Shown: positions 1 through 37,812 of the stretch, in pieces
Position numbering within the stretch: position 1 is the first letter of the stretch
Layout of the letters: every line of letters starts with the position of its first letter
From: a virus
Taxonomy: Duplodnaviria > Heunggongvirae > Uroviricota > Caudoviricetes
DNA: 37,812 bases
IMG/VR virus record: IMGVR_UViG_2778261419_000004
Coordinates: 1-37,812 of that record
Strand: one strand, 5' to 3'
Translations under genes and position numbers: made by a program
The notes under the pieces: generated by a model
What the model saw: only the letters and a program-made list of their open reading frames with translations
What the model was told of the DNA's origin: nothing
Databases searched by the model: none

Positions 1-201
1 TTACCCATTGGCGCGGCTTAAGAGCTTATTTTTGAATTCACAATGGTCACGATATAACCATCTTGCTCGCCCGTGGATAACTTTGGCTTTTGGAAGGTCT
101 CCGGACTTAATCCGATCATAGATGAAGGTTTTACCGAAGCCAGTATCGGCCATGATGAATTTCAAATCAACCAGGGAATCAGGCTGTAGTTCGTGTTGCA
201 T
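1..201 (-). CDS. xis: Excisionase-like DNA-binding protein (AlpA/Xis-type)
   Basis: 66-aa ORF at the left edge; segment LKFIMADTGFGKTFIYDRIKSGDLPKAKVIHGRARWLYRDH resembles AlpA/Xis-type excisionases; position matches xis in P22/lambda order. Integrase would lie outside the window. Confidence 0.6.
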   Translation of the reverse strand: MQHELQPDSLVDLKFIMADTGFGKTFIYDRIKSGDLPKAKVIHGRARWLYRDHCEFKNKLLSRANG

Positions 202-246
202 GAGTGCTATCTCCGAATAGGTAATCGAACCTGCAAATCAGGCAAT

Positions 247-268
247 AAAAAAGCCGCATTGATGCGGC
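247..268 (-). terminator. Rho-independent terminator candidate (leftward)
   Basis: On the minus strand, GCCGCA-loop-TGCGGC hairpin followed by a T-run; lies between the 166-aa ORF and xis. Confidence 0.5.
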
Positions 269-406
269 GATGGTAGGTCTGGATATCTTGAGAAATGAAC
301 AGGCCTCATCGAGTGTGAGGCGGGTTAGTCCTTGCGTAGCTCGCTAATTCTTCTGTAAGTCTCTGGTGCTTTGCTATCTCACGCAGTGCCTGATAGTCAA
401 ACTTGT

Positions 407-907
407 TCACTGCTTGCCTCCTTTGCGAAGCTGGTCGGCGAACAAACGTACACTAGATGCTTCACTGCGTAGAAACTTAACGGCATAATCAAAACCACCT
501 CGTTCTGCGTCGTCTGCTCCGTTGTCGAGGTTATCTGCGTACATCTCTACCCCCTGCGCCCGTACTTCAGCCAGGAAAGCATCGGTGGCTGGGGTTTCAG
601 TAACATCATCTTCCCATTCGCTAAACTCCTCACGACAAAAGTCATTAAATTCCTTCTCAGATTGCTTAAGCGAGGTATTTTCAGCAGCCATCTTCGCGCA
701 TTTAGCCTCAAGGTTATCAATCGTGATTCCAGCAGAACGACACTCCCGCAACGCCGTTTCCAGTTTTGATTCAAGTTCACCGAACTTACGGACAAGATAT
801 TCAGCGTTTGTTTCGTTAACCTTTAAATCTCGTGGGATGCATTTACCTTTCAGAAATCCATCCATCTCAATTAGTGTCATTTGTTTCATTTCTTCCCACT
901 CCGCCAC
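407..907 (-). CDS. Hypothetical early-left protein, acidic/coiled-coil
   Basis: 166-aa ORF from the track; the listed start is GTG, and an in-frame ATG ([11 protein letters not shown]...) six codons downstream is more likely. No recognisable domain. Confidence 0.55.
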
Positions 908-1050
908 ATAGCATTCAGATATTTGTTTTGATTTACTGATGGAAAAGAATTTCTCTTAAGCAATTCCTCTCTCGATGGCATTGGCTTTACGCGTTGGCGA
1001 ATAATCATTTCTGCCGGAAGAATGCCGGGATTGTATGCAAGTCCTCTCAT
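886..1050 (-). CDS. Small hypothetical protein (54 aa)
   Basis: Hand-translated [54 protein letters not shown]; AGAGGA motif 8 nt upstream of the ATG; stop overlaps the next gene start. Not in the track (<60 aa). Confidence 0.25.
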
Positions 1051-1066
1051 GGTAAATTCCTCTTTG

Positions 1067-1381
1067 TTAATTTATTCGTATGCCTGCTCTTTCTTCATCG
1101 AGTTTTTTTAGCTTGTATCGCATAGCTCTTACTGAATAAATTGAGCGGCAGGTTGCAATTGCTATTTCTTCTGCGGAGAACTTACCGAAAAGTGATACTT
1201 CGGCTCTTGTCCAGCGTCTTCCACGAAGTCGGCTAACAATGTCAGCTCCAATCCTTGTTGCTTTCGCCATTACTGCTTTTTCAGTCCTTTCCAGTTTTTC
1301 AGCGATAACTTCAACTGGCATTGTTGTCGCTACTTCGCGCAAGAAATCGACTTCCCATTTCTCCCATGGAGTCTTTTTCAT
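1067..1381 (-). CDS. Hypothetical protein, possible tandem helix-turn-helix
   Basis: 104-aa ORF; two internal repeats of a W-x3-E...L pattern suggest duplicated small DNA-binding units. Function unknown. Confidence 0.5.
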
Positions 1382-1392
1382 AGGCGATACCG

Positions 1393-1881
1393 TTATTTGA
1401 TAAGAAGTGAAGGTTTCCCAACTTTGAGTTGAGCGCCGGGGATATTTATTCCTGCTTTTAGTTGGTGTTTGATTGCCAGTTTGTCGGCTTTTATTGTTGT
1501 TTCAAACTCAACGTATTCTGGAGGAAGGGCGCTTGAGTCGATGATTTCTACAATTTCTGACGGTTTGCGGATTGTTACCTGGTGAATACCTGCTCGAATA
1601 TTTTTCTTGCCAACCATTTCAAGCGATGACGCTATATATGATTTGATGCTGTCAATCTTATTTTGAATTACTGCAGCTCGCTCATTCAGTGACTTTGCCT
1701 CTTCCTTGAGGCGTTCGGCATAACCAGATTCATTTTTAATGACGGAAAGAAGTTGCTCTATTTTATCGGTAAATTCTCCTTCCATGCCTTCTATTGTGTC
1801 AGCAATCATCTCTGGTTCTAAATCTGAATCCATCAATTTTGCGTATTCATTGGCAATTTCATACAGTTTGCTCACTGGCAA
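1393..1881 (-). CDS. Coiled-coil protein next to recT (Siphovirus Gp157-like, recalled)
   Basis: 162-aa ORF directly downstream of recT in the same operon; charged coiled-coil composition; family assignment is from memory only. Confidence 0.5.
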   Translation of the reverse strand: MPVSKLYEIANEYAKLMDSDLEPEMIADTIEGMEGEFTDKIEQLLSVIKNESGYAERLKEEAKSLNERAAVIQNKIDSIKSYIASSLEMVGKKNIRAGIHQVTIRKPSEIVEIIDSSALPPEYVEFETTIKADKLAIKHQLKAGINIPGAQLKVGKPSLLIK

Positions 1882-2761
1882 CCTCCAGTTTCGCTTTGCA
1901 TTCTATGTAAATGGCTTGTACGTTCTGCTGCAATTTCATTCCAGATGTCAGGCGATATGCTTCTGCAAAATATCGCTTCAAATCATCCATGTTTTCTGCC
2001 TGAGCCATTTCATCACAAAGAAGTTGTGCTTTATCCATTATTTCCTGCTGGCGTTTCCGTTCATCTTCGCGGATATCTTCCTCTGATTTGTGCGGCATAA
2101 CAGGTTCCTGATGCATACCTTCATCTTCGTTAAGCAGGTGAATGGCATTATCCAGTCGCTGGGCTTTAGGCCAGTATTTGCTGGCGCGTTTAACTATTGT
2201 TTTACGCGCCATCTCTTCCCAGAATGTTTTCCACGGTCCATTCTTTGCCTTGCTCGTTGCTTCCACAGCTTTAATTTCTGCCAGACTCATTTCTTCAGTC
2301 AGGTAGTCACCATCTGCTGTTTTAACCGTGCAATAACCACCAACAATAGAGCCTCGCTCACCAAATGCGTTGTATTTGTGGGTTGGTGCTGAATCAAGGC
2401 CATTTGATTCATAGGTGTCGTTTGAGTACACCAGTTTGCATTGCCCCCACTTAATTGATCCTGTCGACTGTGCAAGGTGAAGTAATCCCATATAGCTGAT
2501 ATCAAGGCACACCATGCCGTCGCGCGGAACCAGATAAGCCAGTTTGCTGGCCGGGTTCAAGGTGATTCCGATCGCCGCAACATTGATGATGGCGTTCTGT
2601 GCGCTGGTTGGATTTGCCAGTGCCGTTTTAGCCAGGTAATCGTTTTTCTGGAAATACTGAATTGCAAACTGGCTTTCCTTAGCCCATGTCACCGTCTGTT
2701 CAGTCAATGCTCCGCAGAATAACTGCTCCTGCTGTTTAACGAATTCAACGATATTGCTCAT
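1859..2761 (-). CDS. recT: RecT-family single-strand annealing recombinase
   Basis: 300-aa ORF; C-terminal segment KNGPWKTFWEEMARKTIVKRASKYWPK matches the conserved RecT region (Rac RecT NGPWVTHWEEMAKKTAIRRLFKYLP). Confidence 0.85.
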   Translation of the reverse strand: MSNIVEFVKQQEQLFCGALTEQTVTWAKESQFAIQYFQKNDYLAKTALANPTSAQNAIINVAAIGITLNPASKLAYLVPRDGMVCLDISYMGLLHLAQSTGSIKWGQCKLVYSNDTYESNGLDSAPTHKYNAFGERGSIVGGYCTVKTADGDYLTEEMSLAEIKAVEATSKAKNGPWKTFWEEMARKTIVKRASKYWPKAQRLDNAIHLLNEDEGMHQEPVMPHKSEEDIREDERKRQQEIMDKAQLLCDEMAQAENMDDLKRYFAEAYRLTSGMKLQQNVQAIYIECKAKLEVASEQTV

Positions 2762-3069
2762 GCTGCTTCTCCATAAATGTGTCTGCGTTTGAATATTGCG
2801 AAGGCATATTCAGCCTTAACTCTTTCGGTTATTGCATCCCAGAACCATTCAGCGGCTTTTTCCTGATAGTCACAGTCATCATCTTCCAGCCAGTCGATAG
2901 CGTCCTTAGTGTGTTCATCTGGCTTATATGAGCGAAGCATTTCGCTTATTGGGTCGCAACGTTTGCAGAGGCGATCAACTTCACTGTTGATTCGTTCGTA
3001 ATCTTCATCAGTAAAACTTGCGATTATTTGCGATATTTCACGCTTATCATTCAGAGTCAGAATCATCAT
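2758..3069 (-). CDS. Hypothetical early-left protein
   Basis: 103-aa ORF whose stop overlaps the recT start (coupled); acidic; no recognised domain. Confidence 0.55.
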   Translation of the reverse strand: MMILTLNDKREISQIIASFTDEDYERINSEVDRLCKRCDPISEMLRSYKPDEHTKDAIDWLEDDDCDYQEKAAEWFWDAITERVKAEYAFAIFKRRHIYGEAA

Positions 3070-3150
3070 CTTTCTCCTGTTCTTTGTGCTGATTGAGCAT
3101 TTTGTTCATCTGACGAATGAATTCTTCGTCTGACCAGTTATCTGTAAAAC

Positions 3151-3321
3151 TCATGGACGGCCTTGTTGTTTCAAAATATCCCAAAGCTTTTCGAGCAAAC
3201 TTTTCATTCTTGGTTGTTTAAAGTCTGCTCCGGTTAAAATATTTTTTCGTGAATGCTGTACCGATAAAATCGGGTTGAAAGGGCGAACCGATGCCGCCCC
3301 TGCAATAGCGAACTGTTGCAT
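3151..3321 (-). CDS. Small hypothetical protein (56 aa)
   Basis: Hand-translated MQQFAIAGAASVRPFNPILSVQHSRKNILTGADFKQPRMKSLLEKLWDILKQQGRP; fills an otherwise non-coding gap in the leftward operon. Not in the track. Confidence 0.3.
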   Translation of the reverse strand: MQQFAIAGAASVRPFNPILSVQHSRKNILTGADFKQPRMKSLLEKLWDILKQQGRP

Positions 3322-3404
3322 AGGATGCTCCTTCTGTTTGATTGCATAACGAAAACGCCTCGAGTGAAGCGTTATTGGTATGCGGTAAAGCCGCGCTTGG
3401 CGGC

Positions 3405-3824
3405 TTATTTGAAGATTTCTATGAAATCAAGAACTGATGATATTTCGTGGTTGAACGATTTTCTTTTGTATCTTTCTATCGCAGAATCCACCTGGTGTTT
3501 ATAGTCATCGTCGTTTGAGTATTTAACGAAGCATTCTATTGTCTCAGGCGTTACAGCTATGAGGCTCCACCAACCTTCATCAGATTGATATTCAAACCCC
3601 ATGCTTTCAAGCCATCCAGCATATTTCCCTCCAGCATCTTGCCAGTGTGTTTTTTCTGCAAGGAAGCTGTTAACCGTCATATGTGCATCAAGGCATTTAT
3701 CCAACTGTTTACCATTAAGTAGCCATGCGCTGACAGTTGCACATCCCAAATCAACTGATTGAGTAGAGATATTGAATTGGTCGTAATTATCTGTATTAAC
3801 CAGAATATCTGTAATTTCCATCAT
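3405..3824 (-). CDS. Hypothetical early-left protein (139 aa, Trp-rich)
   Basis: Track ORF extends to 3875, but GGAGG precedes the in-frame ATG pair at 3824/3821 and a terminator hairpin overlaps the 5' extension, so the shorter start is preferred. Confidence 0.55.
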   Translation of the reverse strand: MMEITDILVNTDNYDQFNISTQSVDLGCATVSAWLLNGKQLDKCLDAHMTVNSFLAEKTHWQDAGGKYAGWLESMGFEYQSDEGWWSLIAVTPETIECFVKYSNDDDYKHQVDSAIERYKRKSFNHEISSVLDFIEIFK

Positions 3825-3831
3825 TCCTCCA

Positions 3832-3860
3832 TCAAAAAAATTGCCCTCACACTGGAGGGC
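3832..3860 (-). terminator. Rho-independent terminator candidate inside the leftward operon (tL-like)
   Basis: Minus strand reads GCCCTC-CAGTGT-GAGGGC (6-bp stem) followed by AATTTTTTT, immediately upstream of the 3824 start. Confidence 0.55.
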
Positions 3861-3955
3861 AAAGAAGATTTCCAATAATCAGAACAAGTCGGCTCCTGTT
3901 TAGTTACGAGCGACATTGCTCCGTGTATTCACTCGTTGGAATGAATACACAGTGC

Positions 3956-4168
3956 TTATTCGCGAGCTTTGAGCATGGCATCAGCAATAAAGTAGGCATC
4001 ATCTGCTAATTCTTTGTACTGTGGTGAATTCTGTCCACCACCAAAGGAATGTCCGTCCCATCTGCGCACTATTGCTGCCATAGCCTTAGCAGCGAAGTAA
4101 TCACGTAATGTCGCATCACTTGCCATTTCTGGGCGTTTGATATCTGCTTCATAAAACTCGCACATCAT
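3956..4168 (-). CDS. Hypothetical protein (70 aa)
   Basis: Track ORF; stop overlaps the next gene start in the leftward operon. Confidence 0.5.
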   Translation of the reverse strand: MMCEFYEADIKRPEMASDATLRDYFAAKAMAAIVRRWDGHSFGGGQNSPQYKELADDAYFIADAMLKARE

Positions 4169-4461
4169 TCACCTCCAAGAGCCTTGATGATTGCTGCAAG
4201 ACCTTTATTAACAGCTCCATACCATTCTGGATATGTTGTCGTTGTTCTATTTTTGGATTGCTTAAGTAATAACTGAAGTGCTTCGAGAAGGTCAGGTGCT
4301 GCCGCTATTAAATTGGCATCTTCAATACATTGAACTTCCTCACAGATTGCAATATACGAACGCCAGCCTGCGCCATTTTCAAGTGAGTCCGCCTGGATGA
4401 TTTTAATCTCATCGCCATCCATCATTATTTCCCACTTACCTTCAGTACCTTTAAATTCCAT
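4165..4461 (-). CDS. Hypothetical protein (98 aa)
   Basis: Track ORF in the leftward operon with compact spacing; no recognised domain. Confidence 0.5.
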   Translation of the reverse strand: MEFKGTEGKWEIMMDGDEIKIIQADSLENGAGWRSYIAICEEVQCIEDANLIAAAPDLLEALQLLLKQSKNRTTTTYPEWYGAVNKGLAAIIKALGGE

Positions 4462-4500
4462 GTTAGCCTCTGTTATTTATGACAAAAATAAAGGCTACCA

Positions 4501-4701
4501 TCAGGAAGCCTTGTTGTTCTGTTTACCAATTTCTCTGGCAATCATTGCCGTAGTTCGTATTGCCCATTTATCGACATATTTCCCATCCTCCATTACAGGA
4601 AACATTTCTTCAGGCTTAACCATGCATTCCGATTGCAGCTTGCATCCATTGCATCGTTTGAATTGTCCACACCATTGATTTTTATCAATAGTCGTAGTCA
4701 T
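4501..4701 (-). CDS. Small Cys-rich protein (possible zinc ribbon)
   Basis: 66-aa ORF containing C-x5-C-x2-C-x5-C (CGQFKRCNGCKLQSEC). Confidence 0.45.
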   Translation of the reverse strand: MTTTIDKNQWCGQFKRCNGCKLQSECMVKPEEMFPVMEDGKYVDKWAIRTTAMIAREIGKQNNKAS

Positions 4702-4825
4702 ACGGATAGTCCTGGTATTGTTCCATCACATCCTGAGGATGCTCTTCGAACTCTTCAAATTCTTCTTCCATATATCACCTCAAATAAGTTGTTTGCTGCG
4801 AAAGTAAATACGCTTAAGTTACCTG

Positions 4826-4963
4826 TTATTTATCCCACCAAGTTCCGTATCTATCTATCCAGTTACACCAATCATCGACACTCCATTTTGTTGTGTCGCA
4901 TTTTGGCAACTGGCATGAATATCTACCTTCTTTGTAAAGTCGGCGTTTGACTTTCTTGAGCAT
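4826..4963 (-). CDS. Small Cys/Trp-rich hypothetical protein (45 aa)
   Basis: Hand-translated MLKKVKRRLYKEGRYSCQLPKCDTTKWSVDDWCNWIDRYGTWWDK; GAGGTGAG motif upstream; begins 9 nt after the N stop. Not in the track. Confidence 0.3.
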   Translation of the reverse strand: MLKKVKRRLYKEGRYSCQLPKCDTTKWSVDDWCNWIDRYGTWWDK

Positions 4964-4971
4964 GGCTCACC

Positions 4972-5277
4972 TCAATCGTAATAAGCTGGAATTGATTTTC
5001 CGCGTTGCTTCTGGCGGCCTGAACAAGTCACACCCATTTCACTGCGTGGCTTGCGGTAGTAAATACGGTTCTGTTTACGCTCGATTTCTTCTGCCTTCTT
5101 GCAGCGAAGGCTTCCGAGTGATGCTGCTTTATCTGCTCTGACGCAACCAGAGAGCTTTAGCGCAATCTTTCGCGCCAGTCGCTGCTCTTGCATTGCCTGT
5201 TCACGTTGAGCCCGTCTGCGTGCTCTGCGGCGATTTCTGGCGTTATCGTCAGCCAGATATGTAATGACTACTGCCAT
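4972..5277 (-). CDS. N: N-like transcription antitermination protein
   Basis: 101 aa; N-terminal arginine-rich motif NARNRRRARRRAQREQ; C-terminus YYRKPRSEMGVTCSGRQKQRGKSIPAYY resembles lambda N (WYSKPGERGITCSGRQKIKGKSIPLI, recalled); first gene after pL and nutL. Confidence 0.85.
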   Translation of the reverse strand: MAVVITYLADDNARNRRRARRRAQREQAMQEQRLARKIALKLSGCVRADKAASLGSLRCKKAEEIERKQNRIYYRKPRSEMGVTCSGRQKQRGKSIPAYYD

Positions 5278-5384
5278 GTTGACCTCCGATGATTGACTTT
5301 GGCGGTGACGCGCCGGGTGCTTATCTTCCGGTTGCTGTCGTGCAGCTGCACTTCACGTCACCCCAAAGCCAACTACTCTTTGGT

Positions 5385-5425
5385 TCCCGCATTTCGGCGG
5401 GACAATCCCATCAATGTTAAAGAGC
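5385..5425 (-). promoter_or_regulatory. nutL (boxA plus boxB hairpin)
   Basis: Minus strand reads GCTCTTTAACA (boxA), 12-nt spacer, then TCCCGC-CGAAAT-GCGGGA hairpin; same boxB sequence as the nutR site at 7080-7099. Confidence 0.7.
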
Positions 5426-5471
5426 CTGCCAATCTGTTCCGTTTGGCTTCCAGCGTCCTGCTGATGGCTAA

Positions 5472-5500
5472 AGAATACTGTAGGTATTTTATTGTGTAAA
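5472..5500 (-). promoter_or_regulatory. pL candidate (-35 TTTACA, 17-nt spacer, -10 TATTCT)
   Basis: Read on the minus strand; both hexamers overlap the operator sites; directs transcription toward nutL and N. Confidence 0.55.
5474..5488. promoter_or_regulatory. OL operator site 1
   Basis: Palindrome AATAC-TGTAG-GTATT. Confidence 0.65.
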
Positions 5501-5513
5501 TACCCAAGGTATT
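5499..5513. promoter_or_regulatory. OL operator site 2
   Basis: Palindrome AATAC-CCAAG-GTATT, 25 bp centre-to-centre from site 1. Confidence 0.65.
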
Positions 5514-5543
5514 TATTTTTGGTGAAATAATGATAAGCAAATG

Positions 5544-5558
5544 AATACAAAGGATATT
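5544..5558. promoter_or_regulatory. OL operator site 3 (weaker, unusual spacing)
   Basis: AATAC-AAAGG-ATATT, one mismatch; 45 bp centre-to-centre from site 2. Confidence 0.4.
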
Positions 5559-5644
5559 TATTTTTTCGGTGTCTGCTTGTTCAGTGCTTTTTATGCGGGA
5601 TATGTGAAGTGGATCCCGATAGCTATTGCTGCCGGGATTATGGG

Positions 5645-6013
5645 TTAGTCAGCGAAGGTTAAGACGAGAATTAACTTAATGATGTCTGCTACAACAGACA
5701 CGGCCATAGATAAACCAAAGACAATCCAAGCCATAGAGATGTCTTCACTACCATCGTATAGAGTTCCGTAATCACTGGTGTAAGGCGTAAATGTCGCGCC
5801 TTGATACAATAGGTATAAGCTTGATCCATAGAGGATAAATGCAGATATCCCTTGTATTGCTATGATCACCAGAATCATGAAACGAGCTGATCTATGCGCC
5901 CAAGCCTGGCTTATTTTTTCTGATAGAGATTTCGCAATAAAAGCATGCGCTAAGCCGTAAATTGTCGAGATTGCCAACATCCCAAAAAAGCTTGCTATAG
6001 CGGTTCCAACCAT
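5645..6013 (-). CDS. Small multi-pass membrane protein coupled to cI (candidate exclusion protein)
   Basis: Track ORF 5645..6034 begins with TTG one nt after the cI stop; a more likely ATG at 6013 follows AAGGGG. Three or four hydrophobic helices; same transcript as cI. Confidence 0.65.
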   Translation of the reverse strand: MVGTAIASFFGMLAISTIYGLAHAFIAKSLSEKISQAWAHRSARFMILVIIAIQGISAFILYGSSLYLLYQGATFTPYTSDYGTLYDGSEDISMAWIVFGLSMAVSVVADIIKLILVLTFAD

Positions 6014-6030
6014 AAGCGCCCCTTGCGTGA

Positions 6031-6747
6031 TCAAACCAGCCTTAGTTTTGTCTCAATTGCAACGCCTATAATCTTGCAGTTTCCATTGATTGGCACGAGA
6101 GGCCATGCAGGGTTAAGTCCCTTGAGGTATTTATTTCCGCCGTCGATTATCAGCTTCTTGAATGTTGCTTCGTTAGAGTCAGAAAGTTTTGCTATAACCA
6201 AGCTGCCGTTGATCGCCTCCCTTCCGGTATCGAAAAGAACGAATGTTCCCTCTGGAATGCTTAACCCAACCGGTGCCGTCATTGAATCACCTTCCACTTT
6301 AAGCCAAAACGCATTACCTTGAATATGCGCGTCAGACTCAAGCCAAACATCTACGTCTTTAATGGTGTATGGTTCGCATGCTTCACACCACGAGCCAGCC
6401 TGGATACTGCTTAACACCGGATACCTCTTTCCTGCTCTGTATTCCCCTGCATACCTTACGTTGGCATCGCTCTTAAGGCTTTCTGCCTGTTCTGCAACCT
6501 TGGCAGCAATTGACTGGCTAAAATCAGCAATTGAGACTTGCAACAATCGTGCAAAACCAGATGCAACCTCAACGTTTAGCGCGTTTCTGCCATTAAGATA
6601 ATGCCCTACCGCTCCTTGGGTGATACCCAGTTCATCAGCGATTGAGTATTGGGTTATTCCCAATTCTTTCTTTTTTGACTCATACAAAGCCTTAAGCCGC
6701 TTAGCGTCTTCGAGCTGTTCTGTCGTCAGTGATTTTTTATTTTCCAT
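6031..6747 (-). CDS. cI: CI repressor (HTH plus LexA-like S24 autopeptidase domain)
   Basis: 238 aa; LTTEQLEDAKRLKALYESKKKELGITQ resembles lambda cI; C-terminal FWLKVEGDSMTAP...ATFKKL carries the Ser/Lys autocleavage motifs; leaderless start next to OR3. Confidence 0.9.
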   Translation of the reverse strand: MENKKSLTTEQLEDAKRLKALYESKKKELGITQYSIADELGITQGAVGHYLNGRNALNVEVASGFARLLQVSIADFSQSIAAKVAEQAESLKSDANVRYAGEYRAGKRYPVLSSIQAGSWCEACEPYTIKDVDVWLESDAHIQGNAFWLKVEGDSMTAPVGLSIPEGTFVLFDTGREAINGSLVIAKLSDSNEATFKKLIIDGGNKYLKGLNPAWPLVPINGNCKIIGVAIETKLRLV

Positions 6748-6753
6748 AGCTTA

Positions 6754-6782
6754 ATTCTAATAGCTAAGGTACTTAAACTAAA
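6754..6782 (-). promoter_or_regulatory. pRM candidate (-10 TAGAAT on minus strand, weak -35)
   Basis: TAGAAT ends about 6 nt before the cI ATG, consistent with a leaderless transcript; overlaps OR3. Confidence 0.4.
6759..6773. promoter_or_regulatory. OR3 operator site
   Basis: AATAG-CTAAG-GTACT, two mismatches from the palindrome; 24 bp from OR2 centre. Confidence 0.5.
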
Positions 6783-6797
6783 AATACCCTGAGTATT
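6783..6797. promoter_or_regulatory. OR2 operator site
   Basis: Palindrome AATAC-CCTGA-GTATT. Confidence 0.65.
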
Positions 6798-6824
6798 GAT
6801 TGCTTTGAATACCTGTAGTATTCT
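6796..6824 (+). promoter_or_regulatory. pR candidate (-35 TTGATT, 17-nt spacer, -10 TATTCT)
   Basis: Hexamers overlap OR2 and OR1; same -10 hexamer as the pL candidate; GGAGAG lies 7 nt before the cro ATG. Confidence 0.55.
6807..6823. promoter_or_regulatory. OR1 operator site
   Basis: 17-bp palindrome GAATAC-CTGTA-GTATTC, 25 bp from OR2 centre; overlaps the pR -10. Confidence 0.7.
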
Positions 6825-6853
6825 TTGTTCATGGTTAATAACGGAGAGTGCAT

Positions 6854-7048
6854 ATGATTCGAATGACACTTGCCGATTACGCCAAAATCCATGGACAGGC
6901 TAAAGCAGCCAGTGACTTTGGTGTAATCCAGTGCGCTATCAGCAAGGCCATTCTGGCAGGCCGTAACATCATGGTTACGGTAAAGCCTGATGGCAGTGTG
7001 ATTGGAGAGGAAGTTCGTCCTTTCCCAAGCAACAAGAAAAACAAATAG
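6854..7048 (+). CDS. cro: Cro repressor
   Basis: [62 protein letters not shown] resembles lambda Cro (recalled); track start 6848 is GTG, ATG at 6854 preferred. Confidence 0.9.
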
Positions 7049-7054
7049 TAACAC

Positions 7055-7099
7055 CGCTCTTTAACAGTCATGGTCCTCATTCCCGCCGAAATGCGGGAA
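7055..7099 (+). promoter_or_regulatory. nutR (boxA CGCTCTTTAACA plus boxB hairpin)
   Basis: boxA 7055-7066; boxB 7080-7099 is TTCCCGC-CGAAAT-GCGGGAA (7-bp stem, hexaloop) 13 nt downstream. Confidence 0.7.
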
Positions 7100-7105
7100 T
7101 ACAAC

Positions 7106-7123
7106 GCGCATAAGTTGATGCGC
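7106..7123 (+). terminator. tR1-like hairpin candidate
   Basis: GCGCAT-AAGTTG-ATGCGC hairpin followed by T-rich ATAACTTCTTATTTGTT, between nutR and cII. Confidence 0.4.
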
Positions 7124-7156
7124 ATAACTTCTTATTTGTTAAGGAAATACTTACAT

Positions 7157-7435
7157 ATGCAACTTACAAGTACTCGCAAGAAAGCGAATGCAATTACAAG
7201 CAACATCCTGAATCGAATTGCTGTACGTGGTCAGCGAAAGGTTGCCGACGCGTTAGGGATTAATGAATCGCAAATTTCGCGATGGAAAGACAGCTTCATC
7301 CCAAAAATGGGAATGCTTCTGGCTGTTCTTGAATGGGGTGTTGAAGACGAGGAGTTGGCGGAACTGGCTAAGAAAGTAGCCAGAATGCTGACAAAAGAAA
7401 AAGCCCCGAAGAACGGCGAATTCTTCGAGGCCTGA
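7157..7435 (+). CDS. cII: CII-like transcriptional activator
   Basis: [42 protein letters not shown] resembles lambda CII; AAGGAAA before the ATG at 7157. The track extension from 7070 runs over nutR and is not used. Confidence 0.85.
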
Positions 7436-7469
7436 TGCAGAAAGACTGGATCAATCCACAGGAGTAATT

Positions 7470-7616
7470 ATGACAAAACAACTCAGTCCTTACCAGGACA
7501 AAATTCACAAACACATACTACGTGATCGCTTCCTGTCCAGCTTCAAGCAGCCTGGTCGATTCCGGGCTGAGTTGGAAAAAGTGAAGCTGATGCAGAAGGA
7601 GAAAGGTCATGAGTAA
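7470..7616 (+). CDS. Small hypothetical protein (48 aa)
   Basis: Hand-translated [48 protein letters not shown]; AGGAG upstream; stop overlaps the O start. Confidence 0.3.
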
Positions 7617-8469
7617 TCTTGCAACCGTAACACATTTAAGGCCTTCACAACGGCCTGTGGAGCGTCGTGTGGCAGAAGTTGAAGATGGTTATACCCGTCT
7701 TGCAAATGCCCTGTATGAAGAGCTTATCGGCGCAGATTTAACGAAAAATCAGAGCAAGGTTGCCCACGCCATATGCCGTAAAACATACGGCTACGGTAAA
7801 AAGATGGATCGCATCTCTGATAGTCAGTTAGCTCAAATTACTAGGCTGCCAAGACAGAAGGTAAACAAGGCCAAGAATGAGCTTATCGCGATGAAGGTTA
7901 TCCTTCGCGAAGGCCAGCAAATCGGGCCTAACAAGAACATCGAGGAATGGCAAATAGAAGGGTGTCACTACTCTGGTGATAATGTCACTGCATTGGTGAC
8001 AAAAAGTGTCACCAAAACGGTGACAGCGCTGTCACCAAAACAGGGACACACAAAAGAAACTATTACAAAAGAAAAAAGAAATAATAAAAACACTATGTCC
8101 GAAAGTGTTCGGACGGAGTGTGAAAAATCACATGACCGTCACGAAGAAACCGACAAGGCATTCGAGGAAATATTCTGGTGTGCAGGCATGCGGAAAGCCG
8201 GGAAGAAAAACGCAGCTTCGGCATTCAGAACACAGTTCAGGGAATGGCGTAAAACTACCAGGGGTACGGCAAGCGAGTTTGCCACGATGCTGGCAGAAGA
8301 CATCGCATGCAGGAATGGTAAGCAGTTCGGATTCGACAGGTTGTTACCATCGAGCTACCTGAACGGTCAACGCTGGAACGACGAGAAGCCAGAAACTATT
8401 CAACCACAATCCAAACCATCATCCGCAATCACCGTATCGAAAACTGGCTACGTGTTTTTCGACAGGTGA
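7609..8469 (+). CDS. O: Replication initiator (lambda O-like N-terminal domain)
   Basis: [56 protein letters not shown] resembles the lambda O N-terminus (recalled); contains internal iterons. Confidence 0.8.
7961..8095. repeat. Origin-like iterons plus AT-rich tract inside the O gene
   Basis: Inverted repeats TGGTGACA-AAAAG-TGTCACCA and GGTGACAG-CG-CTGTCACC with further GTCAC/GTGAC copies, followed by an A-rich run (8045-8095); architecture resembles ori-lambda. Confidence 0.6.
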
Positions 8470-8472
8470 ACC

Positions 8473-8580
8473 ATGAAATCAAAAATCAAATCGCTACTGG
8501 TTGCTGGTTATAACCACGGCTGGTTAAGTATTTCGTTTGTCGATTTCTGGTTTAAAAATCTCAATCTGAGGGAATCATGA
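8473..8580 (+). CDS. Possible small ORF (35 aa) coupled to the primase-helicase gene
   Basis: Hand-translated MKSKIKSLLVAGYNHGWLSISFVDFWFKNLNLRES; its stop overlaps the ATG at 8577 (ATGA). Could be spurious. Confidence 0.2.
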   Translation: MKSKIKSLLVAGYNHGWLSISFVDFWFKNLNLRES

Positions 8581-10457
8581 CGCCAAGTGAACTTAGCGAC
8601 CTGCTTTGGGCGCAGGTTGACAGGGTGGCTCCGCACCTGTTGCCAAACGGCAAGAAAGAGGGGCATGAGTGGGTTGCCGGTAACGTCAATGGTGACAAGG
8701 GAAACAGCCTTAAGGTCAACCTTAGCGGCAAGAAAAAATGGGCTGATTTCGCTGAGGGAGACGGCGGTGACATGCTTGATTTGTGGATGGCATGTCGTGG
8801 AATTAACCTGCATCAGGCTATGCAGGAAGCGAAAGCATTTCTCGGTATCAAGGATGACGATCACCATTTCGATGCCAAACGTGAGAAAAAATTCTCCAGA
8901 CCTGATCGCAAGAAAATCGCCCGCTACGTTACCAGAACAGAATCCCATCTTGAGTACCTGCAATCGCGTGGCATATCGCCAGAAGTCGTAAAGCGCTACG
9001 AGGTTGTCAGCGGCAAGGTGTGGAATGGAGAACGAGAACTTGATGCACTGGTGCTTCCGTACAAACGCGATGGTGAGTTGTTGCAGGTCAAGCGAATCAG
9101 CACTGAGCGCCCGGACGGGAAGAAAGTCATTATGGCAGAAGGTGATTGCGAACCTTGTCTGTTCGGATGGCAGGCTCTGGACGCTGGCGTGAGGGCGGTT
9201 GTACTTTGCGAAGGCGAAATTGATTGTATGAGCTATGCGCAATACGGCATCTCGGCGTTATCCGTGCCGTTTGGTGGAGGGAAAGGCGCTAAGCAACAGT
9301 GGATTGAGTTTGAGTACCACAACCTCGACAGGTTTGAGGAAATATTCATCTCGATGGACGTTGATGATGTTGGTCGTGAAGCCGCAAGGGAAATCGCAAG
9401 CCGACTCGGTGAACATCGTTGCCGTCTTGTTACTCTGCCGTACAAAGACATCAACGAATGCCTGATGAACGGTGTTACCGAGGATGAAATCTGGCAGTAC
9501 ATCGGCACGGCATCCTACTTTGATCCTGAAGAACTCTACAGCGCGCGAGAGTTTTACCAGGACACTATCAACGCTTTCTACGGCAAGCAGCAGTATCTGT
9601 TTAATCCACCGTGGGAATCTCTGGCAGATAAATTCCAGTTTCGTGAGGCCGAGTTGACGCTGGTCAATGGTGTGAACGGTCACGGAAAAACGGAGGTTGT
9701 CGGGCATATGGCACTTGAGGCAATGCGTCAGGGTGTGAAGACGTGCATCGCGTCACTTGAGCTGAAGCCTGGTATTCTCCTTAAGCGCCTTACCCGTCAG
9801 GCGACGTGCTGCAAGATGCCGCCAGTGCTGGAAATTGACTCTGCATTTAAATTTTATGACGAAAGACTTTGGGTGTTTGGCCTGACTGGAACGGCGAAAG
9901 CCGACAGGCTGATCGAAATATTCGACTACGCTCGCCGCCGATACGGCATCCAGTTATTCATCATCGACAGCCTGATGAAATGCGGCATAGGTGACGATGA
10001 CTATAACGGGCAGAAAGCATTTGTTGACTCGATTTGTGACTTCAAAAACAAAACAAACTCCCACGTCATTCTCGTTACTCACTCCAGAAAAGGAGACAGC
10101 GAAGAAAAACCAACCGGGAAAATGGACGTAAAAGGCTCTGGAGCGATAACAGACCTGACAGACAACCTTTTCATCATCTGGCGTAACAAGGCTCGCGAGA
10201 GAGCGTTACAGAGAGTTCAGAGTGGTGAAAAAATGTCAGAGAAGGACGAACAGCTACTGGCATCTCCGGCATCTGTTTTGATGCTTGAAAAACAACGTAA
10301 CGGCGAAGGTTGGGAAGGTGGTGTCCCGTTGTTCCTTGACGAGCAATCGCACCAGTTCCTGCAACTTGAATCAGGATCGCCTTATAGCTACATCGCCAAT
10401 ATGCCGAAATCGGAATATGACGAGGCGTGGCGACAGGAAAACGTGACGGAGTATTAA
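8577..10457 (+). CDS. Bifunctional DNA primase-helicase (TOPRIM plus DnaB-like ATPase)
   Basis: 626 aa; TOPRIM-like VLCEGEIDCMSYAQYG and SMDVDDVGREAAREIA; Walker A GVNGHGKTEV and Walker B LFIIDSL in the C-terminal half. Confidence 0.85.
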   Translation: MTPSELSDLLWAQVDRVAPHLLPNGKKEGHEWVAGNVNGDKGNSLKVNLSGKKKWADFAEGDGGDMLDLWMACRGINLHQAMQEAKAFLGIKDDDHHFDAKREKKFSRPDRKKIARYVTRTESHLEYLQSRGISPEVVKRYEVVSGKVWNGERELDALVLPYKRDGELLQVKRISTERPDGKKVIMAEGDCEPCLFGWQALDAGVRAVVLCEGEIDCMSYAQYGISALSVPFGGGKGAKQQWIEFEYHNLDRFEEIFISMDVDDVGREAAREIASRLGEHRCRLVTLPYKDINECLMNGVTEDEIWQYIGTASYFDPEELYSAREFYQDTINAFYGKQQYLFNPPWESLADKFQFREAELTLVNGVNGHGKTEVVGHMALEAMRQGVKTCIASLELKPGILLKRLTRQATCCKMPPVLEIDSAFKFYDERLWVFGLTGTAKADRLIEIFDYARRRYGIQLFIIDSLMKCGIGDDDYNGQKAFVDSICDFKNKTNSHVILVTHSRKGDSEEKPTGKMDVKGSGAITDLTDNLFIIWRNKARERALQRVQSGEKMSEKDEQLLASPASVLMLEKQRNGEGWEGGVPLFLDEQSHQFLQLESGSPYSYIANMPKSEYDEAWRQENVTEY

Positions 10458-10486
10458 ATGACCATCTACATCACTGAGCTTGTAAC

Positions 10487-10515
10487 AGGCCTGCTGGTAA
10501 TCGCAGGCCTTTTTA
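10487..10515 (+). terminator. Rho-independent terminator (tR2-like, before the nin region)
   Basis: AGGCCTGC-TGGTAATC-GCAGGCCT (8-bp stem) followed by TTTTATTT. Confidence 0.7.
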
Positions 10516-10534
10516 TTTGGGGGAGAGGGAAGTC

Positions 10535-11122
10535 ATGAAAAAACTAACCTTTGAAATTCGATCTCCAGCACATCAGCAAAACGCTATTCACGCAGTACAG
10601 CAAATCCTTCCAGACCCAACCAAACCAATCAATCAAATAACTCAGCAGAGACTTAAAGAAGTCCTTCTCTACGATGAGTTAACAGGGAAATTCACATGGA
10701 AAGTAAAGAAATGCCAGAGAATGAATGCTGGGGATATCGCAGGGCATAAGAGTAGCGAAGGCTACTGGGTAATAAAAGTCGATGGAAAACTTTATAAGGC
10801 ACACAGGCTGGCGTGGCTCTATATGAATGGCAGTCTACCAAAAAGTGATATCGACCACATAAATCTCGTTAGGGATGACAATCGTATAGCAAATCTTAGA
10901 TTGGCAACTCGATCTCAAAACATCCAAAACGTAAACAAAAAGGCAAATAACAAATCAGGATATAAAGGCGTTTCATGGGATAAGAAATCAAGAAAATGGA
11001 GGGCGCAAATCGTAATCAACAAGAGGAAAGTTAATCTTGGGTTTTACGATGACCCAAAGGAAGCTCATAAAGTATATGCAAATAAAGCGGATGAATGTTT
11101 CGGCGAATTTGCGAGGTATTAA
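10535..11122 (+). CDS. HNH homing endonuclease with AP2 domain, N-terminally fused to a NinB-like segment
   Basis: First 32 aa MKKLTFEIRSPAHQQNAIHAVQQILPDPTKPI match the lambda NinB N-terminus as recalled; then HNH motif DHINLVRDDNRIANLRLATRSQN and AP2-like YKGVSWDKKSRKWRAQI...GFYDDPKEAHKVY. Track start 10517 is TTG. Confidence 0.8.
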   Translation: MKKLTFEIRSPAHQQNAIHAVQQILPDPTKPINQITQQRLKEVLLYDELTGKFTWKVKKCQRMNAGDIAGHKSSEGYWVIKVDGKLYKAHRLAWLYMNGSLPKSDIDHINLVRDDNRIANLRLATRSQNIQNVNKKANNKSGYKGVSWDKKSRKWRAQIVINKRKVNLGFYDDPKEAHKVYANKADECFGEFARY

Positions 11123-11123
11123 A

Positions 11124-11552
11124 ATGAAATGTGTCAAATATCACCTTACTAATGAATCTATAAGATATAACGCCATTCAGTATCTTAGGACATGCGATTT
11201 AGACATCATTGTCGAGTTTAAGCAGCGCAACCGCAGCTTAGACCAGAATCGAAAGCTTTGGGCTTGCCTTGGTGACGTCTCTCGTCAGGTTGAATGGCAT
11301 GGTCGCTGGCTGGATGCAGAAAGCTGGAAGTGTGTGTTTACCGCAGCATTAAAGCAGCAGGATGTTGTTCCTAACCTTGCCGGGAATGGCTTTGTGGTAA
11401 TAGGCCAGTCAACCAGCAGGATGCGTGTAAGCGAATTTGCGGAGCTATTAGAGCTTATACAGGCATTCGGTACAGAGCGTGGCGTTAAGTGGTCAGACGA
11501 AGCGCGACTGGCTCTGGAGTGGAAAGCGCGATGGGGAGACCGGGCAGCATGA
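11124..11552 (+). CDS. ninB: NinB (Orf-family recombination mediator)
   Basis: 142 aa from the ATG at 11124 (AGGTAT motif upstream); [37 protein letters not shown]...[11 protein letters not shown] matches lambda NinB as recalled. Confidence 0.85.
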
Positions 11553-11722
11553 TGCGATGTTATCGGTGCGGTGAATGCAAAGAAGATAACCGCTTCCGAC
11601 CAAATCAACCTTACTGGAATCGATGGTGTCTCCGGTGTGAAAGAACACCAACAGGGGTGTTACCACTACCGCAGGAAAAGGAGGACGTGTGGCGAGACAG
11701 CGACGAAGTATCACCGACATAA
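11549..11722 (+). CDS. ninD: NinD-like small zinc-finger protein
   Basis: 57 aa [32 protein letters not shown]... with CxxC...CxxC; start overlaps the ninB stop. Confidence 0.55.
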
Positions 11723-11865
11723 TCTGTGAAAACTGCAAATACCTTCCAACGAAACGCTCCAGAAATAAACGCAAGCCAATCCCAAAAGAATCTGACGTAA
11801 AAACCTTCAATTACACGGCTCACCTGTGGGATATCCGGTGGCTAAGACATCGTGCGAGGAAATGA
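11689..11865 (+). CDS. ninE: NinE-like protein
   Basis: Hand-translated from a GTG start after AAGGAGGA: [57 protein letters not shown]. Not in the track. Confidence 0.5.
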
Positions 11866-12227
11866 CAATGGATTATTCACAGTTAAGTGATTTTGAAATT
11901 AACGTGGCGGTATTCGAAGCCATTCATAACGGATCACCGGATTACAAAGAAGGTGAGAATGGCGATATGGTGTTTGTCTCATTTGAGGGAGACATTGTAA
12001 ACGGAGACGCAGTTGAAGTAGAAGTTGAGCGCGGATCCTTTAACCCATGCGCAAACCCAGCAGACGCATGGCCGATTATTGAAAAATACAGGATTAGCAT
12101 TATCAATCTCGATGAAGACGAGTGGGGTGCACGCGGTGTGGCCTACTGTAAATCTAAGCGAGCTATACATGAAAATCCCCTCCGCGCCGCCATGATTGTC
12201 TTTCTCATGATGCAGAGAATCCAATAA
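11862..12227 (+). CDS. Hypothetical nin-region protein
   Basis: Track ORF from a GTG at 11826; the ATG at 11862 overlaps the ninE stop (ATGA). Acidic; function unknown. Confidence 0.5.
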
Positions 12228-12406
12228 TGCTTAGCCCATCCCAATCCCTTCAATACCAGAAAGAAAGCGTCGAGCGGGCTTTAACGTGCGCTAACTGCGG
12301 TCAGAAGCTGCATGTGCTGGAAGTTCATGTGTGTGAGCACTGCTGTGCAGAACTGATGAGCGATCCGAATAGCTCAATGTACGAGGAAGAAGACGATGGT
12401 GATTAG
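12227..12406 (+). CDS. ninF: NinF-like small Cys-rich protein
   Basis: Hand-translated 59 aa [59 protein letters not shown]; TAATG overlap with the previous gene. Not in the track. Confidence 0.55.
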   Translation: MLSPSQSLQYQKESVERALTCANCGQKLHVLEVHVCEHCCAELMSDPNSSMYEEEDDGD

Positions 12407-12788
12407 CCGATACGGAAAAATAACGTTTAAACATTTTCAAGACAATCCAACATGGGCTGCTGCGGCTGGATATGACTTTAATTATTTTGATTGTCTGTCA
12501 GTCGCATGTATTGCAACTACCAATGTTGCTAACAACATAATCGATGAATTCTTGGATTTTCCAGACTATCAGGTCAGAGAGTTGCCTGCATTTTTTGTGA
12601 AAGTATCTGTTGCTACAGCTCTGTTATTTATTTTGTTATTCGCATATCCATTGCTTGCCGTATTTGTTTATGTGAGATGCAAGCACTCACAAAATGAATA
12701 CAGCGGAGAGCATACCGATATTACCAGCCAAAATATGCGAGTGTGGTTGAGGAGATGCCAAGAGAAATGGGGGAGAAGTCATGGCTAA
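12396..12788 (+). CDS. Hypothetical protein with one predicted transmembrane helix (AT-rich insert)
   Basis: 130-aa track ORF; hydrophobic VSVATALLFILLFAYPLLAVFVYV; noticeably AT-rich relative to neighbours; start overlaps the ninF end. Confidence 0.45.
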   Translation: MVISRYGKITFKHFQDNPTWAAAAGYDFNYFDCLSVACIATTNVANNIIDEFLDFPDYQVRELPAFFVKVSVATALLFILLFAYPLLAVFVYVRCKHSQNEYSGEHTDITSQNMRVWLRRCQEKWGRSHG

Positions 12789-13071
12789 CCTACGCAAAGA
12801 AGCGCGCGGAAGAGAATGCCAGGTACGTATTTACGGCATATGCAATGGAAATCCTGAAACTACAGTTCTGGCACATTACCGGATGGCTGGAATTTGCGGA
12901 ACGGGAATGAAACCTGACGACCTGATCGGCGCATGGGCTTGTAGTGACTGCCACGCGGAGATCGACCGACGCACAAGGATTCTCGACAACAAAGACGCCA
13001 GACTTTACCACCTCGAAGGCGTGATCAGGACGCAGGCGATACTGCTGAAGGAGGGGAAGATTAAGTCATGA
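12781..13071 (+). CDS. ybcO: YbcO-like protein (DUF1364, putative nuclease)
   Basis: 96 aa MANLRKEARGRECQVRIYGICNGNPETTVLAHYR...CSDCHAEIDRR resembles E. coli DLP12 YbcO (recalled); sits upstream of rusA as in DLP12. Confidence 0.75.
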   Translation: MANLRKEARGRECQVRIYGICNGNPETTVLAHYRMAGICGTGMKPDDLIGAWACSDCHAEIDRRTRILDNKDARLYHLEGVIRTQAILLKEGKIKS

Positions 13072-13430
13072 ACGAATATCAGTTTGTGCTTCCATACCCG
13101 CCGTCGGTGAACACCTACTGGCGAAGACGGGGAAGCCAATACTACATCAGCGATAAAGGCCAGAAATACCGAAAAGACGTTCAGCAAATCATCCGCCAAC
13201 TTAAGTTAGACATTTTCACCAAATCACGACTCCGCATCAAAGTCATCGCAGACGTTCCAGACTCCCGCCGCCGCGACCTCGACAACATCCTGAAAGGTTT
13301 ACTCGACTCCCTTATCCACGCCGGATTTGCGGAAGACGACGAGCAATTCGATGACATTCGCGTAATTCGTGGTGTGAAAGTACCAGGCGGACGGCTTGGA
13401 ATAAAAATCACCGAACTGGAGAACGCATGA
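13068..13430 (+). CDS. rusA: RusA Holliday-junction resolvase
   Basis: 120 aa; LPYPPSVNTYWRRRG and DVPDSRRRDLDNILKGLLDSLIHAGF...GGRLGIKITEL match the RusA family. Confidence 0.9.
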   Translation: MNEYQFVLPYPPSVNTYWRRRGSQYYISDKGQKYRKDVQQIIRQLKLDIFTKSRLRIKVIADVPDSRRRDLDNILKGLLDSLIHAGFAEDDEQFDDIRVIRGVKVPGGRLGIKITELENA

Positions 13431-13615
13431 ACGCCACAATTCAAACGATACCAGAGCTTCTTATCCAGACACGAGGCAATCAGACCGAAGTGGCGAGGAT
13501 GCTTTCCTGCGCAAGAGGAACAGTGCTCAAGTACAACCGAGACAGCAAAGGCGAGCGTCACGTAATAGTTAACGGCGTCCTGATGGTCAAACAAGGCAAG
13601 AGGGGAAGACGATGA
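13427..13615 (+). CDS. ninH: NinH-like DNA-binding protein
   Basis: 62 aa; TIPELLIQTRGNQTEVARMLSCARGTVLKYNRDSKGERHVIVNGVLMV resembles lambda NinH (recalled). Confidence 0.7.
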   Translation: MNATIQTIPELLIQTRGNQTEVARMLSCARGTVLKYNRDSKGERHVIVNGVLMVKQGKRGRR

Positions 13616-14130
13616 GCATAAGAGAACTAAACCTCACCAAAGAGCAGCACGAGTGGCTGAATGGCTGGCTTGAACTGTGGGGCGCATGGGTTTATTCAGG
13701 TCGTCTGGAAAAGCGCATGAGCAGCGTAATAGCGAAGTTCATGGAGAGCGTAGAGCCGGGAAGAATTATGACAAGGCCAATGTGTAATGATGATGATGGA
13801 ATGTTGATTTCTCAGGTCGTTGATTCCGTCATGTACATTGACAAGAAAGCCTTTGGCATCCTCCTCAGCTACTACGCTCATGGTTCATCTAAGCGAGCAA
13901 TTGCATCCTACTATCACGCGACTGCAAAGCCACGCAAGATGTGTGGACGTGGTGGCGAGGGATGGAGAAAACCTTCACTGGCAACCTGTAGAAACGAAAT
14001 TGACGACATCCTGAAAGCGTCATTATTTGTTTTATACCAGCCAATGCAAAATGCTTTCAAAATGCGTAAACGTGTTGAGAAAGTTAAGCATGTTGCTGTT
14101 AAAAACCTTGACATGCAATTATCCATTTAG
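13612..14130 (+). CDS. Q: Late-gene antiterminator Q (phage 82/QuuD-like type, not lambda-Q type)
   Basis: 172 aa; last gene before pR' and the lysis genes; LELWGAWVYSG resembles the LERWGAW motif recalled from QuuD-type Q proteins. Confidence 0.7.
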   Translation: MSIRELNLTKEQHEWLNGWLELWGAWVYSGRLEKRMSSVIAKFMESVEPGRIMTRPMCNDDDGMLISQVVDSVMYIDKKAFGILLSYYAHGSSKRAIASYYHATAKPRKMCGRGGEGWRKPSLATCRNEIDDILKASLFVLYQPMQNAFKMRKRVEKVKHVAVKNLDMQLSI

Positions 14131-14137
14131 CCATAAT
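14108..14137 (+). promoter_or_regulatory. pR' late promoter candidate (-35 TTGACA, 18-nt spacer, -10 CATAAT)
   Basis: Located at the 3' end of Q, where the late promoter and qut site are expected. Confidence 0.45.
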
Positions 14138-14147
14138 TAGAAGGTAA

Positions 14148-14188
14148 GCTGCCGTTAGTGACTCTTAAGTTGCAACGGTGGCTTTTTT
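14148..14188 (+). terminator. Hairpin plus T-run close to pR' (candidate early late-terminator)
   Basis: Imperfect stem GCTGCCGTT / AACGGTGGC followed by TTTTTT. Confidence 0.35.
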
Positions 14189-14571
14189 GTTTGCACAACA
14201 GGTAAGAGCATTGAACCCGCAGACCTCGCGGAATTGGTGAAAGGTGCCGCGCAGTACTCTTATCGTTGTGGTGAATACGCAGGCTGATGCGTTAATCAGG
14301 TGAACGAGACACCCGCCGGTCCGTGATATGGCACACCGTGCCGGTCATATCTGCCGCGGTTAGGTTTACGAGGATTTCGTAAAGCTGGTCTAGGGTGAAG
14401 CCGTGAAAGCGGAGGAAGTAAAACGAGGCGTCGGTACACGCCTATCGTCATTAAGTCGGAGTTCAGCACCGACCGCCACAACCCAACCTGAGCCGTAGCC
14501 ACTGGCTATCCTGAATTCATCAGTGATAGTTATGCTGCGGCCTTCTACACATGACCTTCGTGAAAGCGGGC

Positions 14572-14606
14572 GGCATGAGGTTGCGCTAACAACCTCATGC
14601 CGTTTT
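14572..14606 (+). terminator. Strong hairpin in the Q-S leader (candidate tR')
   Basis: Perfect 11-bp stem GGCATGAGGTT / AACCTCATGCC with an 8-nt loop, followed by GTTTTG. Confidence 0.5.
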
Positions 14607-14726
14607 GCCCGTGCATATCGGTCACGAACAAATCTGATTACTAAACACAGTAGCCTGGATTTGTTCTATCAGTAATCGACCTTATTCCTAATTAAATAGA
14701 GCAAATCCCCTTATTGGGGGTAAGAC

Positions 14727-15050
14727 ATGAAGATGCCAGAAAAACATGACCTGTTAGCCGCCATTCTCGCGGCAAAGGAACAAGGCATCGGGGCAATCCT
14801 TGCGTTTGCAATGGCGTACCTTCGCGGCAGATATAATGGCGGTGCGTTTACAAAAACAGTAATCGACGCAACGATGTGCGCCATTATCGCCTGGTTCATT
14901 CGTGATCTTCTCGACCTCGCCGGACTAAGTAGCAATCTCGCTTATATAACGAGCGTGTTCATCGGCTACATCGGTACTGACTCGATTGGTTCGCTTATCA
15001 AACGCTTCGCTGCTAAAAAAGCCGGAGTAGAAGATGGTGGAAATCAATAA
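14727..15050 (+). CDS. S: Holin S (class I, dual-start MKM)
   Basis: 107 aa [44 protein letters not shown]... near-identical to lambda S as recalled. Confidence 0.95.
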
Positions 15051-15510
15051 TCAACGTAAGGCGTTCCTCGATATGCTGGCGTGGTCAGAGGGAACAGATA
15101 ACGGACGTCAGAAAACCAGAAATCATGGTTATGACGTCATTGTAGGTGGTGAGCTATTCACTGATTACTCCGATCACCCTCGCAAACTTGTCACGCTAAA
15201 CCCCAAACTCAAATCAACAGCAGCCGGACGTTACCAGCTTCTTTCACGTTGGTGGGATGCATACCGTAAGCAGCTTGGCCTGAAAGACTTCTCTCCGAAA
15301 AGCCAGGACGCTGTGGCATTGCAACAGATTAAAGAGCGTGGCGCTTTGCCGATGATTGATCGCGGTGATATTCGTCAGGCAATCGACCGTTGCAGCAATA
15401 TCTGGGCTTCACTGCCGGGCGCTGGTTATGGTCAGTTCGAGCATAAGGCTGACAGCCTGATTGCAAAATTCAAAGAAGCTGGCGGAACGGTCAGAGAGAT
15501 TGAGGTATGA
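15034..15510 (+). CDS. R: Endolysin R (lytic transglycosylase)
   Basis: 158 aa [45 protein letters not shown]... near-identical to lambda R as recalled. Confidence 0.95.
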
Positions 15511-15974
15511 GCAGAGTAACCGCGATTATCTCCGCTCTGGTTATCTGCATCATCGTCTGCCTGTCATGGGCTGTTAATCATTACCGTGATAACGCCATCG
15601 CCTACAAAGAACAGCGTGATAAAAAAGTCAGTGAGCTGAAGCAGGCGACCGCCACCATTACTGACATGCAGCAGCGCCAGCGTTCTGCTGATGCACTCGA
15701 TGCTAAATACACGAAGGAGTTAGCTGATGCGAAAGCTGAAAATGATGCTCTTCGGCGCAAGCTTGATAATGGCGGCAGGGTGCTCGTCAAAGGAAAATGC
15801 CCTGTGCCATCCTCAGCCGAAACCTCCGGCGCCTCCGGCATGGGCAATGATGCCACCGTCGAACTCTCTCCAGTTGCTGGACGAAACGTTCTCAGTATCA
15901 GATCTGGAATCATCAGCGACCAAACATCACTGAGAACGCTTCAGGAATACATCAACACGCAGTGCCTGAAATGA
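15507..15974 (+). CDS. Rz: Rz i-spanin
   Basis: 155 aa; N-terminal [31 protein letters not shown] matches lambda Rz; C-terminal half diverges. Confidence 0.9.
15727..15933 (+). CDS. Rz1: Rz1 o-spanin lipoprotein (embedded in Rz, +1 frame)
   Basis: 68 aa [21 protein letters not shown]... with lipobox AAGC and a Pro-rich segment, nested in Rz as in lambda. Confidence 0.75.
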
Positions 15975-16024
15975 ACAATCATAGCCTCGTAATAGCGAGG
16001 CTTTTTACTAACCGAGGGTAAATA

Positions 16025-16213
16025 ATGTCATCTCCAATCATGAAGTATTTCGCTTATCAACACCTCCCTGCGCATCTGCAGGAAGTAAGTAAGCCAATCG
16101 GTGAACTTGCGACACTGATGGATGAATCACTGCCGGACAGTGCTGAAAAGTCAGCAGGTCTCCGCAAGCTGCTCGAAGCTAAAGATGCGCTGGTGCGAGC
16201 AAAGCTGGGGTAA
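16025..16213 (+). CDS. Hypothetical protein downstream of Rz
   Basis: 62-aa track ORF; GAGGGT upstream; function unknown. Confidence 0.45.
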   Translation: MSSPIMKYFAYQHLPAHLQEVSKPIGELATLMDESLPDSAEKSAGLRKLLEAKDALVRAKLG

Positions 16214-16361
16214 GTCATTACAAAGCCTATCTACGGGTGGGCTTGATAATGAAACCGGAATTTATTCTGGGTAACCAGTTACGGCAGTACCGCGAAACAA
16301 CCCAAGCCAGTAAGTGGGGAAATAACACTGGCAGCCACTGAAAGATGAACCTCCTGCCTTA

Positions 16362-16799
<438 letters not shown>

Positions 16800-16835
16800 G
16801 ACGAACCGATTGATGCATTGAAAATTTTGCGTGTG

Positions 16836-16856
16836 AATTGATGTGTCTCATCAATT
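16836..16856. promoter_or_regulatory. 21-bp perfect palindrome upstream of the protease gene (operator-like)
   Basis: AATTGATG-TGTCT-CATCAATT about 55 bp before the ATG at 16912; a second ATTGATG copy lies at 16809-16815. Confidence 0.4.
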
Positions 16857-16911
16857 ATTCTGGTGGATGAACTCATTATGATTTTTCACTCACCGGTATC
16901 GGAGCAAATCG

Positions 16912-17646
16912 ATGCATCAAACTTTAGCCAACGCAACCTTTCAAGTCATCGCAGGGCAGTCTCTCGGCAGTGGCTTTAGCTTCCTGAGAGATGATTTAGT
17001 TATAACAAATTGGCATGTAATAAAATCATTGGTTGACATAACAACTAGCAGCACTCGCGGTCCAGTAACTTTGCTCACTGAATCTCATCAGAGTTTACAA
17101 GCTCAGATTCAACGCGTTGACATCGCAAACGACATTGCGGTGATGCAACTTTCAGAAGCACTGCCAGCGGGAAGGGTTGTTTTGCAGCCTTCACCTAACT
17201 TCACCCCAACAAGGGGAAAGCGTTTGATTTTTGCAGGCTATCCGCATGGTTTTTCTGATTTGTTAACAAGTGAAGCCATAATTTCAGCCCCAATGGAGGA
17301 CGGCAAGTTTGCTATCGATGGAATGGTAAACGGTGGCAATTCCGGAGGGCCCATTATTGAATTGGAGTCAGGGGATGTTGTTGGTATCGTAACCGAAAGA
17401 AGATACCCAGGAAAAGTTGAGGCTGATGCTATTGCTGAAAGATCCAAAAGACTTTTGGTAGAAATTGGGAACATGGGAGTGAATGTAAGCTTCGGTGGTG
17501 TGGATTTCGCGAGGGTTAACTCACTTTATGCAGAGTCACTGGCTACAATAGTCAAAATTCTGGAGTCTAATGCAAATCCTGGCATAGGTATCGGTTTCCC
17601 TATAAAGCCTATTATTGATGCAATCGCTACGCTCAAAGCTGAATAA
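16912..17646 (+). CDS. Cytoplasmic trypsin-like (chymotrypsin-fold) serine protease
   Basis: 244 aa; catalytic triad context TNWHV (His), NDIAVMQL (Asp), GNSGGPI (Ser); no signal peptide; GGAG 6 nt upstream; AT-rich; own terminator. Confidence 0.8.
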   Translation: MHQTLANATFQVIAGQSLGSGFSFLRDDLVITNWHVIKSLVDITTSSTRGPVTLLTESHQSLQAQIQRVDIANDIAVMQLSEALPAGRVVLQPSPNFTPTRGKRLIFAGYPHGFSDLLTSEAIISAPMEDGKFAIDGMVNGGNSGGPIIELESGDVVGIVTERRYPGKVEADAIAERSKRLLVEIGNMGVNVSFGGVDFARVNSLYAESLATIVKILESNANPGIGIGFPIKPIIDAIATLKAE

Positions 17647-17678
17647 TATTATCTTTATCATAGTCATCATTTAAAAAG

Positions 17679-17701
17679 GTCTCGCATTGCGGGGCTTTTT
17701 A
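17679..17701 (+). terminator. Rho-independent terminator candidate after the protease gene
   Basis: GTCTCGC-ATT-GCGGGGC stem (two G-U pairs) followed by TTTTTA. Confidence 0.45.
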
Positions 17702-17807
17702 TTGCCATCACAAAAGCCATTCCCTACAGAGTGGCTTTGATAATGGCTTATACCCTGCACGGGATAACTTAACTGATATCCCTTTTAACGGATAAACGGA
17801 GCCAACA

Positions 17808-18050
17808 ATGGCAGAGATTATTCCCATGACTGAAGAACAGAAATTCCAGTTAGAGATTTACAAAATGGTCATGAACCAGAACGCACCCGCAGAGGAAGCA
17901 TTTCAGTTCATTGGTACTGACGAGCTGAAGCTTGAGCTATTCAAAATTCACTTCCAGTCAGGCGGCGCTAATTCAGATATCACGACCCGCACTATCGAAG
18001 CGGTGCGTAAATCGAAGGAAGCGTTAGACCTGTTCACTACCGGAGCATGA
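17808..18050 (+). CDS. Hypothetical protein upstream of terS (80 aa)
   Basis: Track ORF with GGAG upstream; size matches small ORFs recalled upstream of gene 3 in P22-like phages. Confidence 0.5.
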   Translation: MAEIIPMTEEQKFQLEIYKMVMNQNAPAEEAFQFIGTDELKLELFKIHFQSGGANSDITTRTIEAVRKSKEALDLFTTGA

Positions 18051-18051
18051 T

Positions 18052-18231
18052 GTGAGCCGCGTAATCAATTTGGGTAAGGAGAAGAAATTCCCAATTACTC
18101 AAGAGCTATACGAGCGGCTGGAAAGCGTCATTCATGATTACGATGGTGAAATCAGTTTATGCGAGGCGATTGGCACACTTGAATTGCTGAAGCAGTCACT
18201 GATTGAAAGCGCGAAAGAGTCCTTAACCTGA
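18052..18231 (+). CDS. Hypothetical small protein (59 aa, GTG start)
   Basis: Hand-translated SRVINLGKEKKFPITQELYERLESVIHDYDGEISLCEAIGTLELLKQSLIESAKESLT; starts 2 nt after the previous stop. Not in the track. Confidence 0.3.
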   Translation: MSRVINLGKEKKFPITQELYERLESVIHDYDGEISLCEAIGTLELLKQSLIESAKESLT

Positions 18232-18254
18232 AATAACAACTAAGTGAGATGAAT

Positions 18255-18743
18255 ATGGCAGCACCAAAGGGCAACCGATTTTGGGAGGCCCGCAGTAGTC
18301 ATGGGCGAAATCCTAAATTCGAATCGCCTGAGGCGCTGTGGGCTGCTTGTTGTGAATACTTCGAGTGGGTAGAAGCTAACCCGCTATGGGAGATGAAGGC
18401 GTTCTCGTATCAGGGTGAAGTGATACAAGAGCCTATCGCCAAGATGCGAGCGATGACCATTACCGGCCTCACTCTGTTCATTGATGTGACGCTTGAAACA
18501 TGGCGCACATATCGCCTGCGAGAAGATTTATCTGAAGTCGTTACGCGAGCAGAACAGGTCATCTACGACCAGAAATTCTCTGGCGCAGCCGCTGACCTTC
18601 TCAACGCTAACATCATCGCCCGTGATTTGGGCCTCAAAGAGCAGTCGCAAGTTGAAGACGTGACACCTGATAAGGGAGATCGCGATAAGCGGCGCTCTCG
18701 TATCAAGGAGCTATTCAACCGTGGAACTGGACGCGATTCTTGA
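18255..18743 (+). CDS. terS: Terminase small subunit (P22 gp3-like)
   Basis: 162 aa from the second [25 protein letters not shown]...; matches P22 gp3 in size and recalled N-terminus. Confidence 0.75.
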
Positions 18744-20220
18744 TAACTTGAGCGACGAAGAGCAAATCGAATTGCTCGAGCTACTCGAAGAAGAAGAGAA
18801 CTACCGTAACACACACCTGCTATATGAATTTACGCCATACAGCAAACAGCGTGAGTTCATCGACGCCGGACATGACTATCCAGAGCGATGTTTTATGGCT
18901 GGTAACCAGCTTGGTAAGTCATTTACTGGTGCTGCTGAAGTCGCGTTTCACCTTACCGGGCGTTATCCGGGCACAAAAGGCTATCCTGTTGATGGTAAAT
19001 ATGGCGGTGAGTGGAAAGGTAAGCGTTTCTATGAGCCTGTTGTCTTCTGGATTGGCGGCGAGACAAACGAGACTGTAACCAAAACGACTCAACGCATCCT
19101 GTGCGGTCGTATCGAAGAGAATGATGAGCCTGGCTACGGTTCCATACCGAAAGAAGACATCATTAGCTGGAAGAAGTCTCCTTTCTTTCCGAACCTTGTT
19201 GATCACCTTCTGGTTAAGCATCACACGGCTGATGGCGTTGAAGATGGCATTTCAATCTGCTACTTCAAACCATACTCGCAAGGCCGTGCTCGCTGGCAGG
19301 GTGACACAATCCACGGCGTGTGGTTTGACGAAGAGCCACCATACAGCATTTATGGCGAAGGTCTTACCCGTACCAACAAATACGGGCAATTCTCAATTCT
19401 GACGTTTACCCCTCTGATGGGGATGTCTGACGTTGTTACCAAGTTCCTGAAGAATCCCAGCAAGTCGCAGAAAGTGGTCAACATGACCATCTACGACGCT
19501 GAGCACTACACCGACGAGCAGAAAGAGCAAATCATCGCATCCTATCCCGAGCATGAGAGAGAGGCGCGTGCTCGCGGTATTCCTACGATGGGTAGTGGTC
19601 GAATCTTCCAGATACCGGAAGAGACGATTAAGTGTCAGCCGTTCGAGTGTCCTGATCACTTCTACGTAATTGGCGGGATGGATTTCGGATGGGATCACCC
19701 ACAGGCGCAGGTTCAGCTTTGGTGGGATAAGGACGCAGACACAATCTACGTTTCACGCGTGTGGAAGGCGAAAGAAAAAACAGCTGTTCAGGCATGGGGA
19801 GCTGTTAAATCATGGGCGCATAAAGTGCCAACCGCATGGCCTCATGACGGAAACCAGCATGAGAAGGGCGGCGGTGAGCAGCTCAAAGGGCAGTACGCAG
19901 ACGCTGGATTTATGATGTTGCAGGAGCATGCGACATGGCCTGATGGAGGTAATGCTGTTGAGCCTGGAATCACTGAATTGCGAGACATGATGCTCGACGG
20001 TCGCTTCAAAGTGTTCAACACCTGTGAGCCATTCTTTGAGGAGTTCCGCCTCTATCACCGCGATGAAAACGGGAAAATCGTCAAGCTTAACGACGACGTG
20101 CTATCCGCCGTTCGCTATGCATACATGATGCGCCGCTTCGCAAAAATGATGCGCGACATCAAAAAACCCAAAGAGAAAAAGATACCAGCCCCAATCAGGC
20201 CCATCGCACGGAGAACTTAA
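18721..20220 (+). CDS. terL: Terminase large subunit (P22 gp2-like)
   Basis: 499 aa, same as P22 gp2; GTG start [25 protein letters not shown] overlaps the terS end. Confidence 0.9.
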
Positions 20221-22386
20221 ATGGCCGACGAAAACAGACTCAATTCCATTCTGTGTAAGTTTGACGCGGACTGGATGGCGAGCGATGAAGCCAGAACCGA
20301 GGCGACAAATGACCTGTATTTTAGCCGAGTGTCGCAATGGGATGACTGGCTATCAAACTACACCACCCTGCAATATCGCGGACAATTCGATGTTGTTCGC
20401 CCGGTGGTCAGGAAACTGGTCGCAGAGATGCGGCGGAACCCTATCGACGTTCTATTCAGACCAAAAGACGGCGCTAATCCTGATGCTGCCGATGTGTTGA
20501 TGGGAATGTATCGTACCGATATGCGCCATAACACGGCAAAAATTGCCGTTAACGTTGGCGTTCGTGAGCAGATAGAGTCCGGCGTTGGTGCATGGCGTCT
20601 GGTCACGCAGTACGAAGACAACGATCCAACAAGCAACAATCAGGTAATCCGACGCCTTCCAATCCATGAAGCCTGCTCACACGTCATATGGGACGCCAAT
20701 AGCAAGCAGATGGATAAGAGCGACGCTAAGCACTGCACGGTGATTAACGCCTTGTCGCGCAATGGCTGGAAAGAGTTCGCAGAGGATTACGGTATTGATC
20801 CTGACACCCTGCCATCTTTCCAGAATCCGAACGATACATGGCTGTTTCCGTGGGTATCGAATGATGTCGTCTACGTCGCTGAGTATTACGAGGTCGAAGA
20901 GAAGAAGGAGAAAGTCTTCATCTACCGCGACCCGCTGACAGGTGAGCCGGTCAGCTATTACCAGCAGGATATCAAAGACGTCATCGACGACCTGGCTAAT
21001 CGTGGATTCATTAAGGTAGCAGAGCGTAAGGTGAAGCGTCGTCGTGTGTATAAGTCGATCATCACCTGCACGCAGATACTGAAAGACCGAGAAAAGATAG
21101 CCGGAGAGCATATCCCAATCGTTCCAGTGTATGGAGAATGGTCATTCGCTGGTGACAAGGAGTGCTACGAGGGAGTGGTAAGGCTGACGAAAGACGGTCA
21201 ACGCCTTCGTAACATGATCATGTCGTTCAACGCCGATATTGTTGCTCGTTCACCGAAGAAGAAACCTACCTTCTTCCCTGAGCAAATCGAAGGCTACGAA
21301 TACATGTACGGTGGAAATGATGACTATCCGTACTATCTGCAGAACAGGACCGATGAAAACGGTAACGACCTTCCGATTGGTCCAATCTCCTACATGGAAA
21401 ACCCTGAAGTGCCGCAAGCCAACGCTTACATGCTTGAGGCTGCCACCAACGCAGTGAAAGAGGTGGCTAGTCTTGGTGTGGATGCGCAGGCAGCAAACTC
21501 TCAGGTCGCTTTTGATACCGTCAATCAACTGAACATGCGGGCAGACCTTGAGACATACGTGTTTCAGGATAACCTGGCTACCGCAATGCGACGTGATGGC
21601 GAGATTTATGCCTCAATGGTCAACGATATTTATGACGTTCCTCGTCATGTAACGCTGACACTTGAAGATGGTAGCGAGAAAGACGTTCAACTATACGCGC
21701 AAGTTGTAGATTACCAGTCCGGTAATGTGGTCACACTCAACGACATTCGCGGTCGCTATGAGTGCTATACAGACGTTGGACCATCCTTCCAGAGTATGAA
21801 GGAACAGAACCGCGCAGAGATTCAGGAGTTGCTCACCAAGGTTCCGCAAGGTACTCCAGAGTTCCAGATGCTGATGCTGCAATACTTCACGCTGCTTGAC
21901 GGTAAAGGCGTCGAGATGATGCGAGAGTACGCGAACAAGCAACTGGTGATGATGGGGCTGAAGAAACCAGAAACACCTGAAGAGATGGAGATGGTACAGC
22001 AGGCTCAACAGCAGCCGCAGCAGCCATCAGCAGAGCAAATTCAGGCGCAGGGTATCCTTCTGCAAGGTCAGGCTGAATTGCTCAAGGCAGAGAACCAACA
22101 GGCGCAGATTCAGGTTGAAGCCGCCAAGGTTGAAGCCCAAAACCAACTCAACGCCGCGAAGATTGCGGAAATCTTCAACAATATGGACCTCGACAAGCAG
22201 GCAGAACTGCGTGAGTACCTCAAGCTCGTAGGTCAATTCCAGCAACAGCGCAGCAAAGATGCTCGCGCTAACGCTGAGCTGCTTCTTAAAGATGCAGACC
22301 AGACTCATTCACAACGCATGGATTTCGCGAATCTTATGCGTCAAGTTCAAATCCCCTCCGGCGGAGTAGCCGAGACACCTCAATAA
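20221..22386 (+). CDS. Portal protein (P22 gp1-like)
   Basis: 721 aa; long stretches match P22 portal as recalled ([46 protein letters not shown]). Confidence 0.9.
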
Positions 22387-22399
22387 GAGAGAGTTAATC

Positions 22400-23311
22400 A
22401 TGGACCAAACCACCGACATTCAGGCTTCTGAAGAATTAACCATGTCCGGCAATCATGCAGCGGCATCTGCTGATGGCTTAGTTGTCGATAATGCCAACGA
22501 TAACACAGGTCAGGAAGAAGGCTTCGAGATTGTCCTGAAAGACGATGAGAAACCAAAACAAGACCCGGCAACTAATGCTGAATTTGCCCGTCGCCGCATC
22601 GAACGCAAACGCCAGCGTGAGCTTGAGCAGCAGATGGAAGCGGTTAAGCGTGGAGAATTGCCGGAGCACCTGCGGGTGAACCCTGAGTTACCGAAACAAC
22701 CAGACCCTAACGATTATCTTTCCGAAGATGCACTGGCTAAGTACGACTATGACCAGAGCCGCGCACTGGCTGCCTTCCAGCAGGCAAACAGTGAATGGCA
22801 GATCAAGGCTATGGACGCACGAAGCCAGGCTGTCGCCGAGCAGGGTCGCAAAACTCAGGAGTTCACCCAGCAATCAGCGCAATACGTCGAGGCAGCCCGT
22901 AAGCACTACGACGCAGCGGAAAAGCTCAATATCCCTGACTATCAGGAGAAAGAGGATGCATTCATGCAACTGGTGCCGCCAGCAGTCGGTGCCGACATCA
23001 TGCGCCTCTTCCCGGAGAAATCCGCTGCTCTCATGTATCACCTTGGTGCTAATCCTGAGAAAACACGCCAGTTGCTGGCGATGGACGGGCAATCCGCGCT
23101 GATTGAACTCACTCGACTGTCAGAACGTTTAACTCTCAAGCCTCGAGCCAAGCCTGTTTCAGAAGCCCCGTTACCTGATGAACCCATTCAGGGGCACGCT
23201 GTTGCTGCAAATATCTCTGCGATTGAAAAGCAGATGGAAGCGGCAGCAAACAAAGGGGATGTAGAGACGTACCGCAAGCTCAAGGCTCAACTCAATAAAG
23301 GAATTCGATAA
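22400..23311 (+). CDS. Scaffolding protein (P22 gp8-like)
   Basis: 303 aa as in P22 gp8; acidic helical composition; C-terminal [27 protein letters not shown]. Confidence 0.85.
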
Positions 23312-24606
23312 TGGCATTAAATGAAGGTCAACTGGTCACGTATGCTCTGGATGAAATCATCGAAACCGTCCAGAACCTGACGCCAATGGCGTCCAAAGTG
23401 ACAAAATACACCCCTCCGGCAGAATCCATGCAACGTTCAAGCAACACCGTGTGGATGCCTGTTGAGCAGGAAGCGCCAACTCAGACTGGCTGGGATTTAA
23501 CGGGCAACGCAACCGGGATTCTGGAACTCTCCGTGAAATGCAACATGGGCGATCCGGATAACGATTTCTTCGAGCTTCGTGCAGATGACCTGCGTGATGA
23601 GCGTTCTTACCGTCGCCGCATCCAGGCATCCGCCAAAAAACTGGCGAATAACATTGAGTCAGCGATTGCCAAACAGGCAACTGAAATGGGCTCGCTTGTT
23701 GTTCACGATACCCGCGCAATTGGTCCATCTACTGGCCTGTCTGGCTGGGATTTTGTGTCTGATGCAGAGCGCCTGATGTTCTCCCGTGAGCTAAACCGCG
23801 ATATGGGCATCAGTTACTTCCTGAACCCTGACGATTACCGCAAAGCAGGCCGAAACCTGGTAGATGGCGACATCTTCGGGCGAGTTCCTGAAGAAGCGTA
23901 TCGCAACGGTACTATTCAGCGTCAGATTGCTGGCTTTGATGAAATTCTTCGCTCACCGAAACTTCCGGCAGTTACCAAGTCAACCGCTACTGGTGTAACT
24001 GTTTCTGGTGCGCAGAAGTTTAAGCCGCAGGCATACACTCTTGATACCGATGGTAACAAAGAGAACGTCGACAACCGTGTTGCAACGGTGACCGTATCCT
24101 CCACCACCGGATTTAAGCGCGGCGACAAAATCAGCTTCACTGGTGTGAAATTCCTGTCTCAGATGGCGAAGAACGTGCTGACTGATGATGCTACTTTCTC
24201 AATCACCCGTGTGATCGATGGTACTCACATCGAAATCACGCCGAAGCCGATTGCGCTTGATGACGCGTCACTGACAAAAGAAGAGAAGGCTTACGCTAAC
24301 GTAAACACCTCTCTTGCTGATACCACTCCGGTAAACGTTCTGAACGTGGCAACAACCACCGCTAATGTGTTCTGGGCTGATGACTCAATCCGTCTGCTGT
24401 CTCAGCCGATCCCGGTAACCCATGAACTGTTTGCTGGCATGAAAACGTCTTCCTTCAGCATTCCTGGTATTGGTGTTAACGGCATCTTCGCAACGCAGGG
24501 TGATATCAACACTCTGTCTGGTAAGTGCCGTATTGCTGTGTGGTATTCAGCATGTGCTGTACGACCAGAGGCAATTGGTGTTGGTCTGTCTAACCAGACC
24601 GCGTGA
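23311..24606 (+). CDS. Major coat protein (P22 gp5-like)
   Basis: 431 aa; [20 protein letters not shown]... and C-terminal [30 protein letters not shown] match the P22 coat as recalled. Confidence 0.9.
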
Positions 24607-24614
24607 TAACCAGA

Positions 24615-24637
24615 GGGAGCTTCGGCTCCCTTTTTTA
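24615..24637 (+). terminator. Rho-independent terminator after the coat gene
   Basis: GGGAGC-TTCG-GCTCCC hairpin followed by TTTTTT. Confidence 0.8.
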
Positions 24638-24650
24638 TCTGGAGACAAGC

Positions 24651-24887
24651 ATGACACACATGATCTTTCGTCATGGCGACATGAAGAAGTGGAAAGGCGT
24701 TGGCTATGACTTTGAAATCGTGAAAGCCGAAGAGCTTCAGGAATATCTGGATGCTGGTTGGTTTTCACATCCTGATGACCTTTTGAAGGATGTCGCAGAT
24801 CCAGAGCCAGAGCCAGAAGAAAAACAGCGTAAAAAGCCTGGTCGAAAACCTAAGGCGGCAGCAGATGAACCTGACAACGAAGGGTGA
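24651..24887 (+). CDS. Hypothetical small protein between coat and gp4 genes
   Basis: 78 aa from the ATG at 24651 (GGAGA upstream); Pro/Glu-rich C-terminus; overlaps the gp4 start. Confidence 0.4.
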
Positions 24888-25365
24888 TTTAGTCCTTGCG
24901 GCATTACGTAAGCTCGGTGTGGCATCAAATGCCACGTTAACCGATGTCGAACCGCAGTCTATGGAAGACGGCGTCAACGACCTTGAAATGATGATGGCTG
25001 AATGGCTTGGAGGTGATGCGTCACCTGGTATCAACGTTGGCTACATTTTCGCTGATGCAGATGTCGCTCCGGATCCTGGCGATGAGCACGGTTTGTCAAA
25101 TAACGCTATCAATGCCGTCATTTTCAACCTTGCCTGCCGCATTGCTCCAGATTATGCGCTGGAAGCGTCTGCAAAACTTATAACCACTGCCAGATACGGG
25201 AAAGAGCGACTCGTCAAACTGTCTGCAATGGACAGAGCAAAAGCCGCTAAATGTAAGTCCGGTTATCCAAACCGTATGCCTGTTGGTAGCGGTAACCAGT
25301 TGGCGAAGTGGAACGGTTGGAATTACTTCCACCGGAAGGAACCTTGCGATAACGGGAGCGAATAA
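24865..25365 (+). CDS. Tail adaptor / head completion protein (P22 gp4-like)
   Basis: 166 aa as in P22 gp4; [43 protein letters not shown] matches the recalled gp4 N-terminus. Confidence 0.85.
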
Positions 25366-26784
25366 ATGCCGATTCAGCAACTTCCGCTTATGAAAGGTGT
25401 CGGCAAAGACTTTCGAAACGCCGACTATATCGACTATCTGCCAGTGAATATGCTGGCTACACCCAAAGAAATCCTGAACAGCAGCGGATATCTTCGCTCA
25501 TTCCCTGGCATTGCCAAACGCTCTGATGTAAACGGTTTATCGCGCGGAGTCGAGTACAACATGGCGCAGAATGCTGTTTATCGTGTGTGTGGTGGCAAGC
25601 TGTACAAAGGAGAAAGCGAAGTCGGTGACGTCGCCGGAAGTGGTCGCGTATCAATGGCACATGGTCGGACATCTCAGGCTGTAGGCGTTAATGGTCAACT
25701 GGTCGAGTATCGCTATAATGGCACGGTTAAAACCGTCTCAAACTGGCCTACAGACAGCGGATTCACTCAGTATGAGTTAGGCTCAGTCCGTGACATTACG
25801 CGCTTACGTGGGCGTTATGCGTGGTCAAAAGACGGCACTGATTCATGGTTTATCACTGACCTTGAAGACGAATCGCATCCTGACCGTTACAGCGCACAAT
25901 ATCGCGCAGAATCGCAGCCGGACGGCATCATCGGTATCGGCACATGGCGAGACTTCATAGTCTGCTTTGGTTCGTCGACGATTGAATATTTCTCCCTGAC
26001 GGGGTCAACCACCGTTGGTGCCGCTTTGTATGTCGCACAGCCATCATTGATGGTGCAGAAAGGTATTGCCGGGACTTACTGCAAAACGCCGTTTGCTGAT
26101 TCGTATGCGTTCATCAGCAATCCGGCAACTGGTGCGCCGTCTGTATACATCATTGGCTCCGGTCAGGTGTCACCAATCGCCAGCGCGAGCATTGAGAAAA
26201 TTCTCCGCTCCTACACTGCTGATGAACTGGCTGATGGTGTGATGGAATCGCTGCGATTTGATGCGCATGAACTACTGATTATCCATCTTACGCGTCACGT
26301 CCTCGTGTACGACGCATCTTCAAGCGCCAATGGTCCGCAATGGTGTGTGCTGAAAACGGGCCTGTATGACGATGTGTACCGCGCTATCGACTTCATTTAC
26401 GAAGGCAATCAGATAACGTGCGGCGATAAGATGGAGTCCGTGACCGGGAAATTGCAATTCGATGTATCTTCACAATACGAAAAACAACAAGAGCATATTT
26501 TATATTCCCCTCTAATAAAGGCTGATAACGTTTTAATAAATGACCTTGAATTAGAAACATCTGGCGGCGTGTGTGATAGAATAGATAGAATATTTATATC
26601 AGCCACTACAGATGGAATTAATTACGGTCATGAGCAAATGATTGTATTACAAAAACCATTTGTATATGACAATCGCGTTTTATGGCGAAAGGTTGGTCGA
26701 GTTAGACGCCTCATTGGATTTAAATTCAGAGTTATTGCAAAAGGTCCTGTTACATTATCAGGCCTTTCTATTCGTGTAACATAA
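25366..26784 (+). CDS. Tail hub protein (P22 gp10-like) with AT-rich divergent 3' end
   Basis: 472 aa as in P22 gp10, in the expected position; the final ~320 nt are strongly AT-rich compared with the rest of the gene. Confidence 0.8.
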   Translation: MPIQQLPLMKGVGKDFRNADYIDYLPVNMLATPKEILNSSGYLRSFPGIAKRSDVNGLSRGVEYNMAQNAVYRVCGGKLYKGESEVGDVAGSGRVSMAHGRTSQAVGVNGQLVEYRYNGTVKTVSNWPTDSGFTQYELGSVRDITRLRGRYAWSKDGTDSWFITDLEDESHPDRYSAQYRAESQPDGIIGIGTWRDFIVCFGSSTIEYFSLTGSTTVGAALYVAQPSLMVQKGIAGTYCKTPFADSYAFISNPATGAPSVYIIGSGQVSPIASASIEKILRSYTADELADGVMESLRFDAHELLIIHLTRHVLVYDASSSANGPQWCVLKTGLYDDVYRAIDFIYEGNQITCGDKMESVTGKLQFDVSSQYEKQQEHILYSPLIKADNVLINDLELETSGGVCDRIDRIFISATTDGINYGHEQMIVLQKPFVYDNRVLWRKVGRVRRLIGFKFRVIAKGPVTLSGLSIRVT

Positions 26785-26805
26785 ATCGAAACTAAAGGAG
26801 TAGAT

Positions 26806-27351
26806 ATGTTGAGTGAAAACGCAAAAGATATTCCTGGATATGAAGGTTTATATGCCGTAACAGAGGATGGTCGAGTATATTCTCACTCACGTGTTGTTAA
26901 GGCTGCGCATGGCAGCACGCAACTCAGAAAGGGGCGGTGGCTAAAACAACACGAGAATAATAAAGGTTATCTATATTTGCCACTTAGTGTTGATGGAGTT
27001 AAAGTAAAATGGCTTGTGCATAGGCTTGTCGCTCTTGCTTTCGTCCCCAATCCAGAAGGCAAGCCGTTCATAAATCACATAGATAACAACCGAAAAAATA
27101 ATAATGCTTCTAATTTAGAGTGGTGTACTCAAAAGGAAAATATGAAGCATTGCTCATCTCAAGGCAGGGTGAAGTTTCCGGCTTTAAAAGGAGAAAATAA
27201 TCCAATTTCAAAGCTCTCATATGAGCAAGTAATAGAAATAAAGAAATCAAAGGGAGTTAATCAAAGAGAGCTTGCTAAAAAATACTGTGTCAGTCAGACG
27301 GTGATTCACAATATCCAGTCTGGTAAATCGTGGAGGCATGTTAATGGCTGA
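26806..27351 (+). CDS. HNH homing endonuclease (NUMOD4 plus HNH plus C-terminal HTH)
   Basis: 181 aa; NUMOD4-like [19 protein letters not shown]; [27 protein letters not shown]; C-terminal HTH-like [25 protein letters not shown]; AT-rich. Confidence 0.8.
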
Positions 27352-28192
27352 TTCGAATCTCAATGTGCCGGTAATCATCCAGGCTACGCGGCTAGACACA
27401 TCAGTCCTTCCACGCAATATCTTCTCGCAGTCATATCTGCTGTACGTTATCGCACAGGGTACTGATGTTGGTAACGTGGCGAACAAGGCCAACGAAGCAG
27501 GGCAGGGCGCTTATGACGCACAAGTCAGGAACGATGAGCAGGATGTGATTCTTGTCGATCACGAAATTCGACTGGCATCAGCTGAAGCTAAGATTCAGGA
27601 CCACGAAACAAGGATCACTAACGCAGAATCGGCGATAGTCGGCCTTGATTCACGATTAACGACAGCAGAAAACGATATTGATTATCTGACGGATGAAGTT
27701 GTCGCCATTCAAAACACGCTTTCAGACCATGAAACGCGCATCGATGCTCTGGAGTATGCCACTACTCGCAAGAAGTCAGAAGTTGTTTACTCTGGCGTAT
27801 CTGTAACCATCCCGACAGCGCCGACCAACCTTGTTAGCCTGCTGAAAACGCTCACGCCGTCATCCGGCACGTTGGCACCATTCTTCGACACCGTTAACAA
27901 CAAGATGGTTGTGTTCAACGAGAACAAAACCTTGTTCTTCAAGCTGTCGATCGTCGGGACGTGGCCCAGCGGAACCGCCAACAGGTCAATGCAGCTAACC
28001 TTTTCCGGCTCTGTTCCTGACACACTGGTAAGCAGTCGCAACTCGGCGACAACAACCGATAACATCTTGTTAGCTACGTTCTTCAGCGTGGATAAAGACG
28101 GCTTTCTTGCCACAAATGGCAGTACGTTAACCATTCAGTCAAATGGTGCGGCGTTTACTGCCACAACCATCAAAATCATTGCGGAGCAGTGA
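27344..28192 (+). CDS. Tail needle (P22 gp26-like N-terminus, extended C-terminal domain)
   Basis: N-terminal [43 protein letters not shown] matches gp26 as recalled; 282 aa versus about 233 in P22, with a novel Ser/Thr-rich C-terminal ~120 aa. Confidence 0.8.
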
Positions 28193-28671
28193 TGGAAATA
28201 AAGCTCATCGATAACCCGGTGAAGCTTGCAGAATTCCTCAACAACCCGGCAAACACGGGAAATATCGTAGACATTGGAGATAAATACTACATCAAGCCTG
28301 ATGCGGTATACCTCGGCATCTACGAAGGATTAGTGCTGGCTGGCGTTCATGAAGTGCGTAACTTCTGGCATAGCGTTGTTGAATGCCATGCGGTGTATGA
28401 CCCCGGATTCCGTGGAGAATATGCACTGCAAGGGCATCGATTATTCTGCAAATGGCTTCTCGAAAACTCACCATTCCTTAACAGCATCACCATGGTTCCT
28501 GACACCACCAAATACGGACGGGCAATTATCCGTTTGCTTGGCGCTACCCGTGTTGGTCACCTTGATGATGCTTATACCAGCAATGGAAAGCCTGTAGGCA
28601 TCACGATTTATCAGTTACCGCGCTCAAAATACGAGGAGCTAAAGAATGTTAATTTTCCAGATTGCCAATAA
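28192..28671 (+). CDS. Virion assembly protein (P22 gp14-like by position and size)
   Basis: 159 aa, between the tail needle and ejection protein genes; ATG overlaps the previous stop (TGATG). Confidence 0.6.
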   Translation: MEIKLIDNPVKLAEFLNNPANTGNIVDIGDKYYIKPDAVYLGIYEGLVLAGVHEVRNFWHSVVECHAVYDPGFRGEYALQGHRLFCKWLLENSPFLNSITMVPDTTKYGRAIIRLLGATRVGHLDDAYTSNGKPVGITIYQLPRSKYEELKNVNFPDCQ

Positions 28672-29299
28672 GCACCTCAGCAAAGCTGTGTACTGCAAAG
28701 GCGGCAGTGATAGCGGAGCAAAAGAGCAGGCCCGCGCAACTGAAAAGGGCATCGAACTGCAGCGTGAAATGTGGCAGACGAACATGCAAAACCTTGCACC
28801 GTTCACGCCACTCGCTCAGCAGTACGTATCACAGCTGCAGAATCTTTCCTCTCTTCAGGGGCAAGGTCAGGCGCTTAACCAGTATTACAACTCTCAGCAG
28901 TATAAAGACCTTGCAGGGCAGGCGCGTTACCAGAGTCTGGCAGCAGCAGAGGCAACGGGTGGATTAGGCTCTACAGCAACAGGAAACCAGTTAGCAGCAA
29001 TCGCACCTACACTCGGTCAAAACTGGCTGTCAGGTCAGATGAACAACTACAACAATCTGGCAAATATCGGCCTTGGTGCTCTTACAGGTCAGGCAAACGC
29101 CGGGCAGAACTATGCCAACAACGTCAGCCAATTGTATCAACAGCAGGCGGCAGCATCTGCGGCTAATGCGAATAAACCATCAGGATTTCAGAGCGCCTTG
29201 GGTGGAGCTGCGGCAGGTGCAGCTGCAGGTACTGCAATCATGCCTGGTTGGGGTACAGCAATTGGTGCTGGCGTCGGCCTTCTTGGTTCACTGTTTTAA
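28646..29299 (+). CDS. Ejection (pilot) protein (P22 gp7-like)
   Basis: 217 aa; Q/N/A/G-rich low-complexity with a Gly/Ala-rich C-terminus; GAGGAG 8 nt upstream; position matches gp7. Confidence 0.7.
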   Translation: MLIFQIANKHLSKAVYCKGGSDSGAKEQARATEKGIELQREMWQTNMQNLAPFTPLAQQYVSQLQNLSSLQGQGQALNQYYNSQQYKDLAGQARYQSLAAAEATGGLGSTATGNQLAAIAPTLGQNWLSGQMNNYNNLANIGLGALTGQANAGQNYANNVSQLYQQQAAASAANANKPSGFQSALGGAAAGAAAGTAIMPGWGTAIGAGVGLLGSLF

Positions 29300-29311
29300 T
29301 GGAGGTGTCTC

Positions 29312-30724
29312 TTGGCTACATGGCAACAGGCTGGTAATTCAGGCGCGCTTCTTGCCGGGTTAGGCGGCATGAACTCCAACGCTCCAAGAGCAAGTGATGC
29401 AGACGCCACGCTTGCATACATTCGACAGAATAACGAGATGGAGCGTTCAGGACGTAATAACGTTGGCTTGCAGGCTTTGCAGGGCATTTCATCTGTCATG
29501 GATATGTATAAGCAGATGGATCAGCAGAAGCGACAGCAAGAGTTTCAGCAGGCTTATGCTGATGCATATACATCTGGTGACCGCGATGCAATGCGAAAAC
29601 TGGCATCACAGTATCCTGAGCAGTTTGACGCTGTAAGAAACGGCATGAAATTTGTCGATGAAGACCAGCGTTCCACTGTCGGCACACTGGCAGCAAGTGC
29701 CAGACTGGCAGCTTCATCTCCAGAAGCCATGATGTCATGGTTGCAGAACAACTCATCTGAGCTTACTCGTGCCGGAGTAGACCCTCTGGATGTGGCGAAA
29801 ATGTATCAGCAAAATCCACAAGGTTTCACAGAGTTTGTTGATCACCTTGGAATGGCTGCTCTTGGTCCGATTGATTACTTCAATGTTCAGGACAAGATGG
29901 CTGGTCGTGAAATTGACCGAGGCAGGCTGGCAGAGACAATCCGCAGCAATCAGGCTGGTGAAGCACTTCAGGCGAGAGGGCAAAACCTTTCCTATCAGTC
30001 AGCAATGACTGGGCACAATATCGCAGCACAACGCTTGGCTCTGGATCAGCAAGAGTTCGGGTTTAAGATGCAGCAAGCGCAGGAAAAGGCTCAGCAGTTG
30101 ATTAGTGAAGCACCTAAGCTGTCAGTAAACATGGAAAAAGGCATCGAGACGGCTGTAAACAATGCCACAGCATCATCAAACTCAGCCAATTCTATGAGTG
30201 CGCTTGCTCAACAGTTCAGAGCAGAAAAACCAACGACAGGTTTGTTCGGTAACGCACAGAACATGTTCGCAAAACTTACCGGAAGCGATACAACATTGCG
30301 TGATTTGCGCATTCGCCAAAATGCCCTTGTTAACAGTCAGGTCCTTAAATTCCTACCTCCCGGCCCAGCAACGGATAAAGACGTTGAGATCGTTCGGCAG
30401 GGTGCGCCAACTGACATGGATAACCCTGAGACGGTCGCAAGATGGCTTGATGCAATGGCAAACCTTGAGCGACGAAACGCGCAGTTTAATGAGTTTAAAG
30501 CTGAGTGGATGAGCGCGAATGGCAACCCTGGACAATCGCGTAATGGCGGTCAGATATTGGGGTTGGATGTTAAAAAAGGTGAATCATTGGGGAGTGCCGT
30601 TAAGCGGTATATGTCAATGAATACTGACGCAGCGCCAGCACAAGATTCGACACCTTCAGGAGAACCACGGAATCAGGTTGGATCATATACCTCAAAATCA
30701 GGCATTCAATTTACGGTGGAATGA
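29312..30724 (+). CDS. Ejection protein (P22 gp20-like)
   Basis: 470 aa (P22 gp20 about 471); TTG start after GGAGGTG; assigned by position and size. Confidence 0.7.
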
Positions 30725-32562
30725 TGAAAGTAACTGCAAACGGTAAGACATTTACCTTTCCTGATGGTACGAGCACCGAAGATATTGGCACCGCCATTGA
30801 CGAGTATTTTGCTGGTCAGGCTGTTCAGCAACAAACAGTTAATCAGGCCAATAATGCACCAACACGGGAAGAACCATCATTGATGCAACAAGCTGGCGAT
30901 TGGCTCACTGGTGGTCAAAGTGCAGGGCAAATTGCAGAACAGGCTGGTCGTGGTCTGGTAAACATACCATTTGACGTATTGCAGGGCGGCGCAAGTCTGA
31001 TTAATGCAATCAGCCAGGGGCTTGGTGGACCCAAGGTTATGGATGATGTTTATCGTCCAGTAGACAGACCGACAGACCCCTACGCGCAAGCCGGTGAAAC
31101 AATTGGTGGGTATTTAGTTCCAGGAGTTGGAACGGCAGGAAGCATGGCTATTGGATCACTGGCAGAGGCCGCAAATCAGAAAGGCGATTTCGCACAAAAT
31201 GCAGCTAAAAATGCCGGAGTTAACCTTGCCGCTCAGGGTGTTCTTTCCGCAGCAGCAAAGGGAATAGGGCGTGGAATAACGGCTATAAAAGGTGATATTG
31301 CGCCAGAAGTGGCGAAGAAAATTGCCACATCAGAATCGATGGGCGTGACACCAATGACATCTGATGTTATCCCGCCGAAAAATGCTTTCACTCGCGGCCT
31401 TACTCAGGATGCCGAGGGGGCTTTGCTCGGGACGGGCTCAAAGCGAGCAGAGCAATATGCAACGCGTAGTAAGCTGGTAAGCAATTATTTTGACCGTTTT
31501 GGTGAGTATAACCCTGATGATGTGGTGAAATCTCTGACCACCACGTTAAGGGGGCGGAAGGATGCTGCTGGCGCTGTTATCAATGACGTCACCAATAAAA
31601 TGGGTAATGCCGCAGTTGATACTACAAATACCATGAATGCTCTGAATACAGCGATCGCAAGACAGGAACGGCTTGGGACTTCAGCCAATCAAAGCCTGCT
31701 TACATCCTTGCGTAACCTGCGTGAAGAATTAGCAAACCCTGCAACTGATTTGGATGTTACGTTTGATCTCTTGCGTCAGCACAGAACAGCATTTAGATCT
31801 AATGTTCAGGGAGATGCTATGGTCTTCCCCAACCAGGCAAAAGCAGCTACCAATATGGTAGAGAATGCAATGTCAAAAGACCTTCGTAACGCAGTTGCTA
31901 AAAACCTCGGTGCATCAGACGCAGCAAAATACCTTAAAGCAAATTCCGATTATGCAAATGTTTATAATAAGGTGCTTAATAAAAACATTGCCAACAAGCT
32001 CAACAAGGCAAGCAGTGAAGCCAGTCCTGAACTTATAAATACCGTTGTATTAAGCAGAAAACCATCTGACGTGAAACGAATCTGGAGCGCACTGGATGAT
32101 AAAGGGAAAGATGCTATGCGTGCAGCTTACGTCAGCAAAATAGCGGAAAAGGCCGGTGACTCTCCAGCCAAGTTCATCACTGAAGTTAATAAGCTGAAAT
32201 CTCAGTCAGGCGGTGAAATTTACAACACTATTTTTTCTGGAAAGCACATGAAAGAACTTGATGCTCTTCATGAAGTTCTACAGCAAACAGCAAGGTCAGA
32301 CACCGCAAATGTAGTAACTCAGACGGGGCAATCACAAGCCAACAGGATAAGGACGATTGGAGCAACTGCGACTCTTGGTGTATCAATGGGGCTTGAGGCT
32401 GGCTTTGGTGCAATGATGCGTTTGTATGAGTCCAAAGCAGCAAGGAATGCTCTCTTACGTCTGGCAAACACTAAGGCTGGAACGCCAGCCTATGAAAGAG
32501 CGTTGAGTAACGCCGCAAATGCCATCAGGCCGCTGCTTGCTACTGAGGCAACACAGCAGTAA
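30721..32562 (+). CDS. Ejection protein (P22 gp16-like)
   Basis: 613 aa (P22 gp16 about 609); last gene of the rightward late operon before the immI region. Confidence 0.75.
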
Positions 32563-32586
32563 CGTATGGGGAATTGGATTCAATCG

Positions 32587-32976
32587 TTAACATTTTCTTT
32601 TTACTTTTCCAACAAAAGCTTTGGTTGAATCCATATTCCCATAACCAGAAATGGTTTTCGACATTAAAACTGTTCCATTAGGATGTATTACCCATGAGTC
32701 GATAACTCGTTGAGTTTCGCCATTCGCGCCGATTCCAATGATGGAGTTTTTAGACAATGCTTTGTAAGCCATGCCGCCCGCATCCGTCCCAGAATATGTG
32801 ATACTGGCATCTTCACCGTTTGTCTTAATGATGAATGTTCCACTAAAACCATCTTCTTCCGGTTGAAAATTATTTCGTTCTGAATAGCTTATTCCGTGCA
32901 TATCCCCAACGACCCAGCACTCTGCTGAGACAGAAAACGAGAAGACAAAGAAAGCCATTGCTATAATCAATTTCAT
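32587..32976 (-). CDS. Secreted protein with signal peptide (unknown function)
   Basis: 129 aa; N-terminal MKLIIAMAFFVFSFSVSA then E; AT-rich; second gene downstream of mnt on the same strand. Confidence 0.65.
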   Translation of the reverse strand: MKLIIAMAFFVFSFSVSAECWVVGDMHGISYSERNNFQPEEDGFSGTFIIKTNGEDASITYSGTDAGGMAYKALSKNSIIGIGANGETQRVIDSWVIHPNGTVLMSKTISGYGNMDSTKAFVGKVKRKC

Positions 32977-32992
32977 TTTTAAGCCCTTATTG

Positions 32993-33328
32993 TTATTGAT
33001 TCTTTTTGCACGGAAATGTTTTTCCTACTGCTAGGGCGGTTAGTATAACTGCATTCTCATTTCTTGATTCTGGGTTTTTGTTTAGATATTTCTCAACGAT
33101 ATCGGTGTATTGATACATGTCAACGCCATCAGGAGGACATAGAGAACCAATTAGTATCAATGAGTCAGTTACTCCGCGCAAATATCCAGTAATGTAAAGC
33201 GATGAAAAATCATCACCCTTTTTACCTTGTTGAATGTTGTAAAGAAGGTCATTACCCGTTTGAAGCTCGCGCAGCTCAGCACTGGAAGAAGAGACAACTG
33301 CTAACAGGAACAGTGATAGAAATCTCAT
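32993..33328 (-). CDS. Secreted protein with signal peptide (unknown function), coupled to mnt
   Basis: 111 aa; N-terminal MRFLSLFLLAVVSSSSA; start overlaps the mnt stop (ATGA); AT-rich. Confidence 0.65.
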   Translation of the reverse strand: MRFLSLFLLAVVSSSSAELRELQTGNDLLYNIQQGKKGDDFSSLYITGYLRGVTDSLILIGSLCPPDGVDMYQYTDIVEKYLNKNPESRNENAVILTALAVGKTFPCKKNQ

Positions 33329-33579
33329 TTCAAATCCTTTTCATAAATCTTTTTAAGTGTCTCAAACACTATAGACTTGAACTGCTCAGCCTGCTGATCA
33401 GCCAAGCGTTCAGCTTCGTCGCGATATCCTGTAATCGGTGATGGTTTTGATAGTGCATCCTGAACGATTTGTAATAACTCAGAGTTCATTGACCTTCCGT
33501 TAGCCTCGGCTCTTAATTTCAATTTTTCTCTTACTTCCAAAGGCATACGGAAGTTAAAGTGCGGATCATCTCTAGCCAT
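33325..33579 (-). CDS. mnt: Mnt repressor (ribbon-helix-helix)
   Basis: 84 aa MARDDPHFNFRMPLEVREKLKLRAEANGRSMNSELLQIVQDALSKPSP... near-identical to P22 Mnt as recalled. Confidence 0.85.
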   Translation of the reverse strand: MARDDPHFNFRMPLEVREKLKLRAEANGRSMNSELLQIVQDALSKPSPITGYRDEAERLADQQAEQFKSIVFETLKKIYEKDLK

Positions 33580-33601
33580 GCCATCACTCCAAGTTAGTGT
33601 A

Positions 33602-33630
33602 TTGACATGATAGAAGCACTCTACTATATT
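33602..33630 (+). promoter_or_regulatory. Pant promoter with Arc operator
   Basis: -35 TTGACA (33602-33607), 17-nt spacer, -10 TATATT; Arc operator-like ATGATAGAAGCACTCTACTAT at 33607-33627. Confidence 0.65.
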
Positions 33631-33636
33631 CTCAAT

Positions 33637-33653
33637 AGGTCCACCGTGGACCT
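33637..33653. promoter_or_regulatory. Mnt operator
   Basis: 17-bp palindrome AGGTCCAC-C-GTGGACCT between mnt and arc. Confidence 0.7.
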
Positions 33654-33669
33654 ATATTGTGAGGTGAAC

Positions 33670-33831
33670 ATGAAAGGAATGAGCAAAATGCCGCAGTTCA
33701 ATTTGCGGTGGCCTAAAGAAGTATTGGATTTGGTACGCAAGGTGGCGGAAGAGAATGGTCGGTCTGTTAACTCTGAGATTTATCAGAGAGTAATGGAAAG
33801 CTTTAAGAAGGAAGGGCGCATTGGCGCGTAA
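33670..33831 (+). CDS. arc: Arc repressor (ribbon-helix-helix)
   Basis: 53 aa [53 protein letters not shown] matches P22 Arc as recalled; GAGGTG upstream. Track ORF starts earlier at 33607. Confidence 0.85.
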
Positions 33832-33899
33832 AGTTGAAGCCCCAACTGCGGGAACAGTCAGGGCTTCGGTTGTCAGTAAATCCGTGGAGAAAAACCAAC

Positions 33900-34802
33900 A
33901 TGAATAGTATAGCAATTTTAGAAGCAGTGAACACCTCTTACGTACCATTCAACGGTCAGCAAATTATCACCGCCATGGCTGCCGGAGTTGCATACGTTGC
34001 GATGAAGCCAATCGTTGAAAACCTTGGAATGAGTTGGGGTACTCAGCAACAAAAACTTATGAAACAACTAGATAAGTTCAACTGTATTCATATGAATATG
34101 GTTGCCGCTGATGGGAAGCTTCGTAAGCTACTCTGCCTTCCTTTGAAGAAGTTAAATGGATGGCTGTTCAGCATCAACCCTGAGAAAGTTCGAGCTGACA
34201 TCCGCGATAAACTGATTCAGTACCAGGAAGAATGCTTTACTGTACTGCATGACTACTGGACAAAGGGAAAGGCAGAAAATGCACGTAAGAAAACATCTGT
34301 TGATGACAGGACTCCGCTTCGTGATGCTGTAAATATGCTAGTCAGCAAAAAGCATCTAATGTACCCAGAAGCTTATGCAATGATTCATCAGCGTTTCAAT
34401 GTGGAAAGTATTGAAGAGCTTGATGCATCTCAGATACCGCAAGCCGTAGAGTACATCCACAGGGTAGTGCTTGAAGGTGAGTTCATCGGCAAACAAGAGA
34501 AGAAAACCAACGAGCTTTCTGCAAAAGAAGCAAACAGCCTTGTATGGCTATGGGATTATGCCAACCGCTCACAGGCATTATTCCGCGAACTGTATCCGGC
34601 GCTGAAACAAATTCAATCGAACTATTCCGGCAGATGTCATGACTGCGGTTATGAGTTCTCCCGTATTATCGATATAGCGAGAGACGTTTTAATCAATCAC
34701 TCACGAGATGTTGATATCAATGAGCCAGACGGACCAACGAATCTTTCCGCATGGATGAGACTTAAGAATAAAGAATTACCTCCTTCAGTACATAACTACT
34801 GA
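33900..34802 (+). CDS. ant: Antirepressor Ant
   Basis: 300 aa from the ATG at 33900 ([26 protein letters not shown]...), matching P22 Ant size and recalled N-terminus; track extension from 33834 is a TTG start. Confidence 0.85.
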
Positions 34803-34821
34803 CAGATAACCAACGCAACGA

Positions 34822-34844
34822 CCCAGCTTCGGCTGGGTTTTTTT
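34822..34844 (+). terminator. Rho-independent terminator after ant
   Basis: CCCAGC-TTCG-GCTGGG hairpin followed by TTTTTTT. Confidence 0.8.
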
Positions 34845-34912
34845 ATGCCCAAAATTCACCGTAGCTACGCTGCGGTGATTCCTTGTATCTGGAGCAAATT
34901 AAATGACAGACA

Positions 34913-35401
34913 TTATCTAAAACAAGCAAACTCGCCATGATATTTTTCCCTGAATGCAATAGACATTAATTCGGCCAGCTCAATATCATCGGTATACCCA
35001 AGGCAAATAGACTTACCTTTTAGTTTGAACATAACTTTATATGTGTTTTTCCCTTTAAGAAGATGAACTCCTTTTATACCTGTATTGGATGATGAAACGC
35101 TGTTGGTTTTATTCTGACCTCTGGTTACTTCTCTTAGGTTTGAAATTCTATTGTCATTTTTAACCCCGTTAATATGGTCAATTAACCCTTTAGGCCAGCA
35201 TCCTTTCATATAAAACCAAGCAAGTCGGTGGCAAAGATACGATTTTCCATTAATCCGTATTGATAAGTAGTCGGCCTGTGAGTTCGTCTTAAATCCAGCA
35301 ACCTTTCCGATACTGGAGCTACCAGAAGCTATCTTCCAAGTGAAGACGCCTGTTTCTGGGTTGTAGTTGAGTGAAGAGGTTAATTCTTTATGAGTAATCA
35401 T
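34913..35401 (-). CDS. HNH homing endonuclease with AP2 domain (paralog of 10535..11122)
   Basis: 162 aa from the second ATG; HNH LIDHINGVKNDNRISNLREVTRGQN; AP2-like GIKGVHLLKGKNTYKVMFKLKGKSICLGYTDD; opposite strand to flanking genes; AT-rich. Confidence 0.75.
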   Translation of the reverse strand: MITHKELTSSLNYNPETGVFTWKIASGSSSIGKVAGFKTNSQADYLSIRINGKSYLCHRLAWFYMKGCWPKGLIDHINGVKNDNRISNLREVTRGQNKTNSVSSSNTGIKGVHLLKGKNTYKVMFKLKGKSICLGYTDDIELAELMSIAFREKYHGEFACFR

Positions 35402-35427
35402 ATTCATTCCTTAAATAGAGATTCACT

Positions 35428-37812
35428 ATGTCAAATATTGTGCCAAATGTTATAATTTCAATGCCAAGTCAACTATTTACGTTAGCCAGAAAATTCCAGG
35501 CCGCAAGCAATGGCAAGATATTCATTGGTAAGATAGATTCCGATCCTACGCTCCCACAGAATCAAGTGCAGGTTTATGTGGAGAACGAAGACGGATCTCA
35601 CGTTCCTGTTTCGCAACCAATCATTATTAACGCTGCTGGATATCCGGTATATAACGGACAGATTGCCAAATTCGTTACCGTGCAAGGCCATTCTATGGCT
35701 GTTTATGATGCGTATGGTTCTCAGCAGTTCTATTTTCCGAATGTGCTGAAGTATGATCCATCATCAAAGTTTCCCTACCTTGATATAAACTTATTAAATC
35801 TTTGGGATAAATACAGTAAACTTCCTGGATATAATTTAATTGGATATTTCAAACCAGGAGTAACAATAAATAACCCATGCGATGTTGTATTGCATCTTGG
35901 TAGCGCAACCGTTTATAGATATACGGCAACCATACCGCACACCATAACCAGCGATGAAGAGCCATCAGGATTTTGGCTGCCAGTAAAAGAAGGCATTGAA
36001 GCAGCATCTTCTGCTGATATGACGAGGCTGATATCAGATGGGCATTACATCATTGAGAAAAATGCTGATTTCCTAATTCCAGGGCTAATACCTGGTTCAT
36101 ATAACAGATCTGATAGAAGTTTTTCTGATGGTTATGAGTTCCGATATGGAGGAATAAAGCATCAAAAACAACCATTTGGTGTTTTTGAAAATGCATGTGT
36201 TTTAACGGCTGTGGCTGCGACTCGTGATGCTGAGCATTTTACCGGCATTCTAGGCGCCGAAACCGGTCAATCGCTGGCCCAATACGGCAGTACAGATACT
36301 GCTGCTACATATTTTGAAAATACTGCATTACCGCCATTGTACACGCTAACTGGAGCTATTTTTAGCACAACAGGAGCATCTAGTATTACCATTGATCCGG
36401 CTAAGGTCAGGATAAATATGACCGCGGTGGTTATAGGATCTTCGAAAACATGGTTTGGTCTTATTAGGGGGTTTAATTCGTCAAGCATCACCGTTGATGG
36501 ATGGTATGAAAAAACGTCAGGAACTCAGAGCACTCCATCAGGAACACTTTATATCTCTCCTGTATATCGTGTATGGGGGAATAATACTGTTGTAACAGTT
36601 CCTGAAGATGCAGCTGCAACGTCTGCAGTTGGTATGGAGGTGATGCTTAACCTATATAAAGACGGAACAGGTTCTGATAGTCAGGTTTATAAAGCTATCA
36701 ACAACAATGCATTTAATCCTGATGAGATAGTTGATAGCGCATACCAGGCTGTAGGTAAGTTTGGCAAAGCACATGATGTTTGGCCTGGTTCAACATATTC
36801 ATATCGCTCATGGGGTGCTACATCATATGGGTTCTTCTCAGACCACGATCAGTCCGGTATCAAAATTCTAACCCCCAACGCTGCGGCATTTGTGCTGGCG
36901 TCACAGGTTGATGGTGTTGGAGAGGAAACCAACGTACTTATCATTGACCCTGCCGGTAGCATCACACAAACAAACCGAAAGGGGGTGAACGAAATCGCCG
37001 CACAGTTTGGTCCCAATGGAGCAGCTGGGGTCGTCATACGGCAACAAGCCTCAGGAGGTGCGAACGCATCAGACGCTGTTATGTTCGTAGGAAAGTCATC
37101 AGCAACGGACAGGAGCATAAACTGCGCTGGCACAGTTAATTCTTCCGGAGCTGATTACGCTGAATATTTCTACAAATCAGAAGGCTGTGGAGACATTAAG
37201 CCAGGCGATATATGCGGAATTGACGCGGACGGGAATATCACTGACAGATATGACAGTGCAGTTAGCTTCATGGTAAAAAGTACCAACCCATGTCTTGTTG
37301 GCGGTGACACATGGCTACAAAGCGAGCGCCCAGAATACCCATCGCAAGAATGGGCAGAATGGGAAAAGAAACTCAGAAAACAAAAACCCGTGAAACCTGA
37401 ATATTCTATGGTCTCGGCTATGATTCGGTCAGGGATGTCACAGGAAGAGGCAGAGTCAGTTTATGCTGAATACTTCCGAAGCTATGAAGCCGAACTTGTA
37501 TCGTGGAATTCAGAGCAGGAGTGGGCCAGAAATAATGAGCCAGACATGGAGAGTGCTGAATACAAACAATGGATAGCATCCTCAGAAGAGGAGAGGAAGA
37601 AAGTTGACCGCTTAGCCTTTTGTGGTCGCGTTCCTGTTAATGTCATCGGCGGAAATCCAGGCGAGTATCTTATACCACAGAGAGATTCTAATGGTGGCAT
37701 AAGCGGGGTGTACATATCAGAACCATCATTTATAGATTATCGTAAAGCCGTAGGGAGGGTAGTATCAGTAAATGAATCAAAGGAAGTAACCATCACTGTA
37801 CTTGTACATTAA
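35428..37812 (+). CDS. Tailspike (P22 gp9-like head-binding N-terminus, divergent receptor-binding body, C-terminal chaperone-like domain)
   Basis: 794 aa ending at the window edge with TAA. N-terminal ~110 aa (GKIDSDPTLPQNQVQVYVENEDGSHV...VTVQGHSMAVYDAYGSQ) resembles the P22 tailspike head-binding domain; the rest is unrelated to the P22 body as recalled. Confidence 0.8.
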   Translation: MSNIVPNVIISMPSQLFTLARKFQAASNGKIFIGKIDSDPTLPQNQVQVYVENEDGSHVPVSQPIIINAAGYPVYNGQIAKFVTVQGHSMAVYDAYGSQQFYFPNVLKYDPSSKFPYLDINLLNLWDKYSKLPGYNLIGYFKPGVTINNPCDVVLHLGSATVYRYTATIPHTITSDEEPSGFWLPVKEGIEAASSADMTRLISDGHYIIEKNADFLIPGLIPGSYNRSDRSFSDGYEFRYGGIKHQKQPFGVFENACVLTAVAATRDAEHFTGILGAETGQSLAQYGSTDTAATYFENTALPPLYTLTGAIFSTTGASSITIDPAKVRINMTAVVIGSSKTWFGLIRGFNSSSITVDGWYEKTSGTQSTPSGTLYISPVYRVWGNNTVVTVPEDAAATSAVGMEVMLNLYKDGTGSDSQVYKAINNNAFNPDEIVDSAYQAVGKFGKAHDVWPGSTYSYRSWGATSYGFFSDHDQSGIKILTPNAAAFVLASQVDGVGEETNVLIIDPAGSITQTNRKGVNEIAAQFGPNGAAGVVIRQQASGGANASDAVMFVGKSSATDRSINCAGTVNSSGADYAEYFYKSEGCGDIKPGDICGIDADGNITDRYDSAVSFMVKSTNPCLVGGDTWLQSERPEYPSQEWAEWEKKLRKQKPVKPEYSMVSAMIRSGMSQEEAESVYAEYFRSYEAELVSWNSEQEWARNNEPDMESAEYKQWIASSEEERKKVDRLAFCGRVPVNVIGGNPGEYLIPQRDSNGGISGVYISEPSFIDYRKAVGRVVSVNESKEVTITVLVH

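What the first reader, a model, noticed from the sequence alone, without database searches (positions are those of the whole stretch)
35428..37812. Tailspike with a novel receptor-binding body and a possible C-terminal intramolecular-chaperone domain
Only the first ~110 residues resemble the P22 tailspike head-binding domain. The remaining ~680 residues are unrelated to the P22 endorhamnosidase body as I recall it, and the last ~150 residues are charged and Trp-rich, reminiscent of the self-cleaving chaperone domains found on some phage tail fibres and endosialidases. This implies a different host receptor and possibly autoproteolytic maturation.
Basis: inference. Interest (0 to 1): 0.45.

Follow-up and report, generated by a model that had tools for sequence, protein, structure and literature searches.

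The report
Tailspike with phi29-type self-cleaving chaperone domain

Summary
The 794-aa ORF at 35428..37812 (+) is real. Only residues 1-112 match the P22 head-binding domain. P22, Sf6 and other solved tailspikes stop aligning at about residue 113-130.

No Pfam or NCBIfam model detects this domain. It defines a family of at least 550 protein clusters. The "charged, Trp-rich" stretch is a variable helical insertion (632-722).

The body core (about 232-512) belongs to a depolymerase family that includes PDB 24qj.

Near-identical genes lie in prophages of O148:H28 ETEC, so O148 O-antigen is the likely receptor (inference). Cleavage has not been shown experimentally.

Verdict: new variant of a known kind, moderate interest.

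The parts
35428..37812 (+). Tailspike gene, 794 aa (86.4 kDa precursor), last gene of the window
   Evidence: ORF listing and translation. Full-length match to phrog_34132. Near-identical prophage genes in E. coli TW10573, 503440 and 503829: 775/794 aa identical to TW10573, the other two 99.1% DNA identity.
35428..35763 (+). Head-binding (particle-attachment) domain, aa 1-112
   Evidence: Pfam PF09008, E 8e-64, profile positions 1-112/113. Aligns to Sf6 gp14 and the P22 gp9 N-terminal domains in the PDB.
35764..36027 (+). Neck/linker module, aa 113-200, which co-varies with the type of N-terminal anchor
   Evidence: 95-100% identical in homologues that carry Head_binding, but only 36-47% in the closer homologues that carry Tail_spike_N (PF18668). 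AF2 predicts a helix at 117-131 followed by short strands, pLDDT 57-85.
36028..37152 (+). Receptor-binding / probable depolymerase body, aa 201-575; the conserved core is about aa 232-512
   Evidence: Profile search finds 334 representatives at E<=1e-3, all matching profile positions ~120-400. PDB 24qj Solidus gp83 depolymerase matches at E 2e-12. Relatives are tail spike/fibre PHROGs. In relatives P0178 and P0180 the first ~50 positions of PF12708 (pectate-lyase-like) lie just upstream of the matched core. The fold itself is not established: AF2 pLDDT is below 50 for most of the body.
36295..36297 (+). Asp290, invariant acidic residue of the body family (candidate catalytic carboxylate, inferred)
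   Evidence: Invariant in the 50-sequence alignment of distant body relatives. Aligned to Asp in 24qj. Coordinates checked.
36637..36639 (+). Glu404, invariant acidic residue of the body family (candidate catalytic carboxylate, inferred)
   Evidence: Invariant in the 50-sequence alignment. Aligned to Glu in 24qj. Coordinates checked.
37111..37170 (+). Junction motif R562-S-I-N-C-A-G-T-V-N-S-S-G-A575 | D576-Y-A-E579-Y-F; the predicted autocleavage site lies between A575 and D576
   Evidence: R562, G568, G574, D576, A578, E579 and Y580 are invariant in 132/132 family members. hhalign aligns it in register with phi29 gp12 S691|D692-F-A-E695-Y-F-E. AF2 confidence rises steeply at about residue 576: the ten-residue block 571-580 averages pLDDT 86 after 62 for the preceding block, and the <50 segment of the full-length model ends at 575.
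37153..37320 (+). C-terminal chaperone domain, first beta part (aa 576-631)
37321..37593 (+). Variable helical insertion (aa 632-722), acidic/charged and Trp-rich
   Evidence: 35% charged, 5 Trp. Predicted helices at 640-649, 660-667, 672-702 and 710-723. Absent from relatives P0018, P0019 and P0030, and of variable length elsewhere. Only 29-44% identical in most close homologues whose bodies are 70-98% identical.
37594..37809 (+). C-terminal chaperone domain, second beta part (aa 723-794), ending at the protein's C-terminus
   Evidence: pLDDT 95-98. The motif VDRIAFCGQVPVN aligns with EWxVVGLLGQxxV of true G2 domains. None of the 132 relatives extends beyond this end.

Best explanation
The gene encodes the tailspike of a P22-like temperate phage, built from three exchangeable modules. 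(1) Residues 1-112 dock the trimer on the tail hub, as in P22 and Sf6 (shown by homology). (2) Residues ~113-575 form the neck and a receptor-binding, probably polysaccharide-cleaving body. The body belongs to a depolymerase family that is unrelated in sequence to the P22 endorhamnosidase. D290 and E404 are invariant candidate catalytic carboxylates. The likely substrate is the E. coli O148 O-antigen (inferred). (3) Residues 576-794 are an intramolecular chaperone of the phi29 gp12 (MEROPS G2) type. Three copies would associate, nucleate and register the trimerisation of the body upstream. The chain would then cut itself between A575 and D576, using the invariant D576/E579 pair. That would release a 24.8-kDa fragment and leave a 61.6-kDa mature spike on the virion. 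Homology of the domain, and conservation and register of the motif, are shown here. Chaperone action, cleavage, the exact cleavage bond and the receptor are inferred from the phi29 gp12 and Cobetia phage Dpo31 precedents.
- Sequence: hhalign of the 132-sequence family profile against 13 true G2 domains gives probability 95.8-97.0%, E 8e-9 to 2e-10, over 168-177 columns, with DYAEY on D[YF]AEYFE. A family member, P0030, scores 24.1 bits (E 2.8e-5) on PF11962 across the motif region.
- Conservation: D576, A578, E579 and Y580 are invariant in 132/132. The domain is always terminal, with 126-246 aa from the Asp to the end, against 163 in phi29.
- The domain is 30-58% identical in its beta parts between proteins whose bodies are unrelated (<=25% identity) and that come from gut, marine and soil samples. 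That is expected of a folding module and not of a receptor-binding tip.
- Precedent: Dpo31 of Cobetia podovirus Carin-1 has a gp12-like D4 domain that begins at Asp664 and is lost on expression (PMC13317679). The phi29 and K1F C-terminal domains are cleaved after folding (PMC3357383).
- Hosts: near-identical genes lie in ETEC 503440 and 503829, and a 75%-identical one in B7A. All three are O148:H28.
Against: - The protein itself gives no Pfam PF11962 or NCBIfam hit even at E<=10.
- HMM-versus-sequence searches of the PDB do not retrieve gp12. A family HMM scores only 1.5 bits on gp12.
- The residue before the Asp is Ala/Thr/Leu here, where phi29 has Ser.
- The models are monomers, although the real unit is a trimer.
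- No proteomic or biochemical evidence of cleavage exists for any member of this sub-family.
- The body fold and enzymatic activity are unverified (AF2 pLDDT <50).
- The serotype of TW10573, and the origin of the window itself, are unknown to me.
Confidence: 0.7

Rival explanations
1. The C-terminal domain is a Peptidase S74 (endosialidase / T5 pb1 type) intramolecular chaperone that cleaves at a Ser with a Ser-Lys dyad.
For: S74 chaperones do occur on a P22-like phage: CUS-3, annotated with an endosialidase tailspike, shares the head-binding region. Nine of 50 distant relatives of this body carry PF13884 at their C-termini. So this body family does use S74 domains in other proteins.
Confidence: 0.03
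2. The domain is homologous to the gp12 autochaperone but is not released. It would stay on the mature spike as a distal trimerisation cap or accessory binding domain. The helical insertion (632-722) would then have a function of its own.
For: The sub-family has diverged beyond Pfam detection and has acquired a ~90-residue helical insertion that phi29 lacks. P22's own C-terminal domain acts as an uncleaved auto-chaperone (PMC3357383). The fold also resembles capsid decoration proteins, which are stable structural parts. No cleavage data exist.
Against: Complete invariance of D576 and E579 in 132/132 sequences, within a 20-residue junction motif that is the most conserved part of the family, is hard to explain without catalysis. 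The domain is conserved across unrelated bodies and habitats. The length from Asp to the C-terminus is similar to that of the released gp12 fragment.
Confidence: 0.2
3. The body (201-575) only binds its receptor and has no enzymatic activity, or it is an esterase or lyase rather than a glycoside hydrolase.
For: No catalytic family model matches the body. The AF2 model is poor. The only evidence for catalysis is the depositor's name for 24qj (a depolymerase) and two invariant acidic residues.
Against: D290 and E404 are invariant across 50 relatives at 18-30% identity. The family includes a protein deposited as a tailspike depolymerase. P22-like tailspikes characterised so far (P22, Sf6, HK620) are O-antigen endoglycosidases (my own knowledge).
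Confidence: 0.25

Closest known systems
Bacillus phage phi29 gp12 pre-neck appendage autochaperone domain (MEROPS G2, Pfam PF11962; PDB 3suc, 3gqh)
   Different: About 15-18% identity. It is not detected by PF11962 or NCBIfam. Ala, not Ser, precedes the Asp. The upstream strand is two residues shorter. A ~90-residue charged helical insertion replaces the gp12 beta-rich loop region. The host phage is a Gram-negative P22-like podovirus. ATP dependence was not assessed.
Dpo31 D4 domain of Cobetia marina podovirus Carin-1 (PMC13317679)
   Same: It is the tailspike of a phage of a Gram-negative host, with a gp12-type C-terminal auto-chaperone that starts at an Asp and is lost during expression. It shows that this mechanism is not confined to phages of Gram-positive bacteria.
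P22 gp9 / Sf6 gp14 / HK620 tailspikes
   Same: The N-terminal head-binding domain (PF09008), the gene position after the immI (arc/ant) region at the end of the late operon, and the overall role as an O-antigen-directed spike.
   Different: The body is unrelated in sequence beyond residue ~113-130. In P22 the C-terminal domain is retained and not cleaved (PMC3357383). Here a detachable chaperone domain is predicted.
CUS-3 / K1F endosialidase tailspikes with an S74 chaperone
   Same: A P22-like (CUS-3) or podoviral spike in which a C-terminal intramolecular chaperone is released by autoproteolysis. This is the same logic of assembly.
   Different: A different, non-homologous chaperone family: a Ser-Lys peptidase with an elongated helical/tentacle fold. 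PF13884 is absent here.
Acinetobacter phage Solidus gp83 tailspike depolymerase (PDB 24qj)
   Same: The body core, residues 268-421, aligns at E 2e-12 and includes the invariant Asp and Glu.
   Different: Only ~155 residues align. The host and capsule type differ. The 486-aa chain shows no match to the C-terminal domain. I found no paper describing it in the library.

Membership tests
Peptidase S74 intramolecular chaperone (PF13884) | Match to the PF13884 profile at the C-terminus | tested here: not met
   No hit for the full protein, for residues 121-794 or for 551-794 at E<=10.
Peptidase S74 intramolecular chaperone (PF13884) | Fold similarity to solved S74 chaperones (K1F endoNF, GA-1, T5 pb1) | tested here: not met
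Peptidase S74 intramolecular chaperone (PF13884) | Catalytic Ser (with Lys) at the cleavage junction | tested here: not met
   The invariant junction residues are D576 and E579. The domain cannot be aligned to S74 profiles, so no Ser/Lys equivalents could be assigned.
Peptidase G2 / phi29 gp12 autochaperone (PF11962) | Match to PF11962 at Pfam's gathering score | tested here: not met
   No hit for this protein. The best relative, P0030, scores 24.1 bits against a cut-off of 25. None of the 120 listed family members carries any C-terminal-domain Pfam annotation (one has PF22671, not examined).
Peptidase G2 / phi29 gp12 autochaperone (PF11962) | Homology to true G2 domains over the whole domain | tested here: met
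   hhalign of the family profile against a 13-sequence G2 alignment: probability 95.8-97.0%, E 8e-9 to 2e-10, 168-177 columns.
Peptidase G2 / phi29 gp12 autochaperone (PF11962) | Fold of the released gp12 C-terminal fragment | tested here: met
Peptidase G2 / phi29 gp12 autochaperone (PF11962) | Asp and Glu of the D-x-x-E cleavage motif, with the Asp as first residue of the released fragment | tested here: met
   D576-Y-A-E579 aligns with gp12 D692-F-A-E695 and is invariant in 132/132. That these two are the catalytic residues of gp12 is from my memory of Xiang et al. 2009 and MEROPS. The paper was not held.
Peptidase G2 / phi29 gp12 autochaperone (PF11962) | Location at the extreme C-terminus of a trimeric spike or fibre protein | tested here: met
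   No extension beyond the domain in 132/132 relatives. The upstream partners are tail spike/fibre proteins.
Peptidase G2 / phi29 gp12 autochaperone (PF11962) | Actual autoproteolysis and requirement for trimer folding | not testable with these tools
   Needs expression, SDS-PAGE/MS and mutants.
Peptidase G2 / phi29 gp12 autochaperone (PF11962) | ATP binding that promotes release of the fragment | not tested
   I did not have the gp12 ATP-site residue list, and no ligand modelling was done.
P22-like tailspike (Head_binding, PF09008) | N-terminal head-binding domain, and gene position after the ejection proteins and the immI region | tested here: met
   PF09008 at E 8e-64. Upstream genes are DNA-transfer proteins, an Arc-like protein and Ant. 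The window is 93-96% identical to P22-like coliphages over its aligned structural genes, which cover 39-49% of the 25-kb query.
P22 endorhamnosidase body | Sequence similarity to P22 gp9 residues ~125-666 | tested here: not met
   Full-length P22 chains (2xc1, 8tvr) align only to residues 1-113.
Solidus gp83-like depolymerase body family | Significant similarity over the conserved core, with the invariant Asp and Glu | tested here: met
   E 2e-12 to 24qj. 334 representatives. D290 and E404 invariant. The fold and activity of this member are not established.

The most novel reading that the evidence does not exclude
The RSINAxGTxNASGA|DYAEY domain is a distinct, previously undescribed class of C-terminal maturation module. 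It would be derived from the G2 fold, but its helical insertion would give it an extra role. For example, it could act as a transient cap that keeps the depolymerase inactive or the spike unable to assemble until cleavage, or it could be released without ATP. On this reading it would be the most widespread unannotated fibre or spike chaperone in environmental phages (at least 550 clusters).
Probability: 0.15. Interest if true: 0.6.

Novelty: new variant of a known kind. Interest (0 to 1): 0.4.

Why it matters
Practical points:
- Annotation pipelines label this protein only as "head-binding domain-containing" and miss its last 219 residues.
- If those residues are a detachable chaperone, the mature spike ends at A575. 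Constructs for structure work, depolymerase production or engineered host-range swaps must either keep the domain during expression or expect it to be lost.

General points:
- The result adds a divergent, widespread branch to the phi29-type autochaperones. It has at least 550 protein clusters, mostly in environmental metagenomes.
- The same body family pairs with either S74 or G2-like chaperones, so chaperone modules appear to be swapped independently of receptor-binding bodies.
- It points to a candidate O148-specific depolymerase in prophages of a major ETEC lineage. That could be useful for typing or as an anti-virulence reagent.

Tried and rejected
- S74 hypothesis: Pfam scans of the whole protein and of the C-terminal 244 and 674 residues at E<=10 found nothing. 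NCBIfam found nothing.
- Direct sequence links to gp12 failed. phmmer and profile hmmsearch against the PDB did not retrieve it. BLASTP gave only the 12-residue motif. The family HMM scored 1.5 bits on gp12. Only profile-profile and structure comparison made the link.
- The first full-length AF2 model (30-sequence alignment) was poor (mean pLDDT 55.6). Its Foldseek search returned only head-binding hits and 24qj, with meaningless TM-scores. No fold assignment for the body is therefore made.
- Megablast and tblastn against the phage collection found no phage with this body. They found only Vibrio and Aeromonas phage proteins that share the C-terminal domain.
- Literature searches for the motif strings and for Peptidase_G2/PF11962 found nothing on this sub-family. 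The phi29 gp12 structure paper (PMC2692858) is not held.
- A Pfam scan of ten long body relatives, meant to place PF12708 relative to the core, was only partly informative. Two of the ten showed the first 50 PF12708 positions just upstream of the core.

Full report
**Observation.** The ORF at 35428..37812 (+) starts with ATG, encodes 794 aa, and ends with its stop codon on the last base of the window. Pfam finds only Head_binding (PF09008) on residues 1-112 (E 8e-64). In a search of all PDB sequences, the Sf6 and P22 tailspikes align only to residues 1-113/130, although their full chains of 620-667 aa were available.

The composition claim needs correcting. The charged, Trp-rich stretch is residues 632-722 (35% D/E/K/R; 5 of the 13 Trp). 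Residues 723-794 have no Trp.

**Context.** The window is a P22-like phage. Its aligned structural genes, covering 39-49% of the 25-kb query, are 93-96% identical to those of coliphages HZ41, APC_JM3.2, IME10 and BASEL Bas106. The upstream genes are DNA-transfer/ejection proteins, an Arc-like regulator and the antirepressor Ant.

No phage in the 50,697-record collection carries this body. Three complete E. coli genomes carry the gene at 99.1-99.8% DNA identity from nucleotide 142 onward: TW10573, 503440 and 503829. The TW10573 product is 775/794 aa identical. In TW10573 the gene lies in a prophage next to an acyltransferase gene, intS and tRNA-Arg. ETEC B7A carries a 75%-identical homologue at the same position. 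Strains 503440, 503829 and B7A are all O148:H28, lineage L8 (supplement of PMC6446980).

**The C-terminal domain.** Thirty homologues were aligned. They show an invariant block, R562-S...G568-T...G574-A-D576-Y-A-E579-Y. Downstream of it lie two conserved beta-rich parts separated by a segment of variable length.

A profile of the C-terminal segments retrieved 550 proteins at E<=1e-3. Of the 120 listed, 119 carry no Pfam annotation and one carries PF22671, which I did not examine. Most come from environmental metagenomes and are 170-430 aa long. One relative, P0030, reaches 24.1 bits on PF11962 Peptidase_G2 across the motif, just below the 25-bit cut-off.

In a 132-sequence alignment, D576, A578, E579 and Y580 are invariant in all 132. 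The domain always ends the protein. The distance from the Asp to the C-terminus is 126-246 aa.

**Structure.** The full-length AF2 model was poor overall but confident from residue 576 onward. A second model, of residues 531-794 with the deep alignment, has mean pLDDT 87.8. Its confidence rises from 62 in the ten-residue block 561-570 to 86 in block 571-580 and 97 in the next.
- Foldseek against 350,542 PDB chains ranks 3suc, pre-mature phi29 gp12, first (E 0.027, prob 0.89, 251 columns).
- No S74 chaperone structure appears among the rows listed by either search.

**Profile-profile test.** I collected 13 true G2 domains by tblastn with gp12 681-854. They come from phi29, Nf, SPR, 280BB001, a Clostridium phage, four Staphylococcus-type phages, Cobetia phage Carin-5, a Lachnospiraceae phage and two cyanophages. 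I compared them with the family profile using hhalign. The result was probability 97.0% (global, E 2e-10) and 95.8% (local, E 8e-9) over 177 and 168 columns. The alignment pairs GADYAEY with aDyAEyFE, and VDRIAFxGQVPVN with EWxxVGliGQixV.

So three independent lines identify residues 576-794 as a divergent homologue of the phi29-type autochaperone: the fold, the profile-profile match, and the invariant motif in register. By contrast, single-sequence and HMM-versus-sequence searches do not see the relationship. Pfam and NCBIfam do not cover it either.

**Mechanism.** For phi29 gp12 and K1F endoNF, the C-terminal domains are needed for trimer folding and are cleaved off afterwards (PMC3357383; PMC4690869). 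A gp12-type domain in the tailspike of a phage of a Gram-negative host, Dpo31 D4 of Cobetia phage Carin-1, starts at Asp664. It was systematically lost from expressed protein and was needed for solubility (PMC13317679).

By analogy, I infer that this precursor (86.4 kDa) trimerises through residues 576-794 and cleaves between A575 and D576. That would leave a 61.6-kDa spike and a 24.8-kDa fragment.

Two observations fit a folding module better than a receptor-binding tip. The domain's beta parts are 30-58% identical between proteins with unrelated bodies. The junction is the most conserved part of the family. Cleavage itself is not shown. A retained, non-cleaving domain remains a real alternative (about 0.2).

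**The helical insertion.** Residues 632-722 are predicted as four helices. The segment is absent from P0018, P0019 and P0030, and its length varies elsewhere. It is only 29-44% identical in most homologues whose bodies are 70-98% identical. Its role is unknown.

**The body.** Residues 268-421 match the tailspike depolymerase gp83 of Acinetobacter phage Solidus (PDB 24qj, released 2026-03-25) at E 2e-12.

A seven-sequence body profile, searched against 1.84 billion representatives, found 334 proteins at E<=1e-3 and 175 at <=1e-10. All matched the core, residues ~232-512. In 50 of them, G251, D290, W383 and E404 are invariant. These relatives are tail spike or tail fibre PHROGs.

The relatives carry many different N-terminal anchors: Head_binding, Tail_spike_N, T7 tail fibre N, and tail-collar. 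They also carry different C-terminal modules. Nine have Peptidase_S74 and one has a Phage_depo_C beta-sandwich. In P0178 and P0180 the first ~50 positions of PF12708 (pectate-lyase-like) lie just upstream of the core.

I therefore regard the body as a probable beta-helical depolymerase with D290 and E404 as candidate catalytic residues. The fold is not established here, because AF2 pLDDT is below 50 over most of it.

**Modularity.**
- Residues 113-200 co-vary with the anchor type.
- The body plus chaperone (69-89% identical in P0002-P0006, 63-64% in P0007/P0008) also occurs behind a Tail_spike_N anchor. One such case is a 73-kb contig with SU10-like portal and adaptor genes. Another is a 47.6-kb contig with tape-measure and NlpC/P60 genes.

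**Receptor.** All typed carriers are O148:H28 ETEC, and P22-like spikes normally target the O-antigen. The O148 O-antigen is therefore the likely receptor. It is related to the O-antigen of Shigella dysenteriae type 1 (Feng et al. 2007, cited in PMC7685785). This is an inference.

**Verdict.** This is a new, unannotated variant of a known mechanism, placed on a P22-like tailspike. Interest is moderate.

Noticed in passing
window 34913-35407 (-): A 164-aa HNH endonuclease ORF (phrog_99, E 4e-60) sits between the antirepressor gene and the tailspike gene and ends 20 bp from the tailspike ATG. The TW10573 and B7A prophages have no annotated gene at this position.
   Followed up: partly
window 35428-35570: There is a sharp mosaic junction inside the head-binding domain. 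The first ~141 nt of the gene are only ~62% identical to the TW10573 copy, and identity is >=98% afterwards. Sixteen of the 19 amino-acid differences fall in residues 2-47. Other E. coli prophages match nt 1-339 at 94-96%. The junction lies next to the HNH endonuclease gene, which may reflect homing-associated co-conversion.
   Followed up: partly
L001 8333-9343 (-), TW10573 prophage, just downstream of the tailspike gene: An acyltransferase-family gene lies between the tailspike gene and intS. It is absent from the B7A prophage. It could be an O-antigen acetylase for seroconversion or superinfection exclusion. The window ends before this position.
   Followed up: no
   Followed up: no
proteins P0032-P0150: Most members of the C-terminal domain family are short (170-430 aa) proteins from marine and other environmental metagenomes. 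They have glycine-rich, repeat-like N-terminal parts, and the deep profile weakly matched the Bdellovibrio fibre protein Bd2133 (8ond, E 0.046). They look like small fibres whose only conserved part is the chaperone.
   Followed up: no
phage records MG592407.1 2020-2661; PQ495738.1 31377-32051: Vibrio phage 1.023.O and Aeromonas phages PhAER-1 and PhAER-2 encode the same C-terminal domain (38% identity). It is annotated as 'coil containing protein' or not annotated at all.
   Followed up: no
L018 13356-13931 (-): The 47.6-kb contig that carries the Tail_spike_N version of this spike also encodes an HNH_3/AP2 endonuclease a few kb away. This is a second association of this spike family with homing-type endonucleases.
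   Followed up: no
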